From the sequence record MZ234023.1: a stretch of 39,899 nt of DNA, one strand, 5' to 3'. Source of the stretch: Escherichia phage vB_EcoP-101120B2. Shown in pieces: positions 1 through 39,899 of the stretch. Made by a program: the position numbers and the translations under genes. The number at the start of each line of letters is the position of its first letter. The first letter of the stretch is position 1. The notes below the pieces were generated by a model, which did no database searches, was not told where the DNA came from, and worked only from the letters and a program-made list of their open reading frames with translations.

Positions 1-3000
1 ATGCAGGAGCAAGAGGACCGCTCTACGTGGTTCGGTTTCGGTGCGGCTACAGAAGCTGAAGTGAAGAACTCTATGGTCGGCGTGGCTATACGAGCTGGTC
101 AGACTGAGGACTCACTGGATGTCATTGGCGATGTGTTCAACCCAACCAGATGGAACAACCATAAGTGGTCTCGTGAGGAGCTAGACCAGATTCGTAACGC
201 TGGGGTTTTGCCTCAGTATTACGGAGTCATTACTGGTGGCTCTCCTCAGAACCTGACCGAGCTTATTAACTTGGCGCTTGAGAACCAGAAGTTGGACCAA
301 GAGAAGGCCAAGGCTGGGACTGGTGCTCAACTGGCGGCTGGTGTGATTGGTGCTGGCGTGGACCCTCTGACCTACGTTCCTATTGCTGGGCAGGTAGGTA
401 AAGGTGGTAAGCTAGTCAACAAGATGTTCACTGTGGCTGCTCAGTCTGGTGCTCTGGCTGGGGCATCCGAGATTGCTCGAACATCAGTTGCTGGTGGGGA
501 CGCTCATGTTGCTGAAGCTATCCTTGGTGGCGCTCTCTTCGGTGGTGGCATGACTGCTATCGCTGATGGACTAGGCAGAGCCTTAGGTCGCAACACTAAT
601 GAGTTTGCTGGTCCAGCTACACGTTTGGAAGCTCGTGAGACAGCTCGTAACGTTGATGGTCAGGACCTGTCCCGTCTCCCTATTCAGGAAGGTGAGCAGA
701 CCTTTAGTCATCAAGGCGTTAAGTTCGCTGACGTTCCGAATGAGCCGGGAAGTGTACGATTAGAAGACGGTTCAATCCTGATTGGTGAGAACCCTCTGAA
801 CCCTAAGACACGTCAAGTCTTTGACGAAGTGATTGAGCCGGAACGTGCCGCTGCTGGTGTGAACCTTGGTGGACTTACCGAGATTGGCCTGAAGCTGCTT
901 CGGTCTGAGAACCCTGAGATTCGTGGAGTAGCTGCTGACTTAGTGCGTTCACCTACTGGTATGCAGTCTGGGGCCTCAGGTAAAATCGGGACAACTGCGT
1001 CAGACGTGTTCGAGAGACTTCGTTCTGTGGACCATCGGTTCTACAACGACATCGACGATGCGGTTACTGAGGCACTAAAGGACCCGTACTTCCAGACTGC
1101 ATTCTGGCGAGACTCTGGCGCATTCCGTCAGGACATCTACCAGCGTGTGTCTATGGCTATCGAAGATGGTAGCGGAAACCTGAAGGCTGAACTGACTCCG
1201 GGAGAACTGAAAGTCTATGACCTACTGAAGAACCAGTTCGACGCCAAGCGTGAGATGATGGAGAACCCAGCGATGTTTGGTCGTCCAGACGCTCAGTCTA
1301 TCTTTCCGGGTAGCCGCTTCAAGGGAACCTACGTCCCTCATGTGTATAGCAAACAGATGAAGGAGCTGTACATCAAGGAGCTTGGGAGTCCAGAGGCGTT
1401 GCAGGAGGCCATCAAGAAGTCATGGTTGACCAGCTATGCGTCTCGACCTGAAGTCAAGAAACGCGTGGACGAGGCACTTTTAGAGGCTGACCCTACGTTG
1501 ACTCCAGAAGGACTTGCGGCTGCGGTCGATAAGTACGCCAACGATAAGGCTTATGGTATCTCTCACACCGAGCAGTTCGAGCGTTCATCCGTAATGGAGG
1601 AGAACATCAACGGGCTGGTGGGTCTGGAGAACAACAGCTTCCTTGAGGCTCGTAACCTGTTCGATAGCGATATGTCAATCGTTCTTCCTAACGGTCAGAC
1701 CTTCAGTGTCAACAACCTGCGTGAGTGGGACATGGACAAGATTGTCCCGGCCTACAACCGTCGAGTTAATGGTGATATTGCTATCATGGCTGGTACAGGC
1801 AAGACCACGAAGGAAATGAAGGACTTAGTTGAGACCATGATGAACAAGGCTGGCGATGACGGAAAGTTGAAAGGTGAAGTATCTACCTTACGTGACACCC
1901 TGAAGATTCTCACTGGTCGTGCTCGACGTGATGGTGCTGATGATGCGGCCTTCGCTACCGTGATGCGCACGATGACAGACCTATCGTTCTTCGCTAAGAA
2001 TGCCTACATGGGTGTTCAGAACTTAACGGAGATTGGTGGTATGCTGGCTCGTGGTAACGTTCGTGCACTGCTACACGGAGTACCGATGTTCCGTGACCTA
2101 GCCTTCCGTAACAAGAAGGTCGGGGCCTCGGAGATTAAGGACCTGCATAATGTTATCTTCGGTAAAGAATTAGACGACTCAATCCGTCCGTCTAAACAGG
2201 ATGTTATCGACCGTCTGCGATCTTACAGTGACCTTAGTCGTGGTACAGCTACAGCTCTGGGGACTGCTAAGTATTACACTGGTGAACTTGCAGTACGCTC
2301 TCCGTTCACTAAAGTCCTCAACGGTACGACCAACTACCTGTTAGATGCTGGACGTCAAGGCTTCCTGTCTGACATCGTGGAGCATAGCCTGACTGGTAGT
2401 AAGCGTAAGTTCGATGACCGCTGGCTGAAGACCGCTGGTATATCTGGCGAGCAGTGGAGTGGAATTAAGTCCCTAATCCGTGAGTCAGTGACTCGTGGGC
2501 CAGACGGGAAGTACACCATCAAGGATAAGAAGGCGTTCAGTCAGGACCCAAGGGCTATGGACCTGTGGCGTATGGGTGACACCATCGCTGACGAGACGTT
2601 ACTCCGGCCTCATAAGCTGTCAAACATGGACGCCAAGGCTTATGGTCCTCTCGCTAAGACTGTCCTTCAGTTTAAGAACTTCGTCATCAAGTCTATCAAT
2701 GGGAGAACCATGCGAACCTTCTATAACGCCACGAAGAACAACAGAGCGATTGACGCTGCACTGTCGACCGTGATGTCTATGGGTCTGGCTGGTATCTACT
2801 ACATGGCTCAGGCGCATGTCAAGGCTTATGCTATGCAGGATGGTCGAGACCGTGACTACCTTAAGCAAGCTCTGGACCCAACGATGATTGGCTATGCGGC
2901 CCTGTCCCGTAGTTCACATCTTGGTGGCCCACTTGGGGTAGCTAACATTCTGGGAGGCATCGCTGGATATGAGGACACTAAGATGCTCCGTTCGTCTATC

Positions 3001-3303
3001 CTACCTCGTTCTCCTACAGAGAAGCCTGAGCGTGCCATCGCGTATGGTGCAGCTACAAGTGACCCTGTGATGAATGTTGTTGGTAACTTCTTGGAGCAGG
3101 TTCCAGCTTTCGGATATGCTGCTAACGTTGGCGCTTCGGCTTACAACTTGGCTGGCTACCTCAAGGCTGATACTCGTGTCAACGAGCGTGACTACATGAC
3201 CGGGATGTATAATACGTTCCGTGAACTGGTTCCGAACGACCCCATTACCCAGAAGCTGCTGCTTGGAACGTTTGAGGAGCAAGGCATCCACATCAAGGAC
3301 TAA
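1..3303 (+). CDS. Internal virion protein D (gp16-like), C-terminal ~1100 aa; 5' partial at window edge
   Basis: Long uninterrupted ORF. Translation aligns from recalled T7 gp16 residue ~230 onward (e.g. TRWNNHKWSREELDQIRN, VITGGSPQNLTELINLA, GVIGAGVDPLTYVP motifs). Position directly upstream of the tail fibre gene as in T7. Confidence 0.85.
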   Translation: MQEQEDRSTWFGFGAATEAEVKNSMVGVAIRAGQTEDSLDVIGDVFNPTRWNNHKWSREELDQIRNAGVLPQYYGVITGGSPQNLTELINLALENQKLDQEKAKAGTGAQLAAGVIGAGVDPLTYVPIAGQVGKGGKLVNKMFTVAAQSGALAGASEIARTSVAGGDAHVAEAILGGALFGGGMTAIADGLGRALGRNTNEFAGPATRLEARETARNVDGQDLSRLPIQEGEQTFSHQGVKFADVPNEPGSVRLEDGSILIGENPLNPKTRQVFDEVIEPERAAAGVNLGGLTEIGLKLLRSENPEIRGVAADLVRSPTGMQSGASGKIGTTASDVFERLRSVDHRFYNDIDDAVTEALKDPYFQTAFWRDSGAFRQDIYQRVSMAIEDGSGNLKAELTPGELKVYDLLKNQFDAKREMMENPAMFGRPDAQSIFPGSRFKGTYVPHVYSKQMKELYIKELGSPEALQEAIKKSWLTSYASRPEVKKRVDEALLEADPTLTPEGLAAAVDKYANDKAYGISHTEQFERSSVMEENINGLVGLENNSFLEARNLFDSDMSIVLPNGQTFSVNNLREWDMDKIVPAYNRRVNGDIAIMAGTGKTTKEMKDLVETMMNKAGDDGKLKGEVSTLRDTLKILTGRARRDGADDAAFATVMRTMTDLSFFAKNAYMGVQNLTEIGGMLARGNVRALLHGVPMFRDLAFRNKKVGASEIKDLHNVIFGKELDDSIRPSKQDVIDRLRSYSDLSRGTATALGTAKYYTGELAVRSPFTKVLNGTTNYLLDAGRQGFLSDIVEHSLTGSKRKFDDRWLKTAGISGEQWSGIKSLIRESVTRGPDGKYTIKDKKAFSQDPRAMDLWRMGDTIADETLLRPHKLSNMDAKAYGPLAKTVLQFKNFVIKSINGRTMRTFYNATKNNRAIDAALSTVMSMGLAGIYYMAQAHVKAYAMQDGRDRDYLKQALDPTMIGYAALSRSSHLGGPLGVANILGGIAGYEDTKMLRSSILPRSPTEKPERAIAYGAATSDPVMNVVGNFLEQVPAFGYAANVGASAYNLAGYLKADTRVNERDYMTGMYNTFRELVPNDPITQKLLLGTFEEQGIHIKD

Positions 3304-3320
3304 ACTATCACTATAGGAAA
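3299..3320 (+). promoter_or_regulatory. Phage RNAP promoter (phi17 equivalent) upstream of tail fibre gene
   Basis: Sequence TAAACTATCACTATAGGAAA matches the window-wide repeated promoter consensus and resembles T7-group promoters (CACTATAGG core). Confidence 0.7.
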
Positions 3321-3367
3321 CTGGAGGCGCTACCATAGGTCTCCATTTAAATCACAAAGGAGGCATA

Positions 3368-5899
3368 ATGTCCACGATTACACAATTCCCTTCAGGAAAC
3401 ACTCAGTACAGGATTGAGTTCGACTACCTAGCCAGAACGTTTGTTGTTGTTACGCTGGTGAATAGCTCTAACCCTACCCTGAACCGTGTACTGGAAGTTG
3501 GTCGAGATTACCGATTCCTTAATCCAACGATGATTGAGATGTTGGTTGACCAATCAGGTTTCGACATAGTTCGTATTCACCGTCAGACTGGAACTGACTT
3601 AGTGGTAGATTTCAGGAATGGCTCAGTGTTGACAGCTAGTGACCTGACCAATTCAGAGCTTCAGGCTATCCATATTGCAGAAGAAGGTCGAGACCAAACG
3701 GTTGACTTAGCGAAGGAATATGCCGATGCTGCTGGTAGCTCTGCTGGCAACGCTAAGGATAGCGAGGACGAAGCACGCCGAATCGCTGCGAGTATCAGGG
3801 AAGCTGGTCTAATTGGCTATATTACCCGTCGCTCCTTCGAGAAAGGCTACAACGTTACAACATGGAGCGAGGTCCTGCTATGGGAAGAGGATGGTGATTA
3901 TTACCGCTGGGATGGTACGCTTCCAAAGAACGTTCCTGCTGGTTCAACTCCTGAAACTTCCGGTGGGATTGGATTAGGTGCGTGGGTTAGTGTTGGTGAT
4001 GCTGCTTTAAGAAGTCAGATTTCAAACCCGGAAGGGGCAATACTCTACCCGGAATTGCAGATGGCAAGATGGCGTGATGAGGGTGATGTTCGAGGCTGGG
4101 GTGCTAAAGGGGATGGTGTAACAGATAGTACGGAGAATATAGCTGCTTCACTAAGTTCTCAAAAAGCTGTCGTAGCATCAGAAGGTGTATTCTCTAGTTC
4201 TGGTATTAATAGTAATTACTGTAACTTAGACGGTAGGGGTAGTGGCGTGCTAAGTCACCGTTCCAGTACAGGTAACTACTTAGTATTTAACAATCCACGT
4301 ACAGGTCGCTTAAGTAATATTACGGTAGAAAGTAATAAGGCGACTGATACAACTCAGGGACAGCAGGTATCTCTTGCGGGTGGAAGCGATGTTACTGTAA
4401 GTGACGTTAACTTCTCAAACGTTAAAGGTACTGGTTTCAGTTTAATCGCATACCCTAATGATGCGCCACCTGATGGACTTATGATTAAAGGCATTCGAGG
4501 TAGCTATTCCGGCTATGCTACTAATAAGGCAGCCGGATGCGTACTTGCTGACTCCTCAGTTAACTCCCTCATAGATAACGTTATTGCTAAGAACTACCCT
4601 CAGTTCGGAGCAGTAGAGTTGAAAGGTACAGCCAGTTACAACATAGTCAGTAATGTTATAGGGGCAGATTGCCAGCATGTAACTTACAACGGCACTGAAG
4701 GGTCAATAGCTCCTTCTAATAACATTATAAAGGGGGTGATGGCTAATAACCCTAAGTATGCAGCGGTTGTTGCAGGCAAAGGAAATACTAACTTAATCTC
4801 AGACGTGCTCGTAGATTACTCAACTTCTGATGCTAGCCAGGCTCATGGCGTTACCGTAGAAGGGTCTGATAACGTCATAAATAATGTGCTTATGTCAGGA
4901 TGTGATGGTACTAACTCTTTAGGACAAGGGCAGACTGCTACAATTGCACGCTTTATAGGTACAGCTAATAACAACTATGCGTCTGTATTTCCTAGCTACA
5001 GTGCTACAGGTGTTATTACTTTCGAATCCGGCTCTACCCGTAACTTCGTAGAGGTAAAACACCCTGGCAGGAGAAACGACCTTCTCAGTTCTGCTAGTAC
5101 TATTGACGGTGCAGCTACTATTGACGGCACTAGTAATAGTAACGTAGTGCACGCACCTGCCTTAGGGCAGTACATAGGTAGTATGTCAGGTAGGTTCGAA
5201 TGGTGGATTAAGTCCATGTCACTCCCTTCAGGCGTTCTTACTTCTGCTGATAAGTACAGAATGCTTGGGGATGGTGCTGTGTCATTAGCTGTAGGTGGTG
5301 GTGCATCTTCTCAAGTTCGACTATTTACTTCTGATGGTATTTATCGGACAGTGTCCCTCACCAACGGCAACGTGCGTCTTCCTACCAGTAGCACAGGTTA
5401 TTTGCAGTTAGGTTCTAATGCAATGACCCCAGATAGTACTAATACATACGCATTAGGTTCCGCAAGTCGAGCATGGTCTGGCGGTTTTACTCAATCAGCA
5501 TTCACTGTTGTCTCAGATGCTAGGGATAAAACAGAGCCTCTTAATATCTCAGATGCTTTACTGGATGCTTGGTCTGAAGTTGACTTTGTGCAGTTTCAGT
5601 ACTTGGACCGAATTGAGGAGAAGGGTGCAGACTCAGCTAGATGGCACTTCGGCATCATCGCTCAGCGAGCTAAGGAGGCCTTCGAACGTCACGGTATAGA
5701 TGCACATCGCTATGGCTTCCTGTGCTTCGACAGTTGGGATGATGTATACGAGGAAGATGCCAATGGCTATCGTAAACTGATTACACCAGCAGGTTCCCGC
5801 TACGGTATTCGTTACGAGGAAGTACTGATATTAGAGGCTGCGTTGATGCGGCGTACTATTAAGCGTATGCAGGAAGCATTAGCTGTTATGTCTAAGTGA
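3368..5899 (+). CDS. Tail fibre / tailspike: gp17-like N-terminal adaptor + putative beta-helix depolymerase domain + C-terminal intramolecular chaperone (peptidase S74-like)
   Basis: 843-aa ORF with AAAGGAGG RBS. N-terminal ~150 aa resemble T7 gp17 (YLARxFVVVTL, LVDFxxGSxL, AEEGRD). Central region has the GWGAKGDGVTD motif typical of pectate-lyase-like tailspikes. C-terminus has the SDARDK motif (5513-5530) and an ~125-aa tail like autoproteolytic chaperone domains of endosialidase-type spikes. Confidence 0.85.
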   Translation: MSTITQFPSGNTQYRIEFDYLARTFVVVTLVNSSNPTLNRVLEVGRDYRFLNPTMIEMLVDQSGFDIVRIHRQTGTDLVVDFRNGSVLTASDLTNSELQAIHIAEEGRDQTVDLAKEYADAAGSSAGNAKDSEDEARRIAASIREAGLIGYITRRSFEKGYNVTTWSEVLLWEEDGDYYRWDGTLPKNVPAGSTPETSGGIGLGAWVSVGDAALRSQISNPEGAILYPELQMARWRDEGDVRGWGAKGDGVTDSTENIAASLSSQKAVVASEGVFSSSGINSNYCNLDGRGSGVLSHRSSTGNYLVFNNPRTGRLSNITVESNKATDTTQGQQVSLAGGSDVTVSDVNFSNVKGTGFSLIAYPNDAPPDGLMIKGIRGSYSGYATNKAAGCVLADSSVNSLIDNVIAKNYPQFGAVELKGTASYNIVSNVIGADCQHVTYNGTEGSIAPSNNIIKGVMANNPKYAAVVAGKGNTNLISDVLVDYSTSDASQAHGVTVEGSDNVINNVLMSGCDGTNSLGQGQTATIARFIGTANNNYASVFPSYSATGVITFESGSTRNFVEVKHPGRRNDLLSSASTIDGAATIDGTSNSNVVHAPALGQYIGSMSGRFEWWIKSMSLPSGVLTSADKYRMLGDGAVSLAVGGGASSQVRLFTSDGIYRTVSLTNGNVRLPTSSTGYLQLGSNAMTPDSTNTYALGSASRAWSGGFTQSAFTVVSDARDKTEPLNISDALLDAWSEVDFVQFQYLDRIEEKGADSARWHFGIIAQRAKEAFERHGIDAHRYGFLCFDSWDDVYEEDANGYRKLITPAGSRYGIRYEEVLILEAALMRRTIKRMQEALAVMSK

Positions 5900-5925
5900 G
5901 TAATACTGGTACGGTATTTCGCACA

Positions 5926-6123
5926 ATGAAATCGTTGAACACACTGACGAGGAGGGTAATGTCACTACTACGGAAGAACCTGTATACACCGAGGTGGTTA
6001 TTCACGAAGAGGGTGAGGAGTGGGGGTGTTCGGCCTGACGGAATTTTCTTTGCTGAAGCCGCTTATCAGAGAAGAAAACTGGAAAGAATCGAAGCCAGAC
6101 TTTCTGCTCTTGAACAGAAGTAA
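5926..6123 (+). CDS. Hypothetical small basic protein (start uncertain: GTG 5896, ATG 5926 or ATG 5959)
   Basis: ORF in a ~330-bp gap between tail fibre and holin that T7 lacks. GAGGAGGG precedes ATG 5959 but with very short spacing. Highly basic, Arg/Lys-rich product. Confidence 0.3.
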   Translation: MKSLNTLTRRVMSLLRKNLYTPRWLFTKRVRSGGVRPDGIFFAEAAYQRRKLERIEARLSALEQK

Positions 6124-6233
6124 TAAACAAAACCATTTTGCCATTAGGTTGGTGGGGTAGAGACTAACTACACGCTAACCAACGTATGTAACAACTTTGG
6201 GTCACGGACGACCCGCTTTAAACTGGAGGTTTT

Positions 6234-6428
6234 ATGATTGAGTTAGACTTCAAGAATGAGGTCCTTAAAGCCTCTCCTATCGTCGGGACCGCTGCGGCTG
6301 ATGGTGCCAGTCGGTTCTTCTTCGGACTTACACTGAACGAATGGTTCTACGTTGCAGCTATCGCGTACACCGTTGTCCAGATTGGTGTGCTAGTCTACAA
6401 AACGATTAAAGGAGGTGGTAAAACATGA
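6234..6428 (+). CDS. Holin (gp17.5-like)
   Basis: 64-aa product MIELDFKNEVLKASPIVGTAAAD...WFYVAAIAYTVVQIG closely resembles recalled T7 gp17.5, with one hydrophobic segment. GGAGG RBS. Confidence 0.8.
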   Translation: MIELDFKNEVLKASPIVGTAAADGASRFFFGLTLNEWFYVAAIAYTVVQIGVLVYKTIKGGGKT

Positions 6429-6688
6429 CGCAGATGGACTTAGAGAAGTTCCTCTTGATGCTGGATACTGAACGTGCTAGACTCATGCTGCAAGACCTGC
6501 GGGATGACTCTAAGCGTTCACCTCAGCTTTACAACGCCATTGAGAAGCTACTGGCTCGTCACAACTTCGTGCTAAGTAAGGTGTCTGTGGACGAGAAGAC
6601 GCTGGCTGATATGGAGGCCCTGAACGCAGAGTACGATAAGGTGCTTTCAGCGACTGAGGATAATGACACCGGGTATGGCGTTCAATAA
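6425..6688 (+). CDS. Terminase small subunit (gp18-like)
   Basis: 87-aa product with FLLMLDTERARLMLQDL...RSPQLYNAIEKLLARH resembling T7 gp18. ATGA overlap with the holin stop. Confidence 0.85.
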   Translation: MTQMDLEKFLLMLDTERARLMLQDLRDDSKRSPQLYNAIEKLLARHNFVLSKVSVDEKTLADMEALNAEYDKVLSATEDNDTGYGVQ

Positions 6689-6694
6689 GTGTTA

Positions 6695-6736
6695 GACTCA
6701 AGGTCATTACTATATGTAGTGGCCTTTATGGTTAAC
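6695..6736 (+). promoter_or_regulatory. Conserved structured RNA element, probable RNase III processing site
   Basis: Motif GACTCAAGGTCAT...GTGGCCTTTATGGTTAAC, one of three near-identical copies (also 16393 and 23617). Resembles T7 R1.1-type RNase III substrates from memory. Confidence 0.4.
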
Positions 6737-6789
6737 ACTAACTAGTGGAGGAGACTCTACGTGAAATCTGATAAACCGGGAGGGCAACT

Positions 6790-7233
6790 ATGCTCGAATT
6801 TTTAAAGAGAGCGGCTCCGTGGTTACTTGCAGCAGTGATGTTTGCTGGTGGCTACCACACCGCTAACAATAAGTGGGAGGCTAAGGTAAATGCAGAATAC
6901 ACCTCGAATCTTAAGGCATCGGAGGATACAAGGCTTGCTGTCCAAGCTGAAGTCAACAAAGTGTCCAAACGGTTTCAGGACGAAATGTCCTCGCTGGAAG
7001 GCAGCACTGACAGGATTATTGCTGACCTTCAGTCTGACAATAAGCGGCTGCGCATCCGAGTCAAACCTACGAGTGGAACCACGCAAAGTGACGGTCGATG
7101 CGTCATTGATGGTTACGCCGAACTTGACGAACGAGATGCTAAACGTCTTATCTCCATCGGACTGAAAGGGGACGCTTGGATTAAAGCACTACAGGATACT
7201 ATCCGCAAACTTCAACAAGACAAGGAGAAATGA
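6790..7233 (+). CDS. Rz-like i-spanin (gp18.5-like)
   Basis: 147-aa product beginning MLEFLKRAAPWLLAAVMFAGG (N-terminal TM) and ending with DAKRLISIGLKGDAWIKALQDTIRKLQ, like recalled T7 gp18.5. Confidence 0.85.
   Translation: MLEFLKRAAPWLLAAVMFAGGYHTANNKWEAKVNAEYTSNLKASEDTRLAVQAEVNKVSKRFQDEMSSLEGSTDRIIADLQSDNKRLRIRVKPTSGTTQSDGRCVIDGYAELDERDAKRLISIGLKGDAWIKALQDTIRKLQQDKEK
6890..7165 (+). CDS. Rz1-like o-spanin (gp18.7-like) embedded in the +1 frame of the Rz gene
   Basis: ORF nested in Rz. Product contains a lipobox-like LTISGC followed by ASES and SLMVTPNLTNEMLNV, matching recalled T7 gp18.7. Exact start uncertain. Confidence 0.7.
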   Translation: MQNTPRILRHRRIQGLLSKLKSTKCPNGFRTKCPRWKAALTGLLLTFSLTISGCASESNLRVEPRKVTVDASLMVTPNLTNEMLNVLSPSD

Positions 7234-7670
7234 TGCTCAGTGATTCGTATTTCTATGATGAGTCCAGTAAGTCTGGCCTGAAGTCCCTGCGTTCTGGTAA
7301 GGATGTGGGGTGTGTGGGAAACCACGGGTATTATCAGGTAGGAACTCGACGTCATGGACTCCTGCTGGCCCATAGAGTCGTCTGGGAGCTAACCAACGGT
7401 CCTATACCAGAAGGGATGGAGATTGACCATATCGACCGCTGCCGGACTAACAACAGGCTGGACAACCTCCGGCTAGTTACTTCAAGCGAGAACTCCTGCA
7501 ACACCTCAGGACATTCCGACTCAAAGACTGGAGTTAAGAACATATCGTTCCATCAGAATGGCTACGCTATCGAGGTCATGCGTAAGGGGGTCCGTATGCG
7601 AACAACACGTCCTACTTTAGAGGAGGCTATCTCTGTCCGGGACCTAATGCTGGAGGGACTCTATGTCTAA
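7230..7670 (+). CDS. HNH homing endonuclease with C-terminal AP2-like DNA-binding domain
   Basis: 146-aa ORF with ATGA overlap to Rz stop and 8-nt overlap with large terminase start. HNH-like motif [26 protein letters not shown]-terminal [33 protein letters not shown] resembles AP2 domains. No counterpart at this position in T7. Confidence 0.75.
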
Positions 7671-9429
7671 GAAAACACCTGCTGAAAGACAGGCTGAAAT
7701 GACCCAAAGGATGAGGGACGACTTCGTGTTCTTCATCTTCGTTCTCTGGAAAGCGCTGAGCCTTCCGGTTCCAACCAGATGTCAGATAGATATGTGTAAG
7801 AAGCTGGCTGCTGGCGATAACCGACGCTTCATCCTTCAGGCGTTCCGAGGTATTGGCAAATCGTTTCTGACCTGTGGTTTCGTGGTCTGGAAGCTATGGA
7901 ATAACCCAGACTTGAAGTTCATGATTGTGTCGGCCTCAAAGGAGCGAGCCGATGCTAACTCCATCTTCATCAAGCGAATCATCGACCTCATGCCTCAGCT
8001 TCAGGAACTCAAACCTAAGCAGGGACAGCGAGATGCGGTTATTAGCTTCGACGTGGGACCTGCCAAGCCAGACCACTCACCTTCGGTTAAGTCCGTTGGT
8101 ATCACTGGTCAGTTGACTGGTAGTCGTGCTGACATCCTGATTGCCGATGACGTGGAGGTTCCGAACAACTCAGCGACTCAGGCTGCACGAGACCGTCTAT
8201 CAGAGCTTGTGAAAGAGTTCGACGCTATCCTGAAGCCGGGAGGTACGATCATCTATCTGGGTACTCCTCAGAACGAGATGACCCTGTACCGTGAGCTGGA
8301 AGGTCGTGGGTACACCACTACTATCTGGCCCGCTCGTTATCCACGCGACAGGAAGGACTGGCAGTCTTACGGCGACCGTCTGGCTCCTATGCTTCAGGCA
8401 GAGCTGGAAGAGGACCCTGAGTCCTTCTACTGGCGTCCGACTGATGAAGTACGCTTCGATGATACGGACCTGAAGGAACGTGAGCTGTCCTACGGTAAAG
8501 CTGGCTTCGCTCTACAGTTCATGCTTAACCCGAACCTGAGTGATGCCGAGAAGTACCCTCTTAAGCTCCGTGACCTTATCGTAGCCGACTTGGACCCAGC
8601 GTCCAGCCCAATGGCCTACCAATGGTTGCCGAACCCTCAGAACAAGCGTGAGGACGTTCCTAACGTTGGACTCATGGGTGACTCGTACCACACGTATCAG
8701 ACTGTAGGTTCTGCCTTCAGCTCATACACCCAGAAGATTCTGGTCATTGACCCTAGTGGTCGTGGTAAGGATGAAACTGGATATGCGGTACTGTACCAGC
8801 TCAACGGCTACATCTTCGCTATGGAAGTTGGTGGCATGCGTGGTGGTTATGAATACTCTACGCTGGAAGCCTTGGCTAAGATTGGTCGTAAGTGGAGGGT
8901 AAACGAATACGTCATTGAGGGTAACTTCGGTGATGGTATGTACCTTGAGCTATTCAAGCCTGCATCGGCCCGTATCCATCCTGCGGCTGTAACTGAAGTG
9001 AAGAGTAAGGGTCAGAAAGAACTACGCATCTGTGACGTTCTGGAGCCTATCATGGGGTCTCACAGACTTATCGTTAACGCTGCTGCTATCGTCCAAGACT
9101 ACCAGACAGCCTCTGACAAGGATGGTGTTCGTAACCCTATCTACTCTCTATTCTATCAGATGACACGTATCTCTCGTGAGCGTGGAGCCTTGGCACACGA
9201 TGACCGACTTGATGCGCTGGCTATCGGTGTACAGTTCTTCGTTGAGTCGATGGCTAAGGATGCCAACAAAGGCGAACGTGAAGTCACTGAGGAATGGCTG
9301 GAGGAACAGATGGAGAACCCACGGAAAGGCTTCGAGTCCATCCACACTGAGTTCTGGGACAATGGGGTCCGGGTAACTCACGATACGGACGACGAGCTTG
9401 GACTAGGGTCATACGTTACGTTCCACTAG
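7663..9429 (+). CDS. Terminase large subunit (gp19-like)
   Basis: 588-aa ORF, size and sequence similar to recalled T7 gp19 (ATPase and nuclease regions). GGAGGG RBS. Confidence 0.9.
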
Positions 9430-9524
9430 CTGAATGAATAATTATAGGTGAAAGCCGCATGAATACGCGGTTAGTAACCTATAGTTACTACCAGTCTAAC
9501 ATACTGTTTTACAAGGAGTTTGGA

Positions 9525-9547
9525 CTTAACTATCACTATAGGGAAGA
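9525..9547 (+). promoter_or_regulatory. Phage RNAP promoter (phiOR equivalent)
   Basis: CTTAACTATCACTATAGGGAAG downstream of terminase, position equivalent to T7 phiOR. Confidence 0.65.
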
Positions 9548-9726
9548 CCCCCGGTTACTTATAGTATTACTGTAGTGAATATACATATGCAGACTTTATG
9601 CAAGACCTTAGGAGGCAGACTCCGAGTTCTTACCTAAGGCTTGCACCGATGGAAGGAGGGTGATATTAATCATAATCCCTCCAATACAGATAGTCACCGA
9701 CCATAGATACAGGAGGTATGTAGCAT

Positions 9727-9885
9727 ATGGCAAAGACCAAAGCTGTACTTAAAGCTCTGGCGACCAATCGAGCTACATACAGGTTTCTTGCTGCTGTTCT
9801 ACTTGCTGCTGGCGTTACTGCTGGAAGTCAGTGGGTCGGGTGGGTCGAGACTCTCGTATGTTCTCTGGTGTCTGAGTGTCGTTAA
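9727..9885 (+). CDS. Small membrane protein (gene 19.5-position ORF)
   Basis: 52-aa ORF (below the ORF-track cutoff) with AGGAGG RBS 10 nt upstream. Hydrophobic core FLAAVLLAAGVTAGSQWVGWV. Sits downstream of the phiOR-like promoter as T7 gene 19.5 does. Confidence 0.4.
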   Translation: MAKTKAVLKALATNRATYRFLAAVLLAAGVTAGSQWVGWVETLVCSLVSECR

Positions 9886-10121
9886 CGCCGTAATGGTAAC
9901 AATCAACGAAAGTAAGACCTAAGGTCAGTTCATAGCTGACGCTACTCTACTGACCTTAGCTACTGTAGTCAAGGACTTTAGGTAACACCTTAAAAGAAGC
10001 TCACTTAGGGTCATCCTACTTATTGGTCTATCCTAGTGTCGCCTGACCTACGGTCCTTGACCTACAGTAGCTGGTTCCTAAGGAGGGACGATGAGTTTTG
10101 GACCAAAAGTTTGAGACCACA

Positions 10122-10335
10122 TCTCACAGTTCAAGAACATCAAGTCTCCCCCATAGGCCTCTTTCAGTCCAGACCAAAGGCCCTACCCCAGTCTATCATA
10201 AGGTTGGACCGATGGTCAAGACTTCAGGTCAACGATAGGTTGTGGCTATGGCTTAGGGAAGGACGATAGGTTGGGACTATGGGTCTGTCTTTGAGTCTCT
10301 ATCTGTATCAGACCTTGAGTCACTACCTACAGTCT
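10122..10335 (+). repeat. Probable direct terminal repeat / concatemer junction (single copy); physical left end inferred near 10122
   Basis: Begins TCTCACAGT and contains CCCCCATAGG, GGGTCTGTCTTTGAGT, CCTTGAGT and TACAGTC, which recall the T7 left-end terminal repeat in the same order. Boundaries approximate. Confidence 0.35.
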
Positions 10336-10393
10336 AACTACCTACAGTCATCGACCATCGGTAATGCCGCTACCTACAGTCATCGACCTACGG
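10323..10393 (+). repeat. Short direct repeats CTACCTACAGTC(ATCGACC), three copies, with related GACCTACRGT copies at 10045-10070
   Basis: Direct observation. Analogous in position to the short CCTAAAG repeats flanking the T7 terminal repeat. Confidence 0.5.
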
Positions 10394-10507
10394 TTAATAG
10401 ACACAAGGATATAGACTTAAGGTCTAATACATGTTAGTCAAAGACTATATCCTCTTAGTCACTATGGGGCCGACGATAGCTTAATCAATATTATTTAAGA
10501 TTACCTA

Positions 10508-10540
10508 TTGACTACAGGTCCAGACTATGGCTTAATAGCT
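10508..10540 (+). promoter_or_regulatory. Candidate host sigma70 early promoter (A1-like)
   Basis: TTGACT, 17-18 bp spacer, then a weak -10 (CTTAAT/TTAATA). Confidence 0.3.
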
Positions 10541-10648
10541 TCCGTCAACACGACACGGCAACAACCGGATAGTGAAGACGCCGGGTCATCCCGGTTAAGT
10601 AGACAGCCTGATAAGTCATACGAACAACAGGCAGATGACAGAAAGTAG

Positions 10649-10686
10649 TTGACAAGATGTACCGACTTAAAGTAGTATGTACCACA
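10649..10686 (+). promoter_or_regulatory. Candidate strong host sigma70 early promoter (A2/A3-like)
   Basis: TTGACA at 10649-10654, 18-bp spacer, TAGTAT -10. Flanking sequence resembles the T7 A2/A3 region (GTAGACAGCCTGATAAGTC ... GTTGACAA). Confidence 0.5.
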
Positions 10687-10794
10687 TCAACACGAAACAA
10701 CGGTGACGACCAACACTGAAACGGTCTACCTGAAGTCCTCTGACTGAAGGGAATGCTCTTTAACAATCTGGATAAACTCTTAATGTGCGCCGAC

Positions 10795-10854
10795 AGTGAT
10801 TAACTACAGGGTCTTTGAGTCTACATCTGAAGGCCCTGACTGATAGTCACTAAC
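10795..10854 (+). repeat. Early-region repeated element copy 1 (AGTGATTAACTACAGG ... CCTGACTGATAGTCACTAAC)
   Basis: About 60-bp element with imperfect terminal inverted repeats. Shares its central segment with copy 4 (11998-12057). Immediately precedes an early ORF. Confidence 0.7.
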
Positions 10855-10861
10855 TTAACGG

Positions 10862-11116
10862 ATGGACACTATGAAACACTTAAGCACAATCACTAATCGC
10901 AATGAAGTATTCGTGAACACTAAAGGTTATGCGTGGATTCAGCTTAAAGAGATGAGAGGAGCGCGTCACCGTGTGGTAGTTCGCAAGGTATCAAGCAAGC
11001 CGTTCAGCAACTACAGCGTAGATACTATGCGTATAGACAACGAGACTTACCTGATAGACTCGCAGATAACCGTGCGTCCTACAGCGGGCATCTCAGCTCC
11101 TTATTTCGCTAACTGA
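10862..11116 (+). CDS. Hypothetical early protein
   Basis: 84-aa ORF downstream of repeat element; weak RBS; no recognisable homolog. Confidence 0.5.
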   Translation: MDTMKHLSTITNRNEVFVNTKGYAWIQLKEMRGARHRVVVRKVSSKPFSNYSVDTMRIDNETYLIDSQITVRPTAGISAPYFAN

Positions 11117-11117
11117 G

Positions 11118-11226
11118 AGTGATTAACTACAGGTCGTTAGACTGATAGCGGCCTGACTGATAGTCACTAACAAGTGATTAACTACAGGTCGTTAGACTGA
11201 TAGCGGCCTGACTGATAGTCACTAAC
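11118..11226 (+). repeat. Early-region repeated element copies 2 and 3, perfect tandem duplication of a 54-bp unit
   Basis: 11118-11171 and 11173-11226 are identical, separated by one base. Same termini as copies 1 and 4 but a different central segment. Confidence 0.8.
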
Positions 11227-11254
11227 ACATAATTAACTTTGAGAGGATATAACT

Positions 11255-11761
11255 ATGGAACGTAATGCTAACGCATACTATGAGCTGCTGGCTGCAACCG
11301 TTGAGGCATTTATCGAGCGTATTCAGTACGACCACCTGACTCAAGATGATGACTACAGCGATGCGCTGCATGAGGTCGTAGACGGTCAGGTTCCACACTA
11401 TTACCACGAGATTTTTACGGTGATGGCTGCTGATGGTATAGACCACGAGTTCGAAGACTCTGGGCTGATGCCTGAAACCAAGGACGTAACGCGTATCCTA
11501 CAAGCTCGCATCTATGAGGCGCTTTATAACGATGTGTCTAATAGCTTGGATGTAGTCTGGTTTGAGGATGAAGAGGCAGAAGAAGAGGATGAATATTGGG
11601 TAGTTGACGCTAAAACAGGCGCAATAATTGTGCAAGCTGTAGCTCTTGAGGTCGCTACTGCATGTACCAAGGTTAACTATGCGGCAGGTCGCCACCTGAA
11701 GGTGGAAGACATCAATGATAACGTAGTGTTCGACCCTGCGGCTGAGGACTGCGAGCGATGA
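11255..11761 (+). CDS. ocr: Ocr-like anti-restriction protein (gp0.3) with ~50-aa C-terminal extension
   Basis: GAGAGGA RBS. Residues ~30-105 ([44 protein letters not shown]) closely match recalled T7 Ocr, followed by an acidic stretch. The ORF continues to 168 aa, whereas T7 Ocr is 117 aa. Confidence 0.8.
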
Positions 11762-11928
11762 TAACTTACGGTTTATGCCAGCACCACGTCACCAACGCCC
11801 GACTTATGGTCAAGACCGGGCGGTTAACCCATGATGAGACTATGCGTCTCCTGAAGGTGGTCTACAAGCGCCGCAAGCGCATACACGACAGTTTGCACGC
11901 TGAGGATAACCAACAATGCTCCAGATAA
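11758..11928 (+). CDS. Hypothetical small basic protein (translationally coupled to ocr)
   Basis: 56-aa ORF whose ATG overlaps the ocr stop (ATGA). Below ORF-track cutoff. No homolog recognised. Confidence 0.3.
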
Positions 11929-11997
11929 CTTATAGCAGCGAACAAGCGTTCTACGACGGGTGCTACGAGATGATGAAGCGCGATACTTGCTAGCGAC

Positions 11998-12057
11998 AGT
12001 GATTAACTACAGGGTCTTTGAGTCTACATCTGAAGGCCCTGACTGATAGCCACTAAC
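11998..12057 (+). repeat. Early-region repeated element copy 4
   Basis: Near-identical to copy 1 (one substitution, TAGTCACT to TAGCCACT). Precedes the ORF at 12074. Confidence 0.7.
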
Positions 12058-12073
12058 AACTGAGAGGACAGAT

Positions 12074-12301
12074 ATGAACACAATCACTGGTGCCATAGCC
12101 AAAGGTTTTCGAGCAATTTTCAGTGAATCGCAAGAAGTATGCACCAATCATAAATTCGTACTTTCTTGCGTAGTAGGGGACGAGTTTGACGGATTCGATA
12201 AACTGGTGGTTTGCGACCATTGTGGACAAGAGGCTATCCAACGCTCAAACGGTAAATTTGAATTAATAGACGATAGCCTTACAGAAGGAGACGGCGAGTA
12301 A
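12074..12301 (+). CDS. Hypothetical early protein with possible Cys4 zinc-binding motif
   Basis: 75-aa ORF with GAGAGGA RBS. Cys at 23, 32, 47 and 50 (CDHC). Confidence 0.5.
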   Translation: MNTITGAIAKGFRAIFSESQEVCTNHKFVLSCVVGDEFDGFDKLVVCDHCGQEAIQRSNGKFELIDDSLTEGDGE

Positions 12302-12334
12302 CCTAGATAAACAGGAGAGAACCAAATCGTAGCT

Positions 12335-12362
12335 TGACCATAACGCTGACAGGTGGATACTG
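12335..12362 (+). promoter_or_regulatory. Candidate sigma70 promoter
   Basis: TTGACC, 16-bp spacer, GATACT (the same -10 hexamer as T7 A1). Confidence 0.3.
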
Positions 12363-12433
12363 AGTGATAGACGAGAGGCCGTCGAATGATAGGTGGCCTC
12401 AAAGATTATCACTTGAATTAATAGGAGTTAACT

Positions 12434-12523
12434 ATGAGTGTGGGATATTGGGTCTGCCTAGCGCCAGTTATCTGGATGATAGGCTATGGGTTATACGACT
12501 GTATTAAACGGAAATCACTATGA
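12434..12523 (+). CDS. Hypothetical 29-aa hydrophobic peptide
   Basis: TAGGAG RBS. ATGA overlap with the next ORF. Hydrophobic sequence. Confidence 0.3.
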   Translation: MSVGYWVCLAPVIWMIGYGLYDCIKRKSL

Positions 12524-12717
12524 GTCTTGCACTATTGATAGCCATAGGCTATGGACTTATCGCATACGTGCTGGTGAGAGACATCAACAAGGCACGTAAA
12601 GTCTATAAATTCAACTATGTACGTATGGTCCGCTGGACTGTACGTCAACCTAACGGACGATTCCTGCGCAATTTAGCGAACGTCTGGGATATAGCAACTC
12701 TTGGGAGCAAACTGTAA
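12520..12717 (+). CDS. Hypothetical small membrane protein
   Basis: 65-aa ORF with N-terminal hydrophobic helix (SLALLIAIGYGLIAYVLV). Overlapping start and stop with neighbours. Confidence 0.5.
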   Translation: MSLALLIAIGYGLIAYVLVRDINKARKVYKFNYVRMVRWTVRQPNGRFLRNLANVWDIATLGSKL

Positions 12718-13043
12718 TGAACAAGTCATACGGGATTAATCTGGTACACTCTATGGACGCAGAAATGAACATGTTAAGCCTACTGGCTACCGGGTATCGT
12801 CACGGAACGTCAAGTCACACCGCACGTCAACAGCAGGAGAGGGACCGTGTACTACAGGCGCGACTCAGGGCAGAGGGCCATAAGTCCGAACTGATGTGTC
12901 TGGCGTATGGCGGACGACCGATCACTGACGATGGTAAACTTCTGGTATCAGGCTGGAAGGCGATAGACCAACGGTCAACCATCAAGCACACGACTCACGG
13001 TGACTTCAGCCGTCTCCACGCTAACCCACTGATATGCAAGTGA
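12717..13043 (+). CDS. Hypothetical early protein
   Basis: 108-aa ORF with GGGAG RBS, occupying the position of T7 gene 0.7. No kinase motifs recognised. Confidence 0.55.
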   Translation: MNKSYGINLVHSMDAEMNMLSLLATGYRHGTSSHTARQQQERDRVLQARLRAEGHKSELMCLAYGGRPITDDGKLLVSGWKAIDQRSTIKHTTHGDFSRLHANPLICK

Positions 13044-13050
13044 TTATGAC

Positions 13051-13072
13051 TTAACTATCACTATAGGACTCA
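13051..13072 (+). promoter_or_regulatory. Phage RNAP promoter immediately upstream of the RNAP gene
   Basis: TTAACTATCACTATAGGACTC, 70 bp upstream of the gene 1 start codon. Followed by a repeat-rich leader (AAGTGAAAGAC x2, GACTTTAAGT x2). Confidence 0.6.
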
Positions 13073-13140
13073 AGGTCTAAGACTCCAAGTGAAAGACCAA
13101 AGAGACTTTAAGTGAAAGACTAATAACAAGGACTTTAAGT

Positions 13141-15822
13141 ATGAGCGTCATCTCTATTGACAAACACGACTTCTCTGATGTGTCGAACGCCATTGAGCCG
13201 TTTAACCTGCTGGCTGACCACTACGGGCAAGACCTTGCAGTCAAACAGCTTCAGCTTGAGCATGAGGCCTACACTGAAGGTGAGCGACGTTTCATCAAGA
13301 ACCTTGAGCGTCAGACCGAGCGAGGGGAACTGGCAGACAATCAGGTCGCCAAGCCTTTGATGCAGACTCTGGTTCCTAAGATTGCGCAAGCCGTCAAGGA
13401 GTGGCACGAAGGTCCAGACGGGAAGCTGTCAACCTCACGTCCGAGCGTAGCGTTCACCATGTTAAGCACTGAAGAGAAGGCCGTCAAGGACCGCTCTCTT
13501 CGCATCTCCTGCGAGTCTGCTGCGGTTATCATACTGAAGGTCATCCTCTCCAAGCTGGTCAAGCCTGAAGGTATACCGATTACACCGATGGCCTCCGCGA
13601 TAGGTCGCACACTTGAGGATGAAATCCGATTCGGTCGCATTCGTGACAAGGAGAAGGAGCACTTCAAGAAGGCGATAGCTGATAACCTGAACAAGAGAGC
13701 CGGGGCATCATACAAGAAAGCCTACATGCAAGCGGTCGAGACATCCATGCTGGAGCAAGGCCAACTAGAAGATGCGTGGGGAACTTGGAGTCCGACCGAG
13801 GCTGTCCACGTTGGAATCAAGATGCTGGAGATTGTCATACAGTCAACACAACTGGTCGAGCTTAAGCGTTACGGTGCTGGCAATGCAGCGGCTGACGTTG
13901 AGATGGTCCACCTGTCAGACTTCTGGGTCAAGAAGATGGCACAACGAGGATTCAGCCTTGCGGGTATCGCCCCAGTCTACCAGCCTTGCGTCGTTCCGCC
14001 TAAGCCGTGGACTGGTGTCGTAGGCGGTGGGTATTGGGCCAAAGGTCGAAGACCATTGCCACTGATTCGCTTAGGGTCTAAGTCTGCGGTAGCACGTTAT
14101 GAAGACGTATACATGCCTGAAGTCTATGAAGCTGTGAATATCATCCAGAATACACCTTGGAAAGTGAACAAGAAGGTATTGGACGTGGTGAACAGGGTCG
14201 AGAAGCTGAACAACACGCCTATTAATGACATCCCTCAGATGGAACCGCTGAAGCCTGAGGACTATGCTGGTGAAACCGAGGAGGAACTCAAGGCATGGAA
14301 GAAGGCTGCTGCTGGTATCTATCGCCGCGAGAAGGCCAGACAGTCACGCAGATTATCACTGAGCTTTATCGTTAACCAAGCAAACAAGTTCTCTCAGTTC
14401 AAGGCCATCTGGTTCCCGTACAACATGGATTGGCGAGGTCGTGTCTACGCTGTCCCGATGTTCAACCCTCAGGGTAACGACATGCAGAAGGGGCTCCTGA
14501 CTCTGGCAGTCGGCAAGCCTATTGGTGCTGACGGTTTCAAATGGCTGAAGGTCCACGGTGCAAACTGTGCGGGTGTCGATAAAGTCACCTTCGATGAGCG
14601 CATCAAGTGGGTGGAAGACAACCACGAAAACATCATGGCTGCTGCTAAGGCACCGATGGATAGCATTGAGTGGTGGGGCAAGTTAGACTCTCCGTTCTGC
14701 TTCCTAGCGTTCTGCTTCGAGTATGCTGGCGTAATGCACCACGGCTTGTCTTACTCCTGCTCGCTGCCGATAGCGTTCGATGGGTCCTGCTCTGGGATTC
14801 AGCACTTCAGCGCTATGCTTCGCGACCACATCGGTGGACATGCAGTAAACCTGACGCCATCCGGTAAGGTCCAAGACATCTACCGCATCGTGTCTGACCG
14901 CATTGAGGAGGAGCTTAAAGTCCTACTGGTTAACGGTACGGACAACGAGATGGTAACTCACGAGGACAAGAAAACTGGTGAGATTACCGAGCGTCTCAAG
15001 CTGGGGACACGAGAGCTTGCCCGTCAGTGGCTGACCTACGGTATGTCACGAAAGGTCACTAAGCGTTCGGTCATGACTCTGGCCTACGGGTCGAAAGAGT
15101 ACGGCTTCGCAGACCAAGTTTACGAGGACATCGTGATGCCAGCGATTGACTCAGGGTCTGGCGCTATGTTCACTGAACCAAGCCAAGCAGCTCGCTTCAT
15201 GGCTAAGATGATTTGGGAAGCTGTGAGTGTGACCGTAGTTGCTGCGGTTGACGCGATGAAATGGCTTCAGGGTGCTGCCAAGCTGCTTGCTGCTGAAGTG
15301 AAGGACAAGAAGACTGGAGAAATCCTGAAGCCTTGTCTTCCGGTACACTGGGTCACACCTGATGGTTTCCCTGTCTGGCAGGAATACCGAAAGAAGGACA
15401 CCACTCGTCTGAACCTGATGTTCTTAGGGTCATTCAACCTTCAGCCTACCGTCAACAAAGGCACGAAGAAAGAGCTGGACAAGCACAAGCAGGAGTCAGG
15501 CATTAGCCCGAACTTCGTCCACTCACAAGATGGTAGCCACCTCCGCAAGACTGTAGTCCACACGCACCGCAAATATGGCGTGATGTCATTCGCAGTGATT
15601 CACGATAGCTTCGGGACCATCCCGGCTGACGCTGAGTATCTGTTCCGTGGAGTCCGTGAGACGATGGTCGAGACCTACCGCGACAACGATGTGCTGCTTG
15701 ACTTCTACGAGCAGTTTGAATACCAGCTTCACGAGAGCCAGAGAGACAAGTTGCCTGAGCTTCCTAAGAAAGGTAAACTGAATATCGAAGACATCTTGTC
15801 TTCAGACTTTGCATTCGCTTAA
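13141..15822 (+). CDS. Single-subunit DNA-dependent RNA polymerase (gp1)
   Basis: 893-aa ORF. Extensive identity to recalled T7/T3 RNAP (YMPEVYEAVNIIQNTPWKVNKKVL, WFPYNMDWRGRVYAVPMFNPQGNDM, HGANCAGVDKV, FAVIHDSFGTIPADA, C-terminal SDFAFA). Confidence 0.95.
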   Translation: MSVISIDKHDFSDVSNAIEPFNLLADHYGQDLAVKQLQLEHEAYTEGERRFIKNLERQTERGELADNQVAKPLMQTLVPKIAQAVKEWHEGPDGKLSTSRPSVAFTMLSTEEKAVKDRSLRISCESAAVIILKVILSKLVKPEGIPITPMASAIGRTLEDEIRFGRIRDKEKEHFKKAIADNLNKRAGASYKKAYMQAVETSMLEQGQLEDAWGTWSPTEAVHVGIKMLEIVIQSTQLVELKRYGAGNAAADVEMVHLSDFWVKKMAQRGFSLAGIAPVYQPCVVPPKPWTGVVGGGYWAKGRRPLPLIRLGSKSAVARYEDVYMPEVYEAVNIIQNTPWKVNKKVLDVVNRVEKLNNTPINDIPQMEPLKPEDYAGETEEELKAWKKAAAGIYRREKARQSRRLSLSFIVNQANKFSQFKAIWFPYNMDWRGRVYAVPMFNPQGNDMQKGLLTLAVGKPIGADGFKWLKVHGANCAGVDKVTFDERIKWVEDNHENIMAAAKAPMDSIEWWGKLDSPFCFLAFCFEYAGVMHHGLSYSCSLPIAFDGSCSGIQHFSAMLRDHIGGHAVNLTPSGKVQDIYRIVSDRIEEELKVLLVNGTDNEMVTHEDKKTGEITERLKLGTRELARQWLTYGMSRKVTKRSVMTLAYGSKEYGFADQVYEDIVMPAIDSGSGAMFTEPSQAARFMAKMIWEAVSVTVVAAVDAMKWLQGAAKLLAAEVKDKKTGEILKPCLPVHWVTPDGFPVWQEYRKKDTTRLNLMFLGSFNLQPTVNKGTKKELDKHKQESGISPNFVHSQDGSHLRKTVVHTHRKYGVMSFAVIHDSFGTIPADAEYLFRGVRETMVETYRDNDVLLDFYEQFEYQLHESQRDKLPELPKKGKLNIEDILSSDFAFA

Positions 15823-15837
15823 CAACAGGAGAAGTAT

Positions 15838-16068
15838 ATGTCAATGAAACTTGTAGCACACAACAGGGTATTCAACGATGGGTCGGGACGTTGCCATGTA
15901 GAGCTGACTTATAAGGATTTAATCATTCTCCGAGACAGATTACAGTCGGGTGTGACTGGGTGGATTCAACCTAACGAGTACAACCTTATAGCTTCGATTG
16001 ATGAAGTTCTTAACGCGTGGATGGAAGACGAGCGCATTCAGTATCCGTCATTCCCTCTAATTAGATAA
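15838..16068 (+). CDS. Hypothetical protein
   Basis: 76-aa ORF with AGGAG RBS directly after gene 1. T7 has no gene here. Confidence 0.55.
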   Translation: MSMKLVAHNRVFNDGSGRCHVELTYKDLIILRDRLQSGVTGWIQPNEYNLIASIDEVLNAWMEDERIQYPSFPLIR

Positions 16069-16078
16069 GGAGAGAGTT

Positions 16079-16294
16079 ATGAAATTTGCACACAAGCATA
16101 CTGGCGTTAATGGTGGGACTCAAATCGTGACCGTAACAGAACACAACGGCAAGGGTCTGGTGAAGACCACGGTCATCCCTACCGAGATGTCCAAGCAGCT
16201 TAACATCCCGTTCAAGACTCTTGTATATCTGGTCGAGTCCAGCCACGAGAAGTACCTGAAGGACGCAGTGTCCAAGCTGGAGCAGGCCAAATGA
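16079..16294 (+). CDS. Hypothetical protein
   Basis: 71-aa ORF with AAGGAG RBS. No homolog recognised. Confidence 0.55.
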   Translation: MKFAHKHTGVNGGTQIVTVTEHNGKGLVKTTVIPTEMSKQLNIPFKTLVYLVESSHEKYLKDAVSKLEQAK

Positions 16295-16371
16295 CAGACA
16301 TACAGTTACTGGCCCTGTGGCTGGGAGCACTCGCAGTATTCACTTTAATCCAACGCAGAAGAGGTTAACCC

Positions 16372-16392
16372 TAAACTATCACTATAGGCTTA
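16372..16392 (+). promoter_or_regulatory. Phage RNAP promoter (phi1.1 equivalent)
   Basis: TAAACTATCACTATAGGCTTA. Confidence 0.7.
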
Positions 16393-16436
16393 GACTCAAG
16401 GTCATGACTCAAAGTCGTGGCCTTCATGATTAACCC
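16393..16436 (+). promoter_or_regulatory. Probable RNase III processing site (R1.1 equivalent)
   Basis: GACTCAAGGTCATGACTCAAAGTCGTGGCCTTCATGATTAACC, second copy of the conserved motif, between promoter and gene 1.1 as in T7. Confidence 0.4.
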
Positions 16437-16465
16437 TAAATAAACACTACTGGAGATTTAACCGT

Positions 16466-16645
16466 ATGTATCAGAACACTATCAACTTCGAGCGCATCCG
16501 TGAACGTCAGCAGACTGAAGGTTACATCCCTAAGGGCCGCAAGCTGAACAAGACTAAACGTGGCGGTGGTATCAAAGGCGCTTTCAGAAACGCTGAAGGT
16601 AAAGACTCTCTGGTCAACCAAGAGAAATACTTCGTAGGAGCATAA
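16466..16645 (+). CDS. gp1.1-like small basic protein
   Basis: 59-aa ORF (below ORF-track cutoff) with GGAG RBS. Contains GRKLNKTKR, matching recalled T7 gp1.1. Confidence 0.6.
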   Translation: MYQNTINFERIRERQQTEGYIPKGRKLNKTKRGGGIKGAFRNAEGKDSLVNQEKYFVGA

Positions 16646-16649
16646 CTCT

Positions 16650-16913
16650 ATGGGCCGACTTTATAGTGGCAACCTCAACGCTTTCAGAGCAGCGTGTAAC
16701 AGGCTTTATCAGTTAGACTTCTGCGTGATACAGCAGGACTGGTACGACGCGCATCTTCGGAAAGAGTGCATGAGACTTCAAGTCGAGGACCGAGCTGGTA
16801 ACATCTTCGCGCTTGAGACCTTCGCACACTACGATGAAGACGTGCTGTATAATACCGCAACCGACTACCTCAACGGTCTCGCTGACCATCTCGACACATG
16901 GAGCAAAGAATAA
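16650..16913 (+). CDS. gp1.2-like inhibitor of host dGTPase
   Basis: Product begins MGRLYSGNLNAFRAACNRLYQLDF, as recalled T7 gp1.2 does, and is the same size (87 vs 85 aa). Confidence 0.8.
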   Translation: MGRLYSGNLNAFRAACNRLYQLDFCVIQQDWYDAHLRKECMRLQVEDRAGNIFALETFAHYDEDVLYNTATDYLNGLADHLDTWSKE

Positions 16914-18001
16914 TGACAACTATCAAAACTAACCCTCACCGCGCTGTAGATTACTCTGAGTCTGGAATTAAGAAGGCACTGGAAGCAGCCGGGTCTCTGG
17001 AAGCTGAAGTGAAGTACGATGGTGTGCGCCTGAACCTCCTGGTCCTGCGTGAAGGTGAGACCTACTGGCTTAGCCGCGAGTCGAAACCTCTACCAGCCTT
17101 GGAGTGGATGAACTCTGAGTTAGGTAATGCGTGGACCCAAGCTGACTGGCGATGGTTCCTGCGTCAATCCGGCTACGAAGGTGTGGGCATGATGATTGAT
17201 GGCGAGGTCATGGTCAAAGGTGTAGACTTCAACACCTCCTCAGGTCTCATCCGAACGAAGTGGCTCAAGCCTAACAACGAGGAGTTCGCTGAATACTATT
17301 CGCCGGCGACTGGTGGAAAGAAGCTCCCGTTCTGGGGATCCCGGTCACGACTTCAGGTTGTGGTATATGGCGTTGTCGATATGACAACCATAGCAGACCC
17401 GAAAGCAGAAGGTCCTATCCATAGCGTAACCCGCCTGAAGGCTGAAGCTATCGTCCCTCTCCTCCAGAAATACTTCCCGGAAATCGACTGGGTTCTGTCT
17501 GAGTCACACACGGTCTATGACCTTGAGTCGCTCAACTCCCTGTACGAACAGAAGCGTCTGGAAGGACATGAGGGTCTGGTAGTCAAGGACCCACTGGGTA
17601 AGTACAAGCGTGGCAAGAAGTCTGGCATGTGGAAAATGAAGCCTGAGGAGACCATCGACGGGACCGTGTGTGGCCTCGTGTGGGGGACTCCTGGTAAGGC
17701 TAACGAAGGTAAGGTCATCGGCTTTGAGGTTCTACTGGAGGATGGCATGGTGGTCAACGCCTGTGGTCTGACTGAAGAACAGAAGGACGAGTTTACGGCT
17801 AAGGTCAAGGAGGACACGCTTGCTGCGGTTGGCATCTTTGCGCCGTACGGCATTGGTGGTAACGAACCTTGCTTCGATAACCCATACGAAGGCTGGCAGT
17901 GTGAAGTCCTCTTCATGGAGAGGTTCCCTGATGGCTCCCTTCGTCACCCCAGCTTCAAGTGCTGGCGTGGAACCGAAGACAACCCAACGGTGAAGTCATG
18001 A
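16913..18001 (+). CDS. ATP-dependent DNA ligase (gp1.3)
   Basis: Strong similarity to T7 ligase including adenylation motif EVKYDGVR and EGHEGLVVKDP. Start placed at ATG 16913 (MTTIKTNPHR) by homology; the ORF-track start 16898 is an upstream alternative. Confidence 0.9.
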   Translation: MTTIKTNPHRAVDYSESGIKKALEAAGSLEAEVKYDGVRLNLLVLREGETYWLSRESKPLPALEWMNSELGNAWTQADWRWFLRQSGYEGVGMMIDGEVMVKGVDFNTSSGLIRTKWLKPNNEEFAEYYSPATGGKKLPFWGSRSRLQVVVYGVVDMTTIADPKAEGPIHSVTRLKAEAIVPLLQKYFPEIDWVLSESHTVYDLESLNSLYEQKRLEGHEGLVVKDPLGKYKRGKKSGMWKMKPEETIDGTVCGLVWGTPGKANEGKVIGFEVLLEDGMVVNACGLTEEQKDEFTAKVKEDTLAAVGIFAPYGIGGNEPCFDNPYEGWQCEVLFMERFPDGSLRHPSFKCWRGTEDNPTVKS

Positions 18002-18177
18002 GTACACAACTTTATATCAACATAGCAAGTGGTCAACTCTACGCTGTGGTAAATGGCGAGCTGTGGTATCGTAAACTCAAGAAGTGGGCCAAGTCCTACT
18101 ACGATGAAGAGACAATATCAACCATGAGTAATCGCTACCGTAAGGCTGCTAAGGTGAACAACTTTAAGATGCGTTAA
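17998..18177 (+). CDS. Hypothetical small protein
   Basis: 59-aa ORF with ATG overlapping the ligase stop. The ORF track extends it to 17959. Confidence 0.45.
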   Translation: MSTQLYINIASGQLYAVVNGELWYRKLKKWAKSYYDEETISTMSNRYRKAAKVNNFKMR

Positions 18178-18181
18178 CGTC

Positions 18182-18215
18182 AACCCAGTGGTCTTAGGAC
18201 TGCTGGGTTTCTTTG
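18182..18215 (+). terminator. Intrinsic terminator, candidate early terminator (TE equivalent)
   Basis: AACCCAGUGG / CUGCUGGGUU stem (~10 bp with G-U pairs), 8-nt loop, followed by TTTCTTTG. Lies at the end of the early/ligase region. Confidence 0.55.
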
Positions 18216-18237
18216 CTTCTGGGCCACCAGCTAGACC

Positions 18238-18259
18238 CTAAGCTATCACTATAGGACAA
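18238..18259 (+). promoter_or_regulatory. Phage RNAP promoter
   Basis: TAAGCTATCACTATAGGACAA. Confidence 0.7.
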
Positions 18260-18285
18260 CCCTAACCGACCAAAGGAGAAACCTT

Positions 18286-18540
18286 ATGTCTAAAAACTTA
18301 ATGTTCAACCGATCTACTCGAAGCTTCCACCTGTCGCATAGCCCATTCAGCTTCCATAAAGCTAATCAACCATTACCCCGCTTTGGTAAGACAGTGGCTC
18401 TGTCTCCAGCAGTTCATGCGCTAGTCACCCGCAAGTCTATGCTGAAGGCTATGGATAAAGAACAAGTTGATGTGCCTGTGGTCATTACAAAATGGCCTCG
18501 CATTAAGCTGGCACTTCTGGTAATTAAGGAGGCGCTCTGA
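18286..18540 (+). CDS. Hypothetical protein
   Basis: 84-aa ORF with AAGGAGA RBS. Confidence 0.5.
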   Translation: MSKNLMFNRSTRSFHLSHSPFSFHKANQPLPRFGKTVALSPAVHALVTRKSMLKAMDKEQVDVPVVITKWPRIKLALLVIKEAL

Positions 18541-18872
18541 TGACATACTGTGATAGCACCACATACTGTGAAGCGTGTAATGGTGACGACCGCTTCCCGC
18601 ACGTTGGTAAACTTGTAGGTAACAAACTACAAGAAATTGATGACGTCCGCAAGCCGTCCCACTATCAGGTCTTTGATAGCGTGGAATCCATTGAGATTAT
18701 CGCACGGTCAATGACTGTGAGTGAGTTCCGTGGGTTCTGCATGGGTAACGTCCTGAAGTATCGACTCCGGGCTGGTAAGAAGTCCGAACTGGCTACTATG
18801 GAGAAGGACCTGAACAAAGCATCCTTCTATCAGAAGCTGTTCGACTTGCATAAAGGTAAGTGCTATGCTTAA
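18540..18872 (+). CDS. Hypothetical protein
   Basis: 110-aa ORF with ATGA overlap to the upstream ORF. Cys-rich N-terminus (CDSTTYCEACNGDD). Confidence 0.55.
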   Translation: MTYCDSTTYCEACNGDDRFPHVGKLVGNKLQEIDDVRKPSHYQVFDSVESIEIIARSMTVSEFRGFCMGNVLKYRLRAGKKSELATMEKDLNKASFYQKLFDLHKGKCYA

Positions 18873-19047
18873 TGATATTGTGTATTACTGTGTAGTATGC
18901 GCCGGAGTTGGAGCACTAATCCTTTTAATATATTGGGCCATAGAGGTGTAATATGGAAAAGCCGAGTGAGTGGTGCGAGCGTAAATTTGAGGAGACAGGT
19001 AACGTCGATTACCTTCAGCTCTACAACTTATGGAAGGAGCGTGGTCT

Positions 19048-19206
19048 ATGACTGACGTAGAGAAGAAGTACATCGTGGAGCTTGAGGGTCGCATTCAGTC
19101 CTTCGAGGTTCCGGTGTACGCAAAGTCTCTTGAAGAGGCTACCCTGAAGTCCCAAGAGTATGAGGACGCTGGGTTTGTGGTCGGACGGATTCGCCCTGAG
19201 ACCTAA
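19048..19206 (+). CDS. gp2-like inhibitor of host RNA polymerase
   Basis: 52-aa ORF (below cutoff) with [25 protein letters not shown]...GFVVGRIRP aligns with recalled T7 Gp2 (SFEVPIYAETLDEA...GFEVTRVRP). Confidence 0.65.
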
Positions 19207-19224
19207 ACTATCACTGTAGGACAG
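19204..19224 (+). promoter_or_regulatory. Phage RNAP promoter (phi2.5 equivalent), one mismatch
   Basis: TAAACTATCACTGTAGGACAG, with TATAGG replaced by TGTAGG. Confidence 0.55.
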
Positions 19225-19263
19225 ACGTCCAGTTCGTAACTTTAAATTAGGAGATTTACACCA

Positions 19264-19962
19264 ATGGCTAAAGAGCAACTGAAGACTTTCACCACTCCGG
19301 TAGCTGGTATCGTTGAGCCTTACGCATGGCTGAACAAAGCAGACACCAAGTTTAATGAACGTGGTGAGCATAAGGTTAACCTGACATTCGACCTGAGCAA
19401 CCCGAAGGTCCGTAAGATGATTGATGTCTTACAGAAGATTCACGACGATGCGTATGCGAAAGCACTCGCAGACCACGAGAAGAACCCACCTCAGGTTCAG
19501 CGTGGCAAGAAGCCTATTGAACCACGAGAGGGCGACATGCCGTGGATTGAGAATGGGGACGGTACTGTTACCATGAAGTTTAAATGCTTTGCGTCTTACC
19601 TGAAAGACGGCAAGTCAGAGCCTATCGTATTACGGTTCTACGACACTGATGCTAAGTTAATCCGTGACGTCCCGAATATTGGCGCTGGCTCCAAACTGAA
19701 GGTCAAGTTCAAAGTCCTGCCGTTCAAGTGGAACGCTGCGACTGGTGCAAGCGTTAAGCTCCAGCTTGAGTCCTGCCGTCTGGTAGAACTGAAGGAGTGG
19801 AAAGGTGATGGTGCTGGTGGTGATGGTGGCTGGGGTGACGATGAAGACCTCGGTACTGGGTACAAAGCGTCAACCGATGGTGACTTCGGGTCTGATGACT
19901 TCGGTGACGATGGTTCCGAAGGTGGTGACGACTCCAGCTCTGGTGGCGATTACGACTTCTAA
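19264..19962 (+). CDS. Single-stranded DNA-binding protein (gp2.5)
   Basis: 232 aa, same length as T7 gp2.5. Shares GSKLKVKF, ASVKLQLES and an acidic C-terminal tail ending in F. Confidence 0.9.
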   Translation: MAKEQLKTFTTPVAGIVEPYAWLNKADTKFNERGEHKVNLTFDLSNPKVRKMIDVLQKIHDDAYAKALADHEKNPPQVQRGKKPIEPREGDMPWIENGDGTVTMKFKCFASYLKDGKSEPIVLRFYDTDAKLIRDVPNIGAGSKLKVKFKVLPFKWNAATGASVKLQLESCRLVELKEWKGDGAGGDGGWGDDEDLGTGYKASTDGDFGSDDFGDDGSEGGDDSSSGGDYDF

Positions 19963-20417
19963 TGGCCCAATGGTCTGCAAAACGGGGGCACTCTGTGGGT
20001 GCCTACCGCTCTGGACTTGAAGCCAAGAACCAGCAGTGGCTGGAACAGAACGGCGTCAAAGCGGAGTACGAAAGCCATTATATCAACTATGTGATTCCGG
20101 CTTCCGACCACAAGTACACACCAGATTTTATCCTTCCCAACGGTATCATCGTGGAGACCAAAGGTATCTTCGATAGTGATGACCGTAAGAAGCACCTTCT
20201 GGTACGAGAACAGCACCCAGAGTTAGACATCCGGTTCGTGTTCTCAAGTTCACGCTCCAAGCTATACAAAGGGTCCCCGACCACGTATGGCGCATGGTGC
20301 GAAAAGAACGGCTTTAAGTTTGCCGACAAGTTTATCCCTGTTGAGTGGCTGCGAGAGGCGACTGTACGTCTGCCTTCAGGTATACTCATTCCCAAGAAGA
20401 AAGGAGTTAAGAAATGA
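19962..20417 (+). CDS. Endonuclease I, Holliday junction resolvase (gp3)
   Basis: YTPDFILPNGIIVETKG, SDDRKKHLLVREQHPELDIRFVFSSSRSKLYKGSPTTYG match recalled T7 gp3. Confidence 0.9.
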   Translation: MAQWSAKRGHSVGAYRSGLEAKNQQWLEQNGVKAEYESHYINYVIPASDHKYTPDFILPNGIIVETKGIFDSDDRKKHLLVREQHPELDIRFVFSSSRSKLYKGSPTTYGAWCEKNGFKFADKFIPVEWLREATVRLPSGILIPKKKGVKK

Positions 20418-20905
20418 GCCAGAAGTTTAAACTGTTAGTAGATATATATGGTTGGCCTCGTGGGACTATCGTTACCAAGTGTAAGAAGGACCCAGCTCCG
20501 TTGCCTACCCTTACCCTAGTTGAGTGCCAGACTCCAGGCAAATACAAACATGGGCCTAACGGCTTCAATACTCAGCCTAAGGGCATGTGGGGAGCATGGA
20601 TTGCTGACAGATATCTTGAGGAAATCAAACCAGAAGAGGAACTCACTGGTGTACAGACCACTCAAGTCCTTCCAGCTTCGAGCGTACCTCCTGTGACAGT
20701 GAAACGCGAAGTCCTGACCATCGACAAGATTGGTGTAGGCCAGACGTTCATCGTCCATGGAAAGCCTGAAGAAGTTTACGTGAAGATTAGCAACTCACAC
20801 GTCTTCAACCATAAGCATCTCCAGATGCACACCACGGACGCACAACGCTTCACCCAGCACCTGAATCTGGTTGTCGTAGAATTGGTGGTGTACAATGGTA
20901 AGTAA
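20414..20905 (+). CDS. Hypothetical protein inserted between genes 3 and 3.5
   Basis: 163-aa ORF with AAAGGAG RBS. ATGA overlap with the gene 3 stop and 11-nt overlap with the lysozyme start. No homolog recognised; T7 has no gene here. Confidence 0.6.
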   Translation: MSQKFKLLVDIYGWPRGTIVTKCKKDPAPLPTLTLVECQTPGKYKHGPNGFNTQPKGMWGAWIADRYLEEIKPEEELTGVQTTQVLPASSVPPVTVKREVLTIDKIGVGQTFIVHGKPEEVYVKISNSHVFNHKHLQMHTTDAQRFTQHLNLVVVELVVYNGK

Positions 20906-21353
20906 GGTACAGTTCAATCCACGGTCCCGGACCGACGCTATCTTCGTTCACTGTTCGGCTACCAAGCCAGAGATGGACATCGGGGTAGAGACCATCCGTA
21001 TGTGGCACAAGCAGCAAGGCTGGCTGGACGTAGGCTACCACTTTATCATCAAGCGCGATGGTACTGTGGAAGAGGGACGCCCTGTCAATGTCGTAGGGTC
21101 ACACGTTAAGGACTGGAACTCACGGTCTGTAGGCGTCTGCCTTGTAGGTGGAATTGACGCTAAGGGCAAGTTTGAAGCTAACTTCACTCCAGCCCAGATG
21201 AACTCCCTGCGCAACAAGCTGGCTGACCTGAAGGACTTGTATCCTCAGGCAGAAATCAAGGCTCACCACGATGTAGCACCAAAGGCTTGCCCAAGTTTCG
21301 ACTTGCAGCGCTGGCTTAACACTAACGAACTGGTCACTTCCGACCGAGGCTAA
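20895..21353 (+). CDS. Lysozyme, N-acetylmuramoyl-L-alanine amidase (gp3.5)
   Basis: AIFVHCSATKP, WLDVGYHFIIKRDGTVEEGR, HHDVAPKACPSFDL and C-terminal ELVTSDRG match recalled T7 gp3.5. Confidence 0.9.
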   Translation: MVSKVQFNPRSRTDAIFVHCSATKPEMDIGVETIRMWHKQQGWLDVGYHFIIKRDGTVEEGRPVNVVGSHVKDWNSRSVGVCLVGGIDAKGKFEANFTPAQMNSLRNKLADLKDLYPQAEIKAHHDVAPKACPSFDLQRWLNTNELVTSDRG

Positions 21354-21367
21354 TAAGGAGAATTAAC

Positions 21368-21580
21368 ATGATTAAACTTATTGAATTTCTGGGTCGTCTG
21401 GTTGTGCGTGGCTATTCTCGTGCTGCGAGTGTGGAACGAAAAGTCGCATCTGCTGCGGCTAAAGGTGCGGAAGCGGCTGCTGCGGAAGCGGATAGTCTGC
21501 GCATCAAGTCTCTGGACGCTGGCCTACGTGCCAAAGGTCTTGACAAGAAAGCCGAGCAACTGAAAGGCTTCTTCAGCTAA
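21368..21580 (+). CDS. Hypothetical protein, Ala/Lys-rich
   Basis: 70-aa ORF with TAAGGAG RBS. Confidence 0.5.
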   Translation: MIKLIEFLGRLVVRGYSRAASVERKVASAAAKGAEAAAAEADSLRIKSLDAGLRAKGLDKKAEQLKGFFS

Positions 21581-21600
21581 ACTATCACCTTAGGGATGAG
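21578..21600 (+). promoter_or_regulatory. Degenerate phage promoter-like sequence
   Basis: TAAACTATCACCTTAGGGATGAG has two mismatches in the CACTATAGG core. Followed by a GGGATGAGACC/GGTCTTGTCCC hairpin and a T-rich run. Confidence 0.3.
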
Positions 21601-21643
21601 ACCACGGGTCTTGTCCCTTTGTTCGCATTTGAGATTAAGAAAT

Positions 21644-21722
21644 GTCTCCATAGCTCAAACGGTAGAGCGGTGGGTCGTGATGGCCTATTGCGATTAGGGT
21701 TCGAATCCCCGTGGAGACGCCA
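21644..21722 (+). tRNA. tRNA-like element with canonical acceptor stem, D-arm and T-arm but ambiguous anticodon arm
   Basis: GTCTCCA pairs perfectly with TGGAGAC, followed by G and CCA. D-arm TAGCTCAAACGGTAGAGC. T-loop GGGTTCGAATCCC. The 26 nt between D-arm and T-arm do not fold by eye into a canonical 5-7-5 anticodon arm with U33. Confidence 0.45.
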
Positions 21723-21733
21723 CTAAGGAGTGA

Positions 21734-23437
<1,704 letters not shown>

Positions 23438-23448
23438 GGAGGAGTACA

Positions 23449-23613
23449 TTGCTAAGAAAACTTAAAGCTCGCTACCATCGGTTCATGTACAAATGGTGGA
23501 GCGATGAAGCAACCTGCCTGTCGAACATTCTGGGAGACCAGCGGTTCAACTCTGAGGCATGGAAGAAAGCTAACCGGAAGTTCATGTATCACTTCTTGCG
23601 TACAGACTTCTAG
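23449..23613 (+). CDS. Hypothetical small basic protein (TTG start inferred)
   Basis: TAAGGAGGAG RBS followed by TTG. The ORF-track ATG at 23416 lies inside gp4 without an RBS. Confidence 0.35.
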   Translation: MLRKLKARYHRFMYKWWSDEATCLSNILGDQRFNSEAWKKANRKFMYHFLRTDF

Positions 23614-23616
23614 GTC

Positions 23617-23658
23617 TAGACTCAAGGTCATTCATAGCGAGTGGCCTTTATGATTAGA
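23617..23658 (+). promoter_or_regulatory. Probable RNase III processing site upstream of DNA polymerase gene
   Basis: AGACTCAAGGTCATTCATAGCGAGTGGCCTTTATGATTAGAC, third copy of the conserved motif. Confidence 0.4.
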
Positions 23659-23677
23659 CTAAAGCGGAGGATTAACC

Positions 23678-25849
23678 ATGTTTGACCTTAAGAGTATCTG
23701 GGGTTCTGACATCGAGACCAACGGTCTCCTTGATACAGTCTCCCAGTTTCACTGTGGGGTCCTGATTAACGCCGAGTCGAATGAGACCCTTAAGTATGGG
23801 GTAGCTCCGATGGTCGGTATCGTCGGCGGCTTCAAAGAGTATGTTCATAAAGTGGAAGAGATTGCCGCATCACCTGATGGTATGCTGGTATTCCATAACG
23901 GTATCAACTATGACGTCCCGGCTATAGACAAGCTGAAGCGTTTGTACTTTGGGAAACGCTTTAACTTCCCGAAACATAAGATGATTGATACCTTGGTGCT
24001 GGGACGCTTGATGTATCCAAACATTAAGTTCTCAGACATGGGCGCGGTGAAAGCTGGTCGTCTGCCACCTAAGATGATGGGACGCCAGTCTCTTGAGGCT
24101 TGGGGCTATCGTCTCGGTGAGATGAAAGGTGAGTACAAACACGATTACGTTGCCAAGTGCAAGGCTGAAGGTATCGAATATAAGGCTGGGGACGAATGGT
24201 TGTTCCCGTCTCAGGAGATGCTGGACTATAACGTTCAAGACGTTGTGGTCACACTGGCGTTGTTCAAGAAGTTCCTGACTGACAAGTATTACTTCCAGTC
24301 TGAACAGTTCGCTTTCGACCAGATTTATGCGTTGCGTCTGGAACATGATGCTGCGTGGACCTGTGCGAAGATGGAGCGTAATGGCTATCCGATGAACACC
24401 GAGATGGTCGAAGGCTTATATCGTGAACTCACTGTCAAACGAGCAGAGTTGCTGGACAAGCTGCGTTCGACTTTCGGTAGCTGGTACGCACCAAAGGGAG
24501 GCAAGGAGTTCTTCAGGCATCCACGGACAGGTAAGGACCTTCCGAAGTATCCGAGGGTCGTGTATCCTAAGGTCGGTGGCATCTTTAAGAAGCCGAAGAA
24601 CAAAGCTCAACGCTTAGGTCTTGAACCTTGTGAACGCGATACGCGAGACACGATGGAAGGAGCACCATTCACGCCAATCACTTACGTTGAGTTTAATCCG
24701 GGAAGCGGAGACCACTTAGCGAAAGTCCTGATGGAGCGTGGCTGGGAGCCTGTTGACTTCACTGACACCGGGAAACCTGTAGTCGATGACGAGACGTTGG
24801 AACACGTTAAGTTACCAGACGCAGAGGCTCAGGCTTGCGTAGAGCTGGTCCGTGAGTATCTGGTAGTCCAGAAGCGCATCGGTCAGGCGGCTGAAGGTAA
24901 GAACGCATGGTTGAAACTTGTAGGTCCAGACGGACGGATGCACGGCTCAATAAACCCATGCGGGGCAGTAACCGGACGTGCGACCCATAGTTCACCAAAC
25001 ATGGCTCAGGTCCCGGCTAACGGTGCTCCATATGGTGAGACTTGCCGTGGTGCTTTCGGTGCAGCGTGGAACAAGAAGGACGGTAAGCCAGACCCTTGGA
25101 TTCAAGTTGGTGTGGATGCCTCAGGTCTTGAGCTTCGTTGTCTTGGGAACAGAGCGGCTCCGTTTGATGGTGGTGCATATGCGAAGACTGTGGTAGAAGG
25201 TGACATCCACTGGGCCAACGCAGTAAACGCTGGGTTAGCACCTAACGTCCAACGCGATAAGTCTAACCACGACCATGAGGCTTTCCGTAACAACGCTAAG
25301 ACGTTCATCTACGCGTTCCTGTATGGTGCAGGGGCCGCTAAGATTGGACTGATAGTAGGCGGTGGTAAGAAGGAAGGTTCAGCGCTCATGAAGAAATTCA
25401 TTGAGGGTACACCAGCTATCAAGGACCTCAGGGAAGCTGTAAGTAATACGTTAATCTCAGACTCTAAGTGGGTGGACGGAGAGAACATCGTTAAATGGAA
25501 ACGCCGTTGGTTGCGTGGACTCGATGGTCGCCGTATACACATACGGTCTCCACACTCAGCACTGAACGCATTACTTCAAGGTGATGGTGCGGTAGTATGT
25601 AAGCACTGGATTGTTGAGACTGAACGTATGCTCGAAGAGGCCGGGTATGTCCACGGCTGGGAAGGAGACTTTGCGTACATGGCATGGGTCCACGACGAAT
25701 TGCAGATTGCAGCTCGGAACATGGAGATTGCCGAAGATATTCGCAGGATTGCTCAACTTGCTATGCGTAAGGTGGGTGAGTTCTATAACTTTAAATGTGT
25801 CCTTGATACTGAAGGTAAGATTGGACCAACTTGGAAGGAGTGTCACTAA
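23678..25849 (+). CDS. DNA polymerase (gp5)
   Basis: 723-aa ORF with GGAGG RBS. Exonuclease motifs (DIETNGL, FHNG..YDVPA), thioredoxin-binding-region-like insert, and polymerase motifs (DASGLELRCL, KTFIYAFLYGAG, YMAWVHDELQ) matching T7 gp5. Confidence 0.95.
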   Translation: MFDLKSIWGSDIETNGLLDTVSQFHCGVLINAESNETLKYGVAPMVGIVGGFKEYVHKVEEIAASPDGMLVFHNGINYDVPAIDKLKRLYFGKRFNFPKHKMIDTLVLGRLMYPNIKFSDMGAVKAGRLPPKMMGRQSLEAWGYRLGEMKGEYKHDYVAKCKAEGIEYKAGDEWLFPSQEMLDYNVQDVVVTLALFKKFLTDKYYFQSEQFAFDQIYALRLEHDAAWTCAKMERNGYPMNTEMVEGLYRELTVKRAELLDKLRSTFGSWYAPKGGKEFFRHPRTGKDLPKYPRVVYPKVGGIFKKPKNKAQRLGLEPCERDTRDTMEGAPFTPITYVEFNPGSGDHLAKVLMERGWEPVDFTDTGKPVVDDETLEHVKLPDAEAQACVELVREYLVVQKRIGQAAEGKNAWLKLVGPDGRMHGSINPCGAVTGRATHSSPNMAQVPANGAPYGETCRGAFGAAWNKKDGKPDPWIQVGVDASGLELRCLGNRAAPFDGGAYAKTVVEGDIHWANAVNAGLAPNVQRDKSNHDHEAFRNNAKTFIYAFLYGAGAAKIGLIVGGGKKEGSALMKKFIEGTPAIKDLREAVSNTLISDSKWVDGENIVKWKRRWLRGLDGRRIHIRSPHSALNALLQGDGAVVCKHWIVETERMLEEAGYVHGWEGDFAYMAWVHDELQIAARNMEIAEDIRRIAQLAMRKVGEFYNFKCVLDTEGKIGPTWKECH

Positions 25850-26133
25850 TGGCTATTACTAAACGTATTCGTGTGAGTTTTGATCTGAAGATGGTTGCTA
25901 ACTCAAAGGAAGAAGATACCATGTGTCGCCAACTGGCTGATATGACTAAAGCCTACGCTGAGGGTGAGAAGCTGGATGGTCTTCAGTTGGCTCTGGTCAA
26001 AACCGCAATCGAGTCAGGCCCTGAGTCTGCCCTTGAAATTGCCCTCAAGAAGACCATCAAGGAGAAGCTGGTAGACGACTTTGGTTATGGCCAGTTCGGA
26101 GTATCTAACCTGCGATTCGAGGTCAAGCAATGA
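25849..26133 (+). CDS. gp5.5-like protein
   Basis: 94-aa ORF from ATG 25849 (TAATG overlap with gp5 stop, GGAAGGAG RBS). N-terminus MAITKRIRVSFDL resembles recalled T7 gp5.5. Confidence 0.55.
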   Translation: MAITKRIRVSFDLKMVANSKEEDTMCRQLADMTKAYAEGEKLDGLQLALVKTAIESGPESALEIALKKTIKEKLVDDFGYGQFGVSNLRFEVKQ

Positions 26134-26339
26134 GTGAATACTTACGGGTCCTAGCGGCCCTTAAGTCCTGCCCGAAGACCTTCCAGTCCAACTATGTGCG
26201 CAACAACGCTGCACTTGTGGCTGAGGCTGCGAGTCGTGGACATCTAAGCTGCCTGTCTATGGATGGGCGTAACAACGGTGCGTGGGAGATTACCGCTGCT
26301 GGCACCAAGTTCCTGAACCAACACGGAGGATGCCTGTGA
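26130..26339 (+). CDS. gp5.7-like protein
   Basis: 69 aa. MSEYLRVLAALKSCPKTFQSNYVRNNAALVAEAASRGHLSC is near-identical to recalled T7 gp5.7. Confidence 0.8.
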   Translation: MSEYLRVLAALKSCPKTFQSNYVRNNAALVAEAASRGHLSCLSMDGRNNGAWEITAAGTKFLNQHGGCL

Positions 26340-27202
26340 GCGAAAAGAAAATAGCTCTGGTGCTAGACGGTGACTACTTAGTGTTCTCTTCTATGGCTGC
26401 TGCCGAGGACGAGACAGACTGGGGTGATGGCATATGGACCCTTATCTGCGACCATGAGAAGGCTCGTCGTATCCTTGAGAACACCATCGCTGAAATCGTT
26501 AAGAAGCGTAAGGCGTGGAAAGACGCTAAGATTGTGATGTGCTTTACTGACGATAACAACTGGCGTAAGGACGTGCTACCTACCTATAAGGCCAATCGTA
26601 AAGGTTCCCGCAAGCCTGTAGGTTACAAGAAGTTCGTAGCCGAAGTGATGGCTGACCCACGGTTCAACAGCTTCCTGCGTCCTACGCTTGAAGGTGATGA
26701 CTGTATGGGCATCATCGGGACCAGACCTCAGATTGTCGGCTGTGACCATGCGGTTCTGGTATCCTGCGATAAGGACTTCAAGACCATCCCGAACTGTGAG
26801 TTCTTCTGGTTAACCACTGGTGAAATCCTGAGTCATACGACTGCTGAGGCAGACTACTGGCACATGGAGCAAACCATCAAGGGTGACACTACAGATGGAT
26901 ACGGTGGCATTCCGGGGATGGGTGAGGACACCACTCGTGCGTTCCTTGACGAGCCGTACTACTTCGTGCAGGAGAGCCGTGAGCTTAAGACTGGTAAGAA
27001 CAAAGGCCAGATTAAGACTGAGTGGAAGAAGTATCCAAAGCGTGAAGACATGACGCTGTGGGACTGCATGGTGACTCTGGCTGCTAAAGCGGGGATGACC
27101 GAGGAGGAACTTCTGGTCCAAGCTCAGGTAGCTCGTATTTGTCGAGCCTCTGACTACGACCCTAAGTCAAAGGAGGTCATCCTGTGGACACCATCCATGT
27201 AA
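26336..27202 (+). CDS. 5'-3' exonuclease (gp6)
   Basis: DGDYLVF, KANRK...KPVGY, SCDKDFKTIPNC, QTIKGDTTDGYGGIPG and TLWDCMVTLAAKAGMTEEE match T7 gp6. Start taken as GTG 26336 (GGAGG 6 nt upstream); ATG 26330 is an alternative. Confidence 0.85.
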   Translation: MSEKKIALVLDGDYLVFSSMAAAEDETDWGDGIWTLICDHEKARRILENTIAEIVKKRKAWKDAKIVMCFTDDNNWRKDVLPTYKANRKGSRKPVGYKKFVAEVMADPRFNSFLRPTLEGDDCMGIIGTRPQIVGCDHAVLVSCDKDFKTIPNCEFFWLTTGEILSHTTAEADYWHMEQTIKGDTTDGYGGIPGMGEDTTRAFLDEPYYFVQESRELKTGKNKGQIKTEWKKYPKREDMTLWDCMVTLAAKAGMTEEELLVQAQVARICRASDYDPKSKEVILWTPSM

Positions 27203-27208
27203 TTTACT

Positions 27209-27233
27209 GGGCCGGACTTCTGGCCCTTTACTG
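27209..27233 (+). terminator. Candidate hairpin/terminator after exonuclease gene
   Basis: GGGCCGG/CTGGCCC 7-bp stem with a 4-nt loop, followed by TTTACTG. Confidence 0.3.
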
Positions 27234-27330
27234 CATGTACAAGTGGTTCGGGTCGAACAACCGCCCTAAACACTGAGTCTAACCGATAGTCATATCCTAT
27301 CAATCCAACAGTCATCCATAGGTGAAATAC

Positions 27331-27352
27331 TAAACTATCACTATAGGGACTT
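27331..27352 (+). promoter_or_regulatory. Phage RNAP promoter (phi6.5 equivalent)
   Basis: TAAACTATCACTATAGGGACTT. Confidence 0.7.
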
Positions 27353-27412
27353 TAGGACCTAAGATATGACTATAAGATAGACTTTAGTCTTAACTTAAAG
27401 AGGAGATTCAAG

Positions 27413-27685
27413 ATGGCGATTAATGCTATTGAAAACGTTGTTAAGCAGTTACAGGAAGAAAGACTTGATGTCCCTAACATCTCCCAGTCTGCCATCCAGT
27501 TCCTGCACGTACTGTTCAACGCAAGCTACGCTGAGAAGATGGGAGCTATCAGTCTCCTCAAGCAGCAGGGCTACAGCGATGCGTTCATTGCTGGGTTCAT
27601 CAAGGGTCTCCAGTATTGTTCTGACACTCTCGACTCTGCGATTGCTATGCGTCGTGAGCTGAAAGATACCGTTCAGTTCGATTAA
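27413..27685 (+). CDS. Hypothetical protein (gene 6.5 position)
   Basis: 90-aa ORF with AAGAGGAG RBS. Confidence 0.55.
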   Translation: MAINAIENVVKQLQEERLDVPNISQSAIQFLHVLFNASYAEKMGAISLLKQQGYSDAFIAGFIKGLQYCSDTLDSAIAMRRELKDTVQFD

Positions 27686-27699
27686 CTGTAGGAGGGACT

Positions 27700-27924
27700 A
27701 TGTGTTTCAGTCCAAAGATTAGCACTCCGAAGCCTTCGGTCCAAGCACCTGAACCAGCACCTCTGAGTGAGGAAGTTGCGTCAGTTGACATCGGGGCTGA
27801 ATCGGATGTGGACACCAACGAGACCAAAGGTATCAAAGACCTGAAGGTCAAGAAGGAGTCTGCACCTAAAGATAAATCGTCAGTGAGTCGCGCCATGCGA
27901 GCCTCTGGCGTAAACATGGGGTAA
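27700..27924 (+). CDS. gp6.7-like virion protein
   Basis: Product begins MCFSPKISTPKP, as recalled T7 gp6.7 (MCFSPKIKTPK) does. GGAGGG RBS. Confidence 0.75.
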   Translation: MCFSPKISTPKPSVQAPEPAPLSEEVASVDIGAESDVDTNETKGIKDLKVKKESAPKDKSSVSRAMRASGVNMG

Positions 27925-27928
27925 GACA

Positions 27929-28333
27929 ATGCTACCATATCTCAACTCACGCGAAGGTCGCCACATGTGCGCCTGTCGCCTCTGGGAAGACGGGCAGTAT
28001 AACTTCAAGTCATTCGAGGACTTCAAGGCTCATACTTACCGTATGGCTGACGAGTTCGAAGGTGAAGAGTACACAATCTACGATGTCTCAGGTCAACCAG
28101 TAGCGTATCTCTACATGCTGGCTACCGCATCTTGGCACCGACCGACTCCCGGTCTTGACCTTTCAATCGTCGCTATTCGTAGTGACTCTCAGTCCTCCCG
28201 CAAGGTTCTTGAGACTGTCAGGCACATCATAAACGAAGAATGCAAGCGTTGGGGTCTTGGCTGGTATTCTCGTGTCAAGCATGTTTCCGGGTCGGTAGAC
28301 ATCGTAACAACTAAGGAGATTAACCGTGGGTAA
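27929..28333 (+). CDS. Hypothetical protein (gene 7 position)
   Basis: 134-aa ORF at the gene 7 position. Confidence 0.55.
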   Translation: MLPYLNSREGRHMCACRLWEDGQYNFKSFEDFKAHTYRMADEFEGEEYTIYDVSGQPVAYLYMLATASWHRPTPGLDLSIVAIRSDSQSSRKVLETVRHIINEECKRWGLGWYSRVKHVSGSVDIVTTKEINRG

Positions 28334-28574
28334 ATCAATCAGTAAGGCTTTCAAGAAAGTGGTGAACAATGCGTTGGGGACCGTTGGTCTAGGTAAGGAC
28401 GATGCGCCTAAGGTTGTTGAGGCTCAGACCCCAGCAGCACCAGTGGAAGTACCGAACGACAAAGTGGAGGATGTGGATACTGAAACAACCGCATCTGACG
28501 AGAAGAAAGTGAAGCGTTCCGGTAAGCGTAGCCTTCAGGTCTCTCGTACCTCTGGTGGCGGTATTTCTATTTAA
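28326..28574 (+). CDS. gp7.3-like tail/host-range protein
   Basis: Lys-rich N-terminus and C-terminal SLQVSRTSGGGISI, matching the recalled T7 gp7.3 end (SLSVARSSGGGINI). Confidence 0.7.
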   Translation: MGKSISKAFKKVVNNALGTVGLGKDDAPKVVEAQTPAAPVEVPNDKVEDVDTETTASDEKKVKRSGKRSLQVSRTSGGGISI

Positions 28575-28585
28575 GGAGGTGACGA

Positions 28586-30154
28586 ATGGCTGAACGTGAA
28601 GGGTTCGCTGCTGAAGGAGCCAAAGCGGTCTATGACCGACTGAAGAACGGTAGACAGCCATATGAGACACGCGCTCAGAACTGTGCTGCTGTCACTATCC
28701 CGTCACTGTTTCCTAAGGAGTCCGACAACTCGTCTACTGAGTACACCACTCCGTGGCAATCTGTGGGTGCTCGCTGCTTGAACAACTTGGCTGCGAAGCT
28801 GATGTTGGCATTATTCCCTCAGTCACCGTGGATGCGACTTACAGTCTCCGAATATGAGGCAAAGACCTTGAGTCAGGACTCAGAGGCGGCTGCTCGTGTT
28901 GATGAAGGGCTGGCTATGGTCGAGCGTGTGTTGATGGCTTACATGGAGACTAACAGTTTCCGTGTCCCATTATTCGAGGCGCTGAAGCAGCTTATCGTCT
29001 CAGGTAACTGCCTGCTCTACATCCCTCCTCCAGAACAAGGAACCTACAGTCCTATGCGAATGTACCGCTTAGTGTCCTACGTTGTTCAACGTGATGCTTT
29101 CGGTAACATCTTACAGATTGTGACTCTCGACAAGGTAGCGTTTAGTGCTCTACCGGAAGACGTGAAGTCTCAACTCAACGCAGACGACTATGAGCCTGAC
29201 ACCGAGCTTGAAGTGTATACGCACATCTACCGTCAGGACGACGAGTATCTGCGCTACGAGGAAGTGGAAGGCATTGAGGTGACAGGTACCGATGGTTCCT
29301 ACCCGCTGACTGCATGTCCATACATCCCGGTACGAATGGTTCGACTGGATGGTGAAGACTACGGTCGTTCTTACTGCGAGGAGTATCTGGGCGACCTCAA
29401 CTCGCTGGAGACGATTACAGAAGCTATCACAAAAATGGCTAAGGTAGCCTCCAAGGTGGTGGGCCTCGTTAACCCGAACGGTATCACGCAACCTAGACGT
29501 CTGAACAAGGCGGCTACAGGTGAGTTCGTGGCTGGTCGAGTTGAGGACATCAACTTCCTGCAACTGACGAAAGGTCAGGACTTTACGATTGCTAAGTCGG
29601 TGGCTGACGCTATCGAGCAACGTTTAGGCTGGGCCTTCCTTCTTAATAGTGCTGTTCAGCGTAATGCCGAGCGTGTCACTGCTGAAGAGATTCGTTATGT
29701 TGCTGGCGAACTGGAGGCGACCTTAGGTGGCGTGTACTCAGTACAGTCACAAGAGCTTCAGTTGCCTATCGTCCGTGTGCTGATGAACCAACTTCAGTCT
29801 GCTGGCATGATTCCAGACCTTCCGAAAGAAGCGGTAGAGCCTACGGTCTCCACTGGTCTGGAAGCGTTAGGTCGTGGTCAGGACTTAGAGAAGCTGACTC
29901 AGGCAGTCAACATGATGACCGGGCTACAGCCTCTACAACAGGACCCAGACATTAACTTGCCTACACTGAAGCTGCGACTGCTGAATGCCTTAGGCATTGA
30001 CACCGCTGGTCTGCTACTGACTCAGGACGAGAAGTTGCAACGCATGGCTGAACAATCCGCTCAAGGAGCTGTGGTCAATGGTGCGTCTGCTGCTGGTGCT
30101 AACATGGGTGCTGCTGTGGGTCAGGGAGCTGGTGAGGACATGGCTCAAGCCTAA
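28586..30154 (+). CDS. Portal / head-tail connector protein (gp8)
   Basis: 522-aa ORF with extensive identity to recalled T7 gp8 (YETRAQNCA, SLFPK, MYRLVSYVVQRDAFGN, CPYIPVRMVRLDGEDYGRSY, GLVNPNGITQPRRL). Confidence 0.95.
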   Translation: MAEREGFAAEGAKAVYDRLKNGRQPYETRAQNCAAVTIPSLFPKESDNSSTEYTTPWQSVGARCLNNLAAKLMLALFPQSPWMRLTVSEYEAKTLSQDSEAAARVDEGLAMVERVLMAYMETNSFRVPLFEALKQLIVSGNCLLYIPPPEQGTYSPMRMYRLVSYVVQRDAFGNILQIVTLDKVAFSALPEDVKSQLNADDYEPDTELEVYTHIYRQDDEYLRYEEVEGIEVTGTDGSYPLTACPYIPVRMVRLDGEDYGRSYCEEYLGDLNSLETITEAITKMAKVASKVVGLVNPNGITQPRRLNKAATGEFVAGRVEDINFLQLTKGQDFTIAKSVADAIEQRLGWAFLLNSAVQRNAERVTAEEIRYVAGELEATLGGVYSVQSQELQLPIVRVLMNQLQSAGMIPDLPKEAVEPTVSTGLEALGRGQDLEKLTQAVNMMTGLQPLQQDPDINLPTLKLRLLNALGIDTAGLLLTQDEKLQRMAEQSAQGAVVNGASAAGANMGAAVGQGAGEDMAQA

Positions 30155-30172
30155 ACTATCACTATAGGAACA
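30152..30172 (+). promoter_or_regulatory. Phage RNAP promoter (phi9 equivalent)
   Basis: CTAAACTATCACTATAGGAAC overlapping the portal stop. Followed by a nested inverted repeat (GGAACAAC...GTTGTTCC) at the transcript 5' end. Confidence 0.7.
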
Positions 30173-30243
30173 ACGTCTGGTCTACAATTTGTAGGTTTCT
30201 AGTCCAGTTGTTCCTACCATTTCAATCAAAGGAGAATGACTCA

Positions 30244-31128
30244 ATGTCTCAATCAGTTTATGCCGAGTTCGGCGTTAGCTCTAATGCAATCACTGGTTCC
30301 GTTGAGGACCTGAACGAACACCAGAAGTCTATGCTTGAACAGGACGTAGCTGTTCGTGATGGCGATGACGCTATTACCTTCAAGCAACTGGAAGCCGAAA
30401 ACGAAGAGGCGACCGAAGAAGACGAGAACGTCGAAGAGACGGAGGGTGCTGAAGACAACGAGTCCGATGACGAAGAGTCTGAGACCGATGGTGAGCAGCC
30501 TGAGTTCATTGAACTGGGTGATGCACCGAAAGAGCTGACCGAAAGTGTCACCGCTCTGGATGAAAACGAAGCTGCATTTGACGACATGGTGTCTTCCGCT
30601 GTAGAAGCTGGCAAGGTCACTGCTGATGAAATTACCGCTATCAAGGCTGAATACGCCAAGGACGGTAAGCTGTCTGACGCATCCTACGCTAAGTTGCAGG
30701 AAGCAGGTTACACCAAGCGTTTCGTAGATTCGTTTGTCCGTGGTCAGGAAGCTCTGGCTGAACAGTATGCTGCTGGAGTGGTTCGCTACGCTGGTGGAGC
30801 TGAACAGTTTAACCGCATTCTGTCTCACCTTGAGTCAACCGACCCGTCAACTCGTGAGGCACTGGAAGCTGCTATCGTTCGTAAGGACATTTCGACTACC
30901 AAAGCTCTGCTGAATCTGGCTGGCAAGACTCTGGGTAAAGCTGTTGGTGTTAAACCTCAGCGTACCATCACCACTCAGGCTAAACCTGTGGTCGCACCTA
31001 AGGCTCCTCAGACCGAAGCATTCAGCTCCAAGGCTGACATGATTAAGGCTATGAGTGACCCGCGATACCTTCGTGACGCTAAGTACACGATGGAAGTACG
31101 CGCTAAGGTAGCTGCCTCAAGCCTGTAG
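30244..31128 (+). CDS. Capsid assembly / scaffolding protein (gp9)
   Basis: Acidic protein. Start at ATG 30244 with AAAGGAG RBS. C-terminal region (KAMSDPRYLRDAKY) matches recalled T7 gp9. Confidence 0.85.
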   Translation: MSQSVYAEFGVSSNAITGSVEDLNEHQKSMLEQDVAVRDGDDAITFKQLEAENEEATEEDENVEETEGAEDNESDDEESETDGEQPEFIELGDAPKELTESVTALDENEAAFDDMVSSAVEAGKVTADEITAIKAEYAKDGKLSDASYAKLQEAGYTKRFVDSFVRGQEALAEQYAAGVVRYAGGAEQFNRILSHLESTDPSTREALEAAIVRKDISTTKALLNLAGKTLGKAVGVKPQRTITTQAKPVVAPKAPQTEAFSSKADMIKAMSDPRYLRDAKYTMEVRAKVAASSL

Positions 31129-31130
31129 GA

Positions 31131-31153
31131 CTAAACTATCACTATAGGGAGAC
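31131..31153 (+). promoter_or_regulatory. Phage RNAP promoter (phi10 equivalent)
   Basis: CTAAACTATCACTATAGGGAGACC, followed by GGGAGACCAAGAGACAGACTCAAGGTTTCCC, analogous to the T7 phi10 leader hairpin. Confidence 0.75.
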
Positions 31154-31254
31154 CAAGAGACAGACTCAAGGTTTCCCTATTACTTCAGTCCATACGGATT
31201 GGGCGTACAGTAAGTAATAAACTTTATCTTTCAATTGAATAGGAGAATTATCAT

Positions 31255-32304
31255 ATGGCAAACGTTCCGGGTCAGAAAGTTGGTACAGACCAAGGTAAAG
31301 GCAAATCTGGTTCCGACGCTCTGGCGTTGTTCCTGAAGGTCTTTGCTGGTGAAGTCCTGACCGCATTCACTCGCCGCTCTGTAACTGCTGACAAGCATAT
31401 TGTCCGTACCATTCAGAACGGTAAGTCTGCTCAGTTCCCGGTCATGGGACGCACCTCTGGGGTGTATCTGGCTCCGGGTGAGCGACTGTCCGATAAGCGT
31501 AAAGGTATCAAACATACCGAGAAAGTGATTACCATTGATGGTCTGCTGACTGCCGATGTGATGATTTTCGACATTGAAGACGCGATGAACCACTATGACG
31601 TGGCTGGCGAGTACTCCAACCAGTTGGGCGAAGCTCTGGCTATCGCTGCCGATGGTGCGGTACTGGCTGAGATGGCTATTCTGTGTAACCTACCGGCTAC
31701 ATCTGATGAAAACATCGCTGGTCTTGGCAAAGCGTCTGTGCTGGAAGTTGGTACTAAAGCAGACCTGAACACTCCGGCTAAGCTGGGTGAAGCAATCATC
31801 GGTCAACTGACCATTGCTCGTGCGAAGCTGACATCCAACTACGTTCCTGCTGGCGACCGTTACTTCTACACCACGCCGGACAACTACTCTGCAATCCTCG
31901 CGGCTCTGATGCCGAACGCTGCTAACTATGCTGCGCTGATTGACCCAGAGACTGGTAACATCCGTAACGTAATGGGCTTCGTGGTTGTTGAAGTTCCACA
32001 CTTGACTCAGGGTGGTGCTGGGGAAACTCGTGGTGCCGATGGTATCACTATTGCGACTGGTCAGAAGCACGCCTTCCCAGCTACTGCTACTGGTGATGTT
32101 AAAGTTGCTCTGGACAACGTTGTGGGCCTGTTCTCTCACCGTTCTGCTGTAGGTACTGTTAAGCTGCGTGACTTGGCGCTGGAACGTGACCGTGACGTCG
32201 ATGCTCAGGGCGACCTGATTGTTGGTAAGTACGCTATGGGTCACGGTGGTCTGCGTCCAGAAGCAGCAGGCGCACTGGTTTTCACAGCGGCGTCAGCGGG
32301 TTAA
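31255..32304 (+). CDS. Major capsid protein (gp10A)
   Basis: 349 aa. ALFLKVF, HTEKVITIDGLLTADVMIFDIEDAMNHYDV, AILAALMPNAANYAALIDPE and KYAMGHGGLRPEAAGA match T7 gp10A. Confidence 0.95.
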   Translation: MANVPGQKVGTDQGKGKSGSDALALFLKVFAGEVLTAFTRRSVTADKHIVRTIQNGKSAQFPVMGRTSGVYLAPGERLSDKRKGIKHTEKVITIDGLLTADVMIFDIEDAMNHYDVAGEYSNQLGEALAIAADGAVLAEMAILCNLPATSDENIAGLGKASVLEVGTKADLNTPAKLGEAIIGQLTIARAKLTSNYVPAGDRYFYTTPDNYSAILAALMPNAANYAALIDPETGNIRNVMGFVVVEVPHLTQGGAGETRGADGITIATGQKHAFPATATGDVKVALDNVVGLFSHRSAVGTVKLRDLALERDRDVDAQGDLIVGKYAMGHGGLRPEAAGALVFTAASAG

Positions 32305-32567
32305 CGACCTTTAAGGCCCTCTCTACAGAGGGTCCTACCTTAGAGACGTATAGTTCTACGGTGGGAACCAGCCTGAAGGTTGACTTCCCTGAGCTTTCAG
32401 ATGTGACCGATTGGTCGCTGCTTGAGGTGACTACGCCTGATGGTGTTAGCTACTCCCGTAGAACCAACAGTCTCTACTTCAAGGCCACCTCTGGCGTGGA
32501 AGGTCTGGTGATTGTTGGGTATGACGGTACGCCTGTGCGTTCCTTCAACGTATCTTTCACAAACTAA
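31255..32567 (+). CDS. Minor capsid protein (gp10B-like), predicted product of -1 programmed frameshift near 32277-32283
   Basis: G GTT TTC heptamer in the same codon context (ALVF) as the recalled T7 10A/10B shift site. The -1 frame is open from there to the stop at 32567 (~95-aa extension). Confidence 0.5.
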
Positions 32568-32573
32568 TTGAAA

Positions 32574-32610
32574 CCCCTTGGGTGCCTTCGGGTGCTTGAG
32601 GGGTTTTTTT
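32574..32610 (+). terminator. Tphi-like intrinsic terminator after the capsid gene
   Basis: CCCCUUGGGUGCC / GGUGCUUGAGGGG 13-bp stem (with G-U pairs), UUCG tetraloop, followed by TTTTTTT. Very similar to T7 Tphi. Confidence 0.8.
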
Positions 32611-32625
32611 GCTTAAGGAGGGACT

Positions 32626-32715
32626 ATGTTCCTTATTTACACAGGGTTAGCACTATTCGTCTTATTCTGGGCGTACCTGCTGCCCAGCTCACCGTCTAGC
32701 CCCTATGACCGCTAA
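32626..32715 (+). CDS. Hypothetical 29-aa hydrophobic peptide
   Basis: AAGGAGGG RBS 5 nt upstream of ATG. Product MFLIYTGLALFVLFWAYLLPSS... is membrane-like. Confidence 0.3.
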   Translation: MFLIYTGLALFVLFWAYLLPSSPSSPYDR

Positions 32716-32726
32716 GGAGTAAACCT

Positions 32727-33293
32727 ATGTCTCAATACATTCCACTTAATGCTAACGATGACTTAGATGCCATCAACGATATGTTAGCTGCTATTGGTGA
32801 ACCAGCAGTCCTACAGCTTGACGAAGGTAACGCTGACGTCTCGAACGCTCAACGTATCCTGCATCGTGTTAATCGTCAGGTCCAAGCTAAAGGCTGGAAC
32901 TTTAACATCAACGAAGCTGCTGTCCTGACGCCTGATGTCCAAGACAACAGGATTCGATTCCTGCCGTCTTACCTTCGGGTCATGACTGCTGGGACCACCA
33001 GCTACTACAGCAACATGGGTGGATACCTATACGACCTGTCCACTCAGTCAACCACTTTCACCGACCCTATAACGGTAGAGCTTGTTGAGATGAAACCGTT
33101 CTCGGAGATGCCTGTGGTATTCAGGGACTACATCGTTACCAAGGCCAGCCGTGAGTTCAACGCTAAGTTCTTCGGTAGCCCAGAGTCTGAACTGTACCTT
33201 CGTGAGCAGGAATCAGAACTCTATCAGCAGGTCATGGAATACGAGATGGACACTGGTCGCTACAACATGATGTCCGACATCGGGAGGGACTAA
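32727..33293 (+). CDS. Tail tubular protein A (gp11)
   Basis: 188 aa. ILHRVNRQVQAKGWNFNINE, YLYDLSTQS, FRDYIVTKASREFNAKFFGSPE and MEYEMD match T7 gp11. Confidence 0.9.
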   Translation: MSQYIPLNANDDLDAINDMLAAIGEPAVLQLDEGNADVSNAQRILHRVNRQVQAKGWNFNINEAAVLTPDVQDNRIRFLPSYLRVMTAGTTSYYSNMGGYLYDLSTQSTTFTDPITVELVEMKPFSEMPVVFRDYIVTKASREFNAKFFGSPESELYLREQESELYQQVMEYEMDTGRYNMMSDIGRD

Positions 33294-33520
33294 TGGCTAG
33301 TCACAACCTGAAGATTCACCGCCAGCACTTTGGTCCGGTACAACTAGGTCTAAAGACAGCAGAGCTGAGACTTAACGACCGGGACTTTAAGGTTGGCGAC
33401 TGGCTTATCCTGAATGAGTGGGACAACGGGTATACTGGACAACAGGTAGCACGTAAGGTTGTCCACATTGCTGACGTTGGTGACATCGCTGAGGGATACG
33501 TCCTAATGAGTATGATTTAA
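33293..33520 (+). CDS. Hypothetical protein, DUF3850/ASCH-like
   Basis: 75-aa ORF with GGGAGGG RBS and ATG overlapping the gp11 stop. Pattern LKIHRQHFGPVQLGLKTAELRLNDRDFKVGDWLILNEW...YTG resembles DUF3850-type small domains. T7 has nothing between genes 11 and 12. Confidence 0.55.
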   Translation: MASHNLKIHRQHFGPVQLGLKTAELRLNDRDFKVGDWLILNEWDNGYTGQQVARKVVHIADVGDIAEGYVLMSMI

Positions 33521-33529
33521 GGAGGGCCT

Positions 33530-35887
33530 ATGCCACTAATTACTCAATCAATCAAGAACCTTAAAGGTGGCATTAGCCAGCAGCCAGACATCCTGAGGTT
33601 CTCGGACCAAGGCGAAGAACAGGTAAACTGCTGGTCATCAGAGAGTGATGGCCTACAGAAGCGTCCACCTACAGTCTTCAAGAGACGTCTTAACATCGAC
33701 GTTGGGAGCAACCCTAAGTTCCACCTGATTAACCGTGACGAGCATGAGCAGTATTACATCGTGTTCAACGGGTCAAACATTCAGGTAGTTGACTTGAGTG
33801 GTAATCAATACTCAGTTTCCGGTGCGGTAGATTACGTTAAGTCGTCCAACCCGCGAGATGACATCCGTGTCGTTACTGTTGCAGACTATACGTTCGTCGT
33901 TAACCGTAAGGTTGTCGTTAAAGGTGGAAGCGATAAGTCACACTCTGGTTATAATCGTAAAGCACGCGCTTTAATTAACCTGCGCGGTGGACAGTATGGT
34001 CGCACCCTTAAGGTAGGAATCAACGGTGGAGTTAAGGTCTCGCATAAGCTGCCAGCAGGTAATGATGCCGAGAATGACCCACCTAAGGTGGACGCTCAAG
34101 CCATTGGTGCAGCTCTGAGAGACCTTCTTGTTGCTGCCTATCCTACCTTCACGTTCGACCTTGGGTCTGGCTTCCTGCTAATCACAGCTCCTTCAGGGAC
34201 CGACATTAACTCAGTGGAGACTGAGGATGGATACGCTAACCAGCTAATCAGCCCAGTCCTCGACACGGTGCAAACAATCTCTAAGTTGCCTCTTGCGGCT
34301 CCAAATGGGTACATCATTAAGATTCAAGGTGAGACCAACAGTAGCGCCGATGAATATTACGTGATGTACGACTCCAACACTAAGACGTGGAAGGAGACAG
34401 TAGAGCCGGGAGTGGTCACTGGGTTCGATAACACCACAATGCCACATGCTCTGGTGAGACAATCTGACGGCTCCTTTGAGTTCAAGACTCTGGACTGGTC
34501 CAAGCGTGGTGCTGGTAATGATGACACAAACCCTATGCCTAGCTTCGTGGATGCCACGATTAACGATGTGTTCTTCTACAGGAACAGGCTGGGGTTCTTG
34601 TCAGGTGAGAACGTAATCATGAGCCGTTCAGCCAGCTACTTTGCGTTCTTCCCTAAGAGTGTGGCGACACTGAGTGATGATGACCCTATTGATGTAGCTG
34701 TAAGTCACCCTAGAATCTCAATACTTAAGTATGCCGTTCCGTTTAGCGAGCAGCTACTACTTTGGTCTGATGAGGTTCAGTTTGTGATGACAAGCTCTGG
34801 GGTCCTTACCTCGAAGTCTATCCAGCTTGATGTAGGCTCAGAGTTTGCCTTAGGTGACAATGCCAGACCGTTCGCTGTAGGACGCTCAGTCTTCTTCTCA
34901 GCTCCTCGTGGGTCATTCACCAGCATTAAGAGATACTTCGCTGTAGCTGATGTGTCTGATGTGAAGGATGCCGATGATACAACTGGTCACGTACTGTCCT
35001 ACATCCCTAACGGGGTGTTTGATATTCAAGGTACAGGGACTGAGAACTACATCTGCGTCAACTCTACAGGTGCATACAACCGTATCTACATCTACAAGTT
35101 CTTGTTTAAGGATGGCGTACAGCTTCAAGCCTCTTGGTCACACTGGGAGTTCCCTAAAGCTGATAAGATTCTGGCATCTGCTTCCATTGGCTCTACCATG
35201 TTCATTGTTCGTCAGCACCAAGGCGGCGTGGACCTTGAGCACCTTAAGTTCATCAAGGAGGCAACTGACTTTCCGTCAGAGCCGTATAGACTCCACGTTG
35301 ACTCCAAGGTGTCTATGGTCATCCCAATTGGCTCGTTTAATGCTGACACATATAAGACTACGGTTGACATTGGTGCTGCTTATGGTGGTAATGCCCCTTC
35401 TCCCGGTCGGTACTATCTGATTGACAGTCAGGGTGCTTATTTGGACCTTGGGGACTTGACCAGTATCTCTACTGTGATTACCCTCAACGGCGATTGGTCA
35501 GGACGTACAGTGTTCATCGGGAGGCCCTATCTGATGTCCTACAAGTTCTCACGGTTCCTGATTAAGATTGAAGATGATAGTGGCACCCAGTCTGAAGACA
35601 CTGGTCGTCTACAGCTTCGTCGGGCTTGGGTCAACTACAAGGACACTGGCGCTCTGAGACTCATTGTCAGAAACGGTGAGCGAGAGTTCGTTAACACCTT
35701 TAATGGGTACACCCTTGGTCAGCAGACCATAGGGACTACTAACATTGGTGACGGGCAGTATCGCTTCGCTATGAATGGTAACGCATTGACCACGAGTCTA
35801 ACCTTAGAGTCCGACTATCCTACCCCAGTGTCAATCGTTGGGTGTGGCTGGGAGGCGTCATACGCTAAGAAAGCTCGTTCCGTTTAA
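33530..35887 (+). CDS. Tail tubular protein B (gp12)
   Basis: 785 aa. MPLITQSIKNLKGGISQQPDILRF, DEHEQYYIVFNGS, VTVADYTFVVNRKVV, FFYRNRLGFLSGENVIMSR and LQLRRAWVNYKDTG match T7 gp12. Confidence 0.95.
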   Translation: MPLITQSIKNLKGGISQQPDILRFSDQGEEQVNCWSSESDGLQKRPPTVFKRRLNIDVGSNPKFHLINRDEHEQYYIVFNGSNIQVVDLSGNQYSVSGAVDYVKSSNPRDDIRVVTVADYTFVVNRKVVVKGGSDKSHSGYNRKARALINLRGGQYGRTLKVGINGGVKVSHKLPAGNDAENDPPKVDAQAIGAALRDLLVAAYPTFTFDLGSGFLLITAPSGTDINSVETEDGYANQLISPVLDTVQTISKLPLAAPNGYIIKIQGETNSSADEYYVMYDSNTKTWKETVEPGVVTGFDNTTMPHALVRQSDGSFEFKTLDWSKRGAGNDDTNPMPSFVDATINDVFFYRNRLGFLSGENVIMSRSASYFAFFPKSVATLSDDDPIDVAVSHPRISILKYAVPFSEQLLLWSDEVQFVMTSSGVLTSKSIQLDVGSEFALGDNARPFAVGRSVFFSAPRGSFTSIKRYFAVADVSDVKDADDTTGHVLSYIPNGVFDIQGTGTENYICVNSTGAYNRIYIYKFLFKDGVQLQASWSHWEFPKADKILASASIGSTMFIVRQHQGGVDLEHLKFIKEATDFPSEPYRLHVDSKVSMVIPIGSFNADTYKTTVDIGAAYGGNAPSPGRYYLIDSQGAYLDLGDLTSISTVITLNGDWSGRTVFIGRPYLMSYKFSRFLIKIEDDSGTQSEDTGRLQLRRAWVNYKDTGALRLIVRNGEREFVNTFNGYTLGQQTIGTTNIGDGQYRFAMNGNALTTSLTLESDYPTPVSIVGCGWEASYAKKARSV

Positions 35888-35914
35888 CTTATTGAAGGGC
35901 CTATAGATTTACCT

Positions 35915-35937
35915 TAACTATCACTATAGGGACTATA
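35915..35937 (+). promoter_or_regulatory. Phage RNAP promoter (phi13 equivalent), flanked by a 10-bp perfect inverted repeat
   Basis: TTAACTATCACTATAGGGACT; GGGCCTATAG (35897-35906) and CTATAGGCCC (35933-35942) bracket it. Confidence 0.7.
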
Positions 35938-35973
35938 GGCCCTTTAAGTTATAATACTTTAATAGGAGACTTT

Positions 35974-36444
35974 ATGTATATTCGTAAAGCTACTGAACCC
36001 GATGTCCACCACTTTCTATGGAATCTTTCGGCAGATGATGTTAATGAGTGCAAAGCAAACTACGGGTCAACCGTGGGTCTCTCTGAAAGACTGCTTAAGC
36101 ACCTATCTCCGTCATCTGTGGTTTTAACGAACGGTGTAGGCGAAGTGTTTGCCTATGGTGGAAACCAAGGGGATAACGTATGGTTCTTGACTTCCGGTCT
36201 TGTCTATAAGCTGAGACCTAAAGAGAAGCGAGAGTTCATGAAGCGTATCTCTGAGTACAGGGACTTAATGTTAGACCAATACGGGACCATCTGGAACTAC
36301 GTGTGGTCAGGCAATAAGTCTCACATTAAATTCTTGAAGTTGCTTGGGGCTAAATTCCATGATGATTGGACTGTCAGCCCGGTAACTGGTGAGCGTTTTC
36401 AATTATTCACTATCTCTAAGGAGGACGTATGTGTGAACCCGTAA
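35974..36444 (+). CDS. Internal virion protein A (gp13-like)
   Basis: 156-aa ORF with TAGGAG RBS at the gene 13 position. Confidence 0.7.
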   Translation: MYIRKATEPDVHHFLWNLSADDVNECKANYGSTVGLSERLLKHLSPSSVVLTNGVGEVFAYGGNQGDNVWFLTSGLVYKLRPKEKREFMKRISEYRDLMLDQYGTIWNYVWSGNKSHIKFLKLLGAKFHDDWTVSPVTGERFQLFTISKEDVCVNP

Positions 36445-37016
36445 GTATCGGCATGGGTATCATGGCTGTAGCCGGGGCCACTATGTCCGCATCCCAGCAG
36501 GCCAAGGCCGAAGGTGCAGCAATTGACGCTCAGAACCGACAGGCTCAGGAAATGGTTAAGCAGATGAACTACTCTGACGCCAACCTGAGGATGCAGGAGC
36601 GAGACCTGAAGGAGCAGCAGATGGCTGAACTGACAGAGACCACGCTCAACGGTATCCGAAATCAGGGTATGGTACGAGCTGCGGTGGCTGAGTCCGGTCT
36701 GGAAGGTAACTCTATGGACAGGATTGAACGTCAGGTCGAAGGGGATACAGTCAAGGAGCGAGCAGGGATTACAGAAAGTTACAACCGCGACTATGCGGCT
36801 ATCTTCGGGAACCGTATCGCCAACATTGAGAACACCAAGTCTGCTATCCGTGGTCAGGGTAAAATTATCAAGACCAGCCCACTGGCTCATGCACTTAATG
36901 TTGCAAGCGCCGGGATGCAGGGGTACGCTGCTGGTAAGTCAATCTCTGGGGCATCAAGCTCTGGTGGTGCTGCACCGATTAGTGCTGCTAAAGGCACACC
37001 TACAGGTCATAGCTAA
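36429..37016 (+). CDS. Internal virion protein B (gp14-like)
   Basis: 195 aa with AAGGAGG RBS. Begins with MC like T7 gp14; shares LEGNSMDRI and ESYNRDYAAIFG-like motifs with it. Confidence 0.85.
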   Translation: MCEPVSIGMGIMAVAGATMSASQQAKAEGAAIDAQNRQAQEMVKQMNYSDANLRMQERDLKEQQMAELTETTLNGIRNQGMVRAAVAESGLEGNSMDRIERQVEGDTVKERAGITESYNRDYAAIFGNRIANIENTKSAIRGQGKIIKTSPLAHALNVASAGMQGYAAGKSISGASSSGGAAPISAAKGTPTGHS

Positions 37017-37027
37017 GAGGAGGACTA

Positions 37028-39310
37028 ATGGCTAGTAATATTGAATCAGCTCTGGCTAATCGGACTATGGGTCGCGGCAGAGCGCCGGGTAAAACTATCG
37101 CCGTAAACTATCAAGCAGCCAACGTTCAGGCTCCGACTGGGGACTCCGGGCTGGCTCGTGCATTGACTAACTTCGTTGAGTCTGGGACAGGATTGTACAA
37201 GCAGTTCAAGGACGATGAGAAGACCAGAGCTGACGAGCGGTCTAACGAGATTATCCGTAAGTTGACACCTCAGCAGAGACGTGAGGCTATCCAGAACGGC
37301 ACATTGCTGTATCAGGATGACCCTTACGCTATGGAAGCACTTCGAGTCAAGACTGGTCGTAATGCTGCCTTTGCCGTAGACGACGAGATTAACGTTAAGA
37401 TTCAGAATGGTGAGTTCCGCACACGTCAGGAAATGGAAGAATATCGACACCAGCGACTTCAGGATGCCGCTAAGTCATATGCCGAAGAGGCGGGTATTAA
37501 CCCTACCGACGAGTTCTTCCAGCGTGGATTCAACGATAACATCACGGACCGAAACATCGCTATCTATGGGTCTTTCAATAAGTATTTCAGCAAGCAGTCT
37601 GAAGAGACAGCAATGTTGAACACTCGTATTGAGATGAACTCATTCCTGAACGATGGGGACCTGATGCGTTCGCCTGAGTCTGGAAAGACCTTCATGGCCT
37701 ACCTTCGGGATGGACTAACGACTGCAGCTATCCCTTCGGACCAGCGAGCACGAGAGGTCATTACCCAGACGGTACGTGACGCAATCCAGAAGTCTGGAGG
37801 CTCAAACTTCCTACAGCAAGTTCGAGGCGAGCGAATCACCCTTAACGGTGTGGATGCTACAGTCGAAGAGATTGTAGGACCTGATGTCTTCAACGCTGCT
37901 ATTGTTGAGGCACAGGGCACTGAGTACAAGCTGGTGGCTAAGTATCAGGAAGACTTGGCTTTAGGCGTTCAGTCTGCGATTCTTCAGGATGACCCGACCA
38001 TCGGTCTGGCCCAGATTCAGAAACTCAAGGAGCAGAACAACCTGCTTCAACCGGGTGAAGAACTCACGCCTCAGCGTCAGATGCTTATTAATGCCGAAGC
38101 CAGCTTGCTTGAAGCGGTCAAGCGTAAGTCTGCTGAACAGGCGAAGGAGAACACTAAGTTAATCCAGACCCAGAACAAGCAACTGGTCATTGACCAAGTG
38201 TATCAGCGACGTCTGGCTGGGGACAACGTGTCCACCAACTATGAGGACCTTCCTGTCTCTGACGCTACAGGTGAGTTCAAGCGTTCAGATATGAACAACT
38301 ACGCGTCTGCCAAGCTACAGCAGATTGACCAGATGGACATCCCTGAGGCTGCTAAGGACGCTCAGAAGGTGGCATTGTTAAGAGCTGACACTAACAACGG
38401 TCCATTCCGTAATGCCTTCCAGACGCTGACTCAGGACGCTGCTGGTGAGTGGCAAGCTGCGGTCATCCGTGGACAGTACGACCCAGACAAGATGAAACGC
38501 TTCGAGTCTCTTCGTCGTGCCTACACTCAGGACCCTTCAAGTTTCGCTGCTCTGTATCCTGACCAAGCTCAGTTGTTCTCTACGTTCGACCAGATGGACA
38601 AGATGGGTCTGGACCCTCAGACGATGATTGAAGCCGATAAGCAAGCTGCAAGTCAAAGCCGTGAGATGCGCATGGAGTCAGACAAGGCGTGGCAGGAGTT
38701 GAAGAACGACTCTCGGAATAAGGACCTTTCGCGTCTTCCTACGTCTCTGGACGCAAGTGCTCGTAAGGTCTGGGACTCATGGTACTACCGTACAGGTAAC
38801 GCTGATGCTGCAACTCAGCAGACTCAACGATGGCTGAATGAAAATACCGTAACGTTCCAGTCTGAAGGTTCTGACGGTAAGTCCATCGGCATGGTGTCAA
38901 AGCACCAGCTTATGGTCGGGGATAACCCAGAGTCGTGGCAGGTTGGTCGAGACATTATCGACACCGCTCGTAAGCAGCTCATTAAGGCCAACCCTTGGGT
39001 AGTGAACTCTCAGTTGTCCGTTGTTGAACAGAACGGCTCTATCTTCCTCCAAGACGCTACAGGGACTATTCGTATTCGCTACGATAAAGAACTTGTAGGT
39101 AAACTCTACCGCGAACAACAGCAGAAGGCACAAGATGCCGCATACGCTCAGGCAGAACGTGACGCTAACAAGCGCGCGCGTATCGTCGGGACTAAAGCTG
39201 CTGGTGACAAACGTCGAGCTGACCGAGAGGCCAACATCGAGAAGCGCGGAGGGATGTACAATGACGTCTCATTGGAGGGTATCGCAAACGTACTAATCGG
39301 TAAGGAGTAA
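37028..39310 (+). CDS. Internal virion protein C (gp15-like)
   Basis: 760-aa ORF with AGGAGG RBS, size and position matching T7 gp15. Confidence 0.85.
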   Translation: MASNIESALANRTMGRGRAPGKTIAVNYQAANVQAPTGDSGLARALTNFVESGTGLYKQFKDDEKTRADERSNEIIRKLTPQQRREAIQNGTLLYQDDPYAMEALRVKTGRNAAFAVDDEINVKIQNGEFRTRQEMEEYRHQRLQDAAKSYAEEAGINPTDEFFQRGFNDNITDRNIAIYGSFNKYFSKQSEETAMLNTRIEMNSFLNDGDLMRSPESGKTFMAYLRDGLTTAAIPSDQRAREVITQTVRDAIQKSGGSNFLQQVRGERITLNGVDATVEEIVGPDVFNAAIVEAQGTEYKLVAKYQEDLALGVQSAILQDDPTIGLAQIQKLKEQNNLLQPGEELTPQRQMLINAEASLLEAVKRKSAEQAKENTKLIQTQNKQLVIDQVYQRRLAGDNVSTNYEDLPVSDATGEFKRSDMNNYASAKLQQIDQMDIPEAAKDAQKVALLRADTNNGPFRNAFQTLTQDAAGEWQAAVIRGQYDPDKMKRFESLRRAYTQDPSSFAALYPDQAQLFSTFDQMDKMGLDPQTMIEADKQAASQSREMRMESDKAWQELKNDSRNKDLSRLPTSLDASARKVWDSWYYRTGNADAATQQTQRWLNENTVTFQSEGSDGKSIGMVSKHQLMVGDNPESWQVGRDIIDTARKQLIKANPWVVNSQLSVVEQNGSIFLQDATGTIRIRYDKELVGKLYREQQQKAQDAAYAQAERDANKRARIVGTKAAGDKRRADREANIEKRGGMYNDVSLEGIANVLIGKE

Positions 39311-39314
39311 CATA

Positions 39315-39899
39315 ATGGCGACTCGTGGTATTCGCAATAACAATCCGGGTAACATCCGGGTAAGTAAGGACCAATGGGAAGGAATGACTGGAGATGATGG
39401 CGCATTCGTCACCTTCGATAGTCCAGAGTCTGGCGTCCGAGCTTTAGGTAAAAACCTGCTGTCCTACGGTCGCCAAGGTTATGATTCCATCGAGAAGATT
39501 ATCAACAGATGGGCACCTCCTAACGAGAACGACACTAAGGCTTATATTGACTCAGTGGTGGCTGCAACTGGTATTCCAGCTACACAGAGTCTCGACCTAT
39601 CGGACCCTGACACCCTGTCTTCTCTGGCACAAGCTATCAGCTTCCATGAGACAGGCTCACGGTACGACCCTGAAGTCTATCAGAAGGGAGTCGCACGGGC
39701 ACTCAACGGCATTAGCCCAAAGACTCCACCAGTAAGCGCTAACGTATTTGACGCACTCACGGAAGGACTCAAGGCTAAACCTAAAGTAGCTCTGGGTGAG
39801 AACCTTCCGACCGCTGCTGGTCTGAACATTGAGGGTCAAGCACCTGAATCTCCCAACGAATCGTTCGGTGAGATGTTCTATAAGGCTACTGGAGAGACC
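39315..39899 (+). CDS. Internal virion protein D (gp16-like), N-terminal 195 aa; 3' partial at window edge
   Basis: ATG 39315 with TAAGGAG RBS; open to the window end. Product MATRGIRNNNPGNIRVSKDQWEGMTG... does not resemble the recalled T7 gp16 N-terminal transglycosylase domain. Confidence 0.75.
   Translation, partial: MATRGIRNNNPGNIRVSKDQWEGMTGDDGAFVTFDSPESGVRALGKNLLSYGRQGYDSIEKIINRWAPPNENDTKAYIDSVVAATGIPATQSLDLSDPDTLSSLAQAISFHETGSRYDPEVYQKGVARALNGISPKTPPVSANVFDALTEGLKAKPKVALGENLPTAAGLNIEGQAPESPNESFGEMFYKATGET

What the first reader, a model, noticed from the sequence alone, without database searches (positions are those of the whole stretch)
21578..21722. tRNA-like element with a non-canonical anticodon arm upstream of the primase-helicase gene
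A 79-nt segment has a perfect 7-bp acceptor stem with discriminator G and encoded CCA, a canonical D-arm (GCTC/AAACGGTA/GAGC) and a T-loop (GGGTTCGAATCCC). The intervening 26 nt cannot be folded by eye into a standard anticodon arm. It may be a tRNA with an unusual or expanded anticodon loop, a degenerate tRNA, or a tRNA-mimic RNA structure. tRNA genes are not part of the T7 repertoire. It lies just downstream of a degenerate promoter and hairpin at 21578-21630.
Basis: seen in the sequence. Interest (0 to 1): 0.65.

Follow-up and report, generated by a model that had tools for sequence, protein, structure and literature searches.

The report
Aberrant tRNA-like gene in T7-like phage
A real but abnormal tRNA-shaped gene sits in front of the primase-helicase gene of this T7-like coliphage; relatives keep its body unchanged while its anticodon arm varies, so it is probably not an ordinary decoding tRNA, and databases already list it as a pseudo-tRNA.

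Summary
Window 21644-21722 (+) is called a tRNA by ARAGORN and by Rfam RF00005 (38.7 bits, threshold 29). The acceptor stem, D-arm, T-loop and encoded GCCA are canonical; the anticodon arm is not. Programs and GenBank records disagree on its identity: Ser-UGA, Thr-CGU, pseudo-GTG, "OTHER", and "Stop-UUA" in phage pO91.

The window is a Kayfunavirus (T7-like). The element is an 88-bp accessory cassette between a phage promoter with its 5' hairpin and the gene 4 ribosome-binding site. It occurs in 34 phage records. It is absent from most kayfunaviruses and from all other T7-like gene 4 loci examined.

Among close copies the body is invariant (0/61 sites, against 19/98 third codon positions of gene 4). 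The anticodon arm varies at 6/17 sites. Compensatory changes preserve the acceptor and T stems. No aminoacylation identity set fits, and the putative anticodon changes between phages.

My best reading is a selected, tRNA-shaped, non-standard RNA matured by host tRNA enzymes and acting in trans. Cis processing of the gene 4 leader, unusual decoding and a decaying pseudogene remain as rivals.

Its existence is already recorded ("pseudo-tRNA" in PMC8402661 and GenBank annotations). I found no functional study in the searched library. Interest is moderate to low.

The parts
21580..21596 (+). Phage RNA polymerase promoter, a variant of the genome's consensus. The predicted transcription start is G21593, by analogy with T7.
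   Evidence: AACTATCACCTTAGGGA against the consensus AACTATCACTATAGGGA. Up to three mismatches give 12 matches, 11 on the + strand, with 1.05 expected. The homologous site is annotated 'promoter' in EcoDS1 and is conserved in all relatives.
21593..21617 (+). 5' stem-loop of the promoter transcript (11 bp, 3-nt loop).
   Evidence: It is predicted in both the MFE and centroid folds. Pair 7-19 changes A-U to G-C between the window and ST31-type copies, read from the alignment.
21636..21639 (+). Left TAAG direct repeat bounding the 88-bp tRNA cassette.
   Evidence: The alignment with tRNA-less EcoDS1 shows a clean gap. Deleting between the two TAAG copies recreates the EcoDS1 junction.
21644..21722 (+). 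tRNA-like gene, 79 nt. Acceptor 21644-50 with 21712-18; D-arm 21653-68; non-canonical anticodon arm 21671-87 (loop 21676-82, CGUGAUG); 7-nt variable region 21688-94; T-arm 21695-21711 (one A.C mismatch and one G-U pair); GCCA 21719-22.
   Evidence: ARAGORN. Rfam RF00005 at 38.7 bits. My own covariance model scores 110 bits here and 62 bits on the 78%-identical Kc166A copy. Pair counts are and substitution statistics.
21724..21739 (+). Right TAAG repeat, Shine-Dalgarno sequence (AAGGAG, 21725-30) and ATG (21737-39) of gene 4 (primase-helicase, 21737-23437).
   Evidence: ORF list. The block TAAGGAGTGACC is conserved in all relatives and duplicated around other cassettes in this slot.

Best explanation
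This is a genuine tRNA-derived gene carried as an 88-bp accessory cassette.

Shown:
- It has a tRNA cloverleaf with a canonical acceptor stem, D-arm, T-loop and GCCA end.
- It lies 51 nt downstream of a phage promoter start and 14 nt upstream of the gene 4 start codon.
- Selection keeps the tRNA body unchanged while the anticodon arm is aberrant and changes between phages.

Inferred:
- The phage RNA polymerase transcribes it at the DNA-metabolism stage as the first element of the gene 4 leader.
- Host RNase P and 3' trimming enzymes cut it out. U at position -1, G at +1 and R73-CCA are good RNase P determinants by established knowledge.
- The resulting stable tRNA-shaped RNA is not a standard decoder.
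- I commit to a trans-acting tRNA surrogate or mimic. The conserved body lets host tRNA-binding factors accept it. The anticodon loop (ancestrally CGUGAUG) is the specificity-determining end that meets a variable host factor, most plausibly a tRNA-targeting enzyme.
For: It is a real tRNA-like fold: ARAGORN and Rfam both call it.

The structure is maintained by selection.
- In pO91 the acceptor pair 2-74 changes U-A to C-G.
- In Kc166A the T-stem pair 55-65 changes G-C to A-U, the A.C mismatch at 53-67 becomes A-U, and acceptor pair 7-69 is lost on both strands.
- Overall 90.9% of cells are paired, against 32-57% when partners are slid. Two pairs show double changes, reached by 5 of 500 shuffles.

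The body is frozen.
- 0/61 sites vary among 11 close copies, against 19/98 gene 4 third codon positions (p = 7e-5) and 11/63 upstream intergenic sites (p = 6e-4).
- The anticodon arm varies at 6/17 sites (p = 5e-5 against the body).
- Loop plus closing pair varies at 5/9 sites (p = 0.026 against third positions).

The loop matters.
- Between Kc166A and the main type the anticodon loop keeps 6/7 bases, while the variable loop keeps 1/7.
- No tip change falls in the body.
- Several tip changes strengthen the stem: U-G becomes C-G or U-A at pair 32-40, and C28 to U creates a U-A pair.

It is not a standard decoder.
- There is no U33 or purine-37 in the best-supported register.
- The triplet differs between phages: UGA or UUA in one register; CGU, CAU or CUU in the other.
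- There is no long variable arm for SerRS.
- 29 of 43 predicted ORFs end in TAA, so an active UUA form would be harmful.
- Rfam scores are 31-39 bits, against 44-73 for most ordinary phage tRNAs.

It has accessory, moron-like status in a cassette hotspot. The phage encodes Ocr, the trigger of the tRNA-cleaving PARIS system (PMC11464382, PMC12409363).
Against: - I found no expression, processing or binding data for this element in the searched library.
- A decoy role for a phage tRNA-like RNA has no precedent that I could find. Known anti-defence phage tRNAs are functional decoders that keep the host anticodon.
- The loop lacks the UAAU motif recognised by AriB.
- The excess of loop variation over neutral sites is only marginal (p = 0.026, small numbers). 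Local recombination makes the neutral baseline approximate.
- The same conservation pattern is largely expected if only RNase P recognition matters.
- Kc166A lacks an encoded CCA, has a shortened acceptor stem, and drops below the Rfam threshold.
Confidence: 0.4

Rival explanations
1. It is a cis-acting processing or insulating element of the gene 4 leader. The tRNA shape recruits RNase P and 3' processing enzymes. These separate the promoter-proximal hairpin and upstream read-through RNA from the gene 4 message, or keep the ribosome-binding site free. The excised RNA has no role of its own.
For: - It always lies between the promoter hairpin and a TAAGGAGTGACC ribosome-binding site, whether the next gene is gene 4, an HNH endonuclease (SH5) or a 179-aa ORF (Kc166A).
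- The conserved parts (acceptor, T-arm, D/T elbow, R73-CCA, U at -1) are what bacterial RNase P recognises by established knowledge.
- The variable part is the one RNase P does not need.
Against: - Most kayfunaviruses and all other T7-like phages examined have the same promoter and ribosome-binding site without the element.
- The anticodon loop is conserved 6/7 across the deepest split, while the variable loop is 1/7. A dispensable arm would not show this.
- Tip changes tend to repair the anticodon stem.
- Complete invariance of unpaired body nucleotides exceeds a pure shape requirement.
Confidence: 0.22
2. It is a working decoding tRNA with an unusual anticodon arm. One option is tRNA-Thr(CGU) in the main type, as some GenBank records annotate. 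It would supplement a codon or replace a host tRNA destroyed by an anticodon nuclease, as the T5 tRNAs do against PARIS.
For: - In the ARAGORN-Thr register the loop GUCGUGA has U33, a purine at 37, and G35 U36, the main ThrRS identity bases by established knowledge.
- Element positions 38 and 40, which vary, are positions 39 and 41 in that register. Those are the positions whose change makes T5 tRNA-Lys resistant to AriB.
- The phage carries the PARIS trigger Ocr.
- UCA, the codon of the other register, is used at 22% of Ser codons.
Against: - The Thr-register stem has a G.G mismatch in all copies and loses further pairs in L150, SH5 and Kc166A (70% of cells paired). The Ser register keeps pairing, with pair 32-40 as U-G, U-A or C-G.
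- The triplet is not conserved in any register.
- G37 would preclude the t6A37 typical of Thr tRNAs (from memory).
- The Ser reading lacks the long variable arm.
- ACG is a minor codon in the phage (15% of Thr codons).
- One tRNA would not be enough against PARIS, which needs three T5 tRNAs (PMC12409363 abstract).
- Rfam scores are low.
Confidence: 0.18
3. It is a neutral passenger, a decaying tRNA pseudogene. Its uniformity reflects recent spread by recombination rather than function.
For: - tRNAscan-SE-based annotation calls it 'Pseudo' and the literature calls it a 'pseudo-tRNA'.
- It has an aberrant anticodon arm, a T-stem mismatch and low covariance-model scores.
- The region is mosaic: the gp3.7 alleles are 66% or 98% identical.
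- Many relatives do without it.
Against: - The 6/17 against 0/61 split inside an 79-nt gene cannot come from recency alone (p = 5e-5).
- Compensatory double changes occur in two stems, and one pair is co-deleted.
- The cloverleaf is retained in Kc166A at 78% identity, and in phages of six host genera.
Confidence: 0.12
4. It is a recoding tRNA: an ochre suppressor (UUA in pO91 and PDP21P1), or a frameshift-promoting tRNA with an expanded 9-nt loop.
For: - ARAGORN calls pO91 'tRNA-Stop(tta)'.
- Rfam aligns a 9-nt loop.
- T7-type phages use programmed frameshifting in the capsid gene (established knowledge).
Against: - Only two copies have UUA, and most have UGA in that register.
- 29 of 43 ORFs end in TAA.
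- Pair 32-40 is kept by covariation, which gives a 7-nt loop, not a 9-nt loop.
- No in-frame stop or recoding site was linked to the element.
Confidence: 0.04

Closest known systems
Ordinary phage-encoded tRNA genes (Rfam RF00005)
   Same: It has a cloverleaf with a 7-bp acceptor, a 4-bp D-stem with G18G19, a T-loop TTCGAAT and an encoded CCA. It scores above the Rfam gathering threshold.
   Different: - The anticodon arm is non-canonical and its register is ambiguous.
- The triplet is not conserved among homologues.
- No aminoacyl-tRNA synthetase identity set fits.
- It scores 31-39 bits against 44-73 for most comparison tRNAs.
- It is a single gene in a 40-kb T7-like genome, where tRNAs are otherwise almost absent.
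Anti-defence phage tRNAs, such as T5 tRNA-Lys(UUU), Thr(UGU) and Asn(GUU) that neutralise PARIS/AriB (PMC11464382, PMC12409363), and the anticodon-loop evasion hypothesis (PMC10264068)
   Same: It is a phage tRNA gene whose differences from canonical tRNAs, and between copies, concentrate in the anticodon stem-loop. The phage encodes the PARIS trigger Ocr.
   Different: Those tRNAs keep the host anticodon and remain functional decoders. Here the triplet itself varies, the loop lacks U33 and R37 in the best register, the UAAU motif is absent, and no target nuclease is known.
tRNA-like processing signals: mascRNA at the MALAT1 3' end, mitochondrial tRNA punctuation, and E. coli tRNA-mRNA co-transcripts such as thrU-tyrU-glyT-thrT-tufB (from memory)
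   Same: A tRNA-shaped module embedded in a longer transcript directly next to a coding region. The constraint falls on the parts seen by RNase P, and the anticodon end is loosely constrained.
   Different: No processing data exist for this element. It is optional within the genus. Its anticodon loop is conserved across the deepest split.
tRNA pseudogenes
   Same: It is labelled 'Pseudo' or 'OTHER' by annotation pipelines and has an aberrant anticodon arm.
   Different: Purifying selection acts on the body, and compensatory changes occur in the stems.

Membership tests
tRNA (Rfam RF00005; canonical elongator tRNA) | Covariance-model score at or above the curated gathering threshold | tested here: met
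   38.7 bits against 29 in the window, and 31.2-37.5 bits in eight other copies. The Kc166A copy is below threshold.
tRNA (Rfam RF00005; canonical elongator tRNA) | Acceptor, D and T arms with the conserved tertiary nucleotides (U8, A14, G18G19, T54-Psi55-C56, A58) | tested here: met
   All are present in the sequence. The T-stem has one A.C mismatch and one G-U pair. Acceptor and T stems are supported by compensatory changes.
tRNA (Rfam RF00005; canonical elongator tRNA) | Canonical anticodon arm: one nucleotide at position 26, a 5-bp stem, and a 7-nt loop with U33 and a purine at 37 | tested here: not met
   - Best-supported register: two nucleotides at position 26, a C.A mismatch at 28-44 in all copies but the window's, and the loop C-G-U-G-A-U-G with G33 and U37.
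- Alternative register: no position 26, a G.G mismatch and a 9-nt variable region.
- Rfam needs a 9-nt loop.
tRNA (Rfam RF00005; canonical elongator tRNA) | Anticodon conserved among orthologues, with a matching synthetase identity set | tested here: not met
   The triplet is UGA or UUA in one register and CGU, CAU or CUU in the other. There is no long variable arm for Ser. U2-A71 is present instead of the C2-G71 expected for Thr, and there is no G-1:C73 for His (sequence checked against identity rules from memory).
tRNA (Rfam RF00005; canonical elongator tRNA) | Expressed, end-matured and aminoacylated | not testable with these tools
   No transcriptome or tRNA-seq data were found for any phage carrying it.
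Anti-defence replacement tRNAs (T5 type) | Same anticodon as a host tRNA targeted by a nuclease, with escape substitutions in the anticodon stem-loop | tested here: inconclusive
   Variation does concentrate in the stem-loop. In the Thr register it falls at positions 39 and 41, as in T5 tRNA-Lys. However, the anticodon is not fixed, that register is poorly supported, and the AriB UAAU motif is absent.
Anti-defence replacement tRNAs (T5 type) | Rescues infection of hosts carrying the cognate tRNA-cleaving system | not testable with these tools
   This needs plating assays.
RNase P-processed tRNA-like elements in mRNAs | Acceptor/T minihelix with elbow, suitable -1/+1 nucleotides and an RCCA end | tested here: met
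   U at -1, G at +1, and G73-CCA are present, with the D/T loop pairing nucleotides intact. Kc166A has A at -1 and no CCA.
RNase P-processed tRNA-like elements in mRNAs | Cleavage in vivo that defines the ends of the flanking mRNA | not testable with these tools
   This needs 5'/3' end mapping in wild-type and RNase P-deficient hosts.
Suppressor or frameshift tRNAs with an expanded anticodon loop | An 8- or 9-nt anticodon loop, or a stop-complementary anticodon, conserved in the family | tested here: not met
   Pair 32-40 is maintained as U-G, U-A or C-G, which gives a 7-nt loop. UUA occurs in only two copies.

The most novel reading that the evidence does not exclude
The RNA is a decoy, not a decoder. 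It would be a highly transcribed tRNA mimic whose conserved body is accepted by a host tRNA-targeting immune nuclease or modifier. Its anticodon loop would imitate the loops of NAN-codon tRNAs.

In the 9-nt-loop reading the central triplets of the variants are GUG, AUG, GUU and UUU, with U35 invariant. From memory, these are the His, Asn and Lys classes attacked by colicin E5-like, PrrC and PARIS nucleases.

The loop would then be evolving in an arms race with different hosts' nucleases. This would be the first RNA-based, non-coding anti-defence tRNA mimic in a lytic T7-like phage.
Probability: 0.15. Interest if true: 0.75.

Novelty: already known. Interest (0 to 1): 0.36.

Why it matters
T7-like phages are the textbook example of phages that rely entirely on host tRNAs. 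A single selected tRNA-shaped gene in some of them therefore needs an explanation.

If the RNA is a non-decoding mimic or a nuclease-resistant surrogate, it would extend the recently discovered conflict over tRNAs (PARIS, retron-Eco7, PrrC) to small lytic phages used in therapy. It would also give a very compact model: 79 nt, with natural loop variants and natural deletion alleles.

If it is only a processing signal or a passenger, the practical value is limited to annotation. The same element is currently labelled tRNA-Thr, tRNA-Pseudo(GTG), tRNA-OTHER or nothing in different records, and it should not be counted as a normal tRNA.

Tried and rejected
- **Non-specific collection scans.** The pattern GGTAGAGCGGNNGGTCNTNA returned only chance matches inside coding sequence.
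- **Source tRNA.** BLAST against 5,426 E. coli genomes found no match. The 3' half weakly resembles tRNA-Glu genes, at 23-24 of 26 nt with E of 0.2 or more. The D-arm occurs in viral tRNAs of at least eleven isotypes. The ancestry stays undetermined.
- **Long alternative hairpin.** RNAfold predicts positions 30-39 pairing with 43-52 for the common variant. I rejected it because every natural variant breaks it and Kc166A cannot form it.
- **ARAGORN-Thr register.** It is less supported than the Ser register, with 70% against 82% of cells paired and one position that never pairs.
- **Thermodynamic folding.** Folding of the element and of the full leader is not informative on its own (z about -2).
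- **Degenerate remnants.** None were found in tRNA-less kayfunaviruses or other T7-like phages.
- **PARIS/AriB motif.** The UAAU recognition motif is not present.
- **Loop pairing with the 16S rRNA 3' end.** GUGAU could pair with AUCAC, but I rejected this by eye because the variants destroy it.
- **Metagenomic tRNA-like group L145/L147/L151.** It shares the CATGATG loop. Beyond the enforced pattern, its similarity is at the level of unrelated tRNAs.
- **Codon compensation.** UCA is frequent in the phage but the element cannot be a Ser tRNA. ACG is infrequent.
- **Literature.** I found only one sentence on the element (PMC8402661) and no functional work.

Full report
**What the window is.** The window is a complete or nearly complete genome of a Kayfunavirus, a T7-like phage of the Studiervirinae. 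It is circularly permuted relative to the usual map. The 1-kb stretch around the finding is 100% identical to Escherichia phage vB_EcoP-101120B1-2 (MZ234022) and several sister isolates. The ORF starting at 21737 is the T7-type primase-helicase, gene 4.

**Check of the observation.** The sequence is as described.
- There is a 7-bp acceptor stem, discriminator G plus CCA, the D-arm GCTC/AAACGGTA/GAGC and a T-loop in GGGTTCGAATCCC.
- ARAGORN calls a 79-nt tRNA at 21644-21722.
- Rfam's tRNA model matches at 38.7 bits against a threshold of 29. No other Rfam family comes near, even in a permissive scan.
- The middle part is abnormal. Rfam must open a 9-nt loop (UCGUGAUGG). ARAGORN draws two nucleotides at position 26, a stem with two G-U pairs and the loop C-G-U-G-A-U-G, which lacks U33 and has a pyrimidine at position 37.
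- The upstream "degenerate promoter" is real. The genome's phage promoter consensus, AACTATCACTATAGGGA, matches 12 times with up to three mismatches, 11 of them on the + strand, against 1.05 expected. The copy at 21580-21596 differs at two bases. It is annotated as a promoter in phage EcoDS1.
- The predicted transcript starts at G21593 with an 11-bp hairpin. The tRNA begins 51 nt downstream, and its CCA ends 14 nt before the gene 4 ATG.

**Distribution.**
- The element occurs in 34 phage records. All are Kayfunavirus, from Escherichia, Enterobacter, Salmonella, Klebsiella, Citrobacter and Kosakonia hosts. Two metagenome contigs also carry it.
- The records annotate it inconsistently: tRNA-Thr, tRNA-Pseudo(GTG), tRNA-OTHER, "tRNA", or nothing.
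- One paper notes [quoted passage not shown] (PMC8402661). I found no functional work.
- Most kayfunaviruses lack it. In EcoDS1 the alignment shows a clean gap, and the cassette is bounded by TAAG repeats. In Vec13 the slot holds a 59-aa ORF flanked by repeats of the ribosome-binding block TAAGGAGTGACC. In SH5 an HNH endonuclease gene follows the tRNA, and in Kc166A an unknown 179-aa ORF does.
- Of 79 T7-like gene 4 loci from IMG/VR, about 22 kayfunaviruses plus other genera, only the ST31 genome has a tRNA within 1.5 kb. A covariance model built from the family finds no remnants in the others.
- The element is therefore a rare accessory cassette in a hotspot.

**Structure in the light of variation.** I aligned ten distinct copies to the model.
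- Acceptor stem: pair 2-74 changes U-A to C-G in pO91. Pair 7-69 is deleted on both strands in Kc166A.
- T-stem: pair 55-65 changes G-C to A-U in Kc166A, and the A.C mismatch at 53-67 becomes A-U there.
- Overall 90.9% of cells pair, against 32-57% when partners are slid. Two pairs show double changes, reached by 5 of 500 shuffles.
- Anticodon arm, ARAGORN-Ser register (stem 28-32 with 40-44): it stays paired across variants. Pair 32-40 appears as U-G, U-A and C-G, pair 29-43 as G-U and A-U, and 82% of cells pair.
- Anticodon arm, ARAGORN-Thr register: it has a G.G mismatch in every copy and loses further pairs in three lineages, with 70% of cells paired.
- A long alternative hairpin favoured by RNAfold for the common variant is broken by every natural variant.
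- In the best register, pair 28-44 is a C.A mismatch in all copies except the window's group, where C28 to U creates a U-A pair.

**Pattern of substitution.** I compared 11 close copies, excluding pO91 (which has further body changes) and SH5 (HNH insertion downstream).

| Region | Variable sites | Fisher test |
|---|---|---|
| tRNA body outside positions 28-44 | 0/61 | reference |
| Gene 4 third codon positions | 19/98 | p = 7e-5 against body |
| Upstream intergenic region | 11/63 | p = 6e-4 against body |
| Anticodon arm (28-44) | 6/17 | p = 5e-5 against body; p = 0.2 against third positions |
| Loop plus closing pair (32-40) | 5/9 | p = 0.026 against third positions |

- The variable positions are 28, 32, 34 (G, A or U), 36 (G or U), 38 (U or A) and 40 (G or A). 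That implies at least seven events.
- Either the body is under strong purifying selection, or the arm is under positive selection, or both. Simple recency or neutral decay cannot produce this split.
- In the deepest comparison, Kc166A against the main type at 78% identity, the anticodon loop keeps 6 of 7 bases. The variable loop keeps 1 of 7 and the 3' tail 1 of 4.
- The loop is therefore not simply free to drift. It is conserved in the long run and altered in individual lineages, often in ways that tighten the stem.

**Is it a decoder?** Several tests argue against a standard role.
- The best-supported loop lacks U33 and a purine at 37.
- The triplet is not conserved: UGA or UUA in one register; CGU, CAU or CUU in the other.
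- The UGA reading would need SerRS, and the element has no long variable arm.
- The Thr reading rests on the weaker register and has U2-A71 instead of C2-G71 (identity rules from memory).
- There is no G-1:C73 for His.
- UCA is common in the phage (22% of Ser codons) and ACG is not (15% of Thr codons).
- 29 of 43 predicted ORFs end in TAA, so the UUA form in pO91 and PDP21P1 would be harmful if active.
- All copies score 31-39 bits on RF00005, against 44-73 bits for most ordinary phage tRNAs scanned in the same call. Two comparison tRNAs scored about 37. Kc166A drops below threshold.

**Origin.** The origin is unresolved.
- No E. coli genome matches.
- The 3' half weakly resembles tRNA-Glu genes.
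- The D-arm is shared by viral tRNAs of many isotypes.
- My one scan of bacterial genomes was wasted on a non-specific pattern.

**Most likely mechanism.**
- Shown: it is a tRNA-derived gene with a maintained cloverleaf, directly downstream of a phage promoter and upstream of the gene 4 ribosome-binding site. It has a frozen body and a non-canonical, lineage-variable anticodon arm.
- Inferred: the phage RNA polymerase transcribes it in the gene 4 leader. RNase P and 3' trimming enzymes excise it, since U at -1, G at +1 and GCCA are favourable. It accumulates as a tRNA-shaped RNA that is not a standard adaptor.
- I favour a trans-acting role in which the anticodon loop is the specificity end meeting a variable host factor (confidence about 0.4). 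The reasons are the loop's deep conservation, its tip changes that spare the body, its accessory "moron" status, and the current evidence that phage tRNAs counter tRNA-cleaving defences (PMC10264068, PMC11464382, PMC12409363, PMC11555353).
- The phage carries an Ocr homologue, the PARIS trigger (PF08684, E = 3.5e-30). However, the loop lacks the AriB UAAU motif, so no specific target can be named.

**Rivals.**

| Rival | Confidence |
|---|---|
| Cis-acting RNase P processing or insulation of the gene 4 leader | 0.22 |
| Unusual but functional decoder or replacement tRNA | 0.18 |
| Neutral passenger or decaying pseudogene | 0.12 |
| Suppressor or frameshift tRNA | 0.04 |

**Comparison and novelty.** It works most like a phage tRNA gene and passes the covariance-model test. 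It fails the defining tests of a canonical anticodon arm and a conserved anticodon, so I do not file it as an ordinary tRNA of any isotype.

Its existence is already recorded in GenBank annotations and in one paper, so the finding itself is not new. What this analysis adds is:
- evidence of constraint on the body;
- the concentration of change in the anticodon arm;
- the choice of register;
- the cassette boundaries.

Interest is moderate to low unless experiments show a trans-acting or anti-defence role.

Noticed in passing
window 21593-21739; L001, L004, L153, L002: The slot between the promoter hairpin and the gene 4 ribosome-binding site is a cassette hotspot. It is empty in EcoDS1. Vec13 has a 59-aa ORF with no Pfam hit, flanked by 12-bp repeats of TAAGGAGTGACC. 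SH5 has the tRNA plus an HNH_3 endonuclease. Kc166A has the tRNA plus a 179-aa ORF with no Pfam hit. The window's tRNA cassette is bounded by TAAG repeats (21636-39 and 21724-27).
   Followed up: partly
window 21593-21617: The 5' hairpin of the promoter transcript shows a compensatory A-U to G-C change (hairpin positions 7 and 19) between the window and ST31-type phages. This suggests a selected 5' stem-loop on this transcript.
   Followed up: partly
window 11255-11761 (+): An Ocr (DNA mimic) homologue of 168 aa (PF08684, E = 3.5e-30). From memory it is longer than T7 Ocr. It is relevant because Ocr triggers the tRNA-cleaving PARIS defence.
   Followed up: partly
window 21641-21652: A mini-ORF, ATG TCT CCA TAG, overlaps the tRNA 5' end. 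The left junction (TAAGAAATGTC) resembles the gene 4 start region (TAAGGAGTGACCAATGTC) with its Shine-Dalgarno sequence deleted. This may be a decayed duplication from the insertion event.
   Followed up: no
L143 2376-2452, L144, L146, L148 (marine metagenome contigs): A tRNA with an 8-nt anticodon loop (ARAGORN 'tRNA-???(cttt)') lies immediately downstream of another tRNA. It could be a four-base-decoding or frameshift-type tRNA.
   Followed up: no
L243, L247, L256, L262, L270, L275, L278 (IMG/VR contigs): A recurrent viral tRNA with an 8-nt anticodon loop (ARAGORN '???(ggaa)' or '(agaa)') that shares the D-arm TAGCTCAAACGGTAGAGC.
   Followed up: no
L151 7088-7165 (-), L145, L147: A tRNA-like element with the loop CATGATG, the same as in phage TM1. 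It has two nucleotides at position 26, three extra nucleotides between the acceptor and D arms, and no CCA, and a terminator-like hairpin follows it. It lies between a DNA methyltransferase-like ORF and a 771-aa primase-like ORF of a mobile element or phage. Homology to the Kayfunavirus element is not established.
   Followed up: partly
window 21368-21580 and homologues: The small gene upstream (gp3.7-like, 70 aa, no Pfam hit) exists as two alleles, about 66% or about 98% identical at the DNA level, among phages whose tRNA and gene 4 start are nearly identical. This shows local mosaic recombination.
   Followed up: no

Follow-up and report, generated by a model that had tools for sequence, protein, structure and literature searches.

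Our analysis concerns the 3' end of the major capsid gene of Escherichia phage vB_EcoP-101120B2, within the 39,899 nucleotides of sequence record MZ234023.1 (the whole of this stretch is referred to here as the window). We consider it highly probable that a -1 slip at positions 32277-32283 yields a minor capsid protein, 10B, which carries an outward-facing Ig-like domain. The extension beyond the slip site is genuine coding sequence for a domain in the -1 frame and is under purifying selection; the dN/dS of the domain lies at 0.14-0.37, and its variable sites fall mainly at third codon positions (18/17/47 across the three codon positions).

The phage genome is that of a Kayfunavirus, a K1F-like member of the T7 family. 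Gene 10A, taken from the list of open reading frames, occupies 31255..32304 on the + strand in the zero frame, ends with a TAA stop codon at 32302-32304 and encodes a major capsid protein of 349 aa (36.4 kDa), which matches the Pfam family PF21703 (Gp10A-like, E=1.7e-104) and is 100% identical to the annotated major capsid protein of phage vB_EcoP-PM129. The predicted C-terminal peptide of this zero-frame product is YAMGHGGLRPEAAGALVFTAASAG. A putative promoter for the phage RNA polymerase, ACTAAACTATCACTATAGGGAGA, was read from the sequence 5' of the capsid gene at 31130..31152 (+ strand); it contains TCACTATAGGGAGA, which we take to be shared with the T7 class III promoter consensus. Its position equals that of T7 phi10 in NC_001604, and to judge from the sequence it may act as the equivalent promoter. 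At the other end of the locus, a terminator scan places a Tphi-like intrinsic terminator at 32570..32613 (+ strand), in which a 17-bp stem with AACCCCUUGGG (32570-32607) begins 3 nt past the 10B stop and is followed by a run of T (U in the RNA). This terminator is near-identical in K1F and many relatives, and in MZ234023.1 its stem contains the sequence CCCC; according to the review PMC5009743, frameshifting in gene 10 of T7 is aided by a CCCC in Tphi.

The proposed shift site is a slippery heptamer, G GUU UUC (32277..32283, + strand), at Val342-Phe343 of 10A, where the zero-frame codons read CTG GTT TTC ACA and give the context A-L-V-F, as the preliminary description had noted for the end of this capsid gene. 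The heptamer is identical to the gene 10 shift site of T7 (L004) and lies in the homologous Val-Phe codons. It was for T7 gene 10A/10B that Condron, Atkins and Gesteland reportedly described a -1 programmed ribosomal frameshift in 1991. The T7 site is listed as G_GU U_UUC (review PMC5009743), and the two phages are alike in that the heptamer stands a few codons before the 10A stop and the -1 ORF ends just before a Tphi terminator with a CCCC stem. The same ALVF context had earlier been ascribed to T7; the identity of the heptamer holds, but the T7 context is A-V-V-F (GTG GTT TTC AAA; NC_001604), with Val (GTG) in the preceding codon where this phage has Leu (CTG).

Beyond the heptamer the -1 frame comprises 94 sense codons before a TAA at 32565-32567, in line with the ~95 codons open to 32567 that had first been reported, and it holds no stop from 32229 until that TAA. 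This open frame is more than chance, since the -1 frame of the capsid gene contains 29 stops in 350 codons, mononucleotide shuffling of 32277-32564 leaves the -1 frame without a stop in just 1.5% of cases, and the open frame recurs in every domain-bearing relative. As for the longest -1 runs after other genes in the window, downstream genes often occupy that frame, and the comparison is not a telling one. With the terminator stem lying 3 nt past the -1 stop, the extension does end just short of Tphi, as had been claimed. The figure of ~53 given for the T7 extension is right as the net difference in length between 10B and 10A (53 aa), but 56 codons follow the shift (NC_001604). The T7 extension has no Pfam match or recognisable domain and is not an Ig-like domain (review PMC5009743), in contrast to the linker and Ig-like domain encoded here, and the distance from slip site to terminator is about 290 nt here versus about 180 nt in T7. 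The predicted 10B has 343 + 94 = 437 aa and a mass of 45.9 kDa, which exceeds the 36.4 kDa of 10A by 9.6 kDa. The predicted tryptic peptide across the junction (Phe343-His344) is YAMGHGGLRPEAAGALVFHSGVSGLTTFK, and those predicted within the extension of the -1 product are ATSGVEGLVIVGYDGTPVR, ALSTEGPTLETYSSTVGTSLK and VDFPELSDVTDWSLLEVTTPDGVSYSR. The frameshift interpretation of the preliminary description is supported by comparison with relatives.

Translation of the -1 frame gives a linker, HSGVSGLTTFKALSTEGPTL (32283..32342, + strand; 10B residues 344-363), which overlaps the last seven zero-frame codons and the 10A stop. Its 20 residues are predicted to be disordered (AlphaFold pLDDT about 50); it evolves fast, with a dN/dS of roughly 0.5-1.7, yet no stop interrupts it and its indels keep the frame intact. 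The linker leads into a 74-residue domain (10B residues 364-437, with the TAA at 32565-32567; 32343..32567, + strand), for which AlphaFold and fold matching point to an Ig-like beta-sandwich. AlphaFold places seven strands in the domain with a pLDDT of about 90, and the predicted fold resembles Ig-like domains in a generic manner (TM about 0.55, Z <= 7.6), the fold matches including the N4 decoration protein and the Hoc-like protein of phage S6. As modelled, 10B would be a virion structural protein with an Ig-like beta-sandwich at its C-terminus.

In sequence, the domain matches phrog_7473 (E=6.7e-37), a family with no assigned function. A Pfam scan of the extension returned no family, its sole sub-threshold match (Peptidase_M14, E=0.14) being judged noise; the extensions of KP32 and PP81 gave no Pfam match either, and a PDB sequence search with the family profile gave no match up to E=10. 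A diverged Big_2 domain (PF02368) was considered and is unsupported at the level of sequence: hhalign against the Big_2-type extensions of relatives gave a probability of 1%, with no Pfam match, while those Big_2-type extensions themselves match Big_2 at E=1e-8 to 3e-23. The domain is a separate sequence family whose fold is similar to that of the Big_2 extensions.

The heptamer and the extension occur together across relatives. Among 71 distinct IMG/VR relatives, an extension of class A (T7-type) or class B (the type found here) is present at 41 of the 45 distinct loci with GTTTTC and at none of the 26 without it (Fisher p = 1.6e-15, with the relatives treated as independent of shared ancestry). 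GTTTTC is present in 31/31 class-B sequences from the first scan and in 9/9 class-B loci added later, and none of the 71 distinct relatives has a class-B domain without GTTTTC upstream; a further scan of IMG/VR, made with the profile of the domain, gave only 13 loci, mostly duplicates. Where relatives have GGTCTTC, GGTATTC or the like at this place, the -1 ORF is short and runs into the terminator. The class-B domain is kept in 454 phage records from at least five genera, and without exception it continues directly from the slip site in the -1 frame; its lineages are Kayfunavirus, Caroctavirus (CR8), Przondovirus (KP32), Pektosvirus (PP81) and Ningirsuvirus (Ninurta). Przondoviruses of Klebsiella carry it particularly often. 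Between the class-B lineages the distance from the Val codon to the zero-frame stop varies (15, 21 or 24 nt), and the frame of the domain is unaffected. The heptamer varies at its first base (C in Ninurta and loci L025/L026, A in PP81), so that re-pairing in the P site would be weak at best.

The stretch from slip site to terminator acts like a cassette that can be exchanged. K1F, of the same genus, is about 96% identical to the window through the capsid gene up to the same heptamer and again from the shared terminator on, but the intervening segment is unrelated and encodes a short T7-type tail of 48 codons after the shift (44 extra triplets). Close relatives carry such short helical tails of the T7/K1F type in this position, and distant relatives carry Big_2 domains. 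In isolate ZG49 (L012) half of the domain has been lost by deletion, which indicates that the phage can do without the domain, at least in culture; two loci, L018 and L041, have truncated T7-type tails.

From these data we propose a model for expression of the locus. Most ribosomes on gene 10 would terminate at 32302-32304 and yield the 349-aa 10A, and a minority would slip back one nucleotide on G GUU UUC, with the A-site tRNA-Phe moving from UUC to UUU and the P-site tRNA-Val from GUU to GGU. The slipped ribosomes would read CAC AGC and onward in the -1 frame to the TAA at 32565-32567, and the resulting 10B would consist of 10A residues 1-343, a flexible linker of ~20 residues and the 74-residue Ig-like beta-sandwich. 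As 10B has a complete HK97-fold body, it would be expected to co-assemble with 10A, so that sub-stoichiometric subunits bear an Ig-like domain tethered outside the head. The slippage in this phage, the presence of 10B in its virions and the outward direction of the domain are what we infer. The exposure of the C-terminus of T7-family capsid proteins is established by display systems. The suggestion in the preliminary description that the longer extension encodes a surface-exposed decoration fits the predicted linker and Ig-like fold, as well as display on gene 10b of K1F (PMC6277420, PMC13370021). By analogy, the most likely role of the domain would be weak multivalent adhesion to carbohydrate-rich surfaces such as the host envelope, capsule or mucus, a role that has been suggested for Ig-like domains of other phages.

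Several known systems bear on this model. Gene 10b of K1F encodes a minor capsid protein used for the display of GFP, EGF and adhesins (PMC6277420, PMC10367136, PMC13370021); its fusion to GFP gives fluorescent virions (PMC6277420) and the display of adhesins has been achieved with it (PMC13370021), and in K1F the frameshift product enters virions and tolerates C-terminal cargo. Peptides from 10B of Kvp1, which has the short form, show the shift at TTTTCA (PMC2579914). Peacock (MK903279) is 98.5% identical over the locus and is annotated with a two-piece CDS join at exactly equivalent coordinates, and the record of Citrobacter phage CR8 (NC_023548), with a homologous 91-codon extension, gives a -1 frameshift at 'tttt' with mass-spectrometry matches, in a note that is silent on extension-specific peptides. 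Neither differs in substance from the phage described here, and such a frameshift-made extension is already documented in these close relatives and is not novel. PM129 and the other closest records annotate the extension as a separate hypothetical protein. The virion proteome of SH4, which has an identical extension, was searched against a database without the extension and is uninformative either way; in the literature we found no direct proteomic detection of the long 10B in Kayfunavirus or KP32. The addition of Ig-like domains to phage structural proteins by frameshifting was reportedly described by Fraser et al. in 2006. In the group of T3 and phiYeO3-12 a -1 shift likewise gives a C-terminal Ig-like domain on a fraction of capsid subunits, with a proposed role in accessory adhesion (PMC5009743), but there the shift takes place at a lysyl site. 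Big_2-type relatives, which match Pfam Big_2, are mostly without GTTTTC, and A AAG GGN stands near the stop in some of them.

Folding of the RNA 3' of the slip site points to a candidate structured domain at 32289..32395 (+ strand), which starts 5 nt past the heptamer and includes a hairpin, CCCUCU-CUAC-AGAGGG, at 32317-32332 (+ strand). The 117 nt at 32284-32400 have a minimum free energy of -45.9 kcal/mol and a z of about -3, which ranks this segment among the top 5% of 184 background windows by z and among the top 0.5% by minimum free energy. Its pairs are largely retained in relatives, with two compensatory pairs per clade, as judged on within-clade structures derived from the same sequences that were used to test them. 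A cross-clade alignment gave a consensus of seven pairs only, the linker being unalignable between clades; other lineages have stable hairpins of different sequence, and the most stable local hairpins begin 14-50 nt downstream of the site at positions that differ by lineage. A search for a canonical stimulator found neither a hairpin nor a pseudoknot 5-9 nt downstream, nor a strong Shine-Dalgarno-like element upstream, and Rfam over 31000-32800 returned no family, with two sub-threshold chance matches. A role of this candidate structure as a frameshift stimulator is only suggestive.

The domain could be reached by routes other than ribosomal slippage. In most public records 32361-32567 appears as a gene of its own for a 68-aa hypothetical protein ('gp10.1'), which would start at GTG 32361 by its own initiation and remain unfused to the capsid; the stand-alone standing of phrog_7473 in PHROGs agrees with this, and the start of the folded domain about 20 residues past the shift makes a free domain physically plausible. 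We regard such an independent small gene as very improbable. The GTG is not conserved, with GTA, GCT or ATT in its place in other clades, gene callers picked at least four different starts, and there is no Shine-Dalgarno or AGGAG-type motif upstream, whereas genes 10 and 11 and a nearby small ORF have AGGAG or GGAGG. The frame is, moreover, open back to the heptamer in every lineage despite the fast-evolving linker; whatever the length of the zero-frame tail, the domain keeps to the -1 frame of the capsid gene, and it is never without GTTTTC upstream. A change of frame in the RNA itself, with the phage RNA polymerase and not the ribosome slipping on the T4 run, could draw on the short homopolymer in the site (TTTT, 32279-32282), but four T are far below the run lengths known for productive transcriptional slippage. 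The conserved unit is the codon-phased GTT TTC and not a longer run. The review PMC5009743 names slippage in transcription as another way in which phages make frameshifted proteins, and it treats shifting at the identical T7 site as ribosomal; we give polymerase slippage hardly any credence. It is likewise scarcely credible that the -1 frame is a remnant without function or open by chance, its product being noise. The deletion through the domain of ZG49 and the truncated tails of L018 and L041 lean that way, as does the general view that T7 10B is non-essential, but they stand against purifying selection (dN/dS 0.14-0.37), retention in 454 records and at least five genera, a compact fold confidently predicted by AlphaFold and the tight co-occurrence of heptamer and extension.

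A further alternative accepts that 10B is made by frameshifting and differs in what the domain does, taking it for a capsid-stabilising cement on neighbouring capsomers instead of an outward adhesin. Ig-like decoration proteins stabilise capsids in other phages, and the N4 decoration protein and phage S6 Hoc-like protein are among the fold matches; the Ig-like minor capsid protein of Peru-2, furthermore, contacts pentamers (PMC13320782). However, a predicted-disordered linker of 20 residues combined with sub-stoichiometric, random incorporation would be a poor design for a lattice cement, and relatives with capsid bodies at least 95% identical bear a wholly different short tail, which indicates that the shell is independent of the domain. 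We consider the cement role unlikely.

Returning to the tethered, outward domain, we offer a wider reading tentatively, as a possibility that we doubt as a whole. The domain may be an unclassified Ig-like family, without a Pfam entry or solved structure, and one of at least three interchangeable display cassettes (the T7-type helical tail, this domain, and Big_2 of one to several modules) that recombine between slip site and Tphi in Studiervirinae; the linker may be constrained mainly as a lineage-specific stimulatory RNA, and the domain may tune adhesion to capsule, LPS or mucus.

What is added here to the documented cases is the cassette between slip site and terminator, the widespread mis-annotation of the extension and the stable RNA after the slip site. 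In most of the roughly 450 domain-bearing phage records the domain is either listed as a hypothetical protein of its own or has no annotation, and this mis-annotation hides a virion surface component of therapy-candidate phages, among them kayfunaviruses of E. coli, Salmonella and Enterobacter and przondoviruses of Klebsiella. With this domain, the known set of Ig-like domains appended by frameshifting gains a further family, and the overall picture is unchanged. The extension marks a natural site for cargo display that is permissive and sub-stoichiometric, and should the domain act as an adhesin, it could influence the retention of these phages in mucus or on capsule.

The capsid locus of the window is 100% identical to that of Escherichia phage vB_EcoP-PM129 and 95-99.9% identical to those of many other members of Kayfunavirus, the K1F-like T7 relatives. 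The capsid gene 10A (31255..32304, plus strand) lies 3' of a T7-class promoter-like sequence (ACTAAACTATCACTATAGGGAGA, 31130-31152, plus strand) and encodes a protein of 349 aa and 36.4 kDa (Pfam Gp10A-like, E=1.7e-104). Its zero frame ends ...GCA CTG GTT TTC ACA GCG GCG TCA GCG GGT TAA, where the heptamer G GTT TTC (32277-32283, plus strand) encodes Val342-Phe343. The -1 frame has no stop from 32229 until a TAA at 32565-32567, leaving 94 sense codons after the slip, and the predicted frameshift fusion 10B would comprise 437 aa (45.9 kDa). A terminator with a 17-bp stem and a T-run, closely resembling T7 Tphi, begins at 32570. The open -1 frame is not due to composition, since the -1 frame of the capsid gene carries 29 stops per 350 codons and shuffles of the extension segment were stop-free in 1.5% of cases. 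The preliminary description had given the open frame as about 95 codons to 32567, ending just ahead of a Tphi-like terminator, and both points agree with our counts. Its T7-like codon context holds for the heptamer but not for the ALVF it ascribed to T7, whose record reads GTG GTT TTC AAA (A-V-V-F); there, 56 codons follow the shift and the product is lengthened by 53 aa net. Apart from this slight error the rest of the observation stands; it is confirmed, and its interpretation as a T7-type site with a longer, possibly surface-exposed 10B extension is supported.

Evidence for use of the slip site came from comparing 80 IMG/VR capsid loci (protein identity 72-97%), together with a dozen GenBank records that carry annotation. 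Their -1 extensions sort into three classes. Class A is a short tail of the T7/K1F type, 45-57 codons long, with the ending ...LTPxQKAARTRAANKA...; class B, to which the window's extension belongs, runs to 91-103 codons, and in it VTDWS and RRTNxLYFK are conserved; class C is made up of Big_2 Ig-like domains (87-475 codons, Pfam E=1e-8 to 3e-23). Of the 71 IMG/VR loci that are distinct, 45 have GTTTTC, and 41 of these bear an extension of class A or B, with truncated versions or one Big_2 case making up the other four. Neither class occurs in any of the 26 loci lacking this sequence (Fisher p = 1.6e-15, uncorrected for phylogeny). At loci with GGTCTTC, GGTATTC and similar sequences the -1 ORFs are short and merely translate the terminator. 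All class-B extensions (31 sequences of the first set, 30 of them distinct, and 9 later loci) run on without a gap from the slip site in the -1 frame, and this phase is kept in Kayfunavirus, Caroctavirus (CR8), Przondovirus (KP32), Pektosvirus (PP81) and Ningirsuvirus (Ninurta), despite a zero-frame stop at 15, 21 or 24 nt past the Val codon.

Across class B, GTT TTC is invariant and the first base of the heptamer is G, C or A. Loci L025, L026 and L105 (Dickeya phage Ninurta) read CTC GTT TTC and L104 (Pectobacterium phage PP81) reads GCA GTT TTC, each with an intact class-B extension; P-site re-pairing is thus not conserved, and the functional slip core may be U UUU C alone. GTTTTC is mostly absent from the relatives with Big_2 extensions (L035, L050, L051, L055, L058, L059, L064 and L069), which have GGTAATC, GGTGGTC, GGTGTTC or similar, and several of these carry A AAG GGN a few codons further on, in keeping with reports of a lysyl-site shift in T3 and phiYeO3-12. 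Slip-site type and cargo type therefore appear to be linked. A T7-like capsid gene in L062 (IMGVR_UViG_3300034349_000001, from position 1248) reads G GTT TTT at the heptamer, and its -1 frame stays open for 475 codons, with a Big_2 domain first and then about 390 residues that lack a Pfam match; translation of this frame, if it occurs, would yield a capsid extension of unusual size.

The extension is commonly annotated as a separate 'hypothetical protein', and several lines of evidence oppose this reading. Comparing codons between the window and six diverged class-B lineages yields dN/dS = 0.14-0.37 for the domain, with variable sites mostly at third codon positions (18/17/47). The first ~26 extension codons have a dN/dS of roughly 0.5-1.7, yet remain open, with frame-preserving indels. 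The GTG at 32361, used as the start in many records, is GTA, GCT or ATT in other clades, and gene callers have picked at least four different starts across genomes. No Shine-Dalgarno-like motif was found in the 20 nt 5' of this GTG; AGGAG or GGAGG is present 5' of gene 10, the small ORF at 32626 and gene 11. Selection in the -1 frame, the open linker, the unconserved start and the missing motif together argue against a separate gene; judged from its sequence, the extension is a genuine protein domain that lacks a start of its own. In records such as MT862763, OK210074 and PV485104 the 349-aa 10A is itself named 'minor capsid protein 10B' and the extension a hypothetical protein; this name has spread by BLAST, with the frameshift left out of the gene models.

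AlphaFold2 on a 20-sequence alignment of the extension (mean pLDDT 81) predicts disorder for residues 1-20 (pLDDT about 50) and seven beta-strands for residues 21-94 (pLDDT about 90). The top Foldseek match in the PDB is the C-terminal Ig-like domain of the lambda tail-tube protein gpV (E=2e-3, TM 0.55), and the N4 capsid decoration protein was also matched. In BFVD only one match is strong, the homologous 'minor capsid protein' from Pectobacterium phage PP81; assorted Ig-like and Big_2 proteins rank below it. Sequence-level searches of the class-B family found neither a Pfam match nor a relative among solved structures, and hhalign gave no profile similarity to the Big_2 class (probability 1%). 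Only one PHROG, phrog_7473 (unknown function), represents the family. By tblastn the domain is present in 454 phage records, of which 285 are from Klebsiella phages.

The window is about 96% identical to K1F through the heptamer and just beyond, and near-identity resumes at the terminator (ATTGAAACCCCTTGGG) and onward; the segment between is unrelated, as in a cassette flanked by two anchors, the slip site and the terminator. Among Kayfunavirus capsid bodies at least 95% identical, some carry class A and others class B. In the isolate ZG49 (Escherichia phage ZG49, KX669227, with its IMG/VR copy; L012 / L098) a natural deletion has removed the C-terminal half of the domain and the terminator, joining the -1 frame to a homologue of a small hydrophobic ORF (...EVTTPEWFFLLKVRMIMFYLLTALGLFVSFWAIILLTGPCSPYDR); a capsid-membrane-peptide chimera is predicted if the shift still happens. 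The ZG49 deletion shows that the domain is dispensable and, with the swap between K1F and the window and the presence of either class on like capsids, marks it as exchangeable and not essential for shell-making. In the window the small hydrophobic ORF (29 aa, MFLIYTGLALFVLFWAYLLPSSPSSPYDR, 32626-32715, plus strand), which has a strong Shine-Dalgarno sequence (AAGGAGGG), is located 3' of the Tphi-like terminator and 5' of gene 11. It resembles a single transmembrane helix, has no Pfam match and is a hypothetical protein in the PM129 annotation; K1F lacks it, with gene 11 directly after the terminator. Directly 3' of tail tubular protein A (gene 11, 32727-33293) is a 75-aa ORF (33293-33520, plus strand; DUF3850 E=1.9e-19, ASCH domain E=1.4e-5), a putative RNA-binding fold inserted within the structural gene block; in T7, gene 12 follows gene 11 immediately.

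The T7 gene 10 heptamer of the recoding literature is that of the window (X_XX = G_GU; PMC5009743), and in the related phage Kvp1 trans-frame peptides place a -1 shift at TTTTCA (PMC2579914). By homology, tRNA-Phe would slip from UUC to UUU, and tRNA-Val may or may not re-pair. The 117 nt past the heptamer (32284-32400) fold at -45.9 kcal/mol (z about -3), in the top 5% by z and top 0.5% by MFE of 184 background windows of the genome. Predicted helices are kept at 96-98% in both the window and KP32 clades; many changes are wobble-compatible, with two compensatory pairs per clade. Stable hairpins vary by lineage, with onsets 4-51 nt past the slip site. Because the structures were tested on the sequences from which they were derived, and the spacing is atypical of a classical stimulator, a stimulatory role for this candidate RNA structure is only suggestive; it matched no Rfam family. 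Both 32284-32400 and its KP32-like equivalent (alignment A4, columns 27-69) encode a poorly conserved protein 'linker' and form a very stable local hairpin in each lineage. That of the KP32 clade (18 bp, -25 to -26 kcal/mol) is lower than all 994 background regions, and codon changes on one strand of its stem (Thr/Val/Ala) co-vary with those on the other (Ser/Pro and synonymous Pro). In T7, CCCC in the terminator adds to frameshifting (PMC5009743), and the window's terminator retains this motif.

K1F gene 10b has been described as a -1 frameshift product, and its C-terminal GFP and adhesin fusions are displayed on virions (PMC6277420, PMC13370021). In the Peacock record a CDS in two pieces, labelled 'minor capsid protein', has exactly equivalent coordinates. 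The CR8 record lists a homologous 10B, places its -1 frameshift at 'tttt' and notes 'matches in mass spectrometry analysis', the genome announcement giving no peptide detail. The SH4 virion proteome, from a phage with an identical extension, could not reveal 10B, which was absent from its search database. T3 has an Ig-like capsid extension made by -1 frameshifting, whereas that of T7 is not Ig-like (PMC5009743); the window thus pairs a T7-type slip site with Ig-like cargo of a different sequence family, a combination that public records already contain and annotate, but that is rarely recognised. The feature is an ordinary, previously documented case of gene 10 frameshifting, to which our analysis makes modest additions: a fold assigned to the extension, the limits of the cassette, how widely the locus is mis-annotated and a candidate RNA structure.

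Follow-up and report, generated by a model that had tools for sequence, protein, structure and literature searches.

A Minimal ASCH-Fold (DUF3850) Gene Between Tail Tubular Genes 11 and 12 of Kayfunavirus Phages: Junction History and Candidate Function

A 75-aa gene of the DUF3850 family, a minimal ASCH fold, lies between the genes for tail tubular proteins A and B of Escherichia phage vB_EcoP-101120B2 (MZ234023.1). On balance, we regard it as probably an accessory ASCH gene, which was inserted in an ancestral Kayfunavirus and the product of which is non-structural, binds nucleic acid, a base or a nucleotide, and brings a conditional benefit. In a 3.6-kb comparison, the window (the whole stretch of DNA analysed here, 39,899 nt) matches Escherichia phage vB_EcoP-PM129 and its siblings at 100% identity and many members of Kayfunavirus (Autographiviridae, Studiervirinae) at 94–97%. 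The gene itself is already known, being annotated in an identical genome and in about 150 relatives, and as a genome feature it is ordinary. New here are the formation of its Shine–Dalgarno (SD) sequence by synonymous recoding, its putative repeat-mediated loss in K1F, the degenerate alleles, the low diversity of the cassette, and the insertion hot spot at the gene 11–12 junction.

Position, expression signals and transcription unit

A preliminary description of this DNA had reported a 75-aa ORF with a strong RBS placed between the two tail tubular genes. Both observations hold, since a GGGAGGG SD sequence precedes the ATG by 4–5 nt and the flanking products match PF17212 (gp11) and PF25675 (gp12). 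The features of the region are as follows.

31131..31162, + strand: phage RNA-polymerase promoter copy 5' of gene 10, CTAAACTATCACTATAGGGAGA (repeat family D1)
32570..32607, + strand: T-phi-like intrinsic terminator 5' of gene 11, a 17-bp stem followed by a T run
32727..33293, + strand: gene 11 (tail tubular protein A/gatekeeper; Tube/gp11), PF17212, E = 2.8e-46, phrog_446; read from the sequence
33282..33288, + strand: SD sequence GGGAGGG of the DUF3850 gene, 4–5 nt 5' of its ATG; likewise read from the sequence
33283..33295, + strand: left copy of an imperfect direct repeat, GGAGGGACTAATG, covering the RBS and start context; from the junction alignments
33293..33520, + strand: 75-aa DUF3850/minimal ASCH-fold gene, product MASHNLKIHRQHFGPVQLGLKTAELRLNDRDFKVGDWLILNEWDNGYTGQQVARKVVHIADVGDIAEGYVLMSMI, equivalent to gene 11.05 of Citrobacter phage CR44b
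33521..33532, + strand: right copy of the direct repeat, GGAGGGCCT-ATG, making up the RBS and start of gene 12 (repeat family D13)
33530..35887, + strand: gene 12 (tail tubular protein B/nozzle, gp12), PF25675, E = 0, 1098 bits, phrog_457

The SD sequence is composed of gene 11 codons, namely Gly186 (GGG), Arg187 (AGG) and the first base of Asp188, and the ATG of the DUF3850 gene (33293–33295) overlaps the gene 11 stop codon TAA (33291–33293) within a TAATG. At the other end, the stop codon TAA (33518–33520) overlaps the gene 12 RBS AAGGAGGG (33519–33526), and the gene 12 ATG follows at 33530. The DUF3850 gene has the same GC content and GC3 as the adjoining genes and is thus compositionally assimilated.

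Copies of the phage promoter, CTAAACTATCACTATAGG, are located 5' of genes 9 and 10 (30151 and 31131) and then 3' of gene 12 (35913–35944), while the repeat search of the window revealed none from the T-phi-like terminator to the 3' end of gene 12. Since the terminator lies upstream and no promoter lies inside, genes 11, DUF3850 and 12 form one read-through unit; the gene 11–12 unit of T7 has the same read-through organisation. The likely source of the late transcript reaching the DUF3850 gene is the promoter upstream of gene 10. The gene would be wired into the late tail transcript without a promoter of its own. The lack of its own promoter, the SD sequence inside gene 11 and both overlaps suggest, therefore, that its product is synthesised late and in amounts tied to those of the tail proteins.

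The promoter-like family CT(A/T)AACTATCACTATAGG, which serves to define transcription units, has + strand copies at 3300, 9525, 13042, 16371, 18230, 19203, 21577, 27322, 30151, 31131 and 35913, with one more weak copy at 27351. Two small ORFs occur close to the unit. The first (32626–32715, +; 29 aa, MFLIYTGLALFVLFWAYLLPSSPSSPYDR) is hydrophobic with one membrane-helix-like stretch and may encode a small membrane protein; its strong RBS, TTAAGGAGGGACTATG, has a context identical to that of the gene 12 start. The ORF occupies the narrow interval from the T-phi-like terminator to gene 11, its stop codon abutting the gene 11 RBS. The other (32361–32567, +; 68 aa; phrog_7473, E = 4.3e-35) is read in frame -1 with respect to gene 10 (31255–32304), the major capsid gene. 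This frame is open back through the gene 10 stop codon, and the ORF, annotated in some relatives as “minor capsid protein”, has the look of a frameshift extension of the T7 10B type and not of a gene in its own right. Several relatives match the 3.6-kb region as two pieces with 97% coverage. Elsewhere in the window, a 64-nt repeat pair (10791–10854 and 11994–12057) is 98% identical over a distance of 1.2 kb, a perfect 55-nt tandem duplication occupies 11118–11227, and further short repeat families are present in the same region near 10.2–10.5 kb (D4, D5, D7, D10 and D15 in all).

Family, fold and conserved residues

Residues 4–73 of the protein align to positions 2–76 of the 77-position Pfam profile DUF3850 (PF12961) with 70.1 bits at a cut-off of 22.9 (E = 1.9e-19). 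The ASCH profile (PF04266; PUA-like clan) gives 26.2 bits against a gathering threshold of 21.2 (E = 1.4e-5), and PHROG 986 (“RNA-binding protein”) is matched with E = 2.8e-35. The sole solved relative found by sequence is 3IUW (E = 1.2e-10 with the single sequence, E = 1.8e-19 with a profile of 25 homologues), a structural-genomics entry assigned to Pfam DUF3850 and representing the 83-aa “activating signal cointegrator” NP_814290.1 of Enterococcus faecalis V583. It shares only 33–38% identity with the window protein and is encoded on a Gram-positive chromosome, not in a T7-like tail operon. The predicted fold (model elements E3-9, H10-17, E23-26, E37-43, E47-61 and E69-74) agrees with that of this solved family member. 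The name DUF3850/ASCH given in the preliminary description is therefore correct on the profile and 3IUW sequence matches, with which the predicted fold is in agreement.

The octapeptide G19-L-K-T-A-E-L-R26 presents the ASCH motif G19-x-K21-x-x-E24-x-R26, which was reportedly defined by Iyer et al. in 2006. The motif loop (residues 21–30) is the lowest-confidence part of the model, with a mean pLDDT of 61. A “conservative octapeptide” has been described for ASCH proteins (PMC9599836).

Exhaustive profile searching of family representatives (50% identity clusters) revealed 16,136 cluster representatives of DUF3850 at E ≤ 0.001 and 5,370 at E ≤ 1e-10; it was needed for the whole family, as a word-limited protein search returned only 31 close relatives. 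Conservation was assessed on 152 domains from the 149 best representatives, which share ≤50% identity. All residues conserved at 91–100% in this set are found in the window protein: H4, K7, G19, K21, E24, R26, N28-D29-R30, G35-D36, E42, T48-G49, Y69 and S73. Ten of them (H4, K7, K21, E24, R26, N28, D29, R30, D36 and E42) are conserved at ≥97%, and T48, Y69 and S73 at 91–93%.

The PADLOC search gave a best match of 14 bits (E = 0.0073), which is not significant, and the NCBIfam search with the DUF3850 protein gave zero matches. The full-text literature on DUF3850 or PF12961 yielded domain censuses only and no functional study; a functional study was not found in the literature on the Kayfunavirus “RNA-binding protein” either, and that on K1F “gene 11.5” held nothing relevant. 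In all, the family comprises more than 16,000 representatives and shows a dozen or so almost invariant polar residues.

Distribution, insertion and loss at the gene 11–12 junction

In the phage collection, 489 records encode a DUF3850 homologue, and about 154 of them carry a copy at ≥80% amino-acid identity, these being Kayfunavirus phages of Escherichia, Salmonella, Klebsiella, Enterobacter and others. As about 223 records possess the gp11–gp12 region, the gene represents the majority state in Kayfunavirus. The same gene at the same junction and with the same TAATG, its protein mostly 95–100% identical, is found in CR44b (gene 11.05), EcoDS1, LM33_P1, PE3-1, Vec13, FFK3 and about 150 others; existing labels are “RNA-binding protein”, “DUF3850 domain-containing protein”, “unknown product” (EcoDS1) and gene 11.05 (CR44b).

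For the family as a whole, a chimeric query (gp11 C-terminus plus gp12 N-terminus) gave 1,402 Autographiviridae records, from which 60 were sampled across the ranking. In this sample, the spacer between genes 11 and 12 measures from 2 to about 50 nt, except in the DUF3850 carriers and in two Klebsiella phages, KP3-1 and phi1_066008, which have an endonuclease VII gene at the junction and no DUF3850. The earlier remark that an accessory gene at this place is unusual for the group is thus valid at the level of the family but not of the genus, the majority of which carries it. That the gene was inserted, as also proposed earlier, agrees with the short spacer which alone separates genes 11 and 12 in distant relatives and in T7/T3-type phages.

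Twenty-seven genomes were compared at the junction, namely the window together with LM33_P1, K1F and 24 IMG/VR loci, and fell into three states.

State A, ancestral empty: GGT CGA GAC TAA TAGGAGGTGAT ATG; 10 loci, including the most divergent
State B, carrier: GGG AGG GAC TAATG[gene]TAAGGAGGGCCT ATG; 15 loci
State C, K1F type: GGG AGG GAC TA ATG[gene 12]; 2 loci

The codons GGG AG(G/A) are present in 15/15 carriers and in 2/2 K1F-type empty sites, and GGT CGA or AGC CGA, which encode the same amino acids, in 10/10 ancestral-type empty sites; distant relatives have GGT CGA GAC TAA and then a separate SD spacer. Since every carrier possesses the former codons and state A never does, the Gly-Arg codons near the 3' terminus of gene 11 were synonymously recoded into an SD sequence. 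This illustrates clearly, on a small scale, how a gene, once inserted, gains its translation signals via synonymous recoding of the upstream gene.

K1F, the type species, lacks the DUF3850 gene and differs from the carriers by a clean 237-bp indel running exactly from ATG to ATG. Because it keeps the recoded GGGAGG/TAATG junction, its state is best read as a secondary deletion; the alternative that K1F preserves the ancestral pre-insertion state was rejected, as it has the carrier-specific GGG AGG GAC TAATG. From the alignment, the loss is best read as a precise 237-bp deletion, which would have occurred between the repeats GGAGGGnCT(A)ATG. Deletions between short direct repeats are well known in T7. 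The exact K1F-type junction was found in 26 phage records, corresponding to about 21 phages. K1F and ZG49 have the left flank in common and differ in their right gene 12 haplotypes, both of which are carrier-like; a single deletion with subsequent recombination could account for this, as could several independent ones. As to whether the ORF is absent or disrupted in near-identical genomes, which the preliminary description had considered, together with a lack of DUF3850/ASCH similarity, as evidence against it, the K1F-type absence is a clean deletion and the frame is not disrupted.

Among more diverged alleles at the same site, identity falls to 67% in Kosakonia phage Kc166A, to 64% in Pectobacterium phage LET1 and to 45% in Citrobacter phage CR44b. 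LET1 and CR44b differ from the other copies in the loss of N28-D29-R30, which is replaced by S-I-P in CR44b (L024, 4567–4788; also E24D; Pfam score 26.6 bits) and by Y-D-E in LET1 (L034, 3501–3716), with the frame open in both. These alleles could be decaying, or their specificity could have changed. The assembly of Enterobacter phage vB_Ecl_MII_004 (L033), being frameshift-ridden, was left aside.

The interval between the DUF3850 gene and gene 12 also receives genes. In Hafnia phage vB_HpaA_yong1 (L035, 3820–4260), it harbours a 146-aa endonuclease VII gene (PF02945, E = 2.6e-20), which overlaps the gene 12 start and uses the ancestral gene 12 RBS “GGAGGTGAT ATG”. Published ORF tables place in the same interval an additional ORF37 (146-aa “endonuclease”) of Hafnia phage Ca and an additional ORF41 (158-aa hypothetical protein) of Enterobacter phage B1. 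The gene 11–12 junction is a small insertion hot spot.

Among 14 different 225-nt alleles from carrier genomes, the pooled pN/pS is 0.16–0.17, third codon positions account for 39 of the 62 variable sites, and each of the 15 carrier genomes examined has an open reading frame here. Together with the DUF3850 score, this means that the ORF is not a chance one. Its pN/pS is five times that of gene 11.

In 13 carrier genomes collinear over 3,161 nt (gene 11, insert and gene 12), the DUF3850 gene has a nucleotide diversity of 0.028, as against 0.063 for gene 11 and 0.067 for gene 12. The cassette is the least diverse 225-nt stretch: none of the 2,474 other stretches of genes 11–12 is as low (minimum 0.037, median 0.067). 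At third positions, the DUF3850 gene has a diversity of 0.059 versus 0.16–0.17 in the flanks. This low diversity fits a recent recombinational spread of one allele in a diverged population, the alternative being a silent-site constraint. RNA structure was rejected as the cause of the low silent-site diversity, because the folding signal of 33270–33545 is too weak (z = -1.92; 8 of 200 shuffles fold equally well).

Candidate function and competing explanations

We suggest that an ancestral Kayfunavirus received the DUF3850 gene as an insertion at its gene 11–12 junction and that the product of this gene would be a cytoplasmic small beta-barrel, most likely outside the virion and tail assembly. 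Its conserved ASCH cleft would accommodate either a strand of nucleic acid or just one base or nucleotide, which might be modified, and the residues lining the cleft would be the G19-x-K21-x-x-E24-x-R26 octapeptide together with H4, K7, N28-D29-R30, D36, E42, Y69 and S73. The benefit is presumably conditional and host-dependent, to judge by the fold, the invariant residues and the genomic company of the homologues. The gene is dispensable. The K1F lineage has lost it cleanly, and the alleles of CR44b and LET1 lack the NDR motif. Such recurrent losses and degenerate forms indicate a benefit that is at best conditional. ASCH and other PUA-like domains are described as binding RNA, ssDNA or flipped modified bases, and some of them are enzymes.

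DUF3850 occurs mostly in phages and prophages, and elsewhere its homologues have other neighbours than tail genes. One adjoins a primase in Bas80; another directly follows gene A, the P2 replication gene, with a DNA methyltransferase gene close by and a gene for a ParB N-terminal domain in the vicinity; a Listeria phage homologue lies amid helicase-loader, SSB and resolvase genes. Among 105 longer homologues, fusions join the domain to DUF551 (11 cases), to HTH domains, to DUF7415 or to a dATP/dGTP pyrophosphohydrolase, and a census found ParB-CTPase-DUF3850 fusions to be enriched in phages (bioRxiv 10.1101/2025.10.10.680097). For a replication- or RNA-associated factor, however, a place in the late operon would be odd.

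The position and the translational coupling could instead suggest a tail-assembly factor or a minor virion protein acting with gp11 and gp12. We find this very improbable, as the gene is missing from K1F and some 20 further phages, the gp11 and gp12 of which are about 98% identical to those of the window; it is thus dispensable for virions. T7, T3 and other genera also lack it, so it is not universally present as virion proteins of the T7 group are, and both the replication or early modules in which its homologues reside and the fusion partners listed above point away from the tail. The virion proteomics in the literature does not bear on the question: for Enterobacter phage B1, band-based MS identified six proteins only and missed even gp11 and gp12, and Citrobacter phage SH3 is a phage without the DUF3850 gene.

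A different objection is that the gene is an effectively neutral passenger, kept by the translation need of gene 12 or by recombinational re-spreading. Several observations agree with it: the cleanly deleted junction of some 26 records (about 21 phages), the open frames of CR44b and LET1 despite the lost invariant NDR, the pN/pS exceeding that of gene 11, the unusually low silent-site diversity, which is consistent with the recent spread of one allele, and the readiness of the junction to take an endonuclease VII gene. We nevertheless doubt it strongly, because a pN/pS of 0.17 still means purifying selection, the main clade retains all family-invariant residues with the frame intact in all 15 carriers, and gene 11 maintains a dedicated SD sequence containing an AGG Arg codon, which is rare in E. 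coli. Moreover, K1F shows a phage with the precise deletion to be viable, which means that nothing locks the gene in.

The product might also be an enzyme instead of a passive binder, i.e., a compact hydrolase of a modified base, nucleoside or RNA. Enzymes are known in the ASCH family, namely amidohydrolases of the YqfB type, which act on N4-acetylcytidine, a ribonuclease for ssRNA (ZmASCH) and a DNA glycosylase for 5hmC (BapA), and the many invariant polar residues leave room for some catalytic role different from that of YqfB. The YqfB-type route itself is unlikely. Its catalytic residues are Lys21, Thr24, Arg26 and Glu74 (PMC9599836), of which K21 and R26 are present here and the other two absent: the nucleophile Thr24 is Glu24 in the window protein and in 98% of the family, and the chain stops at residue 75, without the helical region which bears Glu74 in the 103-aa E. 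coli YqfB (PDB 9KYF). BLASTP against an approximate YqfB sequence gave no alignment, so the relation between the two is one of fold alone. An enzymatic function in general is, in our estimation, unlikely.

A broader proposal would make DUF3850 a very widespread base-pocket protein, minimal and stand-alone, of phage counter-defence or nucleotide handling, the Kayfunavirus copy of which recently swept through the E. coli and Salmonella members. We hold it to be distinctly unlikely. Were it true, the pocket would sequester or hydrolyse a nucleotide, a signal derived from one, or a modified base, and the recombinational sweep would explain why silent-site diversity is 2.5–3 times below that of the flanks.

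Returning to the accessory binding protein that we favour, these near-isogenic phages offer a convenient natural experiment in a genetically tractable T7-like background, with the gene present (PM129, LM33_P1), precisely deleted (K1F, ZG49) or degenerate (CR44b, LET1).

Other ASCH/PUA-like readers, such as ZmASCH (5GUQ), PH0355 (2Z0T), PF0470 (1XNE), EVE (2EVE, THYN1), YTH and the McrB N-terminal domain, are larger and usually fused to or partnered with effectors. Unlike them, the DUF3850 protein is a stand-alone minimal barrel, encoded by a lytic phage the DNA of which is not known to be modified. As regards its genomic setting, it resembles phage “morons” and accessory inserts, including the endonuclease VII genes of KP3-1, phi1_066008 and yong1, in being a small non-core gene of variable presence at a tight late-operon junction. 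It differs from morons in having no promoter, terminator or nuclease of its own, its expression signals being recoded into the upstream gene.
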